DNA of 64,000 nucleotides, taken from contig CAWBMV010000022.1 in the NCBI GenBank assembly GCA_963789955.1, positions 512,001-576,000 of the forward strand, read 5' to 3'. Made by a program: the position numbers and the translations under genes. This document shows positions 1-64,000 of this stretch, piece by piece. The stretch is from an uncultured Candidatus Rokubacteria bacterium (lineage in GTDB: Bacteria; Methylomirabilota; Methylomirabilia; Rokubacteriales; CSP1-6). A model generated the notes under the pieces. The model was not told the origin of the DNA, searched no databases, and saw nothing but the letters and a program-made list of their open reading frames with translations. How positions within the stretch are numbered: the first letter of the stretch is position 1; every line of letters begins with the position of its first letter.

Positions 1-819
1 ACGCACCGCGACCGAAACTTCGCCGCGAAAGCGTACTGTTTCAACGCCGCCTGGAAGGCGGTCGATGGGCTCGACTATGACGTAATCGGCAATCTCGATG
101 CGGACATTACGTTTGAGCCCGACTATTTCGAGTTCTTGTTGACGAAGTTCGCCGAGATCCGCGATCTCGGAGTCGCTGGCACGCCGTTCTTGCAACACGG
201 CGGCTACGATTCGTCCCGTGACAGTTTTGAAGGCGAGAATCATGTTGCGGGCGGTTGCCAACTCTTCCGGCGCGGCTGTTTCGAAGAGCTCGGCGGATAT
301 GTTCCCGCCAAAGGTGGAGGGGTGGATTGGATCGCCGTCACAACAGCCCGGATGAATGGCTGGAAGACTCGGTCGTTTCGCGCGAAGCGTTTCATCCACC
401 ATCGCCCCCTCGGCACCGCCGAACGCAGCTCGCTGTCAGCGTTCTATTCTTACGGCGAGAAGGATTATTGTTTCGGAGGGAGCCCTGTGTGGGAAGTCTG
501 CAGGGTCGCGTATCGAATGAGCAAGCCCCCGCTCGTCCTGGGGGGGCTCGCGTTAGGGGCGGGCTTTCTTTCCGCGGCCATCCGCAGGGTCGAGAGGCCG
601 GTCTCGGCTGATTTGATGCGCTTCCATCGGCTCGAGCAGATGAGAAAACTCAAGGCGATTGTCGAAACGCTCGCTCTGCTCAAAAAATTGGACAACTTCA
701 CCCTTCACGCACGCCCCCGAAACTCTCTCCAGGGGATCATTGTCGCGATCCTGGCCGGGGCCCCGCTGGCCAGGATCGAGGCCTTGGTGGACCACTTCTT
801 GCAGTGGCTCGTATGGTAG
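1..819 (+). CDS. Glycosyltransferase family 2 (5' end outside window)
   Basis: Frame 1 is open from base 1: RNFAAKAYCFN...IGNLDADI (DxD motif), VAGGCQLFRRGCFEELGGY, GGVDWIA. Confidence 0.85.
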   Translation, partial: THRDRNFAAKAYCFNAAWKAVDGLDYDVIGNLDADITFEPDYFEFLLTKFAEIRDLGVAGTPFLQHGGYDSSRDSFEGENHVAGGCQLFRRGCFEELGGYVPAKGGGVDWIAVTTARMNGWKTRSFRAKRFIHHRPLGTAERSSLSAFYSYGEKDYCFGGSPVWEVCRVAYRMSKPPLVLGGLALGAGFLSAAIRRVERPVSADLMRFHRLEQMRKLKAIVETLALLKKLDNFTLHARPRNSLQGIIVAILAGAPLARIEALVDHFLQWLVW

Positions 820-1617
820 AGCGGAATCGTGCCGTGGGGCTCAAAAGAAGGCTCAAACGAAATGCGCGTGTCGTCAGGAATGGCGTGAAATTTGCGCTCT
901 TTCGACTGCAAACATTCCGGTCGCGCAAGGAGAAGTTCGAGTGTCCGGTGTGCGGCTACATCGGCCCGCTCATGGATGTGCATCCTCCGACGGGTCTGAG
1001 AAAACACGCGAAATGTCCCTATTGTGGCGCGCTCGAGCGCCACAGACTGCAATACCTCGTGATCAGAGGCGTGTTGCAGGGTCGCGATACGTCAGCGATG
1101 AGCATGCTTCACTTCGCGCCCGAACCATGTTTTCGCCGATTGTTTCGCCGGCAGTTCGGACAGTACGAGACTGTCGACCTGGCTATGGACGATGTCGACT
1201 GCACATGTCGATATCCGAAACCTTCCATTCCGTGATGCGAGCTATGACTTCGTCATGGCGTCAGCGGTGCTCGACTACGTCCCCGACGACAGTACGGCGA
1301 TACGAGAAATTCGCCGGGTTCTCAAGCCACATGGCGTGGCGATTCTTCCCATCTCACTGGCAAGTCCCAAGACGATCGAATATTCGGAGCCGAATCCCTA
1401 CGAGGCTGGCCATCTGCGCGCGTGTGGGATGGACTATTTCGAGCGGTACGAACCCTATTTTCGTGAAGTGCAACGAATCGCTTCGGACTCTTTGCCCGCG
1501 AGATATCAGCTGTTCATTTATGAAGATAGAACTCTGTGGCCGAACAAGAGATCGCCACTGCGCGTGTCCATGCCGGGTGAAAAGCATATCGACGTTGTTC
1601 CTGTCTGTTACGCGTGA
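813..1617 (+). CDS. Class I SAM-dependent methyltransferase with N-terminal CxxC...CxxC; frameshift at ~1203
   Basis: CPVCG...CPYCGALERHR, LHFAPEP, then DIRNLPFRDASYD...VLDYVPDD..AIREIRRVLKPHG in the next frame; one extra base in gactgcacatgtc. Confidence 0.8.
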
Positions 1618-1663
1618 CGCCGACATGCGCGGCGTGCTTCGTGGCAGCCCTTCGTTCTAGGAC

Positions 1664-2695
1664 ATGAAACGCCATCTGGGCGCGCTCGTCAGATACTTGC
1701 CGCTGCCTCTCATGAGGACGATGCTGCCGGGTCGTGTGTTCATCGTGTGCTATCACGCCGTCAGCTCCCGCCCACTCCCTCACATGCGGAATCTGTATGA
1801 CATCAAATCGCCGCACCAGTTCGAGCAAGACCTGCTCTTCTTCAAGGAGCACTGCTACGTCGCGAGCCACGACGAGCTCGTCGCGCACCAGGAGGGCCGG
1901 CATCGCCTCCCTGACGGTTCGGTATGCATCACGTTCGACGACGGTTTTGCCGAGTGCCATGACACGGTGCGGCCCTTGCTTCTGAGGTATGGGCTCCCGT
2001 GTACGTTTTTCGTCTGTGAGAGCGTGGTCGACAATCGAGCGATGATATATCGGAACGCCATCAGCCTCTGTCTCGACGCCTTGCGCGGTATGAACGACGA
2101 AGAGCTCGGGGCCGCACGGGTGCGCCTCGGTGAGGGCTGTGGCGTTCGGTTCACGAATCGGGAGCAGCTTCGAAACTGGATACTGGGCTTGACGTATTCG
2201 CAGCGTGACAGAGTGCAGCTGATCTGTGAGGTTCTGGGGCTCGACACTGATGAGTTCCTTCGTCGTGAAAAGCCCTACATGACTCGGGAGCAGATCCTGG
2301 ACCTGCACCGCGACGGCTTCACGATCGGTGGACATTCGTGCAATCACCCTGAACTGTGGCTTCTGGATTGGGAGAACGCGACTCGCGAGATCGTTGACTC
2401 CTGCGATGCCGTGCGCGAGCTGACGAATCAAGAACGGGTCCCGTTCGCTTTCCCTTTCAACGGCGCGACTCTCAGCCGAGACAAACTCGTGCAATTGCGG
2501 CGGGAGCACCCATTTCTGAGCCTGTTCTACGACACGAACAACTTGCGGCTGGAACAGAAGTTCATTGTGAACCGGATCGCGGGCGACACGCCGGCAGGAT
2601 GTGAGACTGGTGAATCGAATTTCCCACTGCTGATGCGAGAGGCCTACGCTCTGGAGCCCCTGAGACAGATCAAGCGCATGGCGCGAGGGCTGTAA
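1664..2695 (+). CDS. Polysaccharide deacetylase (NodB/CE4)
   Basis: CYHAV, ITFDDGF, IGGHSCNHP, FAFPFNG motifs. Confidence 0.88.
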   Translation: MKRHLGALVRYLPLPLMRTMLPGRVFIVCYHAVSSRPLPHMRNLYDIKSPHQFEQDLLFFKEHCYVASHDELVAHQEGRHRLPDGSVCITFDDGFAECHDTVRPLLLRYGLPCTFFVCESVVDNRAMIYRNAISLCLDALRGMNDEELGAARVRLGEGCGVRFTNREQLRNWILGLTYSQRDRVQLICEVLGLDTDEFLRREKPYMTREQILDLHRDGFTIGGHSCNHPELWLLDWENATREIVDSCDAVRELTNQERVPFAFPFNGATLSRDKLVQLRREHPFLSLFYDTNNLRLEQKFIVNRIAGDTPAGCETGESNFPLLMREAYALEPLRQIKRMARGL

Positions 2696-2749
2696 CGCCG
2701 AGCCACGCTCATCGCCGATCTGGTTCCCTTCCGGCCCGCGAAGGATCAG

Positions 2750-2965
2750 CTGCCGCCGCTCATGGTCTACGTCGCCGCGGGCATGATCACCGCGAGCCTC
2801 GGCGTATGATCGGCTTGCTTGGCCACACCGACTCGATGCGCGCGTTCGCGAGCGTCGAGGCGTGTTCGGCTGTCCACGTTGCTCGCGCCGATCGGCTACG
2901 TCGTGCAGGACGTGGTCGCCGACGTGATGACGGTCGAGGCCGTGCCGCGCGTTGACGCCGAGGGC
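2750..2965 (+). pseudogene. Decayed partial duplicate of the BT1-family transporter gene at 4763-6418
   Basis: DNA blocks match 4868-4902 and ~5085-5270 (LPPLMVYVAAG; LSTLLAPIGYVVQDVVAD.MTVEAVPR), with an internal deletion and indels. Confidence 0.85.
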
Positions 2966-3599
2966 GGCGACCAGTATGGCTCCCTCGCGGTAAAGGTTGA
3001 CGTTCAGTCCTGGCGGCCGCGAGCCCGCCGTGAAGGGCTCTAGTCGGTTGCAGGAGGGACGAGGGCTCCTTTGGTCGGTGCAGCAAGACTTCGATGGGGC
3101 CGTCGGCGCGTGTGATTACCACGCGATCTGACTGATCCGCTCACCTGCCCGCCGCCAGCTATCTCGCGTCTATAGCTCGAGATTCGCTTCGTGACCAGAT
3201 CATGGACGAACGCGACACGAGTGTCGTCGCTGATTGCTCGCATAGAGTGCCAATGTCGACACCGCAGCGAGTGGGCCGTCGTTGCCGAGGATGCCGAGTC
3301 CGAACGATCGGGATGGAAGAGTGTGCGTTTTGCGATAATTCGTAATCTCCGCGCGAGGACAGCTCGCACCACGTCGTGCTCGCGAGGGGCAGAAGCCTCG
3401 AGCGGTCTTGCGGAGGGCAATGGCGACTGGTGAGCCGGGTAAGACGCGTGCGATGCGATGAACAGACGACCGACACCCCGGCCATGCAAGGTTGAGTGGA
3501 GCAGCCGCCTCCCACCCGCCCGCTGCGCAATGCCGAGCGGACGATCGCGAGATCGATGGAAATGCGCCGACGCACATCGTGTGCGACGCCGCGCCACCG

Positions 3600-3839
3600 G
3601 ACGAGCCTCGGCGGATGTGCCGCGAACGGCCAGACGAATCGTCCGGCCGCTGCGGATCGGCCACGGCGCCGACTCTGCAAGTGACGGCGCCCGTAATGAA
3701 AAGAATGACGTCGTCGTAATCGTTGTCGTCGTAGAACCCGGGAATCCACGTCGGGTCCGTCGGGGCTGGCGTGGGCACAGGGGGGAAGCGCGAGCAGGAC
3801 GCCCAGGAGGAGAGCAGCAACTAACCCCCGGGATCTCAT
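3600..3839 (-). CDS. Small secreted hypothetical protein, frameshifted; 3' end uncertain
   Basis: Signal peptide MRSRGLVAALLLGVLLALPPCAHAS, continuing after a frameshift as PTDPTWIPGFYDDNDYDDVILFIT. Confidence 0.45.
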
Positions 3840-3946
3840 GGTCCCGCGACCATACGCCGGTCGCACATCAGGCGCAAGGGCCCGAGAGACGTTCCGCGAA
3901 GCGGACCGATACGCGCGGAAACTGATGCAGACTTCAGGCGCGCGCG

Positions 3947-4237
3947 TCAGACTCCTTCGACGATGCGGATGTCGCGCTCGGCGCCGCTGCCGAGCGCCTT
4001 CAGCGCGGCCTGGTAGCCGGGGCTGTCGTGCGCCGCGGTCGCCTGCGCGACGCTGTCGAACTCGATCAGGACCGTGCGCTGGTTCATGCCGACCTCGTAG
4101 GTCTTCGACGGCATGCCGCGCGCGAGAAAGCGGCCGCCCGCGGCCTGGATGGCCGGCGCCGCGAGCTTCGCGTACGCGGCCAGCGCGTCAGGGTTCTTGA
4201 TGGAGTGATAGCACGCGATCCAGTACGCCTTCGCCAT
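3947..4237 (-). CDS. DUF1330 domain-containing protein
   Basis: MAKAYWI...AGGRFLARG...RTVLIEFDS...YQAAL...RDIRIVEG; GGAGG RBS. Confidence 0.9.
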   Translation of the reverse strand: MAKAYWIACYHSIKNPDALAAYAKLAAPAIQAAGGRFLARGMPSKTYEVGMNQRTVLIEFDSVAQATAAHDSPGYQAALKALGSGAERDIRIVEGV

Positions 4238-4262
4238 GACGTCCTCCTATTCTCATTCTTGT

Positions 4263-4311
4263 GCGCGCCTCGGCCGGCGGGGCCCCAGCCCCGCGACGGC
4301 CTGCAGCGCGC
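4263..4311 (-). repeat. Single inverted copy of the ~64-bp palindromic intergenic repeat
   Basis: Reverse complement matches the core of the 23864-24054 unit. Confidence 0.85.
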
Positions 4312-4322
4312 ACGGCTGCTCG

Positions 4323-4685
4323 TTACTTCTTCTTGAACGCGCCTTCGTGGTCGAGCTGCATCAGCGCCTGCACGCCCGTGCTCAGGGTCGGGCCACCGCC
4401 CGGCACCGCCGCCGACTCGATCGCCTCGAGCAGCTCACGCTTGGTGGCGCCGTGCTCGATGGCCCGGCGCATGTGCGTCACCACGCCGTTCTCGAGGCCG
4501 CGGTAGGCCAGAATCCCGATGATGACCATCTCGCGATGCTTGATCGAGAGCTCCTTGCCCTCGCCGACCGACAGCGCGCTCAACGGCCCGCGGGCCCGCA
4601 CGTACTCCGGATCTTCTTTCGCCATCCAGTCCCAGAACGGGTAGCCGTATGGGCTGGCGGTCTTGCCGTCGACCTTGTCGCTCAT
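4323..4685 (-). CDS. Carboxymuconolactone decarboxylase/AhpD family protein
   Basis: LSIKHREMVIIGILA...HMRRAIEHGAT..ELLEAIE; start MSDK follows AGGAGG. Confidence 0.85.
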   Translation of the reverse strand: MSDKVDGKTASPYGYPFWDWMAKEDPEYVRARGPLSALSVGEGKELSIKHREMVIIGILAYRGLENGVVTHMRRAIEHGATKRELLEAIESAAVPGGGPTLSTGVQALMQLDHEGAFKKK

Positions 4686-4762
4686 CGTGACCCTCCTGAA
4701 GGTTTTCGCGCCGAAGGTATCACATTGCCCGGAACGGTGATTCCGGGCATACCCTGTGACCA

Positions 4763-6418
4763 ATGGCGTCCGCGCCGCCTTCCACCGCGCCGGGAGCCGT
4801 CGGCTTCGCCCGGTCCTGGATCGATCGAAACTTCCTGGCTCTCGGGCGGGAGATGCGCCTGTCGTATCTGCCGCCGCTCATGGTGTACGTCGCGGCGGGC
4901 ATCTCCGGGCTCACGGCGATCGTCGCCACGTTCTACATCAAGGAGCGTCTGGGGCTGTCCGCGGAGTTCCTCGCCGGGCTCGGCTTCTGGGCGGGCCTGC
5001 CGTGGGCGCTCAAGGTGCCGCTCGGGCATCTGGTCGATTTGATCTGGCGCTGGAAGGGCGCGCTCGTCTTCGTGGGCGCGGGCACGATCACCGCGAGCCT
5101 CGCGATCATGATCGGCCTGCTCGGCTACACCGACTCGATGCGCGCGCTCTGGAGCATCGAGGCGTGGTTCGTGCTGTCCACCTTGCTCGCGCCGATCGGC
5201 TACGTCGTGCAGGACGTCGTCGCCGACGCGATGACGGTCGAGGCGGTGCCGCGCTTCGACGCCGACGGCACTCCGATCGGCATGGCCGAGCGCAAATCGA
5301 TGAACACCACCGTGCAGACGCTCGGTCGCGTCGCGATCATCGGCGGCTCCGTGCTGGTCTCGCTCGCCAACGTGTACCTGCTGCGTGGAGTGGGGGACAT
5401 GCCCGCGGCCGAGAAGGCGCTGGCCTATCTCCGGGTCTATCAGCTGGCGCTGATCATTCCGGTCGTCTCGGTGCTCGGCGTCGTCCTGGCCTCGGCGCTT
5501 CGCTGGCGCGACGGTCGACGGCTGATGGCGAAGGGGTTCGCCAGGAGCGAGGCGCGCCGGATGCTGAATCCCCACGGCGAGCGGCCGCCGATCAACTGGT
5601 GGATCATCGGCGGCGGCCTCGTCTTTGCGGTCGTCTCGCTCGGGGTCGGCATCGGGAACGTCGCCGGCGGGCAGGAGATCGTGTTCGGCGCGTCGATGGC
5701 GATCGTGCTGTTCCTGATGTGGCGCATCACGAACGAGCTCGAGCCGGACGCGCGACACGTGCTGGTGGGCACGGCGGCCCTGGTGTTCGTGTTCCGGGCG
5801 ATCCCCAGCCCCGGCGCCGGCTCCACCTGGTGGATGATCGATCAGCTCGGCTTCGACCAGCAATTCCTGGCCGAGCTGTCGCTGATCGGCAGCGTCCTCA
5901 CCCTGGCCGGGTTGTTCATCTTCCGCCGCTTCATGGCCGAGCGATCGATCGCCTACATCGTCGGCTCCTTGACGGTCGTCGCCACGGTCATCGGCGCGCC
6001 GGTCGTCGGCATGTACTACGGCCTGCACCACTGGACCGCGGCGCACACCGGGGGCCTCGTGGACGCGCGCATGATCGTGCTCATCGACACGGCCATCGAA
6101 TCGCCGCTGGGCCAGATCGCGATGGTGCCGATGCTGGCCTGGATCGCGAACTCGGCGCCCGACCGGTTGAAGGCGACGTTCTTCGCGGTCATGGCCTCGT
6201 TCACCAACCTGGCGCTGGCCGCCTCGCAGCTCGGAACGAAGTACCTGAACCAGGCCTTCGTCGTCACGCGCGAGGTGAAGGACGCGTCGGGCGCGATCAC
6301 GACGCCGGCGGACTACCATCAGCTCGGGGTCTTGCTGGTGCTGACGACCGTGATCGGATTCGTGCTGCCGATGCTGGCGGTGGTCTTCGTGAAGGCGACG
6401 CGCTTCCGCAGCGCCTGA
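4763..6418 (+). CDS. BT1 (folate/biopterin-like) MFS transporter
   Basis: Many hydrophobic segments; LPWALK, QDVVADAMTVE, KATFFAVMASFTNL motifs. Confidence 0.75.
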   Translation: MASAPPSTAPGAVGFARSWIDRNFLALGREMRLSYLPPLMVYVAAGISGLTAIVATFYIKERLGLSAEFLAGLGFWAGLPWALKVPLGHLVDLIWRWKGALVFVGAGTITASLAIMIGLLGYTDSMRALWSIEAWFVLSTLLAPIGYVVQDVVADAMTVEAVPRFDADGTPIGMAERKSMNTTVQTLGRVAIIGGSVLVSLANVYLLRGVGDMPAAEKALAYLRVYQLALIIPVVSVLGVVLASALRWRDGRRLMAKGFARSEARRMLNPHGERPPINWWIIGGGLVFAVVSLGVGIGNVAGGQEIVFGASMAIVLFLMWRITNELEPDARHVLVGTAALVFVFRAIPSPGAGSTWWMIDQLGFDQQFLAELSLIGSVLTLAGLFIFRRFMAERSIAYIVGSLTVVATVIGAPVVGMYYGLHHWTAAHTGGLVDARMIVLIDTAIESPLGQIAMVPMLAWIANSAPDRLKATFFAVMASFTNLALAASQLGTKYLNQAFVVTREVKDASGAITTPADYHQLGVLLVLTTVIGFVLPMLAVVFVKATRFRSA

Positions 6419-6435
6419 GGCGACGGGCCGCGCAG

Positions 6436-6921
6436 CTAGCGCGGCAGCAGCATGATCTCGGCGGGACTCGTTTCGGCCACCTTGATGTTCAGGCGCCAGG
6501 GTGCCGGGCCGACCTGGTCGAGCGCGAAGTACAGCACCGTATTCCCCGCCACGCGCGCGTCGCCGCTGCCGACGGGAACGCTGACGCCCACGCCGCTGCC
6601 GACGCCCACGCCGCCGCCGCGGCCGCCGCTGAAGCTGCCGCCGCCGAATCCGAAGCCGACGGTGGGGCCGGGGTTGTAGGCCATGGGTGGCTGCTCGATC
6701 GTCTGCGGCCGGACGACGGCGTTGTCGGCCCTCACGATCTGCGCGTCTTCCAGTCGATAGCCGCTGGTGTCGATTTCGACGCGCAGTCGGTCGGCCATGA
6801 CCATGTAGTCGGCGGACAGGGTCGCGCCCGACGGCTGGGATACCGGCTTGTAAGGAAGCGTGGTGCTCGAGCATCCGGTCAGCGCGATCGCCAGCGCGAA
6901 CAGGTATCTCGTGAGCTTCAT
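6436..6921 (-). CDS. Gly-rich lipoprotein
   Basis: Lipobox LTGC; GFGFGGG...GVGVGSGVGV stretch. Confidence 0.75.
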   Translation of the reverse strand: MKLTRYLFALAIALTGCSSTTLPYKPVSQPSGATLSADYMVMADRLRVEIDTSGYRLEDAQIVRADNAVVRPQTIEQPPMAYNPGPTVGFGFGGGSFSGGRGGGVGVGSGVGVSVPVGSGDARVAGNTVLYFALDQVGPAPWRLNIKVAETSPAEIMLLPR

Positions 6922-6930
6922 CGCATCCTC

Positions 6931-8859
6931 CTAACCGGAGTGTAGTTGACCACCGGCTTGCTTGGCCACCACCTGAAGGATCCCGGCCCCGTACTTCGCT
7001 GCCTTATATGGTCCCACACCGTGGGCGCGCTCGAGCTCGGCGAGGTCGCGGGGGCGGAGCGCGGCGATGTCGCGCAGGGTGCGGTCGCTGGCGACGATGA
7101 ACGGGGCGACGCCTTCGGCTCGGGCCACGGTGAGGCGATAACGACGGAGCGCCTCGAAAAGATCCTGCGCCGGCGCGTCCAGCTCGGCGGGCTCGCGCGC
7201 GGCCAGGCTCGCGGGCACGCGGTCGATCGTCGCCGTATCGCGTCGGCGCGCCGGCTCGGCGCCCGGGCTGCGCGCTTCGGGCGGGAGCAGAAGCCTCGCC
7301 GGACGCTCGCCGCGCATCACGGCGCGCCCGTCGTCGGTGAGCGTGACGACCGGGCGGTCGATACCGGCGAAGCTCACCCAGCCGGCCGAGACGCACCGGC
7401 GCAGCAGCGCGACCAGCCACGGCGCCGCGTGCTCCTTGAGGTTGCCGAAGGTCTTCACGGTGGTGAGTCCGGCCCGATCGAGGCGCTCGTCGGGCTCGCC
7501 GCGGACCAGCTTGACGGCGAGCTGGAGCCCGAAGCGCCCGTGCACACGCGCGACGCCCGAGAGCGCTTTGCGGACGATCAAGGTCACGCGCTCGGGATCG
7601 CGCGCCTCCGGAGCGTCGCCGAGGGCGAGACACACGTCGCAGCGGCCGCAGCCGGCGAGCGTCTCCGCTTCGTCGCCGAAGTAACGAAGAATCGCGTCGT
7701 GGCGGCAGCTGCCGCCCTCGGCCCAGCGAATCAGCTCGAGGAACATGCTCCACTTGTGCTCGACCACTGCGGCGTCCGCGGTCGCGTCGCCGGCGCCCCG
7801 CTCGAGGAGCGCCCGCCGCAGCGGCAGATCGCGCGTGCTGATGAGCAGGAGCCCGAGCGCGGGGGCGCCGTCGCGGCCGGCGCGCCCGACTTCCTGGTAG
7901 TAGGCTTCGATCGATCCCGGCGGGCCGAGATGGATCACCGCGCGGACGTCCGGACGGTCGATCCCCATCCCGAACGCGTTGGTCGCCACCACGATCTCGA
8001 GCTGGCCGTCCGCGAACTCGCGCTGCGCGACGTCGCGCGTCTTCCCGTCGAGCCCGGCGTGGTACGCCCGCACGCGCCAGCGGCGCGCGGCGAGCCGCGC
8101 GCTTTCTTCGTCCGCTTGCTTGCGCGTCGGCGCGTAGACGATGGCCGTCCCGCGCGCGCGCCCCGGACCGCCGAGCGCCTCGGCGAGGGCGCCGTCCACG
8201 AGGCTGTCTCGCTCGCGACGCCCGCCGATCTCGGCGGCGCGCAGCGCCAGGTTGGGCCGCGCGAAGCCGCGCACGATCTGCGGCGTATCCGGCGGCAGAC
8301 CGAGCCGGGCGAGGATCTCGTCGCGCACGATCGGCGTCGCGGTCGCCGTGCAGGCCAGCACGCGCGCGCGGGGCAGATCGCCGAGCACGGCGCCGATCTC
8401 GAGATACTCCGGCCGGAAGTCGTGACCCCACTCGCTGATGCAGTGGGCCTCGTCGATCGCGACGAGCGGGCAGTCGAACTCGCGCAGGAGTGCCCGGAAT
8501 CCGGGGAACGCGAGACGCTCGGGCGCGACGTAGACGAGCGCCATCTCGCGCCGGGCGATCAGCGCCATGCGCCGGCGCATCTCCGATGCGTCGAGCGTGG
8601 ACGCGAGATAGGTCGCGCGGACCCCGCGCGCCTCGAGCGCCTGGACCTGATCGGCCATGAGCGCCACCAGCGGCGACACGACCAGGGTCGTTCCTTGCAG
8701 GATCGTCGCCGGGAGCTGGTAGCTCAGGCTCTTGCCGCCGCCCGTCGGCGCCACGAGCAGGAGCCGGCCCTGCGCGAACAAGGTTTCCACCGCCTCGCGC
8801 TGGCCCGGACGAAACTCCGTGTAGCCCAGCCGCGCGAGGGCCACGTCGAGGTCGCTCAC
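6931..8859 (-). CDS. recQ: ATP-dependent DNA helicase RecQ
   Basis: PTGGGKS, DEAHCISEWGHDFRPEY, TATAT, ATNAFGMGID, YYQEVGRAGRDG, Zn motif CR...CGRCDVC, RQC and HRDC domains. Confidence 0.95.
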   Translation of the reverse strand: MSDLDVALARLGYTEFRPGQREAVETLFAQGRLLLVAPTGGGKSLSYQLPATILQGTTLVVSPLVALMADQVQALEARGVRATYLASTLDASEMRRRMALIARREMALVYVAPERLAFPGFRALLREFDCPLVAIDEAHCISEWGHDFRPEYLEIGAVLGDLPRARVLACTATATPIVRDEILARLGLPPDTPQIVRGFARPNLALRAAEIGGRRERDSLVDGALAEALGGPGRARGTAIVYAPTRKQADEESARLAARRWRVRAYHAGLDGKTRDVAQREFADGQLEIVVATNAFGMGIDRPDVRAVIHLGPPGSIEAYYQEVGRAGRDGAPALGLLLISTRDLPLRRALLERGAGDATADAAVVEHKWSMFLELIRWAEGGSCRHDAILRYFGDEAETLAGCGRCDVCLALGDAPEARDPERVTLIVRKALSGVARVHGRFGLQLAVKLVRGEPDERLDRAGLTTVKTFGNLKEHAAPWLVALLRRCVSAGWVSFAGIDRPVVTLTDDGRAVMRGERPARLLLPPEARSPGAEPARRRDTATIDRVPASLAAREPAELDAPAQDLFEALRRYRLTVARAEGVAPFIVASDRTLRDIAALRPRDLAELERAHGVGPYKAAKYGAGILQVVAKQAGGQLHSG

Positions 8860-9070
8860 GCTTCACCCGTCACGCCTCTGGATATAGCAGAGGCGCTCGT
8901 GACCAACAACGCGTCCACGAAATGTGTCATCCAGCGGTGGGCGACGATGCGGCGCGAGCGGGCGAGGCAGCGGCGCGCGCCGCGGCGCGTGTCAGCGATG
9001 AGGGGCGACGGCGAAGGGCGCGCAGATCACGAGACCGCGCGATCCCGCGAGCACGACGTGATTCGAGCGA

Positions 9071-9208
9071 TCAGCGGACGCCGTCGGCGCGCACGATGAA
9101 GTGCTTCTGCGCCGCCGGCATTTCGACGTCGATGGGTTTCGGGTTGATCGACGCGCAACCGACGAGCAGGAGGACCAATCCAAGGGACGCATACCGGAGA
9201 GCCACCAT
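9071..9208 (-). CDS. 45-aa small lipoprotein (not in ORF track)
   Basis: MVALRYASLGLVLLLVGC-ASINPKPIDVEMPAAQKHFIVRADGVR*; CAGGAGG RBS; sigma70-like promoter upstream. Confidence 0.75.
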   Translation of the reverse strand: MVALRYASLGLVLLLVGCASINPKPIDVEMPAAQKHFIVRADGVR

Positions 9209-9241
9209 TGCTTCCTCCTGCCACGGGAGCGAGTGCGCGGC

Positions 9242-9270
9242 AGAATAGAAGCGATGCTGATTTCTGTCAA
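9242..9270 (-). promoter_or_regulatory. sigma70-type promoter for the small lipoprotein
   Basis: TTGACA-N17-TATTCT on the minus strand. Confidence 0.7.
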
Positions 9271-9346
9271 GCCGGACGTGGGGTTCCGGAAAAAATGACG
9301 GCGCGGGAGAGGCCCGCGCCGTCAGAGCTTCGCGACGAGGGAGTTC

Positions 9347-9676
9347 TTAGTTGCTGTCGCCGGGGCTCTGGATCTCGTTCCGCTCGGGGAAGGACCGGGG
9401 GCTGAGGTTCAGCTCCTGGCCATTGTGGTACGCGCGGCCGTCACGCAAGATGACCTGGTTGGCCGGGTACTGGGGCGCCGTCTGAACGCTCTGGGCCTGG
9501 ACACCCGACGCCTGACCGGCGACCTGAGGATTAGCCTGTCCCGCCTGGCACGGACCGAAGTTCGTGCCCTCGGACCCGTACGAGCCGCCACACCAGGCGC
9601 CCTGACCCTGAGCGAAGGCCATCGCCGGGATGGCCACCGCCGCTACCGCAATCGCTACGACTCCCGTCCAGCGCAT
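9347..9676 (-). CDS. Secreted hypothetical protein with a Cys pair
   Basis: Signal peptide MRWTGVV...AMAFA; WCGGSYGSEGTNFGPC; GGAG RBS. Confidence 0.75.
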   Translation of the reverse strand: MRWTGVVAIAVAAVAIPAMAFAQGQGAWCGGSYGSEGTNFGPCQAGQANPQVAGQASGVQAQSVQTAPQYPANQVILRDGRAYHNGQELNLSPRSFPERNEIQSPGDSN

Positions 9677-9752
9677 GTCGCACTCTCCGTCGTGTGTGAG
9701 ATTCACTGCACTGACTTCGACCGAATCCGCGTTTCAAGCGATTCCGAGAAAA

Positions 9753-9768
9753 AGCAACGCCGATGCCA
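9753..9768 (-). promoter_or_regulatory. sigma54 (-24/-12) promoter
   Basis: TGGCATCGGCGTTGCT (GG-N10-GC), ~77 nt upstream of the 9676 start. Confidence 0.65.
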
Positions 9769-10026
9769 AGGAGCCGCGGTCGGCCCCTGGTCGGTGGCGT
9801 GTGCACTTAGCGGGCAGAGCCAGGAGACGGGCGCGCCGCGACGGGTTTTACGATGCCGGAAAATGTTCTCTATCGGTGCCGTGCTGACAACACGTCCTCG
9901 ACGAAATTGCTTGACTCGAACGGGACGGCGCATCCGTCCGGCGTGCCAAAGACTGCGGCTTGACACGGGGCCGCGGCTGGAGCAGCCTCGCGTGAGGCTT
10001 CGAAGGACACACGGGGAGACCTTGCG

Positions 10027-11010
10027 ATGACGACTCAGATGATCGAACCGCGGATGGAGCTCGAGCAGAACCTCCACATGTATCGCCAGATGGCGAAGAT
10101 TCGCGCCTTCGAGGAGCAGGTGAACGAGCTCTACAAGAGCGCGAAGATGCCGGGCCTGGCCCATCTCTACGTCGGCGAGGAAGCGGTGGCGGTCGGGGTG
10201 TGCGAGGCGCTGCGCCGTGACGACTTCATCACGAGCACGCATCGCGGCCACGGCCACTGCCTGGCCAAGGGCGCGTCGGTGAACCGGATGTTCGCCGAGC
10301 TGCTCGGCAAGGAGTCGGGCTACTGCCGGGGCAAGGGCGGCTCGATGCACATCGCCGATCCCGAGACCGGCAACCTCGGCGCCAACGCGATCGTCGGCGG
10401 CTCGGCCGGCATCGCCACCGGCGCCGCGCTCTCCGCGAAGATGCGCGGGAGCAATCAGGTCGCCGTGTGCTTCTTCGGCGACGGCGCGCTGGGCCAGGGC
10501 CTGCTCTACGAGTCGATGAACATGGCGGCGCTCTGGAAGCTGCCCGTCATCTATGTCTGCGAGAACAACCTCTACGGCGAGTACACGCCCGGCAACGAGA
10601 CCATCGCCGGCGAGATCCTGGCGCGCCCGCGCGCGCTGGGCATCCACGCCGAGAGCGTCGACGGCCAGGACGTCCAGGCGGTCAACGCGACGATGCGGCG
10701 GCTGGTGGAGCGCGCGCGTCGCGGCGAGGGGCCGGCGTTCCTCGAGTGCAAGACCTACCGCTACTACGGCCACCACGTCGGCGACGTCAACCGCGAGTAC
10801 CGCACGCGGGACGAGGAGAAGGAGTGGATGACCAAGCGCGATCCGCTCCAGACCCTCGCCGGACGGCTCGAAGGCCAGGGCCTGGCCGATGCGGCCGTCT
10901 TCGAGCGCATCCAGACCGACGTGAAGTCGGAGATCGACAACGGCGTGCAGTACGCGCTGGCCGCGCCGTATCCGGATGCGAGCCAGGTCGGTGAAGACGT
11001 CTATGCGTAG
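10027..11010 (+). CDS. TPP-dependent pyruvate/acetoin dehydrogenase E1 alpha subunit
   Basis: HLYVGEEA, STHRGHGH, GKGGSMH, FFGDGA...ENN, TYRYYGHH. Confidence 0.93.
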   Translation: MTTQMIEPRMELEQNLHMYRQMAKIRAFEEQVNELYKSAKMPGLAHLYVGEEAVAVGVCEALRRDDFITSTHRGHGHCLAKGASVNRMFAELLGKESGYCRGKGGSMHIADPETGNLGANAIVGGSAGIATGAALSAKMRGSNQVAVCFFGDGALGQGLLYESMNMAALWKLPVIYVCENNLYGEYTPGNETIAGEILARPRALGIHAESVDGQDVQAVNATMRRLVERARRGEGPAFLECKTYRYYGHHVGDVNREYRTRDEEKEWMTKRDPLQTLAGRLEGQGLADAAVFERIQTDVKSEIDNGVQYALAAPYPDASQVGEDVYA

Positions 11011-11031
11011 AGACGCTCGAACGGACCGTTC

Positions 11032-11958
11032 GTGAGCCTGAGCCCCGAGGAGTTCCGCGAGCACCTGAAACTGTCGTCGGCCACGGCCGGGCTGACCTTG
11101 CCCGACCTGGCGTTGCCGGCCGCGCATCACGTCATCCTGCGCGGGATGCGCTTCCATTATCTCGATTGGGGCACGCGCGGCCTGCCGCCGATGCTGTTCC
11201 TGCACGGCGGCGGGCTCAACGTCCACACGTGGGATCTCGTCTGCGCGTCCCTCAAGCCCGAGCGCCACTGCCTGGCGCTCGACCAGCGGGGCCATGGCGA
11301 CAGCGAGTGGTCGCCGGTGATGGACTACGCCACCGAGAGCCACGCCGAGGACCTCGACGCGTTCGTCGACCACCTCGGTTTCGAGCGCTTCGTTCTCGTC
11401 GGCATGTCGCTGGGTGGCGCCAACGCGCTGGCGTGGGCGGGGAGCCACAGCGAGCGGCTGGCGGCGCTCGTGCTCGTCGACGTCGGCCCGGAGGTGCGTC
11501 AAGCCGGCGTACGCAAGATCGCCGCGTTCACCTCGGAGGCCACGCCGCTCGACTCGATCGAGGATTTCGTGGCGAAGGCGCTGGCGTTCAATCCGCGGCG
11601 TGACGCGACCCTCCTGCGCCGGAGCTTGCTCCATAACCTGCGCCGCATGCCCGACGGCAAGTGGATGTGGAAATACGACCAGCGTCACCGGGGCCGTGCG
11701 CTCGATCCGGCGGCGGCCGGTCGCCGGCGCGAGCTTCTGTGGTCGGCGGTGGCCAAGGTGTCGTGTCCGACCCTCGTCGTGCGCGGCGCGGAGAGCGACG
11801 TGTTCCACGACGAGGACGCCGAGCGCCTGTCCGGGGCTCTGCCCCACGGGCGCTGGGTGAAGATCGCGAACGCCGGGCACACCGTGCAGGGCGACAACCC
11901 GGCCGGGCTGCTGGTGGCGCTGCGCGAGTTCCTGGGTGAGGTCGCCGCGAAGCGCTGA
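11032..11958 (+). CDS. Alpha/beta hydrolase
   Basis: FLHGG, DQRGHGDS, GMSLGG nucleophile elbow, AGHTV. Confidence 0.9.
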   Translation: MSLSPEEFREHLKLSSATAGLTLPDLALPAAHHVILRGMRFHYLDWGTRGLPPMLFLHGGGLNVHTWDLVCASLKPERHCLALDQRGHGDSEWSPVMDYATESHAEDLDAFVDHLGFERFVLVGMSLGGANALAWAGSHSERLAALVLVDVGPEVRQAGVRKIAAFTSEATPLDSIEDFVAKALAFNPRRDATLLRRSLLHNLRRMPDGKWMWKYDQRHRGRALDPAAAGRRRELLWSAVAKVSCPTLVVRGAESDVFHDEDAERLSGALPHGRWVKIANAGHTVQGDNPAGLLVALREFLGEVAAKR

Positions 11959-11990
11959 CGGAGTACAATCCCGAGAGGGAGGCCCAGCCT

Positions 11991-12875
11991 ATGTCCGTCG
12001 TCACTCGCCAGATCGGTCCATGCTTCGCCGCGGAAATGGAAGGCATCGACATGACCCGGCCGCTGACCCCGGACGAGGTCAAGGCGATCCACGCCGGCAT
12101 GGACAGATATGCCGTGCTGGTCTTCCATGACCAGCAGATCGACGACGAGCAGCAGCTGGCCTTCACGCGGAGCCTCGGCGAGATCGAGCTCGCCGTCGGG
12201 ACGAGCCTCCGGGCGGCGAACGAATACCGTCTGCCGACGACCTTCGCCGACGTGTCGAACCTCGACCAGAATCACCAGGTGTTCGCCCGCGACGACCGGC
12301 GGCGTCTGTTCGCGATCGGCAATCGCCTCTGGCATTCCGACAGCTCGTTCAAGGTCATCCCGGCGAAGTACTCGCTCCTGCACGCCCGGGCGATTCCGTC
12401 GAAGGGCGGCAACACCGAGTTCGCCTATATGCCCGGGGCCTACGACACGCTCGACGCCGACACCAAGGCCCAGGTCGAAGACCTGATCTGCGAGCACTCG
12501 CAGATCTTCTCGCGCCAGCAGCTCGGCTTCACCGACTTCACCGACGAGGAGCGCGCGCGCTTCAAGCCGGTGCTCCAGCGTCTCGTGCGCGTGCATCCCG
12601 GCACCGGGCGGAAGTCGCTCTACCTGTCCTCGCACGCGGGGTCGATCGTCGGCTGGCCCGTGCCCGAGGCGCGCTTCTTCCTGCGCGATCTGGTCGAGCA
12701 CGCGACCCAGCGCGAGCTCGTGTACTCGCACACGTGGCGGGTCGGCGACCTCGTGATGTGGGACAACCGCCAGACGATGCACCGCGCGCGTCCGTTCCCG
12801 GCGCACGAGCCGCGCGACATGCGCCGTACCACGCTCAAGGGCGACGGGCCGACGGTCGCTCAGGCCGCCGCCTGA
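11991..12875 (+). CDS. TauD/TfdA-family Fe(II)/2-oxoglutarate dioxygenase (TfdA-like)
   Basis: NRLWHSDSSF, GGNTEF, WDNRQTMHR. Confidence 0.9.
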   Translation: MSVVTRQIGPCFAAEMEGIDMTRPLTPDEVKAIHAGMDRYAVLVFHDQQIDDEQQLAFTRSLGEIELAVGTSLRAANEYRLPTTFADVSNLDQNHQVFARDDRRRLFAIGNRLWHSDSSFKVIPAKYSLLHARAIPSKGGNTEFAYMPGAYDTLDADTKAQVEDLICEHSQIFSRQQLGFTDFTDEERARFKPVLQRLVRVHPGTGRKSLYLSSHAGSIVGWPVPEARFFLRDLVEHATQRELVYSHTWRVGDLVMWDNRQTMHRARPFPAHEPRDMRRTTLKGDGPTVAQAAA

Positions 12876-12911
12876 GGAGCCCAGAGACTCCGACGAGGGG
12901 GGGTGATTCGG

Positions 12912-12971
12912 ATGGCGAAAGGCACGGGCATGCGGAAGGAGACGAAGAAGCCGAAGAAGAAGAAAAAGTAG
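12912..12971 (+). CDS. 19-aa Lys-rich peptide MAKGTGMRKETKKPKKKKK
   Basis: GAGGGGGGTG SD-like run upstream; stop lies 6 nt before the ABC-F ATG. Confidence 0.55.
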   Translation: MAKGTGMRKETKKPKKKKK

Positions 12972-12977
12972 CGTCGG

Positions 12978-14771
12978 ATGGCCCGACCGCTCCTGCTCAG
13001 CTGTGAGGCGGTGAGTAAGGCCTATGGCACGCGCAGCCTCTTCGAGCGCCTGACCTTCGGACTGTTCGAGGGCGACCAGGCCGGTCTCGTCGGCCCGAAC
13101 GGCTCCGGCAAGTCCACCTTGCTCAAGATCCTGGCCGGCATCGAGCCGGCCGATCGCGGCTCTCGTTCACTGCGCGGGGGTGTGCGGGTCGGCTACGTTC
13201 CCCAGGACCCGGTCTTTCCGACCGGTCACACCGTCGACGCCGTCGTGCTCGCCGCGCTGACCGGCGTCGACGAGGAGGATCGGCCCGGGCGACTCGCCCA
13301 CGCGCTGAGTCGCTCCGGCTTCGCCGACGGGCGCGCGGCCGTCGACACCTTGTCGGGCGGCTGGCGCAAGCGGCTGGCCATCGCGCGCGAGCTCGCGGCG
13401 GCGCCCGACATCCTCCTGATGGACGAGCCCACCAACCACCTCGACGTGGAAGGGATCCTCTGGCTCGAAGACTTGCTGACCGAGCGTTCTCGAGCGTTCC
13501 TGGTGGTGAGCCACGATCGCTATTTCCTGGAGCACGTCGCCACGCGCATGCTCGAGCTGAACCGCGCCTATCCGGACGGTCTGTTCCAAACCGACGGGAG
13601 CTACAGCGAGTTCCTGGCGCGCCGCGACGAATTTCTACGCGGGCAGGCGGCGTACCAGGATGCGCTCGCCAACACGGTGCGCCGCGAGATCGAGTGGCTC
13701 CGTCAGGGTGCCAAGGCGCGCTCCACGAAGGCCAAGGGCCGCATCAAGCAGGCCGGGCGCCTGATCGAGGAGCTCGAGGACGCCCGCGCGCGCGGGCTGA
13801 CGGCCACCGCGGGAATCGACTTCACGTCGTCGCAGCGCCGCACGCGCCGGCTGCTCGTCGTGCGTGGGCTCACGGTGTCGCGCGGCGGCCGGACGCTCGT
13901 CAGCGGCCTCGACCTCGTCGTCACGCCCGGCACGCGGGTCGGGTTGATCGGGCCCAACGGCAGCGGCAAGACCACGCTCCTCGAGGTGCTCGCCGGGGTC
14001 GCGCCGCCGGACGCGGGTGAGATCGAGCGGGCGGACGGTCTGCGGATCGTCCGCTTCGAGCAGCAGCGCGCGGCGCTCGATCCGGCGCAGAGCCTTCGCC
14101 GCGCGCTCGCTCCCGAGGGCGACACCGTCACGTGGCAGGGACGCAGCGTGCACGTCGCCGCGTGGGCCAAGCGCTTCCTGTTCCGGCCCGAGCAGCTCGA
14201 GGTGCCCGTCGAGCATCTGTCGGGCGGCGAGCAGGCGCGCATCCTGATCGCCCGGCTCATGCGCGAGCCGGCGGACCTCTTGATCCTCGACGAGCCGACC
14301 AACGATCTCGACATCCCGACGCTCGAGGTGCTCGAGGACAGCCTCGCGGAATTCGACGGAGCCCTCGTTCTGGTCACGCACGATCGCTTCATGCTCGAGC
14401 GCGTGTCGACGGTGATCGTCGCGCTCGACGGTCGGGGCGGGACCGCGACATTCGCCGACTACGCGCAGTGGGAATCGGCCCAGACCACGGTCGAGCCGGC
14501 TCAGCGCAAGGCGCCGGACCGTGCCGCCGAGGCGTCGCGGCAGCGGCCGAAGCGTCTGGGCTATCGCGAGCAGCGCGAGTGGGAGGGCATGGAGCAGGCG
14601 ATTCTCGACGCCGAGCGCGCCGTCGAGGCATGCCAGGGAGCCGTCGACGATCCGGCGATCGTCTCGGACCCGACCGCGCTGCAGCAGCGCTACGCGGCGC
14701 TCGAGGCCGCGCGGGCCGACGTCGATCGACTCTACGCGCGCTGGGCCGAGCTGGAGGCCAAGCAGGCCTAG
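12978..14771 (+). CDS. ABC-F family ribosome-associated ATPase (Uup-like)
   Basis: Two ABC domains (GPNGSGKS/T, LSGG, DEPTN.LD), no TM segments, linker REIEWLRQGAKARSTK, C-terminal coiled coil YARWAELE. Confidence 0.92.
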   Translation: MARPLLLSCEAVSKAYGTRSLFERLTFGLFEGDQAGLVGPNGSGKSTLLKILAGIEPADRGSRSLRGGVRVGYVPQDPVFPTGHTVDAVVLAALTGVDEEDRPGRLAHALSRSGFADGRAAVDTLSGGWRKRLAIARELAAAPDILLMDEPTNHLDVEGILWLEDLLTERSRAFLVVSHDRYFLEHVATRMLELNRAYPDGLFQTDGSYSEFLARRDEFLRGQAAYQDALANTVRREIEWLRQGAKARSTKAKGRIKQAGRLIEELEDARARGLTATAGIDFTSSQRRTRRLLVVRGLTVSRGGRTLVSGLDLVVTPGTRVGLIGPNGSGKTTLLEVLAGVAPPDAGEIERADGLRIVRFEQQRAALDPAQSLRRALAPEGDTVTWQGRSVHVAAWAKRFLFRPEQLEVPVEHLSGGEQARILIARLMREPADLLILDEPTNDLDIPTLEVLEDSLAEFDGALVLVTHDRFMLERVSTVIVALDGRGGTATFADYAQWESAQTTVEPAQRKAPDRAAEASRQRPKRLGYREQREWEGMEQAILDAERAVEACQGAVDDPAIVSDPTALQQRYAALEAARADVDRLYARWAELEAKQA

Positions 14772-14781
14772 CTCGGCGCCG

Positions 14782-16395
14782 TCACGCGACGCCTTCCTCC
14801 GCCACGCGCGCGGCGGTGGGCTCGCTCGCCGGCGCGGTGGCCGCCGTCGAGGGCGCCATCCGGATGCGCCGCATCAGCGGCAGGACCAGGGGCACCGCCG
14901 CGAACATCATCGCCAGGAGCCAGAAGTCGTCGGCGTAGGCCAGGAGCTGCGCCTGCGCCACCGTCTCGCGGTAGAGCATCGTGACGGCCTGGCGCTCGGC
15001 GGTGAAGACGTCGCTGCCGCGGGCCACGAAGTGGCTCGCCCACTGCGCCAGGCGATCGCGCGTCGCCGGATCCCACACGGTGATGTGGCTCGCGAGCGTG
15101 GTCTGGTGGATCTGGCTCCGCTGGGCGAGCAGGGTCGTGACCACCGCGATGCCGACGCTGCCGCCGATGTTGCGCGACATGCCGTAGACCGCGGTCGCGT
15201 TCACGAGCTTGTCGCGCCGGATCGTGGCCAGGGTCAACGTCGACAGCGGCACGAACACGAACCCGAGCGCGAAGCCCTGGATGAATCGCGGCAGCGCCAG
15301 CGCCCAGTAGTCCATCCCGAGCGTCAGCGAGGTCATCATGTAGAAGCTGACCGCGTTGAGCAGGCAGCCGAAGGCGAGCATGAGGCGCTGGTCGACGCGG
15401 GTCACGATGCCCGAGGCGAAGAGCGAGAAGATGTTGCCGAGACCGCCGGGGGCCAGCACGAGGCCGGACGTCCACGCGTCGTAGCCCAGGAGCTTCTGCG
15501 TGAAGATCGCGATCAGCAGCATGCCCGAAAAGCTCCCGAAGCCGACGACCATGCTCAGCGCGGCGCCGGTCGCGAAGTTGCGGTCGGCGAACACGGTGAG
15601 GTCGAGGATCGGTTCACGGGTGGTCAGCTCGCGGATCAGGAAGCCGGCGAGCGCGCACACGGCGACGATGCTCAGCGCGACGATCGCGCGCGAGTCGAAC
15701 CAGTCCTCGCGCTCACCGCGGTCGAGCACGAGCTGCAGACAGCCGAAGCCGGCGACCATGAGGCCGAGGCCCCACCAGTCGATCCGCGTGGCGCGACGCA
15801 GGTACGGCGGATCGAACAGGAAGACGCTCGCCAGGAAGAAGCCGACGACGCCGACGGGCAGGTTGATGTAGAAGATCCAGCGCCACGACCACTGGTCGGC
15901 CAGGTAGCCGCCGACGGTCGGGCCCAGGATCGGGCCGAAGATGAAGCCCAGGCCCCAGACCGCCATCGCGAGCCCGCGCTGATGAAACGGGAAGATCTCC
16001 CAGAGGATCGCCTGCGAGAGCGGAATGATCGGCCCGCCGCCGAGGCCCTGGAAGATCCGCGCCACGATCAAGGTCGTCAGGTCGGGGGCGGCGCCCGAGA
16101 TGAACGAGCTGACGACGAACAGGGTCGCGCAGATCAGAAAAAACCGGCGGCGCCCGAACAGGCCGGCCAGCCAGCCGGTGGCCGGGATGATCACGGCGTT
16201 GGCGGCGAGGTAGGACGTGATCACCCACGAGACCTCGTCCAGGCCCGCGGACAGCGATCCCTGGAGATGCGGCAGGATCACGTTGGTCACGCTGGTGTCG
16301 AGAATCTGCATGAACGCCACCACCATGACGGTGATGGTGATGGCCCACTTCCGCGGGGCGGAGATCACGGGCGCTTCCGGTGCCGGGGACGTCAT
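14782..16395 (-). CDS. DHA2 (EmrB/QacA) MFS efflux permease
   Basis: MQILDTSVTNV, WVITSYL, RIFQGLGGG, GPILGPTVGGY, WRWIFYINLPVG. Confidence 0.93.
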   Translation of the reverse strand: MTSPAPEAPVISAPRKWAITITVMVVAFMQILDTSVTNVILPHLQGSLSAGLDEVSWVITSYLAANAVIIPATGWLAGLFGRRRFFLICATLFVVSSFISGAAPDLTTLIVARIFQGLGGGPIIPLSQAILWEIFPFHQRGLAMAVWGLGFIFGPILGPTVGGYLADQWSWRWIFYINLPVGVVGFFLASVFLFDPPYLRRATRIDWWGLGLMVAGFGCLQLVLDRGEREDWFDSRAIVALSIVAVCALAGFLIRELTTREPILDLTVFADRNFATGAALSMVVGFGSFSGMLLIAIFTQKLLGYDAWTSGLVLAPGGLGNIFSLFASGIVTRVDQRLMLAFGCLLNAVSFYMMTSLTLGMDYWALALPRFIQGFALGFVFVPLSTLTLATIRRDKLVNATAVYGMSRNIGGSVGIAVVTTLLAQRSQIHQTTLASHITVWDPATRDRLAQWASHFVARGSDVFTAERQAVTMLYRETVAQAQLLAYADDFWLLAMMFAAVPLVLPLMRRIRMAPSTAATAPASEPTAARVAEEGVA

Positions 16396-16432
16396 TGGCT
16401 CCAGCCGCTTCGCTCGGCGCGCCGAGCGGGGA

Positions 16433-17473
16433 TCAGGCGAGTCGATAGGCTCGTCTCGCGGTGCCGCTGAAGAGCGCCAGCTTCTCCTCGGGCGAGGCGC
16501 CGGCGGCGATGCGCTTGAACGCGTTCCAGAGCGCGGCGAACCCGATCCCCATCTTGTCGACGGGAAAGTTGCTCTCGAACATGCAGCGCGCCGGGCCGAA
16601 GCGCTCGATGCAGAGCTCGATGTACGGACGCCAGTAGTCGGCCAGCTCCGCCGAGGACGGCGGCGTCGGCCGCGTGCCGTAGTCGTACGCGGCCAGTCGC
16701 ATCATCATGCCCCCGAGCTTCATGACGACGTTCGGGCATCGCGCCAGCTCGGTGATGCCGGTCTTCCACGCGGCGAAGACCTCGTCGCGCCGGCCGGTGT
16801 ACGGTCCGTAGCCGAGCGGGCCCCCGCAGTGGCCGACGATGATGTTGGCGGCCGGGAACGCGCGGGCCAGGTCGATCGCGTCGGCGAGCTGCGGATGGAA
16901 CACCCACGCGTCGAGGGACAGCCCGAGCGCGGTGAGGCGCGCGAGGCCCGCACGGAAGTCGGCCTGCTTCATGAGGTGCGGGCCCTTGGCGACGGCGCTG
17001 TTGCCGATCACGTCGCTCGCGTCCCACGCGGCGGAGTGGCGCACGCCGCGAAACCGTCCGCCGCCGGCCCGGATCAATGCCTCGAGCACCGGCTCGACCC
17101 GATCGCCCAGGGTCAGATCGGCGAAGCCGACGATGCCCGCGGCGACGCGCGTCGCGCCGTACTGGCCGCTCTCGCTCATCGCGGCGATGCCCGCCACGAA
17201 CTCGGTCTCGCCCACCGGCCGCATCTCGACCGGGCCGGACGCGCGGTACATCGCGTGGCACTCCAGGAACACCGTCGCGACGACGTGATGGCCGGTGCGG
17301 AGATCGGCGAGCAGCTCGTGCAGCAAGTAGCGGTGGTCGGGCCGGTCCCACAGATGGTGATGCGTGTCGATGATCGGCAGCTCGGGCTCGAGGATCGGCT
17401 CGGGCGGCGCCTTGGCGAGCCACGACTCGTTCGGGGGACGGATCCTTCCGTAGCGCGTCGGCGATCCGCCCAT
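16433..17473 (-). CDS. Amidohydrolase_2 family protein
   Basis: IIDTHHHLW, GHCGGP, RCMFESNFPVDK. Confidence 0.9.
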   Translation of the reverse strand: MGGSPTRYGRIRPPNESWLAKAPPEPILEPELPIIDTHHHLWDRPDHRYLLHELLADLRTGHHVVATVFLECHAMYRASGPVEMRPVGETEFVAGIAAMSESGQYGATRVAAGIVGFADLTLGDRVEPVLEALIRAGGGRFRGVRHSAAWDASDVIGNSAVAKGPHLMKQADFRAGLARLTALGLSLDAWVFHPQLADAIDLARAFPAANIIVGHCGGPLGYGPYTGRRDEVFAAWKTGITELARCPNVVMKLGGMMMRLAAYDYGTRPTPPSSAELADYWRPYIELCIERFGPARCMFESNFPVDKMGIGFAALWNAFKRIAAGASPEEKLALFSGTARRAYRLA

Positions 17474-17474
17474 G

Positions 17475-17711
17475 TCAGTGCGCGTGATGGCCGGTGCCCG
17501 GCCCGTGCGAATGACCGTGGTGCGAAAAGCCGCTCGACGGGGGACTCGGCGTGGTGGACGCGGGGCGATTGAAGTTCATCGACGGCACCGTGAAGATGCG
17601 CTCGGCCGCGGCGCCGTCGGCCGGGCACGAGGCGTCGGCCGACGACTCACGGGCCGGCCGGGACACTTCGAACTCGAGACCGCAGCCCTTGCAGCGGAAT
17701 GGATAGCGCAC
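17475..17711 (-). CDS. FmdB-family zinc-ribbon protein with His-rich tail
   Basis: YPFRCKGCG..FE...CP..G; C-terminus SHHGHSHGPGTGHHAH. Confidence 0.8.
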   Translation of the reverse strand: MRYPFRCKGCGLEFEVSRPARESSADASCPADGAAAERIFTVPSMNFNRPASTTPSPPSSGFSHHGHSHGPGTGHHAH

Positions 17712-17717
17712 GGCCGG

Positions 17718-18417
17718 TCAGCCCCTGTCGGCGACGTGCGCTGTGCCAGTAGTGATGCGTCTTGGCCACGACCGTGATGATGCTCTTCACCTCGTCCTTC
17801 AGCTGGTAGTCGGGACCGGCCGGGAGGAGCAACCGATCGTCGTCCACGCGCGCGCCGACGTTCTCGAGAATGATCGCCGCGCACAGCCACGCGGCCATCG
17901 TCGGCGAGTCACAGGTGATCGAGAGCCAGCCGGCCGCGCCCGACTCCGTGTAGAGCCCGGTCGTCTCCCAGATCCCGCGGCGCATCTCGGCGAGCATCTC
18001 ACCGTCGGAGTCCGCGGCCGACGCGGTCGTGGCGCGAAGGGCGCTCTGGGGCCCGCGCTGCGGAGGACCGCCGTAGAGCGCGAGCTCGCAGAACGTCGTC
18101 CACATGCCGCCCCAGTCCGGCCGTCCGTCCGGACGCCACAGAAAGGGCGCGGAGGTCATGGGCGCCGCCGGATCGAGACGCGCCGCCGGCGCGTACTCAC
18201 GCCGCTGCGCAGTCGTGTCCCGGCGCAGCGACGCCTCGAGCGCGTCGAGGCGGGAGATCGGGACCGCGGCCACGGTGACCGGCATGCCGGCCTGGTTGGC
18301 GAGCGCGGCGGCGAGGTCGGCGCACGCCTGCCGAACCGCCGCGGGAAGGTCGACGTCGGTCACGAGCACGAGACGGCCGGCCATGCCCTCATCGAGCGGC
18401 CGCGGTTCGTCGGTCAC
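17718..18417 (-). CDS. Hypothetical protein resembling a domain I recall fused to CbiX/SirB chelatases; probable indel near the 3' end
   Basis: PMTSAP...DWGGMWTTFCELALYGGPPQRG...KSIITVVAKTHHYW; the called ORF runs into the FmdB gene. Confidence 0.55.
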
Positions 18418-18506
18418 AGCGCGCGATCATAGCATCTCCGTCGCTCACCGGGGCGCCTCGGCGCCGCGTCTCGCTCGTGTACACTGGCCGGGCGGAGGAA
18501 CCCCAG

Positions 18507-19787
18507 GTGGCGCTGTCCATCGAGCCGATCACGCGGCCGTTCGACGCCGTGGTCGAGCTACCCGGATCGAAGAGCTACTCGAACCGGGCGCTGCTCGTCG
18601 CCGCGCTCGCGCGCGGGCGCTCCGAGATCACGCGCGCGCTCTTCTCGGACGACACGCGCTACATGCACCGCGCGCTCGAGGCCCTCGGCGCGCGCGTCCA
18701 GGCCGACGAGATCTCGCAGGCGTTCACGGTCGACGGCGTCGACGGGCGGTTCCCGGCGTCGGAGGCGACCCTGGAGATCGGCAACGCCGGAACCGCCGCG
18801 CGCTTCCTGACGGCCGCCGTCGCGATCGGCCGCGGCACGTTCGTGATCGACGGCTCGCCGGCGATGCGCAAGCGGCCGATCCAGCCGTTGCTCGACGGCC
18901 TGCGGGCGCTCGGGGTCGACGCGGAGAGCCGTGAGGGCACCGGCTGCCCGCCCGTGGTCGTGCGCGCCCGGGGCATCGCGGGCGGTCGCGCGCGCGTGCG
19001 CGGCGACATCTCGAGCCAGTATCTGAGCGCGTTGCTGATGGCGGCGCCGTACGCCGCGCGCGACGTGGAGATCGAGGTCGAGGGCGACCTGGTCTCGGCG
19101 CCGTACGTCACGATGACGCTCTCCACGATGGAGGAGTTCGGCGTGCGCGCCGAGCGCGACGGCGATCGTCGCTTCCGGATCACGGCGGGCCAGCGCTACA
19201 CGGCCCGCCGCTACGCGGTCGAGCCGGACGCGTCCGCCGCGTCGTACTTCTTCGCGGCGGCGGCGGTCACCGGTGGCCACGTGGTGGTGCCGCGGCTCGG
19301 CTCGCGCTCGGCGCAGGGCGATCTCGGGCTGCTCGACGTGCTCACGCGCATGGGCTGCGAGGTCACGATCGAGCCCGACGCGATCGCGGTGCAGGGGCCC
19401 GCGCGCCTGCGCGCCGTCGACGCGGACTTCACCCGCATGGGCGACGTCGCGACCACCTTGATGGCGATCGCGCCCTTCGCCGACGGCCCGGTGACCGTCC
19501 GCGGCGTCGCCCAGACTCACTACGAGGAGAGCGACCGCCCGGTCGCCGCCGCGACGGAGCTGCGGCGCATGGGGCTTCGCGTCGAGAGCACGTGGGACTC
19601 CGTGACGATCCACCCGGGCCCGCCGCAGCCGTGCGAGGTGCAGACCTACGACGATCACCGGATCGCGATGAGCTTCGCCGTCACGGGGCTGCGCGCGCCG
19701 GGGATCGCCATCGCCAATCCCGCGTGCGTGTCCAAGACGTTCCCGGAGTTCTTCGAGGTGTTGCGAGGCCTGACCAAGCCGAGGTGA
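18507..19787 (+). CDS. aroA: 3-phosphoshikimate 1-carboxyvinyltransferase (EPSP synthase family)
   Basis: LPGSKSYSNR, GNAGTAARF, SSQYLS, EPDASAASY, DDHRIAMS, VSKTFP. Confidence 0.88.
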   Translation: MALSIEPITRPFDAVVELPGSKSYSNRALLVAALARGRSEITRALFSDDTRYMHRALEALGARVQADEISQAFTVDGVDGRFPASEATLEIGNAGTAARFLTAAVAIGRGTFVIDGSPAMRKRPIQPLLDGLRALGVDAESREGTGCPPVVVRARGIAGGRARVRGDISSQYLSALLMAAPYAARDVEIEVEGDLVSAPYVTMTLSTMEEFGVRAERDGDRRFRITAGQRYTARRYAVEPDASAASYFFAAAAVTGGHVVVPRLGSRSAQGDLGLLDVLTRMGCEVTIEPDAIAVQGPARLRAVDADFTRMGDVATTLMAIAPFADGPVTVRGVAQTHYEESDRPVAAATELRRMGLRVESTWDSVTIHPGPPQPCEVQTYDDHRIAMSFAVTGLRAPGIAIANPACVSKTFPEFFEVLRGLTKPR

Positions 19788-20565
19788 CCGTGATCAACGT
19801 CTACGCGCTCTGCACCGGCTTCATCGAGCTCGACCGCGCCAGCATGGTGTCCGATCTCGCCCCGGGACAGCCCTGGACCGTTCCGGTGATGAGCTTCCTG
19901 GTGAGCCATCCGAAGGGCCACGCTCCTGTTCGACACCGGCGTGCACTGCCAGGCGCGCCTCGACCCGCTGAGCCGTCTCGGTCCCGAGCGGATCAAGCGG
20001 CTGACCGTCAAGTCGCGAGAGGGCGACGACGTGGTGCCAGCAGCTCGCGCGGCTCGGCCTCAAGCCGGACGACGTTCGCTTCGTGGCGAACTCGCACCTG
20101 CACTTCGATCACTGCGGCGGCAACGAGTTCTTTCCTCGCGCGACCTTCCTGGTGCAGCGGGCCGAGCTGGAAGCGGCGCGCCGTCCGGGTTTCGTGCCGA
20201 GCTACAGCCCGAGCCCGCTCGACTTCGATCATCCGCTCGACTACCGGATGCTCGACGGCGAGCACGACGTGTTCGGCGACGGCGCGGTGGTGTTGCTGCC
20301 GACGTACGGCCACACGCCAGGGCATCAGTCGCTGCTGGTGCGTTCCGGCAAGCAGTCCCAGATCGTCTGCGCGTCCGACGCGTGCTACACGCGGGAGAAC
20401 ATGGACCGGGACGTGCTGCCGAAGATCCTCTGGAACCCGTCGGTCATGTTCGAGTCGCTGAAGGCGCTCCGGAAGCTCCGCGACCAGGCCGGGGCCACGG
20501 TGTTCTACGGCCACGACCCGGCGCAGTGGGAGACGATTCCCAAGGCGCCGGCGCCGGTGATCTGA
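19784..20565 (+). CDS. N-acyl homoserine lactonase-family metallo-beta-lactamase; frameshifts at ~19920 and ~20038
   Basis: LFDTG, SHLHFDHCG, GHTPGHQS, SDA, GHD across three frames. Confidence 0.85.
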
Positions 20566-20578
20566 GGAGCCGACCGCC

Positions 20579-21628
20579 ATGCGATTCGGGCTCTTCTATC
20601 AAGCGTCGGAAGCGGACGGACAGACGCACGCCGAGCGCTACGCCGAGATGCTCGACTTGATCGCGCTCGGCGACACGCTCGGCTTCGACGTGGCGTGGCT
20701 GGCGGAGCTGCACTTCGGCGGCGCGTTCTCGCTGCTGGCGAGCCCGCTCATGGTCGTGCCGGTGATCGCCCAGCGCACACGCCGGATTCGTATCGGGACG
20801 GCCGTGACCCTGCTGCCACTGCACAACCCGCTGAGCTGCGCCGAGCAAGCCGCGACGGCGGACCTGCTCTCCGGCGGTCGCCTCGAGTTCGGCGTGGGCC
20901 GCGGCTCGATTCCGAGCCAGTTCCATGGCTTCGGCGTGCCCGTGTCGGAGAACCGCGGGCGCTTCGACGAGGCGCTCGAGATCATCCGCCGGGCGTGGAC
21001 CCAGGAGCGATTCAGCTATCGCGGCACCTACTACCAGATCGAGGACGTCGCGGTGGTGCCGCGCCCGCTCCAGCGGCCGCACCCGCCGATCCGCGTTGCC
21101 GTCCACACGGCCGAGAGCTTCGCGCACATCGGCGATCTCGGGGTGCCGATCTATTCCGGGACGACGACCACGGCCCTGCCGCAGCTGCGCGAGTACATGG
21201 CGCTCTATCGCACGCACCTCGCCGCGGCGGGGCATGCGTGGCAGAGCGATCAGATGGCGCTCATGCTGCCCGTCCACGTCGGCACGACCTCCGCGGCGGC
21301 GCGCGACGCCATGCGCCCGGGAGTGCTCAAGTACTACAAGAACCTCGAAGTGATCTTCTCGCAGCTGCCCGACTCGTACGCCGACCATCTGCCGCGCCTG
21401 AAGACGATCCGGGAGACGATCGCGAATCTCCCGTACGAGAAGTTCTTCCGCGATCAGGCCGTGTTCGGCGACGCCGCGGAAGTCGTCGATCGACTCCAGG
21501 CCGTGCGCGACGAGTTCGGGCTCTCGCAGATCATCTGCTGGTTCGATCAGGGCGCGATGCTGCCGCGCGCCGACGTCGAGCGCGCGATGCGCCGCTTCAC
21601 CGACGAAGTCATGCCCAAGCTTCGCTAG
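20579..21628 (+). CDS. LLM-class flavin-dependent oxidoreductase
   Basis: GFDVAWLAELHF, RIRIGTAVTLLPLHNP, DLLSGGRLEFGVGRG. Confidence 0.9.
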   Translation: MRFGLFYQASEADGQTHAERYAEMLDLIALGDTLGFDVAWLAELHFGGAFSLLASPLMVVPVIAQRTRRIRIGTAVTLLPLHNPLSCAEQAATADLLSGGRLEFGVGRGSIPSQFHGFGVPVSENRGRFDEALEIIRRAWTQERFSYRGTYYQIEDVAVVPRPLQRPHPPIRVAVHTAESFAHIGDLGVPIYSGTTTTALPQLREYMALYRTHLAAAGHAWQSDQMALMLPVHVGTTSAAARDAMRPGVLKYYKNLEVIFSQLPDSYADHLPRLKTIRETIANLPYEKFFRDQAVFGDAAEVVDRLQAVRDEFGLSQIICWFDQGAMLPRADVERAMRRFTDEVMPKLR

Positions 21629-21672
21629 GCCGCGCGCCGCAGACGGGCGCGCCGAACCATAGGAGGACAAGC

Positions 21673-22404
21673 GTGGCCAAGAGTGTCGTGACGCCCGAGC
21701 GATTCGCCCGAGGGAGGACGTTCGACGAGTACGTGAAGTACACCGGGAGTCCCGAGAACCTCGCCCGCGAGGCGTTCGGCAGCTACTACCCCGACGGCGG
21801 ATCGATCGGCGTCGCCCGCCGGGACAACAGCGCCGTGTTCCGCGAGCGCTATGCACGGGCGCGGCTCACCGACCACCAGGCCGCCGCCATCACGTGGCTC
21901 GCCGCGCAGCCGGACGGGCCAGCGAAGATTCTCGTCATCTCGGAAGACTGGTCGTCCGACTGCCGGCGTGACGTGCCGATGCTGGCGCGGCTGGCCGAGG
22001 CCGGCGGGCTGGAGCTCCGGATCTTCAACCGCGACGGAAAGAAGATTCTCGGCACGCGTCGACCCGATCCAGCCGCGCATCCGGACGGCAACCACGACAT
22101 CATGCTCGAGTTCCTCAACGCGAAGAACGGCGGCGAGTGGGCATCGCTGCCGGTCGTGGTCGTTTATACGAAGGACCTCCGCGAGCTGCACCGGTACATC
22201 GAGTTTCCGGCCATCTATCACAAGGACTACATCCGCGGATACATGCAGGCCGCGCGGGCCGGCGAGAGCGAGGCGCAGACGAAGGAGCGCGGCCAGCGCG
22301 AGTTCGTCGCGCTGCAGGGCTCGCCGTTCTTCGACGTGTGGGCCTCGGCCGGGATCGACGAGATCCTCGCCGCGCTCTACGAGAAGCTGACGGTGAAGGC
22401 CTAG
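21673..22404 (+). CDS. Thioredoxin-family protein (monothiol WSSDC)
   Basis: LVISEDWSSDCRRDVP...LRIFNRD...SLPVVV; AGGAGG RBS. Confidence 0.75.
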   Translation: MAKSVVTPERFARGRTFDEYVKYTGSPENLAREAFGSYYPDGGSIGVARRDNSAVFRERYARARLTDHQAAAITWLAAQPDGPAKILVISEDWSSDCRRDVPMLARLAEAGGLELRIFNRDGKKILGTRRPDPAAHPDGNHDIMLEFLNAKNGGEWASLPVVVVYTKDLRELHRYIEFPAIYHKDYIRGYMQAARAGESEAQTKERGQREFVALQGSPFFDVWASAGIDEILAALYEKLTVKA

Positions 22405-23762
22405 GACGGGCGCGCGGCGACGACCAGAAGGCCGTCGACCGGCTTCTTCAGCTCGAGCCGCAGATGGACGTGCGTGATCTGTCGCGGCTCGAGCCGCGCG
22501 CCGGCCAGCACCCGCCGGACGTACGCCTCGGTGTGGCTGTAGCGGCCGTGCGGGTTGATCCGGTAGCCCTGCGGCGCCTCGTCGTCGCTCGCCCGCTCGA
22601 GCGTGAACACGACGTGGCCGCGCGGACGGAGCCCTCGGTGCGCGGCGGCCATCGCGGCCGCCAGATCGCCGAAGTAGACGAGCGTATCCGCCGAGACGAT
22701 CAGGTCCCAGGCGGCCGGCACCGCGCCCACGAACGCCGTCAGCTCGCCGAGGATCAGCTCGTCGTAGAGCTTGCGCATCCCGGCGCGCTTCAGCATCTCG
22801 AGCGACAGGTCCACGCCGACCAGGCGCCGGGCGAACGGCTTGACATGCTCGGCGCAGAGGCCGGTGCCGCAGCCGGCGTCGAGAATGTCGAGACCGGCCA
22901 CCGGAGCGCCCATCACGTCGGCGGCCGCCTGGCCGACCAGCGCCGGCGCGCGATACTGCAGCCCCTCGAGGATGTAGTCGAAGCTGTCCGCGAAGCCCTC
23001 GAAGATGTTCCGCACGGTGTCGTCCGAGGCGCGCGCGGGCACGCCCTGTCCCGTGCACGCGGACAGGAGGTGTCGCGCCAGGGGATTCTCCGGCTCCAGC
23101 GAGAGCCACTTTCGGTAGACGTCCGCGGCTTCCTCGATGCGCCCCCATCCGTAGAGCGCGGCCCCGAGCCGGCGATAGGAATCGAAGTGAAACGGCCGGA
23201 GCATCACGGCCTGCCGGTACGCGGTGAGCGCTTGCGGCATGAGGTCGAGCGCCTCGAGCGCCTTGCCGAGATTGAGATGGGCGTCGGCCATGTCCGGTCG
23301 TAGCGCGATGGCCCGCTCGTAGAACACGATCGCTTCGTCGTGGCGCTTCTGTTGCTGGAGCGCGTTGCCCAGGTTGTTGTAGGCGTCGGCCAGCTCGGGC
23401 TGGAGCGCGATGGCGCGCTCGTAGCAGGTGACCGCCTCGTCGGTGCGCTTTTGATGCTGCAGGACGTTGCCCAGGTTGTTGTGGGCGTCCGAGTAGGCGG
23501 GCGCCAGCTCGACCGCGCGGCGGATCAAGGTCTCGGCCTCGGAGAGTCGTCCGAGCTGGAACGCCACCACGCCGCGGAAATGCCAGGCGTCGGGATAGTC
23601 GGGAGCGGCCGCGAGGATGCGCCGGTAGAGCTCGTCGGCCGCCTCGAGGCGATCCTCCTTCTGCAGCTCTCTGGCGTAGGCCATCGCGTCCGCGAGCCCG
23701 AGCTCCTTCGGTACGCTCTCGCCGGCTGGAGCCGTGGCGCCAGGGTCGTCGGCGGTGACCAT
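22401..23762 (-). CDS. TPR-repeat protein with C-terminal SAM methyltransferase
   Basis: Repeated AHNNLGN/AYNNLGN TPRs; ILDAGCGTG, GVDLS..ML, GRYSH. Confidence 0.9.
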   Translation of the reverse strand: MVTADDPGATAPAGESVPKELGLADAMAYARELQKEDRLEAADELYRRILAAAPDYPDAWHFRGVVAFQLGRLSEAETLIRRAVELAPAYSDAHNNLGNVLQHQKRTDEAVTCYERAIALQPELADAYNNLGNALQQQKRHDEAIVFYERAIALRPDMADAHLNLGKALEALDLMPQALTAYRQAVMLRPFHFDSYRRLGAALYGWGRIEEAADVYRKWLSLEPENPLARHLLSACTGQGVPARASDDTVRNIFEGFADSFDYILEGLQYRAPALVGQAAADVMGAPVAGLDILDAGCGTGLCAEHVKPFARRLVGVDLSLEMLKRAGMRKLYDELILGELTAFVGAVPAAWDLIVSADTLVYFGDLAAAMAAAHRGLRPRGHVVFTLERASDDEAPQGYRINPHGRYSHTEAYVRRVLAGARLEPRQITHVHLRLELKKPVDGLLVVAARPS

Positions 23763-23863
23763 GGCGTGATTCTAGTCGATTCGCGAAAGGCCGCGAGCCA
23801 TCCTCTTGACTCTGCGGCCCGATCGGGCGAGCCTCGCGTGGAGCCAGGGGTCACCGGGCGACC

Positions 23864-24054
23864 ATGGCAGGGCGCGCTCCAGGCCGTCGCGGGGCTGGGG
23901 GCCCCGCCGGCCGAGGCGCGCCTACGAATGGCAGGGCGCGCTGCAGGCCGTCGCTGGGGCTGGGGCCCCGCCGGCCGAGGCGCGCCTACGAATGGCAGGG
24001 CGCGCTGCAGGCCGTCGCTGGGCTGGGGCCCCGCCGGCCGAGGCGCGCCTACAA
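23864..24054 (+). repeat. Three tandem 63-64-bp palindromic units
   Basis: atggcagggcgcgct(c/g)caggccgtcgc..gggctgggg(g)ccccgccggccgaggcgcgcctac(g/a)a at 23864, 23928, 23992. Confidence 0.92.
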
Positions 24055-24069
24055 ATGGAGGGCGGTGTC

Positions 24070-25057
24070 ATGAGCGAGCGAGAGCTGACGTACGGCGAGG
24101 CGGTCAAGGAAGCGATCGCGGAGGAAATGCGGCGCGATCCGCGCGTGTTCCTCATCGGCGAAGACGTGGCCGAGGCCGGCCACCCGTTCAAGACCCTCAT
24201 CGGGCTCGTGCAGGAGTTCGGCACGCAGCGGATCATCGACACGCCCATCTCGGAGCCCGGCTACGCCGGCATCGGCGTCGGCGCGGCGATGACGGGCATG
24301 CGGCCCGTGGTCGACGTGATGTTCGGCGACTTCATCACCTTGACCATGGACCAGATGGTCAACCAGGCCGCCAAGGCGCATTACATGTCGGGCGGCAAGA
24401 TCAAGGTGCCGATCGTCTTTCGCACCACGCTCGGCGCGACGCGACGCTCGGCCGCGCAGCACTCGCAATCGTTGCATGCGTGGGTCAGCCACGTCCCCGG
24501 CCTCAAGGTGGCGCTGCCGTCGGGGCCGTACGAGGCCAAGGGGCTGATGAAGACGGCCATCCGCGACGACAGCCCCGTGGTGATCTTCGAGGACAAGATG
24601 ATGTACCGCGTCAAGGGCCCGGTGCCCGCCGAGGACTACACGATCCCGTTCGGCGTCGCCGAGGTGAAGCGGGTCGGGGACGGACATCACGATCGTCGCC
24701 ACCAGCAGCATGGTCGCGGTGGCCCTCGGTGCCGCGAAGCTTCTCGAAGAGGCCGGCATCAGCGCCGAGGTGATCGATCCCCGCACGACGTGGCCGCTCG
24801 ACAAGAAGGCGCTGATCGAGTCGGCCAAGAAGACGTCGCGCGCGATCGTGGTGGACGAGGGCTACGAGCGCTACGGGGTCACCGCCGAGATCGCCTCGGT
24901 GATCGCCGAGGGCGCCTTCTATCATCTGGACGCGCCCGTGAAGCGGATCGGCGCCATGGACGTGCCGGTGCCGTTCTCGCCGGTGCTCGAAGACCTCACC
25001 GTGCCGTCGGAGCAGGCGGTCGCCGACGCGGCGAAAGCGCTCTGCCGCAAGGCATGA
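24070..25057 (+). CDS. Pyruvate/acetoin dehydrogenase E1 beta subunit; frameshift at ~24678
   Basis: IGEDVA, DTPISE, DQMVNQAAK, AAQHSQ; then AEVIDPRT, DVPVPFS in the next frame. Confidence 0.92.
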
Positions 25058-26092
25058 TGCGCCTCGACGTCGATCTCTTCAGCGACACGGTCACCCGCCC
25101 CACCGCCGAGATGCGCCGCTTCATGTGCGACGCCGAGGTGGGCGACGAGCAGAAGCTCGAGGACCCGACCGTCAATCTGCTCTGCGAGATGGTCGCCGAG
25201 CTGCTCGGCAAGGAAGCCGCGGTGTTCCTGCCGTCGGGCACCATGTGCAACGAGATCGCGCTGCGCGTGCACGCGCGGCCCGGCGAAGAGGTGATCGCGC
25301 ATCACACCGCGCATCCGATCCACTTCGAGACGGGCGGGCCGGCGGCGCTCGCCGGCGTCAACGTGCGGCCGGTCGACGGCGCGCGCGGTCAGTTCGACGC
25401 CGAGGCGGTCGAGGCGGCCGTACGCCACGCCTCGCGGTACGCGCCCGCGCAGCCGTCTCGTCTGGGTGGAGCAGACCAGCAATCTCGGCGGCGGCTCCGT
25501 GTGGCCGCTCGAGCGCATCGAGGCGGTGACGGCGGTCGCGCGACGTCACGGCCTGGCGACGCACATGGACGGCGCGCGCCTGATGAACGCGGTCGTCGCG
25601 AGCGGGGTGTCCGCGCGCGACTACGCGGCCACGTTCGACTCGGCGTGGATCGACTTCACCAAGGGCCTCGGCGCGCCCGTCGGCGCGGCGCTCGCCGGCT
25701 CGCGCGCGTTCATCGACGAGGCGTGGCGATGCAAGCAGCAGATGGGCGGCGCCATGCGCCAGGCCGGAATCATCGCGGCCGGCGGCGTGTGGGCGCTGCG
25801 CCACCACGTCAAGCGCCTGGCCGACGATCACACGAACGCCCGGCGCCTGGCCGAAGGCCTGGCCGGTCTTCCGGGGGTGAGCGTCGATCCGAAGACGATC
25901 GACACCAACATCGTGTTCTTCGATCTGACCGGCGCGCTCACCGCGGGTGTCGCGGTCGAGCGCATGCTCGCGAGCGGCGTGCGCATGGGCGCCCTGGGGG
26001 CGCGCACGATTCGCGCCGTCACCCATCTGGACGTCGACGCCGCCAAGATCGAGCGGGCGCTCTCGGTGGCTCGCGAGGTCTTCACCGCGTGA
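25054..26092 (+). CDS. Low-specificity L-threonine aldolase family; frameshift at ~25446
   Basis: SDTVTRPT, PSGTMCN, HMDGARL, TKGLGAPVG, GGAMRQAG. Confidence 0.9.
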
Positions 26093-26105
26093 GCGCAGAG
26101 CCCTG

Positions 26106-27440
26106 ATGCCGACCAACATCATCATGCCCGCCCTCGAGATGGCGCAGGAGACCGGCAAGGTCGTGCGCTGGCTCAAGCGTCCCGGCGACACCGTGCGGAA
26201 GGGCGAGCCGATCGTCGAGATCGAGACCGACAAGGTCACGGTCGAGATCGAGGCCCCGGCGTCCGGCGTCCTGCGCGACGTGACCGCGAACGAAGGTGAC
26301 GTGGTGCCGGTGGGGCGGACGATCGCGCTCATCACGGCGGCCGGTGAGGCCGCGAGCACAGTCGCGGCGATGTCGGTGATGCCACCCGCGAGCGCGGCGG
26401 CGACCGGCTCGGTCCCGGCGCCGCCCGCCTCGGGCGGAGCGTCGACCGGCACGGTCAAGGCCTCGCCGCTCGCGCGCCGGATCGCCGAGCAGCACGGTGT
26501 CGATCTCGGGCGTGTGACGACGGCCAGCGGTCGGATCGAGAAGGCCGATGTGCTGGCCTATGTCGAGAGCCGACGGCCGACCGCGGGCGGTAACGGGCCG
26601 GCTGCGCGGCTCGCGGCGGCGTCGCCCAAGGCGCGCCGGCTCGCCGCCGAGCGCGGGCTCGACGTCGGTGCCCTGCGAGGCTCCGGGCCGGGCGGGGCCG
26701 TCCTGGCCGACGACGTGCCGGTCGCGGCGCGCCCGGCGGCGACGGCGGCGCCCAGCGCGCCGCGCGAGAGCGCTCCGAGCGTCGGTACCGTCTGGCGAAT
26801 CATGGCCGAGCGCATGACGACGAGCTGGACGACCGCGCCGCACTTCTATCTGGTGCGCGAGGTCAACGTGACCCGACTGGCCTCGTGGCTCGACCAGGCG
26901 CGCACGCAGACCGGCGCCCACGTCACCTATACGGATCTACTGATCAAGCTCGTCGCGGCGGCGATCTCACGGCACCCGCGCGTGAACGCGTCGTGGAAGG
27001 ACGGCACGATCGTGCAGAGCTCCGACATCAATGTCGGGCTCGCCGTGGCCATTGACGACGGTCTCGTCGTGCCCGTCATCCATCGCGCCGACACCTTGCA
27101 TCTGCCCGAGCTCGCGGCGCGGCGCGCCGACATCGTGAGCCGCGCCCAGGCCGGCAAGCTACGCCCGGCGGACATCCAGGGCGGCGGATTCACGATCAGC
27201 AACCTCGGGATGTTCGGTGTGGACGCCTTCAGCGCCATCGTCAACCCGCCGCAGGCCGCCATCCTGGCCGTCGGACGGATCGCCGACCGCGTGGTCGCGC
27301 TCCACGGTCAGCCGGTCGTGCAGCCGACCCTGGTGCTCACGCTGTCCTGCGACCATCGCGCCCTCGACGGCGCGCGCGCCGCCCAGTTCCTCGGCACGCT
27401 CGCCGACCTCGTCGAGGAACCCCTGGCGCTTCTCGTCTAG
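26106..27440 (+). CDS. Dihydrolipoamide acyltransferase E2
   Basis: Lipoyl ETDKV, two subunit-binding repeats (ASPLARR, ASPKARR), TISNLG, DHRALDG. Confidence 0.93.
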   Translation: MPTNIIMPALEMAQETGKVVRWLKRPGDTVRKGEPIVEIETDKVTVEIEAPASGVLRDVTANEGDVVPVGRTIALITAAGEAASTVAAMSVMPPASAAATGSVPAPPASGGASTGTVKASPLARRIAEQHGVDLGRVTTASGRIEKADVLAYVESRRPTAGGNGPAARLAAASPKARRLAAERGLDVGALRGSGPGGAVLADDVPVAARPAATAAPSAPRESAPSVGTVWRIMAERMTTSWTTAPHFYLVREVNVTRLASWLDQARTQTGAHVTYTDLLIKLVAAAISRHPRVNASWKDGTIVQSSDINVGLAVAIDDGLVVPVIHRADTLHLPELAARRADIVSRAQAGKLRPADIQGGGFTISNLGMFGVDAFSAIVNPPQAAILAVGRIADRVVALHGQPVVQPTLVLTLSCDHRALDGARAAQFLGTLADLVEEPLALLV

Positions 27441-27449
27441 AATAGCGAT

Positions 27450-28205
27450 ATGTGGAACCTTCGAGTCCTCGCCGTCGCCCTCGTTCTTGGCCTCGCCGTT
27501 GCGGTGCCGTTCGCCGGTCGAGTACTCGCCGACGAGCCCAAGCTCTCGCAGCAAGAGATCGAGAAGATCGTGCACGACTATCTCCTGCGGGAGCCGGAGG
27601 TGCTCGCCGAGGCGTTCCGGCGTCTGCAGCAGCGCCAGTCGGCCGCGGCGGCGACGAAGGCCAGGCAGGCGATCCAGGACAACCAGCAAGCGCTGCTGTC
27701 GGATCACGCCTCGCCGGTCGAGGGCAATGCGCAGGGCAAGGTCACGATCGTCGAGTTCTTCGACTACCGCTGCGTGCATTGCCGCCACGTCGCGCCCACG
27801 ATCGATCGGATCGTGAGCTCGAACGCGTCCGTGCGCGTGGTCTACAAGAACTTTCCCGTGCTCGGCGAGCCCTCGGTCCTCGCGGCTCGAGGCGCTGTCG
27901 CGGCGCAGCAGCAGGGCGGATGGCCGAAGCTCCATCGGGCGATGCTTGCCTTCGAGGGCGACTTCACGGTCGAGAGCATCCTCGCGCTCGGCGCGTCGGT
28001 CGGTCTCGACTCCGCCAAGCTGAAGACGGACATGATGTCGCCGGCCACGGACAAGGCCTTGCAGGCCAACATGACCCTGGCGGCGGCGCTCGGGCTCGAC
28101 GCGACGCCGAGCTTCGTGATCGGCGATCGCGTCATTCGCGGGGTGCTCTCGCCCGAAGCGTTCCAGGCGCTCGTCGACGACGAAGCCGCGAAGAGCGCGC
28201 GCTAG
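27450..28205 (+). CDS. Exported DsbA-family thiol-disulfide oxidoreductase
   Basis: Signal peptide; EFFDYRCVHC; ATPSFVIG. Confidence 0.9.
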   Translation: MWNLRVLAVALVLGLAVAVPFAGRVLADEPKLSQQEIEKIVHDYLLREPEVLAEAFRRLQQRQSAAAATKARQAIQDNQQALLSDHASPVEGNAQGKVTIVEFFDYRCVHCRHVAPTIDRIVSSNASVRVVYKNFPVLGEPSVLAARGAVAAQQQGGWPKLHRAMLAFEGDFTVESILALGASVGLDSAKLKTDMMSPATDKALQANMTLAAALGLDATPSFVIGDRVIRGVLSPEAFQALVDDEAAKSAR

Positions 28206-28347
28206 TCTTTGGGGGTGCGGAATACTGCTTGACGACGCGTTTTATAAATTCCTGGTATTACCTCACAAAAGGCATATCCTGAACAAAGCATAAGCTGTCA
28301 GTAACAGGAGTTTGACCGGATAGACTCTGGTTCCACATGGAGAGCCG

Positions 28348-29211
28348 ATGAGTCTAGAGCCTGACCTAGAAGTTCCTCGAGGCGTTCCCGCCGTTCGGCA
28401 TCGCGTTGTCAAAGTTCGAGATCACGCTGCCTCCGAGTGTCTGGATTATCTCGCCGTCGAAGAGCCCCTCGAGATTCGCCTGGGCGGTATCAATCTCAGC
28501 GTCACGATGCGAACCCCAGGCGACGATGAGGAGCTCGTCGCGGGCTTCCTGTTCTCCGAGGGCATCATCGCGAGCGCCGACGATCTCGACGTCATCGCCC
28601 GCTACCGCGGCCCCGACGGAGATCCCGACGACGGCAACGTGATGAACGTGCTGCTGAAGGGCGACATGCGCGTCGCCAAGGACCGGTTGCGCCGCAACTT
28701 CGTCGCGTCCTCGTCCTGCGGTCTCTGCGGCAAGGCGACGATCGACGCGATTCGCGCGACGCTCCCGCCGGTGCAATCCGACATCGTCATCTCCGTCGAT
28801 CGGCTCAACCGCCTCGGGGCGGTGATGCACGACGCCCAGTCGACGTTCGAGAAGACCGGCGGGCTGCACGCGGCCGGGCTCTTCGATGCCGACGGCCGGA
28901 TGATCGTGCTGCGGGAAGACATCGGTCGCCACAACGCCGTCGACAAAGTCATCGGCCATCGGGTACTGGCTCGCAGCATGCCGCTCGACCGCCACGTGCT
29001 CATGGTCAGCGGCCGGGTGAGCTTCGAGATCATGCAAAAGGCCTTGACCGCGCGCATCCCCGTGATCGCCGCGGTCTCGGCGCCTTCGAGTATGGCTGTG
29101 CAGATGGCGCTCGCCGCGGACATGACCCTGATCGGGTTCGCGCGGAACGGCGGGTTCAACCTTTACGCGGGCGCCCATCGGGTGGCGCCGAATGTCGCGG
29201 AACTCGTGTGA
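28348..29211 (+). CDS. fdhD: Formate dehydrogenase accessory sulfurtransferase
   Basis: EEPLEI, TMRTPG, SSCGLCGK, TGGLHAA, EDIGRHNAVDK. Confidence 0.95.
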   Translation: MSLEPDLEVPRGVPAVRHRVVKVRDHAASECLDYLAVEEPLEIRLGGINLSVTMRTPGDDEELVAGFLFSEGIIASADDLDVIARYRGPDGDPDDGNVMNVLLKGDMRVAKDRLRRNFVASSSCGLCGKATIDAIRATLPPVQSDIVISVDRLNRLGAVMHDAQSTFEKTGGLHAAGLFDADGRMIVLREDIGRHNAVDKVIGHRVLARSMPLDRHVLMVSGRVSFEIMQKALTARIPVIAAVSAPSSMAVQMALAADMTLIGFARNGGFNLYAGAHRVAPNVAELV

Positions 29212-29274
29212 TGTTTCGGATGTTACTGATCGGCGATACCAACGCCGTTGTCGCTTCGTAGGAGGAACGAAACC

Positions 29275-32200
29275 ATGTCCCAGATGACACGACGGGATTT
29301 CGTCAAGCTCGGCGCCGTCAGTGCGGGGGCGCTGGGCGCCACCCCCCTGGGCTTCGATCTCGCGGAGGCGGTCCAGGTCAAGCGGGACCTCCGGATCGAG
29401 GGCGCGAAGGAAGTGCACTCGCTGTGTCCGTACTGCGCGGTCGGGTGCTCGATCATCGCCTACACCAAGGACGACGGGAAGGGCCACGCGAAGCTGCTGC
29501 AGATCGAGGGCGACCCCGACAGCCCGGTCAACGAGGGCCGGCTCTGCCCGAAGGGCGCCACGTCGATGCAGCTCGCCGTGTCGACCCGGCGTGTCGAGAA
29601 GCCGCTCTATCGCGCGCCCGGGCAGCGACAAGTGGCAGGAGATCTCCTGGGACGAGATGCTCGACAAGCTCGCCCAGCGCATCAAGGAATCGCGCGACGC
29701 GACGTTCGTCACCACCGACGCCAAGGGCAACACCGTCAACCGTTGCGAAGGCGTCGCCTTCGCCGGCGGCGCCGCCTTCAGCAGTGAGGAGGGCTATTTC
29801 GCCGCCAAGCTCATGCGCACCCTGGGGGTGGTGCACATAGAACAGCAGGCCCGAGTCTGACACGGCCCCACGGTCGTCAGTCTGGCGGCCACATTCGGTA
29901 GGGGCGCGATGACGAATCACTGGCGTGACATTCAGCACGCCGACGTGATCATGATCAACGGGGCGAATCCGGCCGAGGCTCACCCGGTCGGCTTCCAGTG
30001 GTTCCTGAAGGCGAAGCTCGATCCGCGGCGCGGGATCGGCCGCGGCGGCGGCGCCAAGATGATCCACATCGATCCGCGGTTCACCCGGACCTCCGCGGTG
30101 TCGGACGTCTATGCGCGGATCCGGACCGGCACCGACGTCGCCTTCTTCGGCGGCCTGATCAACTACGTCCTCGAGAAGAACCTGATCCACCACGAGTACG
30201 TGAAGAACTACACGAACGCGTCGTTCATCGTGAAGCAGGGGTTCGGCTTCAGCGAAGGGCTGTTCAGCGGCTACGACCCGGTCAAGCGCACGTACGACAC
30301 CGCGACGTGGGCCTACGAGGGCGACGCGCCCGCCCAGGCCGCGTTCGAGCGCGACGCAGAAGGAGATCATCGCCGGCGGTCAGGGCCCGGCCGGCGCCGG
30401 CGCCGGGGTGGCGCTCGCCAAGCGCGACATGCACCTCGAGCACCCGCGCTCGGTGTTCCAGCTCCTGCGCAAGCACTACGCGCGCTACACGCCCGAGATG
30501 GTCGCGTCGATCACCGGCATTCCCGCGGATCAGTTCCTGGAGATCGCCAAGATCGTCGGCGAGACCGGCCGGCCCGACAAGGTGATGACGATCGTCTACG
30601 CGGTCGGGCTCACGCACCACACCACCGGCGGCCAGCTGATCCGCACCGGCGCGCCCTGCTGCAGCTCCTGCTCGGCAACATGGGGCGCCCGGGCGGCGGC
30701 ATGAACGCCGAGCGCGGTCACGCCAACATCCAGGGCAACACCGACAACGCGATCTCGTGGGAGATCCTGCCCGGCTATCTCCGGATCCCGGCGCCGGGCC
30801 AGAAGAACCTGGACGACTACGTGACCCAGAGCGCGCCCAAGAAGTTCGACGCGAACTCCTGGAACTTCTTCGGCACGAACTATCGGAAGTTCATGGTCAG
30901 CCTGCTCAAGACCTGGTACGGCGACGCGGCGACGGACAAGAACGAGTACGCGTTCGACTTCATTCCCAAGCCGGCGACGAACTCGTCGTGGATCTCGATC
31001 TACGACCAGGCGCTCAAGAAGAAGATGGAAGGCGTCATCCTGTCGGGCATGACGGCGACCAGCATCGGCCCCGACGCCAACCAGGTGATGACGGCGCTCG
31101 GCAACCTCAAGTGGCTGGCAGTGATGGACCCGCTGCCGACGACCAGCTCGGAGTTCTGGCGGCGGCCCGGCGCGGATCCCAAGACGATCCAGACCGAAGT
31201 CTTCATGATCCCGAGCACGCACTGGATCGAGAAGGACGGCTCGTTCGTGAACAGCGGCCGGTGGATGCAGTGGAAGGACGCGGCGATTCCGCCCGAGGGC
31301 GCCCGCCACGACCACTGGGTCCTGGCCGACGTGTTCCAGCGCGTGAAGAAGCTCTACACGCAGCAGGGCGGCAAGTTCCCGGCGCCGCTGATGGCGGTGA
31401 CGATGAACTACAAGGACCCGATGAAGCCGGAGCTCGACGAGATCTGCCAGGAGATCAACGGCTTCGATCTGACGACCGGCAAGCGGATGGCGACGCTTCG
31501 GCGCGCTCAAGGACGACGGGACGACCACCGCCGGCAACTGGATCTACACCGGCTCGTATCCCGACGCCGGCAACCTCTCGAAGCGTCGCGCCGGCATCCA
31601 GGATCCGAAGAAGAACGACCCGACCGGCATGGGCTTCTATCACAACTGGGCGTGGAGCTGGCCGCTCAACCGGAGGGTTCTGTACAACCGCGCGTCCGCC
31701 GATCTCAACGGCAAGGCGTGGGATCCGGCGCGCCCGGGCATCCAGTGGGACGAGGCGGACAAGAAGTGGAAGGGGGACGTGCCCGACTATCCGCCGACGA
31801 TGGAGCCGAAGAACCCGAAGGCCTGGGGGCCGTTCATCATGAACGGCGAGGGCGTCGGGCGGCTCTTCTCCAGCTCGATGCTCGACGGGCCCTTCCCCGA
31901 GCACTACGAGCCGGTCGAGTCGCCGGTCGAGAACCCGCTGCATCCCAAGCAGTCGGAGTCACCGGTCGTGTTCCTGTACGACAAGCAGGCCGGTCGTGAG
32001 AACCGCTTCGGCACGGTCAAGGACTATCCGTACATCGCGACCAGCTACCGGCTGACCGAGCACGAGCACTACGTCACGCAGCACGTGCCGGCCCTGGTCG
32101 GGCTTCAGCCGAAGCCCTTTGTCGAGATACCCGAAGAGGTCGCGAAGGACAAGGGCATCCAGACCGGCGATCGCGTTCGCGTGAGCTCCAAGCGGGGCAA

Positions 32201-32435
32201 GCTCGAGGTGCTGGCGGTCGTGACCAAGCGCCTGGGCGGCCTCGAGGTCAACGGCAAGAAGGTCTATCACATCGGGATTCCGATCCACTGGGGCTTCGTC
32301 GGCATCGCCGCCGACCGGGATCCGACCAAGGGCGCCAACTGGCTCGCCAACGCGCTGACGCCGTTCGTGGGCGACGCCAACTCGCGCACACCGGAGTTCA
32401 AGGCGTTCCTGGTGAACATCGAGAAGATTGGATGA
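29275..32435 (+). CDS. fdnG: Tat-exported selenocysteine formate dehydrogenase alpha subunit; four apparent insertion frameshifts (~29622, ~30344, ~30652, ~31497)
   Basis: TRRDFVK Tat motif; CPYCAVGC...LCPKG; QARV-UGA-HGPTV..L..TFGRGAMTNHW; RGHANIQG; TPEFKAFLVNIEK. Confidence 0.92.
29858..29890 (+). promoter_or_regulatory. In-frame UGA (Sec) plus bacterial SECIS hairpin
   Basis: TGA at 29858-29860; 11 nt later GGTCGTCA-GTC-TGGCGGCC can form a stem-loop. Confidence 0.8.
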
Positions 32436-33235
32436 AGGAGACCGCCGTCGCATCGCACGTCACGGAGGCCTGGGCCCGGCGCCGTCGCCGGGCTCGGCGG
32501 CTCGTCGAGCGCCATGCCTTCGCGCGCGACCTGCTGCGGCTCTACGAGGCGCTACTCGACGTGCAGGAGCCCGCGTTCCTGAGGGCGCGGGACGATCAGC
32601 CCGACCCGGCAAGCCTGGCCGGCTACGCGGCGCGCATCATCGACGAGGTTGCCGAGGCGACGAGCACCGCCGGGCCCCCAACCCTGGCGGTCGCGGTGCG
32701 CGAACGGCTCCGCGAAGCGAAGCCGGCCGGGTTCATCACCCGATGGCTTGCCGGCGAGCGGCAGGCGCCGGTCGACGAATATCTGGCGCGGGCCGCGGTC
32801 GCGCCCGTGCTCGAGGCGCTGGGGCCCGCGGCCGGCGGCGCCTGCTCCGGCCGGCCGGCCGAAGGCGGTTGTCCTCGCTGCGGTGGCCTGCCGCAGCTTT
32901 CGTATCTGACCGATGCCGGCGAGACCCTGGTCAGTGGCCCGCGCATGCTCTTGTGCTCCCGTTGTGGCGAGAGCTGGATCCATCAGCGCATGACGTGCGC
33001 CGGGTGCGGTGAGCAAGCCACGAACAAGCTGCCGATCTTCGCCGACGGTGATCGCTTCCCGCATCTGCGCGCCGACGCCTGCGACACGTGCCGGCGCTAC
33101 CTGATCACGATCGATCTTCGCAAGGACGCGGACGCGGTGCCCGTCGTCGACGAGCTCATCGCGCTCCCGCTCGACCTCTACGTCAAGGAGCGCGGCTTCA
33201 CCAAGATCGTGCCCAATCTGATGGCGATCGGATAG
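32432..33235 (+). CDS. fdhE: Formate dehydrogenase maturation protein
   Basis: CPRCG, CSRC, CAGCGE, CDTCRRY motifs; DELIALPLD. Confidence 0.9.
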   Translation: MKETAVASHVTEAWARRRRRARRLVERHAFARDLLRLYEALLDVQEPAFLRARDDQPDPASLAGYAARIIDEVAEATSTAGPPTLAVAVRERLREAKPAGFITRWLAGERQAPVDEYLARAAVAPVLEALGPAAGGACSGRPAEGGCPRCGGLPQLSYLTDAGETLVSGPRMLLCSRCGESWIHQRMTCAGCGEQATNKLPIFADGDRFPHLRADACDTCRRYLITIDLRKDADAVPVVDELIALPLDLYVKERGFTKIVPNLMAIG

Positions 33236-33245
33236 GAGAATCGCA

Positions 33246-34010
33246 ATGGCGCGAACGGTCGGCTTCTTCACCGACACGACGCTCTGTATCGGCTGCAAAG
33301 CCTGCGAGGTGGCGTGCAAGGAGTGGAACCAGCTCCCCGGGCACGCGCCTCAGTTCGGCGACGGCTACGACAATACCGGCCAGCTCGACGAGCAGAACTG
33401 GCGTCACGTCCAGTTCCACGAGCGGACCACCGCCAAGGGCGGCGTCGCCTGGAACATGATGAGCGACGTGTGCAAGCACTGCGCGATGGCGAGCTGCATG
33501 GAAGTGTGCCCGACCAACGCGATCATCCGGACGGAGTTCGACACCGTCTACATCCAGCCGGACGTCTGCAACGGCTGCCGTGACTGCATCGCGGCCTGCC
33601 CGTACCACGTCATCGGCTTCGACGAGGCCAGCGGCCTGGCCCGCAAGTGCACGTTCTGCTACGACCGGCTGCAGGCCAACCTGATGCCGGCCTGCGCCAA
33701 GGCGTGTCCGACCGAGTCGATCAAGTTCGGCGAGCTCGGCACGATGCGCGAGGTCGCCGGCGCGCGGCTGAATCAGCTGCGCGGGCAGGGGATGTCGGAG
33801 GCGCGACTCTACGGTGAAAAGGAGTACGGCGGCCTGCACGCGCTGTTTCTGTTGACCGACAAGCCGGAAGCCTACGGGCTCCCCAACACCGAGAGCGCGG
33901 TGCTGCCGAGCCGGAACAACGTGCGCGGCTATCTCGGCTCCCTGGTGACGGCCGTGCTCGGCGTCGTCGGCGCCGTCTTCGCGTTCCGCGAGCGCGGCGG
34001 GAAGGAGTAG
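33246..34010 (+). CDS. 4Fe-4S electron-transfer (FdnH/HybA-like) subunit
   Basis: DTTLCIGCKACEVACKEWN, CKHC...CP, CNGCRDC..ACP, KCTFCYDR..CAKACP; C-terminal TM helix. Confidence 0.92.
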   Translation: MARTVGFFTDTTLCIGCKACEVACKEWNQLPGHAPQFGDGYDNTGQLDEQNWRHVQFHERTTAKGGVAWNMMSDVCKHCAMASCMEVCPTNAIIRTEFDTVYIQPDVCNGCRDCIAACPYHVIGFDEASGLARKCTFCYDRLQANLMPACAKACPTESIKFGELGTMREVAGARLNQLRGQGMSEARLYGEKEYGGLHALFLLTDKPEAYGLPNTESAVLPSRNNVRGYLGSLVTAVLGVVGAVFAFRERGGKE

Positions 34011-34014
34011 CGCC

Positions 34015-34877
34015 ATGGACCACTTCGTCGCGCCGCCGCAGTGGGAGTGGTACATCGTCTGGTATTTCTTCCTGGGTGGTATCGCGGGCGGCGTGTACGC
34101 GCTGGGCGCGATCCTGCGCGCTGATGGGCGACGAGCGGGACGCGCCCGTCGCGCGGCTCGCCTTTCTGCTGAGCCTGCCGGTCCTGGCCATCTGCCCGAT
34201 CTTGCTGACGCTCGATCTCGGGCGGCCGCTGCGGTTCTGGCACATGATGATCGACAGCCGCACCTTCGGCCTCAACTTCAAGTACTGGTCGCCGATGTCC
34301 GTCGGCGTCTGGGGGCTGCTGATCTTCGGCCTGTTCGCGCTGGTGTCGTTCCTGGACGCGCTGCCGAGCCTGCGAGGCTCACGCCGCTCCGTTCCTGCGC
34401 GGCGGTCTCGGCCGCGTGTTCGTGATCGTCGGCGCCGTCTTCGGACTGTTCCTGGCGGGCTACACCGGAGTCCTGCTGAGCGTGAGCAACCAGCCGATCT
34501 GGAGCGACACGTGGACGCTCGGCGCCCTGTTCCTGGCGTCGGGCCTGAGCGTGGCCGCGGCCGCGCTCAGCCTCGTGACACGTCTGGGCCGCCACGAGCA
34601 AAGCGCCGAGGCGAAGCTCACCCGGGTCGATCGTTACTTCACGGTCCTGGAGCTGGCGCTCCTCGTGGTCTTCTTCCTGAGCCTCGGCGCGCTCGGCTCG
34701 CGGTTCCTGGAGCCGCGCTGGATGGCGCTCTGGGTGGTCGTGCTGGTCGGCACGCTCGTGCCGCTGGCGCTCCACTTCTCGACCGAGCGCCGCGCGCCCG
34801 CCATGCTCGCGGCCGTCCTGACCCTGATGGGCGGGCTGGCCCTGCGCATCGTCGTGGTGTTCGGAGCGCAGATGTAG
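34015..34877 (+). CDS. NrfD/PsrC-family membrane anchor; frameshifts at ~34120 and ~34380
   Basis: YFFLGGIAGG, DLGRPLRFWH, SPMSVG, YTGVLLS..NQPIW. Confidence 0.88.
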
Positions 34878-34903
34878 GGAGGATCTCCGCCTCTCCTGTC
34901 CCC

Positions 34904-35570
34904 ATGCTGAAGATCGGAGTGCGGTTACCCGCGGCAGTTCGAGGACTCCGGAGACTATCTGGCCGACGCACGCGCCATGGAGTCGGCCGGCGCCGACTCG
35001 TTGTGGCTCGACGACGACGGCTACGACCCCTGGCTGCTGCTGGCGGGCATGGCGACCATCACCGGCCGCATCCGTCTCGTCGCCCCGGTCGCGAGCGCCG
35101 AGCTGCGCGCGTCCAAGGATCTCGAGGCGAAGATCGCGACGTTGAGCCGTCTGTCACGCGGCCGCATGGCGCTCGCCGTCACCGGCGCGGCCGAAGGCGG
35201 GGCCGGGGTCGATGCCGCCATCGCGCTCGCCCGGGGCGCGCACTGCTGCGTGATTCTCGAGACCGCGAGCGATCGTCGCGCGGGCCTGGCCGACGGCGTG
35301 ATCGGCTTCAGCGAGTCGCCCGAGCGGTTCCGCGCCGCGGTCGAGCCCGTCGCGAAATTCCGCGAGCGCGAGAAGCTCACCGGCGCCTTCGAGCGCTGGG
35401 CCGCGATCAAGATGCCGGACGATCGCGAGACCTGGCGCCGACTGCGCCACGAATACGAAGAAGCCGGCGCCACCGGCATCGTCGTCCCCCTCGATCCTCG
35501 ACTGCTCGATCTCCTCCGCAACGGAGACGAGGAGGAGGATCGCTCCGACCTGGGGCTGGCGCAGGGCTGA
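34904..35570 (+). CDS. Short LLM-class oxidoreductase-like protein; frameshift at ~34932
   Basis: MLKIGVRLP...GADSLW..DPWLLLAGMATIT.RIRL...LSRGR. Confidence 0.65.
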
Positions 35571-35578
35571 GCCCCGCG

Positions 35579-36931
35579 TCAGGCGCCCGCCACCACGCGG
35601 GCGAGATCGCTCACGTCGGGCGTGCGCTCGAGGCTCGTCGACCGCCTCGACGACGGCCGCGGCCGTGCGCCGGGTCGAGCACCGAGGCCGTGTACCGTCG
35701 AAACTTCTCCGCGGCTTCGTTCCAGGTGAACGGATTGCTCGGGGCACCTTTGTGGGGACGGGTGCGGACCGCGTGGCGCTGCCCTCCGCACTCGATGACG
35801 ATCTCGGCGGGCCAGAAGCCGGGTGTCTCGTGTGACGCCGCCTCCCGCGGCACCAGCTCGATCCGGCGCGCCAGGCCGCGGACGATCGGGTCCGCGACCG
35901 CGTCGGCGTCGTAGACGAGCGGGTTGGACATGTCGCGGGTCAGCGCGACCGCGGCCGTGAAGGGCAGGCTGTACTGGCCGCCCAGCACGTCGTGCGGCTC
36001 GCGCGCCGCGTGCCGTTCCTCCATGATCCGCGGCGCGCCGCTGATCACCACGCGCGTGATCGCCGCGGGCTCGAGCGGATGCTCGCGCTTGAGGTCCTGG
36101 ATCGCCTGGACGACCGCCTGCTGCGTGACGTGCGTCGCGTACGACTTGAGCGACGGAGGCTCGATGGCCCACTCGGCGCCGAGGCCGTCCACGAGCTTCT
36201 CCAGCCGTGGCGGCGTCGAGAACGCGTTGAAGTAGCCGGAGCGGCCCTCGAGGACCGTCGGCGGGGCCGCGCACGCCCTGGCGCGCGAGCAGCGCGCTCT
36301 CGAGCCCGAGCTGACTCGCGCGTCCCAGATGCAGGCGCTTGGTGTCGCCGCCGCTCCACGCGAACTCGAGGAGCCCCGCGCTCGACGAGCCCGCGATGCC
36401 CAGCGCGTCGGTCAGCCGCTCCGCGTCGAATCCGTAGAGCTTGCCCACCGCGGCGGCGGCGCCGAACGGTCCCTGCGTGCCCGGATTGTGAAAGCCGCGT
36501 ACGGTCTCGAGGCCGACGGCGGTGCGCGCGATCCGCGCCGAGACCTCGAAGCCGAGCGCCAGCGCGGTGAGGAACGCGACGCCGTCGAGCCGCTCCCGCT
36601 CGCACACCGCGAGCGCCGCCGGCAGCACGGTGCCGCTGGCGTGGGAGCCGGTCAAGGGCTCGCATTCGAAGGCGCCGATGAGCACGCCGTTGGCGAGCGC
36701 GGCGCGCGCCACGTCGGTCCGCCAGCCGTGATGGATCACCGAGGCCTGCGGCGCGCCGCCGAGATCCTTGACCACCGCCACGATGCGCTGCGCCCACGGC
36801 AGCCGGGTGCCGACGAGCGCCGCGCCGAACGTGTCCAGGACGGTGATCTTGAGGTTCTCGACCAGCCGCCGGGGCAGGTCGGCGAACGTGGTCTCGGCGA
36901 CGAAGCGGGCGAGCGTGCGCGTGTCGTTCAT
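35579..36931 (-). CDS. MmgE/PrpD family protein; frameshifts at ~36262 and ~35640-35670
   Basis: ANGVLIGAFE, RGFHNPGT, TKRLHLGRA, KSYATH, GQYSLPF, KGAPSNP. Confidence 0.85.
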   Translation of the reverse strand: MNDTRTLARFVAETTFADLPRRLVENLKITVLDTFGAALVGTRLPWAQRIVAVVKDLGGAPQASVIHHGWRTDVARAALANGVLIGAFECEPLTGSHASGTVLPAALAVCERERLDGVAFLTALALGFEVSARIARTAVGLETVRGFHNPGTQGPFGAAAAVGKLYGFDAERLTDALGIAGSSSAGLLEFAWSGGDTKRLHLGRASQLGLESALLARQGVRGPADGPRGPLRLLQRVLDAATAGEARGRPRRRVGHRASVAQVVRDARHAAGGRPGDPGPQARASARARGDHARGDQRRAADHGGTARGARAARRAGRPVQPALHGRGRADPRHVQPARLRRRRGRGPDRPRPGAPDRAGAAGGGVTRDTRLLARRDRHRVRRAAPRGPHPSPQRCPEQSVHLERSRGEVSTVHGLGARPGARPRPSSRRSTSLERTPDVSDLARVVAGA

Positions 36932-37056
36932 GCGCCGCCGCGAGTATACCGGCGTCGCGGCCCGCCCGGCGGCGAGACGCGCGGCCGGCGATGGTGCTAA
37001 GCTGCGGCCTCGATCTCGGCGCGCCCGGCGCGCACGACGGCAGCGGAAAGGGACCC

Positions 37057-38472
37057 ATGAGCAGCGATCTCTGCTTCTCCACGGCGGTGGAGCTGGCGCG
37101 GCGGATCCGCGCGCGCGAGGTGTCGGTCACCGAAGTCGTCCAGGCGCACCTGGCGCAGATCGCGCGGGTGAATCCGAAGGTGAACGCGATCGTCACGCTC
37201 ACCGCCGAGCGCGCGCTGGCCGAGGCGCGCGAGAAGGACGCGGCGCTCGCGCGCGGCGAGGCCGCCGGGCCGCTCTTCGGCCTGCCGGTCGCGCACAAGG
37301 ACCTGGTGCCGACGCGGGGCATCCGGACGACCTACGGGTCGCCGATCTACCGCGACAACGTCCCGGAGCAGGACGCGCTCCTGGTCGAGCGGCTGCGGGC
37401 GGCCGGCGCGATCACCTTCGGCAAGACGAACACGCCCGAGTTCGGCGCCGGCTCGCAGACCTTCAACGAGGTCTTCGGCCGCACGCTCAACCCGTACGAT
37501 CCGACGAAGACGTGCGGCGGCTCGAGCGGCGGCGCCGCCGTCGCGCTCGCGTGCGGCATGGTGCCGATCGCGGACGGCAGCGATACCGGCGGCTCGCTCC
37601 GCAACCCGGCGAGCTTCTGCAACGTGGTCGGCCTGCGCGGCGCGGTCGGCCGGGTCCCGCCGTGGCCGACGGATGCGCCGTGGGGCACCCTGCACGTGCC
37701 CGGCGCCATGGCGCGCACCGTCGCGGACCTGGCGCTGATGCTGAGCGCGATGGCCGGTCCCGATCGCCGCTCGCCGGTCGCGATCGCGGAGCCGGGCGAC
37801 CGCTTCCGCGGCGACCTCGGGCGCGATTTCAAGGGCGTGCGGATCGCCTGGAGCCGCGATCTCGGCGGGCTGCCGATCGACCGGCGGGTGACGAAGGTGC
37901 TCGACGCGCAGCGCGCGACGTTCGAGGCGCTCGGCTGCCGGATCGAGGACGGCGCGCCCGATTTCACCGACGCCCGGCAGATCTTCCAGGTGCAGCGCGC
38001 GCTGAGCTTCGCCACCCGGTACGGACCGCTGCTCGCCCAGCATCGCCACCAGATGAAGGACACGGTCATCTGGAACGTCGAGGAGGGGCTCAAGCTGACC
38101 GCGCGGGAGATCGGCGAGGCCGAGGTGCAGCGCGCGCGGCTCTATCATCGCGTGCGCGAGTTCATGGAGCGCCACGAGTTCCTGCTGATCCCCACCGTGC
38201 AGGTGCCGCCGTTCGACGTCACCCAGCCGTACGTCACCGAGATCGACGGCGTGCGGCTGCCCACGTACATCGACTGGATGCGCTCCTGCTCGGACATCAC
38301 GGTGACGGGCTTGCCGGCCATCTCGGTCCCCGCCGGCTTCACGGACGAGGGACTGCCGGTCGGGCTGCAGATCGTCGGACGTCACCAGGACGAGTGGGGC
38401 GTGCTCCAGATCGCGCACGCGTTCGAGCAGGCTACCGGGTTCTACCGACGGCGGCCGGCGCTCGCCGGCTGA
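37057..38472 (+). CDS. Amidase (amidase signature family)
   Basis: HKDL, GKTNTPEFG, GGSSGG, GSDTGGSLRNPA. Confidence 0.93.
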   Translation: MSSDLCFSTAVELARRIRAREVSVTEVVQAHLAQIARVNPKVNAIVTLTAERALAEAREKDAALARGEAAGPLFGLPVAHKDLVPTRGIRTTYGSPIYRDNVPEQDALLVERLRAAGAITFGKTNTPEFGAGSQTFNEVFGRTLNPYDPTKTCGGSSGGAAVALACGMVPIADGSDTGGSLRNPASFCNVVGLRGAVGRVPPWPTDAPWGTLHVPGAMARTVADLALMLSAMAGPDRRSPVAIAEPGDRFRGDLGRDFKGVRIAWSRDLGGLPIDRRVTKVLDAQRATFEALGCRIEDGAPDFTDARQIFQVQRALSFATRYGPLLAQHRHQMKDTVIWNVEEGLKLTAREIGEAEVQRARLYHRVREFMERHEFLLIPTVQVPPFDVTQPYVTEIDGVRLPTYIDWMRSCSDITVTGLPAISVPAGFTDEGLPVGLQIVGRHQDEWGVLQIAHAFEQATGFYRRRPALAG

Positions 38473-38481
38473 GCCGCGGCG

Positions 38482-38811
38482 TCACCGTTCGACATCGCTG
38501 CCTGTTCGAAGGCTCGGGTCGAGCAGCTCGCCGTCGATGTCGATGAAGACGATCGACTCGGCGTCGGGGGCGCGCTGCACCCAGATCGCCGACGCCACGA
38601 CGCCCGTCTGCAGATTCAATCCCTGCCAGACGCCGCCGGTCGGCGGGCGATCGCGTCGACTGCGCGTCACCGCAAGCTTGTATTCGGCGAACCCCTCGTG
38701 CGCGAGCGCCTCGACGACGTCTCGAGGCTGCGCGGCCCACGCCTGATCGTTCTCGGACCAATGCATCTTGCCGCTCTGCCGTAGCTCGCTCAGCCCTGGA
38801 AGCTGCTCCAT
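38482..38811 (-). CDS. Hypothetical protein
   Basis: AGGAGG RBS before MEQLPGL; GGVWQGLN...ASAIWV...VFIDIDGE. Confidence 0.7.
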   Translation of the reverse strand: MEQLPGLSELRQSGKMHWSENDQAWAAQPRDVVEALAHEGFAEYKLAVTRSRRDRPPTGGVWQGLNLQTGVVASAIWVQRAPDAESIVFIDIDGELLDPSLRTGSDVER

Positions 38812-38925
38812 GCGCACCTCCTGGCGGCTTGATCGTCCTACCCCAGTGATAGCTCGAGCGCGATTGCCCGGTGATGACGAGTCGATGACCACGTCGTGAA
38901 CTTCGACCTCAGGGGCTGTACCGCA

Positions 38926-38941
38926 CGCAAGGTGCTTGCCA
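38926..38941 (-). promoter_or_regulatory. sigma54 (-24/-12) promoter
   Basis: TGGCAAGCACCTTGCG (GG-N10-GC) pointing at the 38811 gene. Confidence 0.7.
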
Positions 38942-39481
38942 CGCAGATGGACGCCGCGGCTCGCGCCGCGATCGCGGCGGCAAGTGTCGGCAAACGCGAG
39001 CGTGTCGCTCGGCGTGGCGAGCTCGAGCCTGAGGGTTCGGCATTCGGGACGCCGCAAGAACGGTCACACGCTCGCGCCCGGTGCCCGAACCGGGTGCAGC
39101 GAGATCAAGACGTTAGCGCGTGTGGCCGTCGATCGTCCGGGTGAGCGCTTCCGCCACACTCGCGCCTCGCCATTCCTTGACATCGTTTTGGAGCGCCAAT
39201 ACTCTGGCGTGGTAATTCATGCGACACGCAGCGCGTCCCGGTTTCTTTCTGCTTGGCTCGCCGGCTTTTCGCCTCCCCGGCCGAGGCGTGTTCTGATCGT
39301 CTAGTCCTCGCCACGCCGCGCGGCCCGTGTCGAGCTTGCCGCGCGCGACGTCGGTTCACTCCGTTGTCTCGGTCCGCGAAGCGCGGCAGTCCGCGCGCGC
39401 GCCGGAGCGCCGATTGTGAGTCGCCGGCCGAACGACCCCGATCAAGGACATGCAAGTGAGGACAAACAGAAATGACTCGAC

Positions 39482-40478
<997 letters not shown>

Positions 40479-40509
40479 TACTCTTTCACCCGAGCGGTGG
40501 AGATTTGCC

Positions 40510-41472
40510 ATGAAAGCCTACTGGATCAGCCCTGGCCCCGCCGGAACCGGTGTCGAGCTGCGCGAGACCGCCACACCCGAGCCGAAGGCCGGCGAGATTC
40601 TCGTCCGGGTGCGCGCCGCCTCGCTGAACCGCGGCGAGCTACTGGGCGGCGTGTACGGCGCGGCGCCGAAGCCCGGCGGAGGCGAGTGCGCGGGCGAGGT
40701 GGTCAAGGTCGGTGAGGGCGTCACTGGCGTCGCGATCGGCGCGCGCATGATGGGACGCTGCGGCGGCGGCTTCGCCGAGCTCGCCGTGATGGACGCGCGC
40801 GAGGCCCTGCGGGTGCCGGAGCGGCTCACGTGGGAGGAAGCGGCCGCCGCTCCGCTCACCTTCATCGTCGTCTACGACATGCTGATCGCTCAGGGCCATC
40901 TGGCCGCCGGCCAGTGGCTGCTCGTCACCGCGGTCTCGTCCGGAGTCGGCGTGGCCGCGCTTCAGACGGCCAAGGCGCTGGGGGCGCGCGTCATCGGCAC
41001 CTCCGGGTCCGCCGAGAAGCTGGCGCGGCTCGAGAAGCTCGGGCTCGACGTCGGCCTGTGCACGCGCGCCGGCGATTTCCACGACGCGGTCGTGAAGGCC
41101 ACGGACGGCAAGGGCGTGAACCTCGTGGTCAACAACGTCGGCGGCTCGGTCTTCGGCGAGTGCATGAAGTCGCTGGCCTTCGAGGGGCGACTGGCAACGG
41201 TGGGTCATCTGGACCGCGTCCTGTCCGCCGCGCTGGATATCGAGCTGCTCCACCGCAAGCGCCTCACCGTATTCGGCGTCAGCAACCGCCTGCGGACCGC
41301 GGCGCAGCGCGCCGAGACCGTGCGCGCGTTCGCGCGCGACGTGCTGCCGTACTTCGCCGACGGGCGGCTGCGCCCGCTGGTCGACCGGGTCTTCGGCTTC
41401 GACGAGCTGCCGGCCGCCGTTCAGTTCATGGAGTCGGACGCACAGGTCGGCAAGATCGTCGTCCGCGTCTGA
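40510..41472 (+). CDS. MDR-family NADPH:quinone oxidoreductase-like protein
   Basis: [28 protein letters not shown]. Confidence 0.88.
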
Positions 41473-41487
41473 TCCGCGGAGCCGGTC

Positions 41488-42942
41488 TCACGCGTAGCCG
41501 GGCGGCGGCACGAACGCCTGGAACTCGCGCTCGAGGAGCCGCGCGAAGGCCAGGCACTTCAGATCGCCGTACTGCGGGCCGACGATCTGCACGCCGACCG
41601 GCAGCCCGCCCGGCGTGAACCCGCACGGCGCGGCGGTCGAGGGCAGGAAGAACGCGCCGCTGTAGCCGGCCCAGAACAGGTGATCGGTGACGGGAACGCG
41701 CTGACCGTTGACGACCAGGGTGCGCTCGTGGCGCTCGCCCTTGTGATCGTGAGGAAACGCCGCGGTGCCGGCGACGGGGCAGAGGAGCAGGTCGTATTGC
41801 GTGAAGAACTCCGCCCACGCGCGCCGCATGCGATGGCGCGTCTCGTTCGCGGCGAGCCAGTCGCGGTGTGACAGGACCGCCGCGCGCATGGCCCGCGCGT
41901 AGTAGCTCTGGTCGCTGACGGCGAGCCCGCGGGCGATCGCCGTGTTCTGCTCGAAATCGGTATCGCTCTGACGATCCGAGGTCGCGGCGCGCAGGAGCCG
42001 TGTGTAGACGCTGAAGGCCTCGCCGGTGTCGATCGCCGGGCGGGCGCGCGCGTCGACCTTCACTTTCTGCCGGCCCAGGAAGTCGCCCAGCGCTTGCAGG
42101 CGGTCTTGCACCTCGCGATCCACCGCCACCCCAGGCGCGTCGAGCATCAGGGCCACCTTGAAGTCACGCAGCCGCTTCTGCCGCGGCGGTACCAGCCGGA
42201 GCTGCCACCCCGCGGCCTCGATCTCGTCGGGGCCGGCCATGACCGAGAGCGCGAGCGCGAGATCCTCGGCACTGCGCGCCAGCGGGCCGACGACGTCGAT
42301 GTCGACGGCCGCCGTCTGCCAGGGCAGCGCCTGACCGGTGCGCGGCACGATGCCCCAGCTCGGCTTGTGGCCGTAGACGCCGCAGAAGTGCGCCGGGTTG
42401 CGGATCGACGAGCCGATATCGCTGCCGGCTTCGAGTCCGGTGAGCCCGGCCGCGAGGGCCGCCGCGGAGCCGCCCGACGATCCGCCGGGCGCGCGCGTCA
42501 CGTCCCACGGATTGTTCGTCGTCCCGTAGATCGCGTTGTAGCTCTGCCAGTCGGCCAGAAACAGCGGCACGTTCGTCTTGCCGAAGAGCACGACGCCGGC
42601 GCCGAGCAGCCGGTCGACGGCGACCGCGTTCTTCGTCGCGACGTTCTTGGCGTACGCGGGCACGCCCCAGGTCGTCGGCAGGCCCGCGACGTCGTACGAC
42701 TCCTTGATCGTCATCGGCACGCCGTGCAGCGGCCCCCACACTTGGCGTCGCGCCAGCGCCCGGTCGGCCGCACGCGCGCGGGTGCGCGCGCGCTCGAAGT
42801 CGCGAACGACGACGGCATTCAGGGCACCGTCGTACTTTTCGACCCGGGCCAGGTAGAGGTCCAGCAGCTCCAGGCAGCCGATCTTTTTCTTGCGGACGTC
42901 CGCGGCGAGCTGCTTGGCGGAGCGGAAGGGGATATCGAGCAT
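41488..42942 (-). CDS. Amidase
   Basis: TIKES, GKTNVP, GGSSGGS, GSDIGSSIRNPA. Confidence 0.93.
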   Translation of the reverse strand: MLDIPFRSAKQLAADVRKKKIGCLELLDLYLARVEKYDGALNAVVVRDFERARTRARAADRALARRQVWGPLHGVPMTIKESYDVAGLPTTWGVPAYAKNVATKNAVAVDRLLGAGVVLFGKTNVPLFLADWQSYNAIYGTTNNPWDVTRAPGGSSGGSAAALAAGLTGLEAGSDIGSSIRNPAHFCGVYGHKPSWGIVPRTGQALPWQTAAVDIDVVGPLARSAEDLALALSVMAGPDEIEAAGWQLRLVPPRQKRLRDFKVALMLDAPGVAVDREVQDRLQALGDFLGRQKVKVDARARPAIDTGEAFSVYTRLLRAATSDRQSDTDFEQNTAIARGLAVSDQSYYARAMRAAVLSHRDWLAANETRHRMRRAWAEFFTQYDLLLCPVAGTAAFPHDHKGERHERTLVVNGQRVPVTDHLFWAGYSGAFFLPSTAAPCGFTPGGLPVGVQIVGPQYGDLKCLAFARLLEREFQAFVPPPGYA

Positions 42943-42994
42943 GGCCGGCCTCCGCGAAGTATACTGCGCTTCCTATGAACAGATCGGAGCGCCC

Positions 42995-43759
42995 GTGACC
43001 GAGTCGATCCGGCCGCATCCCGTCCTGGAAGAGTATTACCCGGTCCAGTCCGACCGCCAGTCGTTCGTCGACGAGCTGTTCAACGGCTCCGCCAAGTATT
43101 ACAACCACATCGGGCGGATGCTCGATTGGGGCTCTGGGCCCATGTACCGCCGCCAGGCGCTCCAGCGCGCCGGGCTCAAGAAGGGCATGCGGCTCCTGGA
43201 CGTCGCGACCGGCACCGGTCTGGTGGCCCTCGGGGGGGGCCAGGTGGTTGGCGATCCCCGGCGGGTGGTCGGCATCGACCCGAACAGCGAGATGCTGCGC
43301 GAGGCGCGGATGGCGCTGTCGAGCCCGCTGGTTCGGGGTCGGGCCGAGATTCTGCCGTTCCGGTCCGACACCTTCGACATGCTCAGCATGGGCTTCGCCT
43401 TGCGCCACGTCGAAGATCTCGAAATCGCCTTCCGCGAATACCGGCGTGTCCTGAAGCCCGGCGGACGCATGCTGCTCATCGAGGTGTCGCGTCCGAAGTC
43501 GCGGATCATGCGATGGGTGATCCGGACCCACTTCCAGCGTGTCTTGCCGTGGCTGGCGCGTGTCACGACCCGGAGCGAGCCGGCGCAGCTCCTGATGAAA
43601 TTCTACTGGGACACGATCGACCAGTGCGTCCCGCCGGACACGATCCTCGACGTGCTGCGGCGTAACGGCTTCGTCGACCTGAAGCGGCGAGTGTGGTGCG
43701 GTTTTCTCAGCGAGTACGTCGCCGTCAAGTCCCGCGGATCGGCGCCGTCACCCGCCTGA
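42995..43759 (+). CDS. UbiE/MenG-like SAM methyltransferase
   Basis: LDVATGTG, FDMLSMGFALRHV, RRVLKPGG. Confidence 0.85.
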   Translation: MTESIRPHPVLEEYYPVQSDRQSFVDELFNGSAKYYNHIGRMLDWGSGPMYRRQALQRAGLKKGMRLLDVATGTGLVALGGGQVVGDPRRVVGIDPNSEMLREARMALSSPLVRGRAEILPFRSDTFDMLSMGFALRHVEDLEIAFREYRRVLKPGGRMLLIEVSRPKSRIMRWVIRTHFQRVLPWLARVTTRSEPAQLLMKFYWDTIDQCVPPDTILDVLRRNGFVDLKRRVWCGFLSEYVAVKSRGSAPSPA

Positions 43760-43769
43760 GGCTCGACCC

Positions 43770-45083
43770 TCAGCGGATGGCGAGATCCGCCGGGTCGACG
43801 CCGCGCAAGCCGTAGCGGCCCAGAAAGCGCAGGAGGCCGCGACTGTAGCGCGATGTGGTCGCGGCACCGCTGGCCAGGAGCCCCACGTGCTTCGCGATGT
43901 GCGTCTGCATCGCGCGCTTGACCGCCCCGGGATTCTCCGGCATCCAGGACTTCCCGGCCTGGATCAGCGCCGCCAGCCGACCGTCGTAGAGGTACGCGAC
44001 CAGCTCGAGCCAGGCCGTCAGCATCGCGTTCTGACTGGCCGCGTATGACGTCAGCACGGAGTCGAGCTCGGCGGGCGAGGGGATCGCGCGCCGCCGCAGC
44101 CAGGGCGTGAGCGCGTCGGCCAGCTGCTCGGACGAGCGGAGCGCCAGGAACACGCCCGGCGACAGCATCGGATCGACGAAGCCGAACGAGTCGCCGACCA
44201 TCGCCCAGCCGCGCCCGAAGCCGCGCTCGGAGATCAGCTGGTAGTTGGCGTAGGTCGCGACGTCCGTGACGCGCCGACCTTCGCCGGCGATGAACGTGAG
44301 CCCCGGGTCGATCGCGATGGCGCGCTCGAGCCGCTCCTCCGGCGTGCGCCCCAGGCGCGCCGCGTCGTCCTGGCCCAGCACGATGCCGATCGAGAGCCGC
44401 TCCTGGAGCGGGATGCACCAGCTCCAGCCCGCCTCGCCCCGAGCGATCCGCACCTGGCCCGGCACGTCGTCCCAGCGGCATCCCTCGAAGTGGGCGAAGT
44501 GCGCGACGTCCTTGCGAGGCCCGAGCCGCGCCGGAATGCCGAGCGCGCGAGCCGCGAGTCGGGCGCGTCCGGTCGCGTCGACGATCAGCTCCGGCTGCTC
44601 TCCGGAAAGCGCCGGCGCCGACCTGAGCGTCTCGGGACTCAGCTGGAGCTCCGCCCGCGCCTCAGCCGACGGACTCGGCACCAGTTGCGCTCGCCCGGTC
44701 ACGTAGTCGACGCCCGACGCGATCGCCTTGGCGAGCAGCGCGTCGTCGAAATGCGGCCGCGGGACGTTGTAGGCGTACGGGAAGACGGCGGGCGCGAAGC
44801 GATTGAAGGTGACGCTCACCCGATCCGACCCAGACCAGACGAACGAGACGCCGGGCTTCACGCGGCTGAAGCTGGCCGTTTCCTTTTCCAGATCGAGCCG
44901 CTGCAGGATCGGGATCACCGCGGGGACGAGCGACTCGCCGACGAGCAGCTCCGGGCGGCGTCCGTCGTCGAAGAGCGTCACGGCGGCGCCCTCGCGCGCC
45001 AACAAGATGGCCAGGGCGGAGCCGGCAGGTCCGGCGCCGACGATGGCGACGCGCAGCCGCCGAATCCCGTTGTTGTCGCTCAC
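43770..45083 (-). CDS. Flavin-dependent halogenase-family protein
   Basis: GAGPAG, VGESL, SRVKPG (Lys), GWSWCIP (WxWxIP), VGDSFGFVDPMLSPG. Confidence 0.82.
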   Translation of the reverse strand: MSDNNGIRRLRVAIVGAGPAGSALAILLAREGAAVTLFDDGRRPELLVGESLVPAVIPILQRLDLEKETASFSRVKPGVSFVWSGSDRVSVTFNRFAPAVFPYAYNVPRPHFDDALLAKAIASGVDYVTGRAQLVPSPSAEARAELQLSPETLRSAPALSGEQPELIVDATGRARLAARALGIPARLGPRKDVAHFAHFEGCRWDDVPGQVRIARGEAGWSWCIPLQERLSIGIVLGQDDAARLGRTPEERLERAIAIDPGLTFIAGEGRRVTDVATYANYQLISERGFGRGWAMVGDSFGFVDPMLSPGVFLALRSSEQLADALTPWLRRRAIPSPAELDSVLTSYAASQNAMLTAWLELVAYLYDGRLAALIQAGKSWMPENPGAVKRAMQTHIAKHVGLLASGAATTSRYSRGLLRFLGRYGLRGVDPADLAIR

Positions 45084-46402
45084 GGCGCGATCCTCCATCC
45101 CATGGCTTCGCGAATCACCTCGAGAATTCTGTCTGCCTCGGCCTCGGACACGACGCCCTCGATCCACGACACGACGAGGTTGTTCCGGCCGCCGCAGCGA
45201 TTGAAGAATACTCCGATCCCCGGTCGCGGGGGAACCACCGGCACATGGTACGCGTTGACGACCTTGCGTCCGAAGCATTCGGCGAGCGCGTCCGGCCAGT
45301 CGGCGAGGTCGGCGCAGTTGAACGAGAACAGCTCCCCGCTCGCCGTCCACGGAAGCACCCGCAGCATCCGCGACAGGGGCTGGTACTGCAGGAACTCCAG
45401 CGCGACCTGGTTGGCCTCGATCTGTCCGTCGCGGACCGCCTCGGCCATCTGACGACGAAGCGTCCGCGCCAGCGCGGGCACGTCCGCGGTCTCGGCGGGC
45501 TGGAATCGCGCGAAGTGGAACGCGAGGTGATTCCCAAAGGTCGCGCCCAGCTCTCCCTTCGGGCGCACGTCGACCGAGATCGGCAGCAGGCACGGGACCT
45601 CGGGTGTCCTTCGCCGGCGCGCGAGCTCCGCCATCGCCTTGCCGACCACCGCGACGCGCCAGCAGATCTCCCGTGTCGCGCGCTGGTCGGTCGAGTCGGG
45701 AGCGACGTAGCTCTGCCGGCGGAAGCAGGCTCGGCCCGGCGGCAGCGGCGGGCCCCCGGGTGAGACCGGCGGCACGGGTGCGAGCGTCCGCAGATATTTC
45801 AGGCTGCCGCCGGCGATGCGGCCGCGCGCGACGAGCGAGCGGCGGTCTTGCTCGGACACGAATGCGGGCGGCGTGTCGCCCCAGGGCGTGTCCTCGTGCC
45901 GGTCGAGCTCGTTGAGGTGCGTCAGGAGAATCTCTCCCCCGCGCGCGTCCATGAGCGGATGAAACCAGGTCAGCACGAGGACGCTCGACGGCGTGGGACG
46001 CGCGGACGAGTCCTCGACGATCAGCATGCGCAGCGGCGCCTCGCGTCGCGGCTCGATGGCGCGGTTGAGCTCGGCCGTCAGCTCGCGCGGGAGCTGCTCG
46101 CGCGCGGTGATGGTGACGCGACGGAGCGACGGGCGCTCGAGCGTCTCGCGCGCTCCGGCGACCCAGTGCAGCTTGCCCCAGGGGAAGGGACGCGTGAGCC
46201 GCGCCGAGGGCCAGGGGCACACGTCGAGAAATCGATCCCAGGCGCGCGTGATGCGGCTCGCGTCGATCCGGCCGTCGCACTCGACGACGAGCGACGTGTT
46301 GTGGCCGAGCCCCACGCCTTTCCACCGAGGGTGGTGCGCCAGCAGGACGAGATCCGCCCCGCGCAGGGGCAGTCGGCGCACGTCTCGCTTCAGCGCGGGC
46401 AA
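45080..46402 (-). CDS. CoA-dependent acyltransferase/condensation-like protein; start uncertain
   Basis: APLRMLI...LVLTWFHPLMDARG (HHxxxDG-like), PISVDVR...FGN; stop overlaps the halogenase start. Confidence 0.65.
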   Translation of the reverse strand: MPALKRDVRRLPLRGADLVLLAHHPRWKGVGLGHNTSLVVECDGRIDASRITRAWDRFLDVCPWPSARLTRPFPWGKLHWVAGARETLERPSLRRVTITAREQLPRELTAELNRAIEPRREAPLRMLIVEDSSARPTPSSVLVLTWFHPLMDARGGEILLTHLNELDRHEDTPWGDTPPAFVSEQDRRSLVARGRIAGGSLKYLRTLAPVPPVSPGGPPLPPGRACFRRQSYVAPDSTDQRATREICWRVAVVGKAMAELARRRRTPEVPCLLPISVDVRPKGELGATFGNHLAFHFARFQPAETADVPALARTLRRQMAEAVRDGQIEANQVALEFLQYQPLSRMLRVLPWTASGELFSFNCADLADWPDALAECFGRKVVNAYHVPVVPPRPGIGVFFNRCGGRNNLVVSWIEGVVSEAEADRILEVIREAMGWRIAP

Positions 46403-46512
46403 TGGAGTTCCTTCAGCGAATCGTCTCCTGATACCGGCCAGGACTCTGACCCGGCTTGCAGGGCATGTCAAGGGACCCTACACTCTGCGCGGAGTACCAG
46501 AAGGAGCGAGCG

Positions 46513-47511
46513 ATGGGCGACGTCGGTCTCATGGGCATGCATGTGCCGGGCATGTCGTGGCGCGAGACGCGCGAGGCGGCCGTACTGGCCGAGGAGCTCG
46601 GCTACAGCTGCATCACGATGGGTGAATCGTGGGGCGAGGACGCGCTGACCTCGCTGGCACAGCTCGCGGCCGTGACCTCACGCATTCGAATCGGCAGCAG
46701 CATCGTGCCGGTCTTCGCGCGCTCGCCCGCGAATCTGGCGATGACCGCGCTGAACCTCGACCGCATGAGCGGCGGACGCTTCTTCCTGGGGCTCGGCACC
46801 AGCGGCCGTCTGGTGATCGAGGACTTCCACGGCGAGAAGTTCGCGAAGCCGCTGACGCGGATGCGAGAGTACATCGACATCGTCCGCAAGGCCGCGCGCG
46901 GCGAGCGGCTCGATCACGACGGGGAGTTCTTCCACACCAAGCGCTTCCAGCTCCGGTTCACGCCGCACCGGGCGAGCCTGCCGATCTACATCGCCGCGCT
47001 GAGCCCGCCGAGCCTGCGCATGACCGGTGAGCTCGCCGACGGCTGGCTCCCCATTTTCCTCGCACCCTCGCGCATGGCCGCGGCCGTGGTCGAGCTCGAG
47101 GCCGGGGCCGCGGCGGCCGGCCGCTCGCGGCGCGATCTCGCGATCTCGCCGCAGGTGTCGATCTACGTGACCGACGACGTCGCGGCGGCGCGCGATCGCG
47201 AGCGACCGCACATCGCCTTTTATATCGGGGGCATGGGCGTGTTCTATCACCAGTACATGCAGCGGATCGGCTTCGGCGCCGAGGCCGACCGGGTCCGCGA
47301 GGCCTTCCAGGCGCGCGAGCGCGACCGGGCCGCGAAGCTGGTCACCGACGAGATGGTCGACGCGATGACGATCCTCGGCTCGCCCAAGCAGTGCCGCGAT
47401 CAGATCCAGCGGTTCTTCGACGCCGGCGTGCAGGAGGTCAGGCTCGTCTTCAACGAGCCCAACAAGGACGCCTACCTCACGGCGCTCCGGGCGGTCGCTC
47501 CCCGAGGCTAG
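46513..47511 (+). CDS. LLM-class (F420/FMN-dependent) oxidoreductase
   Basis: ESWGEDA, RIRIGSSI..V..RSPA, SGGRFFLGLG, GELADGWLP. Confidence 0.9.
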   Translation: MGDVGLMGMHVPGMSWRETREAAVLAEELGYSCITMGESWGEDALTSLAQLAAVTSRIRIGSSIVPVFARSPANLAMTALNLDRMSGGRFFLGLGTSGRLVIEDFHGEKFAKPLTRMREYIDIVRKAARGERLDHDGEFFHTKRFQLRFTPHRASLPIYIAALSPPSLRMTGELADGWLPIFLAPSRMAAAVVELEAGAAAAGRSRRDLAISPQVSIYVTDDVAAARDRERPHIAFYIGGMGVFYHQYMQRIGFGAEADRVREAFQARERDRAAKLVTDEMVDAMTILGSPKQCRDQIQRFFDAGVQEVRLVFNEPNKDAYLTALRAVAPRG

Positions 47512-47523
47512 AGGGGTGAACCC

Positions 47524-48531
47524 ATGAAATTCGGTCTCTACAGCTCGATCGCGAATCCGCCGCGGGGCGAGCACCTCGATCGCTGCATCGACGAAACTAT
47601 CGCTGAGGCCCAGCTCGCCGAAGCGAGCGGCTTCGATTCGTGTTTCTTCGGCGAGCACCATCAAGATCACGACGGGTTCCTGCCTTCGCCGCTCATCGTC
47701 GCCACCGCCGTCGCCGCGCGCACGCACCGTCTCCGCGTCGGCACCTCGGTGATCCTGCTGCCGCTCCACCATCCGGTGCATGTGGCCGAGGACGCAATCA
47801 CCCTGGACCTCGTGTCCAAGGGGCGCCTCATCCTCGGCGTCGGCATCGGCTACCAGCCGGCCGATTTTCGCGCGTTCTCGGTGCCGATGGAGCACCGAAT
47901 GACCTTGTTCGAAGAGAGCGTCGAGATCATGCGTCTCTGCTGGGCAGGGGAGACGTTTTCGTATCGAGGCAAGCACTACACACTCGAGAACGTCCAGATT
48001 CGCCCGCGGCCCTATCAGAAGTCGGGCCCGCCGCTCTGGTTCGGCGCCAGCGTGCCGGCGGCGGCGCGACGGGCCGGCCGGCTCGCCGACGGATTCGTCG
48101 GCACGCCCAGCACCAGCCTGACGAACGCGACGGAGCTGGCCGACATATATAAGGACGCGGCGCGGACGGCCGGGCGCACGGCCGAGGTCGTGCAGATGCG
48201 CGATGCATGGGCCGCGCGCACCCGCGCGGAGGCCGACGAGGTGTACGGCCCGCACGTGATGGCCGCCTATCGATATTACTGGGAGGCGCGGCTGGCCGAG
48301 TTCCAGAACATGCCGCCCGACACGAAGTTCACCCTGGAGAACCTGGCTCCCGACCGGTTGATCCTCGGCGACCCCGAGGCGTGCGTGAAGGAGTTCCAGC
48401 GCTGGCAGAAGGCGACCGGCGCCAGCACCTTTCTGCTCAGGCTGCGCCACGCCCATTCGGGCGGGCCGCCGCACCCGAAGATCATGGAAGCGATCAGACT
48501 GTTCGGCGAGCGCGTTCTGCCCTATTGTTAG
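47524..48531 (+). CDS. LLM-class flavin-dependent oxidoreductase
   Basis: GFDSCFFGEHH, LRVGTSVILLPLHHP, SKGRLILGVGIGY. Confidence 0.9.
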   Translation: MKFGLYSSIANPPRGEHLDRCIDETIAEAQLAEASGFDSCFFGEHHQDHDGFLPSPLIVATAVAARTHRLRVGTSVILLPLHHPVHVAEDAITLDLVSKGRLILGVGIGYQPADFRAFSVPMEHRMTLFEESVEIMRLCWAGETFSYRGKHYTLENVQIRPRPYQKSGPPLWFGASVPAAARRAGRLADGFVGTPSTSLTNATELADIYKDAARTAGRTAEVVQMRDAWAARTRAEADEVYGPHVMAAYRYYWEARLAEFQNMPPDTKFTLENLAPDRLILGDPEACVKEFQRWQKATGASTFLLRLRHAHSGGPPHPKIMEAIRLFGERVLPYC

Positions 48532-48570
48532 GCACGTTGTTACGCACGCCGGGGCCGATTTCGTTCGAGG

Positions 48571-48600
48571 TTGACGGTTATCGGAGCGCTTTGCTAGTGT
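48571..48600 (+). promoter_or_regulatory. Putative sigma70 promoter for the riboswitch leader
   Basis: TTGACG-N18-TAGTGT with extended -10 TG. Confidence 0.45.
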
Positions 48601-48617
48601 TTTTCTGTTGCGCGCGC

Positions 48618-48762
48618 CCGGGTGCCCGTTTGGGCCCAGGGAAGGCGGTGCGAATCCGCCGCGACCCCGTCACTGTAACCGGGGACGAAACCCGAAAGAG
48701 CCACTGGCGATTTGCTGGGAAGGCCCGGGGAGTAGGACGATCCGGAAGCCAGGAGACCTACC
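48618..48762 (+). ncRNA. Cobalamin (B12) riboswitch
   Basis: GGTGC...AGGGAAGGCGGTGCGAATCCGCCGCGACCCCGTCACTGTAA...GCCACTG...GGGAAGG...AAGCCAGGAGACCT: the typical conserved segments including the B12 box. Confidence 0.93.
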
Positions 48763-48808
48763 CGGGCGCGAACCCGAAACCGGTCTTCGAGGGAGGACCA
48801 GGGATCAG

Positions 48809-49150
48809 ATGATCTTTCCCCAGAACGTCAGTGCGCGGCGCGCCGCGGAGGTGCTGCACCGTGTCTTCGACGGAATTCCCGGCGGCTTTGCCTTTCGCCT
48901 CTGGGACGGATCGGTCGTGAACCTCGGTGGTGGCACGCCCGTGTGCACGGCCGTCGTTCACCAGCCGCAGACCTTCATCCGACTCATTCGTGACCCGACG
49001 CCGCTCACCTTCGCCGAGGCCTACGTCGACGGCTCCATCGACCTCGAGGGCGATCTGTTCGACGCCATGAGCGTCGCGAACTCGATCGAAGAGATTCGCG
49101 TGCCGTTCGTGGAGCGGTTGCGCGTCCTCTTCACTCTCTGGCGTGGCTGA
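48809..49150 (+). CDS. Stand-alone N-terminal (lipid-binding-like) domain of CFA synthases
   Basis: FRLWDGS...PTPLTFAEAYVDGSIDLEGDLFDAM. Confidence 0.75.
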   Translation: MIFPQNVSARRAAEVLHRVFDGIPGGFAFRLWDGSVVNLGGGTPVCTAVVHQPQTFIRLIRDPTPLTFAEAYVDGSIDLEGDLFDAMSVANSIEEIRVPFVERLRVLFTLWRG

Positions 49151-50279
49151 CGTGGCCCAGCACGACGTCATCGTGGTCGGTGGCGGGCCGGGCGGCAGCA
49201 CCGCGGCATGGCGGCTCGCGCGGGCCGGCTTTCGCCCGCTGCTTCTGGACGCCGCGGTCTTTCCACGGGTGAAGATCTGCGCCGGGTGGGTCACCCCCGA
49301 AGCGCTTGCCGACGCCCAGGTCGATCCTCAGAAGTATCCGCTGACCATCCAGGCGTTCTCGGCATGCCGGTTCGAGTTCGACGGCGCGCGCACCGAGACG
49401 CGGTGGCAGCGGCCAGCCAGCTACGGGATCCTCCGCCGGGAGTTCGACCACTATCTGCTCGACCGCGCCCGCGCCGCCGGCGTCGACGTGCGCGAAGGAG
49501 CCCGGGTGACCGAGGTGGCGCAGGACGCCGACGGGATCCGGGTCGTGAGCCCGCACGGCACGTTCAGCGCGCCGCTCGTCATCGGCGCCGGGGGTCATCG
49601 CTGCCCGGTCGCTCAGGCGCTCGGGCAGGTGTCCGAGCAGGAAGAGGTCGTGATCGCGCAGGAGAGCGAGACGCGGCTCACGCCCGAGCGCGTCGAGTCG
49701 CTCGGCAAGTGGTGGGAAGCCCCCGAGCTCTACGTCGAGCCGGATCTCAAAGGCTACGGCTGGTACTTCCCCAAGGGTGACGTCCTCAATGTCGGCGTCG
49801 GCTGCGTGTCGGGCCCCGGTGCGGATCTGCCGCGGCGGCGCGACGCGCTCGTGAGCGCGCTGCGGGCCGCGGGTCGGCTGCCGGCCGATCTCACTATCGA
49901 GCCGTTTCGCGGCCACGCCTACGTCGTGCGCCGCCGCGCGCCGCGCAAGCTCGCCGGCGACCGGTTCTGCCTCGTCGGCGACGCCGCGGGACTGGCGCGC
50001 GATCTGAGCGGCGAGGGGATCGGGCCGGCGATCAAGAGCGGGATCCTCGCCGCCGAGGCGGTCGAGGCGCGCCTGCGCACGGGCGCCGGCTTCGACGCGT
50101 ATGCGGCCGCCATCGTGCGGCGGTACGGAACGGGAGAAACGGGGTGGCTCGGCCGCCAGCTCGCGCGGATCCCCGATTCGTGGGCGCGGGTGTTCGTGCG
50201 CGCCATTCTCAACACGGAAGCCACGAGACGGCACGTCGTATTCGGACGCATCTTCGGGATGCGGGAGGTCGCATCGTGA
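49143..50279 (+). CDS. Geranylgeranyl-reductase-like NAD(P)/FAD oxidoreductase
   Basis: VGGGPGGS, FPRVKICAG, RREFDHYL, GYGWYFPK, VGDAAG...GEGIGPAIKSG. Confidence 0.85.
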   Translation: MADVAQHDVIVVGGGPGGSTAAWRLARAGFRPLLLDAAVFPRVKICAGWVTPEALADAQVDPQKYPLTIQAFSACRFEFDGARTETRWQRPASYGILRREFDHYLLDRARAAGVDVREGARVTEVAQDADGIRVVSPHGTFSAPLVIGAGGHRCPVAQALGQVSEQEEVVIAQESETRLTPERVESLGKWWEAPELYVEPDLKGYGWYFPKGDVLNVGVGCVSGPGADLPRRRDALVSALRAAGRLPADLTIEPFRGHAYVVRRRAPRKLAGDRFCLVGDAAGLARDLSGEGIGPAIKSGILAAEAVEARLRTGAGFDAYAAAIVRRYGTGETGWLGRQLARIPDSWARVFVRAILNTEATRRHVVFGRIFGMREVAS

Positions 50280-51181
50280 GGGCACGCAGCAAGGAAGCGG
50301 ACGCCAAGGCGATCTCGCACCACTACGACGTCTCCAACGAGTTCTACGCGCTGTTCCTCGACCCGCTGATGGTCTACACCTGCGCCTACTATCGCGATCC
50401 CGACGGCAAGCTCGAGCAGGCCCAGCGCGACAAGCTCGAGCTGGTGTGCCGCAAGCTCGAGCTCGAGGCGGGCGAGACGTTGCTCGACATCGGGTGCGGC
50501 TGGGGCAGCCTGTCGATCTGGGCGGCCCAGCACTACGGGGTGCGCGCCCACGGCGTGACCCTGTCGAAGGCACAGGCCGACTACGCGACCGAGCGCATCC
50601 GCCAGGAAGGGCTCGAGGACCGCTGCAAGGTCGAATATCGGGACTACCGCGATCTGCCGCCGGACGTGCGCTTCGACAAGATCGCCGCGGTCGGGGTGAT
50701 CGAGCACGTCGGCATTCCGAACTATCCCGCGTTCTTCGGCGGCGTTCACCGGATGTTGCGGGACGGCGGCCTCTATCTGAATCACGGCATCGTTCACGAG
50801 TTCCACTGGAAGGCGAGCAGCCAGACCGAGTTCCTCTATCGCCACGTCTTCCCGAACGGCGATCTGGCGGGGCTCAGCGAGACGATCACCGAGATCGAGC
50901 GCGCCGGCTTCGAGATCGTGGACGTCGAGGGGCTGCGGCTGCACTACGCGCGGACCTGCCGCCACTGGGTCGAGCGCCTGCGCGAGCGGGCCGACGAGGC
51001 GCGCGCGCTGGCCGGCGAGCGGACGTACCGGACCTGGCTTCTCTACCTGACGTGCTCGGCGGTCGCGTTTGCCGAGAGCTCCATCGGGCTCTACCAGGTC
51101 CTGACCAGAAAACAGCATGATCCCGTCGTGACTCGCGCGCCACACACGCGCGAGCACCTATACGGCAAGGCATTCCTGTGA
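50276..51181 (+). CDS. Cyclopropane-fatty-acyl-phospholipid synthase-family SAM methyltransferase (catalytic domain only)
   Basis: ISHHYDVSNEFY, MVYTCAYY, LDIGCGWG, GVTLS..Q, DYRDL, IEHVG, HYARTC. Confidence 0.9.
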   Translation: MRARSKEADAKAISHHYDVSNEFYALFLDPLMVYTCAYYRDPDGKLEQAQRDKLELVCRKLELEAGETLLDIGCGWGSLSIWAAQHYGVRAHGVTLSKAQADYATERIRQEGLEDRCKVEYRDYRDLPPDVRFDKIAAVGVIEHVGIPNYPAFFGGVHRMLRDGGLYLNHGIVHEFHWKASSQTEFLYRHVFPNGDLAGLSETITEIERAGFEIVDVEGLRLHYARTCRHWVERLRERADEARALAGERTYRTWLLYLTCSAVAFAESSIGLYQVLTRKQHDPVVTRAPHTREHLYGKAFL

Positions 51182-51206
51182 CCCAACGACCGGAAAGGAA
51201 GATGCG

Positions 51207-51947
51207 TTGACTCGTCAGATCTTGATCATCACGATCGCGTCGTTCGTCCTGGCGGAGATTTCCACCTTCGCGACCTCCATCTATCTGCACCGCGCGCTGG
51301 CGCACCGATCGCTGTCCCTGCAGCCGGTGACGGCCCTGCTGTTCCGCGCGGCGCTCTGGCTCCTGACCGGTCAGAGCCAGCAGCAGTGGGTGGCGGTCCA
51401 CCGTAAGCACCACACGTTCACCGACCGCGACGGCGACCCGCACAGTCCGCTGCTCCTGGGCTTCTGGAAGGTGCAGCTGTGGAACGCGTACTACTACATC
51501 CGCGAGGCCCGGCAGCCCAAGACCGTGGAGACCTTCGCGCCCGATCTGGCCCCCGACTGGTGGGAACGGCGCGTGTTCTCGTGGGGCTGGACCGGCCTCT
51601 TCCTCGGCACCGCGCTCGTCATGCTCGCCATCGGCTGGTGGCAGGGCATCCTGGCCATGATCGGCCACGGCATCATCTATATGTTCATCCTGGCGCCGCT
51701 GATCAACGGCCTCGGCCACTGGGCGGGCGGCCAGAACTTCCAGAACACGGCCTACAACTCGCGCGTGCTCGCGTGGCTGACCGGCGGCGAGAGCCTGCAC
51801 AACAACCACCACGCGTTTCCGCGCTCGCCGAAGTTCAGCTTGCGGCGCTCGGAGCTCGATCCCTCGTGGGTCGCGATCCGGCTGCTGGCTGCCTTGCGTC
51901 TGGTGGCGATCGTCGGGGCGCCGCTGCGGGCGCGGACGACGCGCTAG
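51207..51947 (+). CDS. Membrane fatty-acid desaturase (delta-9-like)
   Basis: His boxes HRALAH, HRKHH and HNNHH; DPHSP; NGLGH. Confidence 0.92.
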   Translation: MTRQILIITIASFVLAEISTFATSIYLHRALAHRSLSLQPVTALLFRAALWLLTGQSQQQWVAVHRKHHTFTDRDGDPHSPLLLGFWKVQLWNAYYYIREARQPKTVETFAPDLAPDWWERRVFSWGWTGLFLGTALVMLAIGWWQGILAMIGHGIIYMFILAPLINGLGHWAGGQNFQNTAYNSRVLAWLTGGESLHNNHHAFPRSPKFSLRRSELDPSWVAIRLLAALRLVAIVGAPLRARTTR

Positions 51948-51954
51948 GACGGCG

Positions 51955-53013
51955 ATGGCGCCTCCGCCGCTCGAGCTGAGTCTCGAGCTCTCGGCGCGCG
52001 AGCGCTTCGAGATGGTCGAGCTGCGCTCGCGCTTCTCGAGCGAGCACGCCGACTCGCTCGCGTCGTATCCGCGGTGCCTCTACTGGTCGGCCCACACGAC
52101 GGCCGGGTTCCTGGATCGCAGCCTGATCAGGGACCTGGACTCCGACCACATTTCCACCTACATCGAGACCTTGCGCCAGATCTTCCCGGAGGGCGCGGGG
52201 TACGCGCACGACCGGCTGGAGCGCCGCAAGGATCTCGACGCCGCCCAGCGCGCGGTCGAGCCGCGCAACGGCGACTCGCACCTGGCCTTCATCACCGGCG
52301 GGCTCCAGCCGTGCGTGACCCACCCGAACCGCGCCGGCGAGTCCGTGTGTTTCGTCGACCTCGACGGCGTCAACGACGGGCGGCCGCGCCGCCGCCAGAC
52401 GCGCGTGATCGGTTTCCATCGCGAGATGGTCGCCGGGCAGATGCGCCTGCGGGTGCCGCTCTCCGGGCATTCGATCGACTCGGTCAATCTCAAGAGCCCG
52501 GCGCTCGGTCTCTACGACCAGCTTGCCGAGTTCGTGGCGCGCTCCGATGTGGACAAGGGCCGGCTCCACATCGCGCTCGGCCGCGGCGAGCGAGATGCCG
52601 CGCTGACGATCAACGAGTTCGAGACGCTCCTGATGAAGAACGACCTGGCCGCCGTGCTGAAGAACCCGCTCCGGTTCATGGCGGAGGAGTACCGGCAGGC
52701 GCTGGCCAACCCCCGCGCGGTGCCCGGCAAGGCGCTCGGCTACGCGCAGTACGATCTGGTCCGCGTGCTCAACACCGGCCTCAAGACGCTCGGCCTGCAC
52801 GGCTCCGTGCTGGAGCGGGTGCTCGCCCGCACCCTGGCGGTGCCCGTGGCCCGAATGTTTCGCGTGAGGCGGTCGATCAGCGTGCTGGTGGCCGGTGATG
52901 GAAGCCGCTCCGGCCCCGTCGAGGGCGTTTATCAGAGCCCGATCCTGATCCAGTGGCAGCGCGCGCCTCGAGACCTGCGCGAGCTCGACGTCACGCTGTA
53001 TCGGCTCGAGTAG
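51955..53013 (+). CDS. Hypothetical protein with two YjbQ-like half-domains
   Basis: SAHTTAG...FP....Y.HD...NGDSHL in the N-half; AALTINE...DL in the C-half. Confidence 0.55.
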   Translation: MAPPPLELSLELSARERFEMVELRSRFSSEHADSLASYPRCLYWSAHTTAGFLDRSLIRDLDSDHISTYIETLRQIFPEGAGYAHDRLERRKDLDAAQRAVEPRNGDSHLAFITGGLQPCVTHPNRAGESVCFVDLDGVNDGRPRRRQTRVIGFHREMVAGQMRLRVPLSGHSIDSVNLKSPALGLYDQLAEFVARSDVDKGRLHIALGRGERDAALTINEFETLLMKNDLAAVLKNPLRFMAEEYRQALANPRAVPGKALGYAQYDLVRVLNTGLKTLGLHGSVLERVLARTLAVPVARMFRVRRSISVLVAGDGSRSGPVEGVYQSPILIQWQRAPRDLRELDVTLYRLE

Positions 53014-53025
53014 TCGGCCGCGCGC

Positions 53026-53634
53026 TCAGGCGCCGGTTCCAAAGCCTCCCGCGCTCCGCACCGTGGCCGCTTCGCCGAGGTGACCCGCCGAATGGAAGAG
53101 CGCGATGCCGCTCAGCATCGCCGAGCGCGGCCGCCCCGGGAACGCCTTCACGATCTGCTCGGTCCGTATGCCGAACGCGCCCTCACTGGCCGCGCGCTGG
53201 ACGGCGTCGGCCGCGACCGTGCCGTCCCAGTCCTGTGATTTGAAGCTGCCGACCACGTCGCGCGTGCGACGGCCCACCGCGTCGCGATACTCGCGAAGCG
53301 CGCCGAGCTCGATCTGTCGCGTGAGCTCCGTCACCTCGGCGCTGGTCATGCCGATGCCGAAGTCGCGCCGCGTGATGGCCAGGCGCTTGGCCCAGCTCTC
53401 GTCGTCGAACAGTTGCGTGCGCGCGCCCAGGATCGTGTTGACGAAGATGTCCTCGGCCCGCGAGATGTGAAACATGACCCACGCCAGCGAGTTCAGGTCC
53501 TCGCGCGGGCGCACGCGCATCTGCTCGTCGGTCAGGCCGGTGAAGGTGCGCTCCGACGCCGACATCTTGTTGCCGCCGACGGCGGCCGAGTGCATCGCGG
53601 CGTGCTGGTCCAGGAACAGGTCACGAACGTCCAT
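53026..53634 (-). CDS. DinB-family protein
   Basis: NSLAWVMFHISRAED...HSAGHLGE. Confidence 0.8.
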   Translation of the reverse strand: MDVRDLFLDQHAAMHSAAVGGNKMSASERTFTGLTDEQMRVRPREDLNSLAWVMFHISRAEDIFVNTILGARTQLFDDESWAKRLAITRRDFGIGMTSAEVTELTRQIELGALREYRDAVGRRTRDVVGSFKSQDWDGTVAADAVQRAASEGAFGIRTEQIVKAFPGRPRSAMLSGIALFHSAGHLGEAATVRSAGGFGTGA

Positions 53635-53650
53635 GGGTGTCCCCTGTCTT

Positions 53651-53710
53651 GCGCGCCGCAGGCGGTCGCGGGGCTGGGATCCCCGCCGGCCGAGGCGCGC
53701 CTATCAAATG
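53651..53710 (+). repeat. Diverged single copy of the ~64-bp palindromic repeat
   Basis: gcgcgccgcaggcggtcgcggggctgggatccccgccggccgaggcgcgcctatcaaatg. Confidence 0.85.
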
Positions 53711-53714
53711 AGAA

Positions 53715-54680
53715 TCAGGCCACGTCGCGCTGGCGCGCGGCATTGTAGTTGGCGTCGTACCACCAGTCGAGGTACGCCGCGTAGGTGATGGGCGCGTGAC
53801 GAGGCGGGTTGCCCGGGCCCTGGCAGGTGGGCAGACACGCGATCTCCGTGTCGAGGTGCGGCCCCATGAAGTAGGGGATCGCATAGCGCGGCCGGCCCAC
53901 CGGCGGCAGTGCGCGATGCGGCGTCGACTTGAACCGGTGGTTGGTCCACCGCTGCATCATGTCGCCGGAGTTGACCGCGAACGAGCCGGGCACGTACGGC
54001 ACGTCGAGCCACGTCGCGTCGGGCATCCGGACCTGGAGCCCGGGCACCTCGCTCTGGGCGAGGAACGTCATGAAGTTCGCGTCGGTGTGCGGCGCGATGC
54101 CGTACTGATTCGCCTCGGCGGCGACCGGCGGGTAGTGGGTCAGCCGGAAGCTGAACTGACTTTCGGCGAACGCGCCGTCGAACGCGTCAGCCGGCAGGTC
54201 GAGCGCCGTCGCGCAGAGCGGCAGGAGCTTGCGGCCAAGCGCGTCGACGGCGTCGGTGTACGCGAGCACCGCGTCGCGAAATCCCGGCAGATCCGCCGGC
54301 CATCGATTGGGGCCGGCGAAGCGCCGGCCCGCGCGTACCAGCGGATCGTCCGGGCCGCGCTCGCGCTTGACGAAGAACGCCTCGTTCAGGTCGGGCTTGT
54401 CGTTGGCGTTCACGTCCGAGGTCCACACCGCGTAGCGCCCGAGCATCATGTAGCCGTTGTTGTGCTCGTTCATGCGCAGCGCGAGCTTCGCGTCCATGGG
54501 CTGGGCGTGGAACCGCCGCGCCTCGGCGAACGTGTCGTCGATCAGGCCCTGCGGGATGCCGTGGCCCACCACGACGAAGAAGCCGACGTCCTCGAGCGCG
54601 CGGCCGAGCTCAGTGGCGGTGGCGGCGAACGCGCCCGGCCGTCCGGCCAGGTAGGGGGCCACGTCGATGACCGGGATCAT
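53715..54680 (-). CDS. Isopenicillin N synthase-family 2OG-Fe(II) oxygenase
   Basis: GFFVVVGHGI, LTHYPP, PHTD, STPHR, RYAIPYF. Confidence 0.9.
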   Translation of the reverse strand: MIPVIDVAPYLAGRPGAFAATATELGRALEDVGFFVVVGHGIPQGLIDDTFAEARRFHAQPMDAKLALRMNEHNNGYMMLGRYAVWTSDVNANDKPDLNEAFFVKRERGPDDPLVRAGRRFAGPNRWPADLPGFRDAVLAYTDAVDALGRKLLPLCATALDLPADAFDGAFAESQFSFRLTHYPPVAAEANQYGIAPHTDANFMTFLAQSEVPGLQVRMPDATWLDVPYVPGSFAVNSGDMMQRWTNHRFKSTPHRALPPVGRPRYAIPYFMGPHLDTEIACLPTCQGPGNPPRHAPITYAAYLDWWYDANYNAARQRDVA

Positions 54681-54770
54681 GACGATGAGATAGCACCCTC
54701 CGGCGCCTTTGACAACGAGCCGCGACGAGGATACGGTCCGAGGCGCGCGTCAGAATCAAGGAGGTGCCTC

Positions 54771-55892
54771 ATGGCCAACGGCAAGTTCAGGGTTCTCGAC
54801 AGCGACATCCACATCATCGAGCCCCCCGACTTGTGGCAGCGCTACATCGATCCGGCCTTCCGGGACCGCGCGCCGATCGGCCTCACCGAGGACCAGGGCG
54901 ATCTGCGGCTGGCCTACCAGGGCACGGGCTGGGGGCGGGTCGCGATCGACGCCGACCGCAGCCGTCGCCGGCAGGGAAAGAACTACGCCCTGAACGAGGA
55001 GCGCTGGCGGCCCTACGCCGAGCGCGGCTGGACGTCGAAGGTCCAGCTCGAGGCCATGGACATCGAGGGTATCGACGTCGCGGTGGTCTATCCGTCGCGC
55101 GGCCTGTTCGCCCTGACGATCCCCGACATGGACACGAAGCTCGCCGCGGCCATGGCGCGCGCCTACAACGACTGGCTCTACGAGTTCTGCCAGGAAAACC
55201 CCGAGCGGCTCCTCGGCGCCGGCATGATCTCGCCGTTCGACGTCAACGACGCCGTGGCGGAAGCGCGACGCTGCGTGCGCGAGTACGGCTTTCGCGCGAT
55301 GTTCCTGCGACCGAACGAGGTCAACAACCGGAACTGGCACGATCCGTACTACGAGCCGCTCTGGGCCGCGCTCGAGGAGCTCGAGGTGCCGCTCGGGTTT
55401 CACGAGGGCTCCGGCTCGGCGCTCCGCCAGGTCGGCGAGCAGTTCGGCGCCAACACGATGCTCAAGCACATCTATTCGCACCCGGTCGAGCAGATGCTCA
55501 CCGCCGGCGCCTTCTGCGCGGGCGGCATCCTCGAGCGCCATCCGCGCCTGCGCGTGGCGTTCCTCGAGGGCAACTGCAGCTGGGTCCCGTTCCTGCTCTG
55601 GCGCATGGACGAGCACTGGGAGTGGCTGGGCGACATCTACGCGCGCGAGCTGACGATGGCGCCGAGCGCGTACTTCAAGCGGCAGTGCTTCGTGTCGGTC
55701 GAGTGCGACGAGGAGCCGGTCAAGCACGTCATCGATGCGATCGGCGACGACCGGATCGTCTTCTCGACCGACTTTCCGCACGGCGACTCGAAGTTCCCGC
55801 GGGCGGTCGAGTCATTCCTGCGGCTGCCGATCTCCGACGAGAGCAAGCGCAAGATCCTATGGGACAACTGCGCCGCGTATTACGGGATGTAG
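54771..55892 (+). CDS. Amidohydrolase_2 family protein
   Basis: DSDIHIIEP, AYNDWL, FHEG, FSTDFPHGD; TTGACA-N17-TACGGT upstream. Confidence 0.9.
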   Translation: MANGKFRVLDSDIHIIEPPDLWQRYIDPAFRDRAPIGLTEDQGDLRLAYQGTGWGRVAIDADRSRRRQGKNYALNEERWRPYAERGWTSKVQLEAMDIEGIDVAVVYPSRGLFALTIPDMDTKLAAAMARAYNDWLYEFCQENPERLLGAGMISPFDVNDAVAEARRCVREYGFRAMFLRPNEVNNRNWHDPYYEPLWAALEELEVPLGFHEGSGSALRQVGEQFGANTMLKHIYSHPVEQMLTAGAFCAGGILERHPRLRVAFLEGNCSWVPFLLWRMDEHWEWLGDIYARELTMAPSAYFKRQCFVSVECDEEPVKHVIDAIGDDRIVFSTDFPHGDSKFPRAVESFLRLPISDESKRKILWDNCAAYYGM

Positions 55893-55901
55893 GAGGGTGC
55901 G

Positions 55902-57047
55902 ATGACCTCGTACAAGCTCATCTCGGCCGATTCGCACATCGTCGAGCCGCCGGATCTCTACACCAAGCGGATCGAAGGGAGGTTCCGCGACCGGGCCCCG
56001 CGCCTCGAGCGGCTGGAGACGCCGACCGGGCGCAAGTTCGACGCGTGGGTCATCGGCGGGCAACAGGTGGGCACGCTCGGCGCCGTGATGCAGGCCGGGC
56101 AACGGTTCGAAGATCCGTCGCAGATCGACTTCCTCGGCATGTGGGAGGACGTCAGGCTCGGCGCCTACGATCCCCAGGCGATGATCAAGGAGAACGAGAT
56201 GGACGGCGTGTGGGGCTCGTGCCTGCAGCCGAGCCAGGGCCTCTTCTGGTATCGCATTCCCGACACCGAGCTGCTCACCGCCATCTGCCGCGCCTACAAC
56301 GACTGGATCGCCGAGTTCTGCAAGCCGTTTCCCGACCGTCTCAAGGGCATCGCGATGCTCAACGTCGACGATGTCGAAGAGGCTTCGCAGGAGCTCGAGC
56401 GCTGCGCGAGGCTCGGGCTGGTCGGCGCGTTCATTCCGGTCTCGCCGCTGGCCGACAAGCCGTACCGTCACGCGATCTACGACCGGTTCTGGTGGACGGC
56501 CCAGGACGTCGGGATGCCGTTGCTCCTGCACATCGGCACACCGCGCGGCGGTATCCCCGGCTGCGAGTTCACGATGAACCTCGGCGAGCTCACCGGGGCG
56601 GGCCGCTCGACCACGGACTACTGGGTACGCTACTCGCTGGGGGCGATGATCTTCGCGGGCGTCTTCGATCGGTATCCGCGGCTGAAGGTCGGCTCGGTCG
56701 AGCACGAAGCCGCGTGGATCCCTCACTGGCTCAAGCAGATGGACTTCACGTATCGCGAGCGCCCGGTGTTCACCAAGGGCTGGCGGTCCAAGGAAGGCCT
56801 GATGCCGAGCGACTACTGGCGCCGTAACATGTTCGTGGAGTTCATGGAGGACGACCTCGGCGTCCAGATGCGCGACACGATCGGCGTCGACAACATGCTG
56901 TGGGGCAGCGACTTCCCGCACGCCGAGTCGACATGGCCGAAGTCGCGCGACTTCCTCACCCGCATCTTCGCCGGCGTGCCCGAGCACGATCTGAAGAAGA
57001 TCACCTCGGAGAACGCGGCCAAGCTGTTCGGCTTCAAGCTGAACTAG
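55902..57047 (+). CDS. Amidohydrolase_2 family protein
   Basis: SADSHIVEP, AYNDWI, LHIG, WGSDFPHAE. Confidence 0.9.
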   Translation: MTSYKLISADSHIVEPPDLYTKRIEGRFRDRAPRLERLETPTGRKFDAWVIGGQQVGTLGAVMQAGQRFEDPSQIDFLGMWEDVRLGAYDPQAMIKENEMDGVWGSCLQPSQGLFWYRIPDTELLTAICRAYNDWIAEFCKPFPDRLKGIAMLNVDDVEEASQELERCARLGLVGAFIPVSPLADKPYRHAIYDRFWWTAQDVGMPLLLHIGTPRGGIPGCEFTMNLGELTGAGRSTTDYWVRYSLGAMIFAGVFDRYPRLKVGSVEHEAAWIPHWLKQMDFTYRERPVFTKGWRSKEGLMPSDYWRRNMFVEFMEDDLGVQMRDTIGVDNMLWGSDFPHAESTWPKSRDFLTRIFAGVPEHDLKKITSENAAKLFGFKLN

Positions 57048-57070
57048 GCGTCGACTCGAGCTCGCCCGGC

Positions 57071-57382
57071 ATGCTCGACGGCTTCGTGCCCGTGACCGTG
57101 GTCGCCGAGCTGCCGCCGGGCGCGATGAAGTGGGTCGTGATCGATCGCGAGCGTGTGCTCGTCGCGAACGTCGACGGCTCCTTCTTCGCGCTGCGGGACA
57201 CCTGCGGCCACGCCGGCGCGCCGCTCTCCACCGGCGAGCTCGTCGGCTACGTGCTCGAGTGCCCGCTGCACTACGCCTGCTTCGACGTTCGCACCGGCAA
57301 GCTCCTGAGCGGGCCGGTCTCCGCCGACGTGCCCAGCTACCAGGTCCGGGTCGAAGGCGGTACTGTGTACGTCAAGAGGTAG
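57071..57382 (+). CDS. Rieske-type [2Fe-2S] ferredoxin
   Basis: CGH...CPLH Rieske ligands; FDVRTG. Confidence 0.88.
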   Translation: MLDGFVPVTVVAELPPGAMKWVVIDRERVLVANVDGSFFALRDTCGHAGAPLSTGELVGYVLECPLHYACFDVRTGKLLSGPVSADVPSYQVRVEGGTVYVKR

Positions 57383-57386
57383 CGCG

Positions 57387-58368
57387 ATGCGAAGACTCCT
57401 CGCGATCATTCCCGGCCTTGCTCGCGCTGGTCGGCGGCCTGAGCCTGGGCGCCGATGCCGCGGACGACGGGCTCGCCCGCGGACTCGCCGCCATTCGCAG
57501 CATGACCGGCTGCTACCTGGTGGACTACAGCTACGTCGAGGTGGAGAGCCTCAAGCCGGGCTACACGCGCGACCCGCGCGTCTACGACGTCAACCGGGAC
57601 AAATCGGCCAAGGAATGGATCACCGCCGACGTCGTCTCGCCCTCGCGTATTCGGCTGCAGCGGGTGCTGTTCCTCACCGATCTGGCCGGCACGGTGCGGG
57701 CCGGCACGGAGATCCGGCACCAGACGGAAGACTGGGAGTACGACGCGCCGTTTCTCTACGAGCTGGTCGCCCCGCGGACCTGGCGGGTGCGCGACCTGAA
57801 GCCGACCCCGGGCCTGTGGACCCGGCGCGTCACCAACCTCGACGACGGATTGCGTTACCAGTGCGCGGCGCGGTGGTCGGACGGCACGGCCTATCCGGAG
57901 TGGTCGTGCTCGAGCTACGCGCCGGTGCCCGGCCGCGAGACGCGCGACATGAAGCGCAGCGACTACGACACGCTCGAGCGCACCACGCGGATCATCGCCT
58001 ACGGGCAGAGCTTCCTCGAGCGCCAGGACAACGTGAAGACCATCCACCGTGACGGCGCCAAGGTGCCGCTCGCGCGCGAGGTCGGAAAGAACTGGTCCGT
58101 GCGGCTGCCGGACGCCGAGTGTGACGCGGCGCGCGTGTTCGCGGGGCCGCGTCAGGCGTTCTGGAGCGTGTCACGCGAGGTCTGGGACGGCGTGCTGAAT
58201 GGCGCCGGGCCGTTCGTCGAAAAGGCGCCGGCCGGGCAGCCGCCGCGCTTCGTGAAGATGTACGAGGTCGAGGAGGACTACGTCGGGCGCGATCTCTCCG
58301 ATCCGGCGCTCCAGCGGCAAGCCCGCGAGCGGATCCTGAAGGTCATCGAGGCGTACCGCGAGCCCTAG
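57387..58368 (+). CDS. Secreted hypothetical protein (DUF6607-like); frameshift at ~57410
   Basis: Signal peptide split by an indel; LQRVL, HQTEDWEY, WTRRV...DDGLRY, RQDNVK...REVG.N. Confidence 0.6.
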
Positions 58369-58976
58369 CCGGCCGCGAGGAGATTCTTGCTCTTCAGGGC
58401 CTGGATCACCGTCTCGACATAGCGGGAGATGTCCTTGCTGATGCTCTCGGGCAGGGTCTCGACCGTGCCGCTCCAGATCAGCTGGTTCTTCGCCGTGTCG
58501 TAGAGGCTGGTCTCGGAGATGAAGACGTCGTACGGGTAGACCGTCGCGGGCTCGTAGTAGCCGAGCCAGGCGGCGGTGTAGCCGCGATAGAAGCCGAAGC
58601 CCAGAAGCGGCGGGTAATAGTATCCGTAGTCGACGGAGTATTTCCGCTCGACCCTGACGAAACGGGTGATGAGCGTGGCATCGGCACCCGACCGTTCGAC
58701 GGCCTCGCGCAGTCGCGGCTCTTCGACCGGCCCGTCTTCCGTGATGAAGCCATAGCTCGGCACGGCGTCGACCCCCGTCGTTTTCAGCTTGGCGACGAAT
58801 TCGTCCTCGAAGGACCGGCGAATGCCGGGCTGCTTGCTGATCGCCATGACCAGAACCTTCTTGAGGCGAGCCGATGGGGCGTCGGGGTTGGTCCACTGAT
58901 GGACGACTCGCGTCGACGCGCAGCCTGCGGCCGCGAGGGCCAGGGCGAGGACAACGAGTCGCAACCGTCGGCGCAT
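58365..58976 (-). CDS. Lipoprotein (DUF4136-like)
   Basis: Lipobox AAGC; RRSFED.FV, ETSLYD....LIWSG. Confidence 0.75.
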   Translation of the reverse strand: MRRRLRLVVLALALAAAGCASTRVVHQWTNPDAPSARLKKVLVMAISKQPGIRRSFEDEFVAKLKTTGVDAVPSYGFITEDGPVEEPRLREAVERSGADATLITRFVRVERKYSVDYGYYYPPLLGFGFYRGYTAAWLGYYEPATVYPYDVFISETSLYDTAKNQLIWSGTVETLPESISKDISRYVETVIQALKSKNLLAAG

Positions 58977-59068
58977 GATCGATATTCCTCTCTCGAGTAT
59001 ACCGACCAGGGAACGGGACGGGCACCCCGATGGTTCCGGGTGCCCGTCCTCGTTCGACGCGAGGTGCG

Positions 59069-59923
59069 CTAGCGGATCTGCTTGTGCGTGAACTCGGCGA
59101 TCAGCTCGAGGGCGCGATTGGACGACGGCGAGCCGGCCTTGCGCATGATGAAGCCCTGGCCCTCGCCCTCGAACAGCTCGAGATCGACCACGCCGCCCGC
59201 CTTGCGGTAGGCCGCGACGAAGCGGTCGAGATGCGGCCGCGGATGCGCCAGATCGTCGGTGCCCTGCAAGTACAGGACGGGCGGCAGCTGCACCTTCTCA
59301 CCGCGCTCGAGCGCTCCGGCCGGCGCGCCTTCCGCCATCGCCTCTTCGGTCTTCCAGTACGCGTCGTGGCACGGCAGGAGCTCGTCGACCGCCACCGGGT
59401 ACGGCTTGCCCTTGGCCATGACGTCCTTCGCGTAGCGATACCGGCCGAGCGGATCGATGACGGGCGAGGTCATGATCACGCAGCGCACGGTGGCGTCGAG
59501 CGCCGGCGCCGTCGCCAGCGGCAGCGCGCTGTAGCGCGGATCGAACGGCCGCATCGCCAGCAGCATCGCCTGGTGACCGCCGCTCGAGTTGCCCATCGAG
59601 CCGACCATGTCGGGACGGCCGCCGAGCTCGACCGCGCGCGACTTGATCCAGCGAATCCCGTAGTGGATGTCCTGGAACGACGCGGGATAGGACGCCGTCG
59701 GCGGCTGCCGCCAGTCGAGCGTGGCCACGATCACGCCGGTCTTGGCCAGCGCCTCGTGGATCACCTTGTCGCCGTGGCGATCCGAGCGGCACCAGGCGCC
59801 GCCGTGCAGCTCCACCATGATGGGGAAGGGGCCCGTGCCCTGCGGCCGGTAGATGGTCGCCAGATACGGCGTGTTCCCGTGACGGAGATACTCGATGTCC
59901 TCGACCTTGACGTCGTAGCCCAT
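59069..59923 (-). CDS. Alpha/beta hydrolase (HSL-like esterase)
   Basis: HGGAW, GNSSGGH, QGTDD. Confidence 0.85.
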   Translation of the reverse strand: MGYDVKVEDIEYLRHGNTPYLATIYRPQGTGPFPIMVELHGGAWCRSDRHGDKVIHEALAKTGVIVATLDWRQPPTASYPASFQDIHYGIRWIKSRAVELGGRPDMVGSMGNSSGGHQAMLLAMRPFDPRYSALPLATAPALDATVRCVIMTSPVIDPLGRYRYAKDVMAKGKPYPVAVDELLPCHDAYWKTEEAMAEGAPAGALERGEKVQLPPVLYLQGTDDLAHPRPHLDRFVAAYRKAGGVVDLELFEGEGQGFIMRKAGSPSSNRALELIAEFTHKQIR

Positions 59924-60009
59924 GCTGGTCTCCTTGTCGGTGCGGAGGACCGTCCCGTGACCCGGGTCCGGAATCAAGAGTCCGCGTCCGGTAGAGTATC
60001 CTGCCCGGT

Positions 60010-62399
60010 ATGGCGAAGCCAAGACGCATCGACGGAATCGGCGCGCCGGTCAAGCGCCGAGAAGATGTGCGCCTGCTGACCGGTCAGGGCCGCTACGCCG
60101 AGGACTGGAACGCGCCGGAGCAGGCGTATGCGGCGTTCGTCCGCTCGCCGCACGCGCACGCCGACGTGACGTCGGTCGATTCGAAGCCCGCGCTGGCGCT
60201 CGCCGGCGTGCTCGGCGTGTTCACCGGGCACGATCTGGTCGCCGCCGGCATCGGGCCCATCCCGACCTTGATCGCGGAGCGCGGCGGCGGCATCCGGAGC
60301 CGCGACGGGTCGGCGTTCGCCGAGCCGTCGTGGTATCCGCTCGCGACCGACACCGTGCGCCACGTCGGCGAGCCCGTGGCGATCGTCGTCGCCGACACAC
60401 CCGCCGCCGCGCGGGACGCCGCCGACGCCGTGCGCGTGCGCTACGCCGAACGGCCGGCCGTGATCGACGCCGTCGCGGCGCTCGCGGCCGGCGCGCCGCG
60501 CCTGCACGCCGGGGTCGAGCGCAACCGGGCGTACGACTGGGAGTGCGGCGATCCTGACGCGACCGCGCGGGCGATCGCGGCCGCCGCGCACGTCGCGCGC
60601 CTGACGCTCGTCGACAACCGGCTCGTCACCTGCTTTCTCGAGCCGCGCGCGGCGCTCGCCGAGTGGGACGCCGGCGCCGGCCGCTACACCCTCTACGCGG
60701 GGCTTCAGAGCGTCCATCAGCTGGCGACGAACCTCGCGCGCATCCTCGGCGTCGCGGCCGACCGCGTGCGGTGCGTCACGGGCGACGTCGGCGGCGGCTT
60801 CGGCTCGAAGATCCAGGTGTACCCGGAGTACGTGGCGCTCGCGTGGGCGGCCCGCCGACTCGGCCGCCCCGTGAAATGGACGTCGAGCCGGTCCGAGGGG
60901 TTCGTCAGCGACGTCCAGTCGCGCGACCATCTGCTCCGCGGTGAGCTCGCGCTCGATGCGGCCGGACGCGTCACCGCGCTGCGCGTGCACTCGACGCCGA
61001 ACCTCGGCGCGTACGTCGCGCCGAGCATCCCGATCTCGACCCTCTCCAACATGGAGCGGATGATCTCCGGGCTCTATGCGATTCCCGCGATCCACCTCCG
61101 CGTCGAGGGCGCCTTGACCAACACGGTGCCCATCAACGTCTATCGCGGCGTCGGCCGTCTCGAGTGCGTCTACACGGTCGAGCGGCTGATCGAGCGGGCG
61201 GCGCGCGAGACCGGCCGCGATCGCGTGGCGATCCGGCGCGCCAACATGGTGCGGACCTTCCCGTATCGGACGGCCACCGGCGCGGTCTACGACTCCGGTG
61301 ACTACGTCGCGCGCCTGGACGAAGCGATCGAGCTCGCCGACACGGTGGGCTTCGCGTCACGGCGCGCCGACGCCGCGCGGCGCGGCCGGCTCCGCGGGCT
61401 CGGCGTCGGACCCTACATCGAGGGCACCGGCGGCGTGCCGCAGGAGTTCGCCGAGGTGCGCGTGCTGCCCGAAGGCGTGGTCGAGGTACCGATCGGCGCC
61501 ATCTCGCAGGGCCAGGGTCACGAGACGGTCTTCGCCCAGGTCGTCGCCGAGCGGCTCGGCCTGCCGTTCGAGGCCGTGCGCATCGTCATGGGCGACACCG
61601 ATCGCGTCGCGAAAGGCGTCGGCACGTTCGCGTCGCGGTCGATGGTGCGCGCGGGCAGCGCGGCCGTCGAGGCCTCGGACGGCGTCGTCGCCGCGGGGCG
61701 CACGATGGCGGCTCATCTTCTGGAAGCGGCGGTCGCCGACGTCGAGTACCAGGACGGCGCGTTCCGGGTCGTCGGGACCGATCGGGCGATCGGCATCTTC
61801 GATCTGGCACGCGCCGCCGCCGGCGGTCAGCTGCCGCCGGCGCTCGGCACCACGCTCGCCGCCGCGAAGATGCACGAGAACCCGGCGTTCGCGTTCGCCA
61901 ACGGCTGCGAAGTCTGCGAGCTCGAGGTCGATCCCGAGACCGGCGCGGTCCAGATCGTCGCGCTGACCATCGTCGACGACTCCGGCCGCTCGGTGAATCC
62001 GATGATCGTGCACGGCCAGATGCACGGGGCGGTCGCCCAGGGGATCGGCCAGGCGCTGACCGAGCGGTGTGTCTACGATCCGGCGAGCGGACAGCTCCTG
62101 TCGGGCTCGTTTCTCGACTACGCGATCCCGCGCGCCGACGATCTACCGTCGATCGCCGTCACGAGCCGCGACGTGCCGAGCCCGACGAACCCGCTCGGCG
62201 TCAAGGGCGCGGGCGAGGGGGGCACGGTCGGCGCGCCGGGCGCGGTGATCCACGCGATCCTCGACGCGCTGGCGCCGCTCGGCGTCACGCACATCGATAT
62301 GCCGGCCACGCCCGAGCGGTGTGGCGCGCGATCCAGGTTGCCGAAAAAGGCCGATCTGCTTCGTTGCCGCCCTCGGCCGCGCGCTCAACGTACATTTAG
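60010..62399 (+). CDS. Xanthine dehydrogenase-family molybdopterin-binding large subunit; indel at ~62319, true stop uncertain
   Basis: RREDVRLLTG, RSPHAHA, VGGGFGSK, YRGVGR, QGQGHET, GAVAQGIGQAL, GVKGAGE. Confidence 0.9.
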
Positions 62400-62460
62400 T
62401 ACGCCTCGCGCGCGGCCTTCGGGCGGCGCCTCGCATCTCGACCTTTTTCGACAACCTGGA
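62332..62460. mobile_element. MITE-like element with imperfect terminal inverted repeats
   Basis: TCCAGGTTGCCGAAAAAGGCCGA ... TCGACCTTTTTCGACAACCTGGA flanking an internal palindrome. Confidence 0.65.
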
Positions 62461-62482
62461 CTGCTTCGCAAACAGCCTGAGG

Positions 62483-63532
62483 CTACGGCTCGCCGAGAAA
62501 AGCGCGGAGGCGCCGCCATGCGACCCGCAGGCCGGCGATCACCGGAACCGAGAGGAACATCCCCGCCACGCCGGCCAGCTCGCCGCCCGCCAGCACGCCG
62601 AAGATCACGAGCGCGGGATGCAGCTCGACGCCGCGCCCCATGATGAGCGGGCTCGAGACGTAGTCCTGAACGAGACGCCAGATCAGGATGAAGAGCGCCA
62701 GGAGCCAGGGGTGCTCGAACCCGCTGAACAGGGCGACCGACACGACGGTGATCCCCGCGGCGGCGGGGCCGACCACGGGCAGGAACTCGAGCGCCCCGCC
62801 GATCGCCGCGAGCACCAGCGCGTACGGGACGCCCGTGATCAGGAACAGCGCGGTCCAGACGACGAAGGTCAGGGCGCAGAGCAGGACCAGGGCGCGGACG
62901 TATTCTCCGAAGACGCTGTGCAGATCGCGGGCGATCGTCCTCGCGAGCCCGCGCCCCCCGCCCTCGTCGTCGATCGCGCCGGTCACCGAATTCGCGATCC
63001 GCTCGGCGTCGCGCAGGAAGAAGAACGCGAAGATCGGCACCATGATGACGACCCACGCGCCCGACAGCCAGCCCAGGGCGCCGGTGAGAGCATGCTGCGC
63101 GTACTCGACGACCTGCGGCAGGTGCGCTCGGACCATTTCGTCCAGGATCTCCGCGCCGGCCCAGTGCGGAAAAATGTTGCTGATCACCCGGCCGCTCTGG
63201 ATCTGGGTCGAGATATCCGGGAACTTCTGGCCGAGCGCGGCCAGCTCGCGGCCGAGCCGCGGGCCGACCAGCGCGATCAAGGTGCTCAGCCCGGCGAGGA
63301 CGACGAGATAGACCACGCCGATCGCCAGCGGACGCCGGCCCGAGCGCGGCAGGCCGCGCTCGACGAGCTTCACCAGCGGAAAGATCAGGTACGCGAGGAC
63401 CACGGCGAAGATCAGCACCAGCAGGACCGTCCGCAAGAGATAGAGGAGCGCGAGGGCGCCGGCGACGACCAGGATGGTCCACACCACGCGCAGGGTCTTG
63501 AGATCGAGGATGCGGGGTGGCGCGGACGGCAT
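62483..63532 (-). CDS. AI-2E family transporter
   Basis: LAYLIFPLV, FLPVVGP, QDYVSSPLIMG...LHP..VIFGVLAGG. Confidence 0.9.
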   Translation of the reverse strand: MPSAPPRILDLKTLRVVWTILVVAGALALLYLLRTVLLVLIFAVVLAYLIFPLVKLVERGLPRSGRRPLAIGVVYLVVLAGLSTLIALVGPRLGRELAALGQKFPDISTQIQSGRVISNIFPHWAGAEILDEMVRAHLPQVVEYAQHALTGALGWLSGAWVVIMVPIFAFFFLRDAERIANSVTGAIDDEGGGRGLARTIARDLHSVFGEYVRALVLLCALTFVVWTALFLITGVPYALVLAAIGGALEFLPVVGPAAAGITVVSVALFSGFEHPWLLALFILIWRLVQDYVSSPLIMGRGVELHPALVIFGVLAGGELAGVAGMFLSVPVIAGLRVAWRRLRAFLGEP

Positions 63533-63562
63533 GGCCGGCACGATTCTAGACCAATACGGCAA

Positions 63563-64000
63563 TCAGCCGCGCTGCGGCTGGGCGGTCGCGGTCGGCTGGC
63601 GCCGGCGCTGCCACAGGCTCGCCCGCCATCTGATCCCGATCAGCAAGGTGAACACCAGCCCGACCAGCGACAAGACGCTGATCGTCATCGGGTAGCCGAT
63701 GCGCTCGATCAGGACGCCCGAGCTCATCAGGCCGAGCGGCATGCCGTAGATCGCGAGCGTCCGCACACCCATCACGCGCGCCCGGAAGCGCTCGTCCGAG
63801 GCGTTGAGCAGATTGGCGGTCATCGCGATCATCGCGATGCTCTGGACGAAGCCCGCGACCACGAGCGCGAAGAGACCCGGGCCCATGCTCTGGAGGTGGC
63901 CGAAGGTCAATAGGATTGCGTACCAGACCGCCGTGTAGACCAGCACGGATCGCGCGAGCCGGCGTGGGCCGCCCGTCGCGACCGTGGCGATCGAGCCAAG
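63563..64000 (-). CDS. MFS transporter, C-terminal part (continues beyond window)
   Basis: Hydrophobic helices; FRARVMGVR...GMPLG. Confidence 0.75.
   Translation of the reverse strand, partial: LGSIATVATGGPRRLARSVLVYTAVWYAILLTFGHLQSMGPGLFALVVAGFVQSIAMIAMTANLLNASDERFRARVMGVRTLAIYGMPLGLMSSGVLIERIGYPMTISVLSLVGLVFTLLIGIRWRASLWQRRRQPTATAQPQRG

Follow-up and report, generated by a model that had tools for sequence, protein, structure and literature searches.

What would a cobalamin riboswitch control when none of the genes behind it transports or synthesizes cobalamin? In a window of 64 kb (the whole stretch of DNA analysed here) from the Rokubacteria-type genome of an uncultured soil bacterium, a first-pass annotation had placed a B12 riboswitch in front of five co-oriented, overlapping or near-abutting ORFs and assigned them to lipid modification. 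When the window was scanned with the Rfam covariance models, RF00174 matched over its full length (model positions 1-189) with 116.1 bits and an E value of 2e-28 (gathering threshold 31.5), and this was the sole Rfam match. All five ORFs were found on the plus strand with junctions of -8, -4, +25 and +7 nt, none of them serves B12 transport or synthesis, and the proposed gene identities were confirmed by profile matches for ORF1 to ORF4 and by a Foldseek match for ORF5 (Table 1). A contig from another soil metagenome run (the best holder, possibly related to the source sample of the window) covers positions 48649-50077 and differs there at 21 of 1429 bases, indicating that the link between switch and genes is not an assembly artefact. 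Contigs from three RNA-library runs containing parts of the switch and genes were rejected as evidence of expression, since such contigs show neither strand nor level and may be DNA.

Table 1. Features of the switch-controlled locus, in window positions.
Feature	Position	Strand	Details
Sigma-70-type promoter (inferred)	48571..48600	+	TTGACG, 18 nt, extended -10 TG-C-TAGTGT
Cobalamin riboswitch aptamer with P6 extension	48603..48779	+	RF00174; L5 loop CCCCG at 48665-48669
P13 hairpin	48782..48799	+	Loop CGAGGG, able to pair with L5
Shine-Dalgarno GGAGG	48792-48796	+	Within P13 loop and 3' strand
ORF1, 113 aa, predicted free-standing N-terminal domain of CFA-family methyltransferase	48809..49150	+	PF25371 DUF7884
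ORF2, 378 aa, predicted TmpA-family flavin reductase (GGR superfamily)	49143..50279	+	TIGR02032
ORF3, 301 aa, predicted catalytic domain of CFA-family SAM methyltransferase	50276..51181	+	PF02353 CMAS
ORF4, 246 aa, predicted membrane fatty-acid desaturase, accessory	51207..51947	+	PF00487, three His boxes
ORF5, 352 aa, YjbQ-fold protein, accessory	51955..53013	+	Foldseek, UPF0047/YjbQ

In an alignment of 11 sequences, 95.5% of the aptamer cells and 98.5% of those in P13 were paired, with 4 two-sided changes in the aptamer. The four L5-L13 pairs were invariant in 11/11 sequences, and invariant pairs are no evidence of covariation. P13 folds as a hairpin, with a z of -1.5 on its own. The position of the ribosome site within this hairpin points to a switch of the OFF type, in which the cobalamin-bound state would hide the ribosome site. 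The operon switch is 86% identical to the switch of cobU in the same genome, and cobU is also preceded by a P13 hairpin like that of the operon. Four of nine relatives have a short leader ORF that begins immediately 3' of the ribosome site and whose stop codon overlaps the start codon of ORF1 (ATGA); in one of the nine this ORF is in frame with ORF1. The window has no such leader ORF and a spacing of 12 nt between the ribosome site and the start of ORF1, which counts against the reading favoured below. The promoter was not called by a simple consensus scan at this position; its pattern is kept upstream of the operon in relatives and persists in 16 of 20 loci that have lost the switch. The region marked by the first-pass annotation begins at 48571, exactly on the -35 box of this conserved promoter.

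The switch was 0.87-0.94 identical in eight of nine orthologous copies, compared to 0.46-0.62 at the four-fold sites of ORF2 (7 loci). Judged by this comparison, the switch is under selection. Because it is conserved well above silent sites and leader coupling is retained, selection appears to act on B12 control itself.

ORF2 scored 186.5 bits against the GGR family model TIGR02032 (cut-off 158.8) and carried 6/6 TmpA motifs, which were picked by eye from five published TmpA sequences and not from a computed alignment, compared to 0-1 in four other GGR proteins. No match to PF01565 (BfaA-type) was found in ORF2. These findings place ORF2 in the TmpA family, as a reductase of the tmpBA 10-methyl-palmitate type. 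The tmpBA (ten-methyl palmitate) operon has been reported from Desulfobacter, Desulfobacula, Marinobacter and Thiohalospira (PMC7791843), and our literature search found no description of it outside that paper. Adjacency of a reductase is the criterion by which bfa and tmp operons were separated there from plain cfa genes, and no TmpA, the founding members included, has been reported as active (PMC7791843). The published TmpA proteins did not work in air. Since an O2-dependent desaturase accompanies it, ORF2 may represent a TmpA able to function under aerobic conditions. The methylenate-then-reduce chemistry put forward in the first-pass annotation has in tmpBA a close published precedent, which the annotation did not name. 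The reductase is present in 96 of the 158 genomes of the family, and no plasmid-borne relative of ORF2 was found at E 1e-20. In Acidobacteriota, TmpA-type reductases lie downstream of a full-length cfa gene in 15/18 loci, and none of the 18 has a cobalamin switch.

ORF1 aligns to positions 17-81 of the CfaB model, and its DUF7884 match represents the N-terminal domain of CFA synthases, a domain which we take to be lipid-binding. ORF3 scored 310.8 bits against PF02353, and its residues C36, E143, H170 and Y224, presumably bicarbonate-binding ligands, were invariant in 22 sequences. The gene order N-GGR-CFA, with the reductase between the methyltransferase halves, was found in 57/60 fetched loci. 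In the tree, ORF3 joined BfaB-like and CfaB-like proteins with a support of 0.96, apart from the TmpB-like ones; ORF3, which reads FPNGDL, clustered with FPDGEL proteins and not with the FPGAYPP TmpB-like clade. ORF1 and ORF3 are best described as a predicted single methyltransferase, split in two, of the BfaB/CfaB clade rather than TmpB.

The same placement raises the question of whether ORF1 and ORF3 form an ordinary cyclopropane synthase, with ORF2 reducing something else or opening the ring. The best NCBIfam model for ORF3 was indeed CfaB, the C17 cyclopropane synthase (NF040703; 342 bits for the domain, the cut-off of 650 being for the whole protein), and its closest named relatives were CfaB-like proteobacterial proteins (52-54%). 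These are single-chain, and no reductase was found beside them in the two records examined, which counts against a role in methyl branching. However, the BfaB-like proteins in the clade of ORF3 each have an FAD-binding BfaA-type gene directly upstream, and a TmpA gene inside a split methyltransferase gene is hard to explain otherwise, so we regard a plain cyclopropane synthase as unlikely.

The locus resembles tmpBA in that a CFA homologue with the invariant residues named above stands beside a GGR-like flavoprotein with TmpA motifs. It differs in that the methyltransferase is split in the order N-tmpA-C and belongs to the BfaB/CfaB clade, whereas tmpBA has a single-chain TmpB upstream of tmpA; in the appended desaturase and YjbQ genes; and in the cobalamin switch. 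With bfaAB, the tuberculostearate operon of actinomycetes (PMC5660069, PMC7791843), it shares the clade of ORF3 and the same proposed two-step chemistry, but BfaA, a flavoprotein of the PF01565 family, shows no relationship to ORF2, and BfaB is one chain. Regulation of metE/metH by RF00174 and the L5-L13 loop are known (PMC9600662), and the metE/nrdAB regulons share the RNA class, the loop and the predicted OFF logic with this locus, but here the target is a lipid-modifying operon without a known B12-dependent counterpart. Relatives place this switch before metE (one relative) and nrdA(B) (two), in agreement with the annotation's statement that B12 switches act on isofunctional enzymes.

ORF4 carries the His boxes HRALAH, HRKHH and HNNHH (PF00487), and a paralogue 62-63% identical to it lies on another contig of the genome. 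ORF5 matched UPF0047/YjbQ weakly by sequence (E 7e-5, below the Pfam and NCBIfam cut-offs), and no PDB relative was found by sequence. Its structure model (pLDDT 86.5) gave top Foldseek matches that were all YjbQ structures (E 2e-7 to 1vph), and the His cluster conserved in YjbQ proteins is present, with H47, H85, D86 and H109 invariant in 31 sequences. ORF5 probably consists of two fused YjbQ domains, approximately 2.5 times the usual length, with one predicted His/His/His-Asp metal site. It was rejected as an operon marker because, among the best 80 of at least 565 confirmed GTDB loci, 71 contained it alone; these lone loci were mostly acidobacterial, without the switch or shared lipid neighbours. 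Among related operons the desaturase gene and the YjbQ gene are variably present and detachable, and the claim that all five genes form one pathway was not upheld.

An intact switch was found in 10/30 operons of the five-gene lineage and was absent from 43/43 three-gene copies of the sister lineage. With 10 of 73 Rokubacteria-type operon copies retaining it, homologous operons mostly lack the switch, an outcome that the first-pass annotation had itself named as refuting its proposal. A first tree with one outgroup had the three-gene lineage arise from within the lineage that carries the switch; this placement was rejected when 22 more outgroups made the two lineages sisters (support 0.85). The switch may have been gained once by the five-gene lineage, or lost in the three-gene sister. 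Deletions of the switch are many and differ in their end points, and the promoter is kept. Loss was not tied to loss of HpnR, which was found in 8/10 keepers and 13/19 losers, nor to loss of CobU or of the other cobalamin switches, each retained in 18/19 losers. HpnR, CobU and overall B12 radical SAM content were all rejected as correlates of switch retention.

We lean slightly towards the reading that the operon is B12-repressed and introduces mid-chain methyl branches into membrane fatty acids. In the cobalamin-bound state, L5 would pair with L13 and the coupled ORFs would stay untranslated; when cobalamin is scarce they would be translated. By analogy with tmpBA and bfaAB, ORF1 and ORF3 would convert SAM and a cis-monoenoic acyl chain to a 10-methylene chain, which ORF2 would reduce to the 10-methyl chain. 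ORF4 would supply the substrate, and ORF5 may be a passenger or helper. The switch was probably copied from the cobU switch of the lineage and gained once by the five-gene lineage; selection would have kept it in about one-third of the five-gene lineage, and repeated deletion would lead to constitutive expression. This reading is supported by the Rfam match, the L5-L13 pairs, the conservation, the leader coupling, the N-GGR-CFA order and the metE/nrdAB precedent. It is weakened by the patchy retention of the switch in both lineages and its loss independently of HpnR, CobU and other switches, and also because inducing a SAM-consuming enzyme at low B12 would be costly in a genome that has MetH and no full-length MetE match.

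The likeliest reason for such control is that the product replaces some B12-dependent route to a methyl-branched or methylated membrane lipid; this is the weakest step of the reading, with about even chances by itself. In its strict form, the idea is that this 10-methyl fatty acid is also produced by a B12-dependent route, for which the operon substitutes; candidates are a B12 radical SAM methylase and a B12-dependent acyl-CoA mutase that supplies methylmalonyl units for elongation. Methylmalonyl units in chain elongation would also put a methyl group on an even carbon. According to PMC6581649, Methylomirabilis makes 10-methylhexadecanoate, yet in the pmoA-bearing family of the phylum Methylomirabilota a CFA-family match was found in 1/20 genomes, an ORF2 match in 0/20 and an ORF4 match in 0/4. 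The annotation's connection of that lipid with this operon was thus not sustained, although a family mostly without these genes leaves room for the second route it postulated. An FAD-oxidoreductase/methyltransferase cluster of that family was considered as a hidden tmp analogue and rejected as a type III polyketide-synthase-like cluster. The metE and nrdAB precedents also favour a strict backup, as do four B12 radical SAM genes without family assignment and short B12-binding proteins in this genome. However, the unassigned B12 radical SAM proteins of a complete genome of the pmoA-bearing family have best matches here of only 28-35%, and in a review from 2026 on radical SAM enzymes that act on lipids, no mid-chain fatty-acid methylase appears among the sections or searched passages (PMC13459092). 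No B12 radical SAM gene was found to co-vary with the switch, as the annotation would have had it, and this co-occurrence is uninformative because such genes occur in 62/62 genomes. A strict backup is thus doubtful, and it is likewise rather improbable that the switch is a signpost to an undescribed route in Methylomirabilota by which mid-chain methyl-branched fatty acids are made with B12, a route that Methylomirabilis would use for 10-methylhexadecanoate without a CFA-family gene and for which the operon would be the B12-independent substitute.

Two further explanations need no shared product. Without B12, HpnR would make no 3-methylhopanoids, and branched fatty acids would adjust the membrane instead; the genome has HpnR (890.7 bits, above the cut-off) and squalene-hopene cyclase, and HpnR is B12-dependent according to the same review (PMC13459092). 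The frequency of HpnR in keepers fits this, but losers commonly have it too, two keepers without an HpnR match have genomes of 88% and 99% completeness, and among the genomes with HpnR many hold an unswitched three-gene module or none, which makes hopanoid compensation the least probable of the explanations considered. It is also possible, if rather improbable, that a duplicated cobU switch without any partner reaction was captured and persists only in settings where B12 can serve as a cue for habitat or growth state, decaying elsewhere. The identity to the cobU switch with the same P13, one genome in which cobU and operon switches lie 3 kb apart and back to back, and the many deletions with varied end points and retained promoter agree with such a capture; the strong conservation relative to silent sites and the retained leader coupling argue against it.

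Taken together, the switch is under selection and of a predicted OFF type. From the original interpretation, the switch and the chemistry are supported, and the single pathway, the radical SAM partner and the Methylomirabilis link are not. The chemistry is largely published already; no report of cobalamin-switch control of a lipid-methylating operon was found in a literature search to which subscription journals, patents and bioRxiv supplements did not belong. The series of intact, half-deleted and lost switches also illustrates clearly how a regulatory element is gained and then decays. If the favoured reading is true, a membrane-lipid operon is a new target class for cobalamin switches and predicts a B12-dependent lipid reaction yet to be found. 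In soils and sediments, 10-methyl fatty acids are used as taxon markers for actinomycetes, Desulfobacter and Methylomirabilis. A widespread soil lineage carrying this module, partly under B12 control, would alter how these markers are read.

As proposed in the first-pass annotation, a full-length cobalamin riboswitch, the sole RNA found in the window by Rfam (116.1 bits), lies upstream of the lipid operon. The five co-oriented ORFs 3' of the switch were also confirmed as overlapping or nearly abutting, with junctions of -8, -4, +25 and +7 nt. The names on close relatives of the five proteins were Rokubacteria or Methylomirabilota, and the link from switch to ORF1 and most of ORF2 was bridged by a single contig of a public soil run (98.5% identity). 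Elsewhere in the window, a minus-strand cluster looks like small natural-product biosynthesis; no real Pfam hit was found for its condensation-like ORF.

Coordinates of features in the window and at loci of this genome (G000) and its relatives
Feature	Location	Strand	Description
Cobalamin riboswitch	48603-48779		upstream of ORF1
ORF1	48809-49150	+	CFA-synthase N-domain
ORF2	49143-50279	+	GGR-family flavoprotein
ORF3	50276-51181	+	CFA catalytic domain
ORF4	51207-51947	+	three-His-box desaturase
ORF5	51955-53013	+	long YjbQ-fold protein (further family loci L040-L115)
Cluster	42890-46471	-	halogenase-like (flavin-dependent), condensation-domain-like and methyltransferase ORFs; labels by eye
611-aa gene	G000:C6:252855-254690; L223:6855-8690		B12-binding radical SAM, directly 3' of glyA and nrdR
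Tandem switches	G010, L378:2181-2625		cobalamin switches about 130 nt apart, 5' of TonB receptor-like and cobQ-like ORFs
Polyketide synthase-like gene	L284:8158-12453 (G113); L287 (G109)		type III, with methyltransferases and FAD oxidoreductase; family f13

The aptamer is followed by a hairpin, P13 (GGTCTT-CGAGGG-AGGACC), which contains the Shine-Dalgarno sequence GGAGG and has a loop capable of pairing with L5 (CCCCG). When ten lipid-operon switches and the cobU switch of this genome were compared, 95.5% of cells were paired with two-sided change at four pairs, in a set of 11 in which related sequences can beat shuffles without structure; four L5-L13 pairs were invariant. Because this matches the arrangement described for cobalamin riboswitches in the available part of PMC9600662, repression of translation by B12 would be the behaviour expected of the window's switch. 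A short leader ORF starting just 3' of the ribosome site and stopping on the ORF1 start was present in four of nine relatives; in one it was in frame with ORF1, and in the other four it ended earlier or the leader was long. The window has a 12-nt spacer and no leader ORF.

The switch was 87-94% identical to those of eight of nine relatives and 75% to the ninth, compared to 46-62% identity at ORF2 four-fold sites (seven loci, two frameshifted loci excluded), and so it is under selection. It was 86% identical to the switch 5' of cobU-cobT-btu in the same genome, with P13 common to both, and in one relative the lipid-operon and cobU switches are arranged back to back with 3 kb between them. The lipid-operon switch likely arose by duplication of the cobU switch.

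Of 251 genomes in the phylum, 100 had a match to ORF2, as did 96 of 158 in the family. The tallies for ORF2, for HpnR against the switch and for the CFA family in f13 include the unpublished genomes G243 and G135, and no single claim depends on either. Sixty of 106 listed ORF2 places were fetched, spread across genera: 57 had the N-GGR-CFA order, one had a whole cfa gene followed by GGR, and two were other GGR families. Neither desaturase nor YjbQ adjoined the three genes in 46 of the 60. One genome bin (G019) carried three N-GGR-CFA copies (L180, L181, L193). The reductase tree of these and further loci, duplicates counted once, had two sister lineages (support 0.85). The three-gene lineage had the switch in 0/43 copies, many with their own TTGACA-type promoter. 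The other comprised 30 mostly five-gene copies, with the switch intact in 10, a model-scored remnant in four and little or nothing in 16; the promoter was retained, by pattern, in 16 of the 20 loci lacking an intact switch. Deletion end points differed even among the window's nearest relatives. Most homologous operons are without the switch, an outcome that the first-pass annotation had itself set as counting against its interpretation.

According to the available part of PMC7791843, in the ten-methyl palmitate operon tmpBA 10-methylene palmitate is made by TmpB, while TmpA resembles geranylgeranyl reductases and showed no activity in either E. coli or yeast. ORF2 had six of six motifs read from the TmpA sequences available there, compared to 0-1 in four other GGR proteins. 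TmpA-type reductases occurred in 18 of 301 Acidobacteriota genomes, 3' of a same-strand cfa gene in 15, divergent in one and with no cfa in view in two; none of the 18 loci had a cobalamin switch. ORF3 grouped (support 0.96) with CfaB-like and BfaB-like actinomycete proteins, the latter with a PF01565 flavoprotein directly upstream, and TmpB-like proteins formed a separate clade. In this, ORF3 differs from the partners of the Acidobacteriota reductases. The combination makes the module a hybrid, with a TmpA-type reductase placed between the two domains of a BfaB/CfaB-type methyltransferase. Since the reductase is fixed in the module, methyl branching is its rather probable function, methylene versus cyclopropane chemistry not being readable from sequence.

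The claim that the five genes form one pathway was not supported: the desaturase and YjbQ genes come and go and are detachable from the operon. One genome kept the switch with an internally deleted desaturase, another kept the promoter and YjbQ alone, and two kept promoter, switch remnant (by eye, not model-scored), desaturase and YjbQ. Of 49 genomes tested, 45 had a member of the desaturase family, often elsewhere in the genome. The long YjbQ-fold family, with an invariant His cluster, has at least 565 confirmed places in GTDB and is widespread alone in Vicinamibacterales. Among the best 80 of these places, YjbQ stood by itself in 71, and no common neighbours of the stand-alone genes were found.

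Both the cobalamin riboswitch class and the isoenzyme logic of its regulation are textbook knowledge. Among 20 regions at further switches in relatives, metE was downstream in one and nrdA(B) in two, the others having cobB, cobU, TonB receptors, binding proteins or no gene in view. By analogy, the metE and nrdA(B) switches speak for the proposal that the operon backs up a B12-dependent lipid methylase. A CFA-family methyltransferase was found in one of 20 genomes of f13, a family with pmoA in 4/4 tested genomes that we infer to be Methylomirabilis, and a TmpA-like gene in 0/20. As 10-methylhexadecanoate is made by Methylomirabilis (PMC6581649, available part), a second route to it besides the CFA family should exist.

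The search for a B12-dependent partner found none. This genome encodes HpnR, MetH, hopene cyclase and four B12 radical SAM genes without family assignment. No co-variation of B12 radical SAM genes with the switch was seen: BchE-like proteins were present in 62/62 genomes, and HpnR in 8/10 genomes keeping an intact switch versus 13/19 that had lost it. CobU and other cobalamin switches were each present in 18/19 of the latter. Given the incompleteness and relatedness of the genomes, the counts are descriptive. For the unassigned radical SAM proteins encoded by the complete f13 genome G113, matches in this genome were at only 28-35%. In the available part of a 2026 review (PMC13459092), a mid-chain fatty-acid methylase is not among the topics, and '10-methyl' and 'riboswitch' are absent. 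The B12-dependent counterpart is a conjecture.

Several further genes were observed. The 611-aa radical SAM gene has no family assignment, and many of the family's genomes contain matches of similar size to it. Besides MetH, the single-domain family of cobalamin-independent methionine synthases was matched 24 times in this genome, never strongly (best E 3.5e-29). In f13, the unassigned candidates of G113 for the route to 10-methylhexadecanoate are two BchE-like radical SAM proteins (794 and 453 aa), two HemN-like ones and one TIGR03960 protein, and in the type III polyketide synthase-like cluster of G109 a methyltransferase gene is followed by one for a B12 radical SAM protein.

The tmpBA-type enzyme pair is already published (PMC7791843, available part). 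No report of the split hybrid layout, or of cobalamin control of a fatty-acid-modifying operon, was found in the open-access literature. The regulatory link between switch and operon is real and surprising, and it carries a testable prediction.
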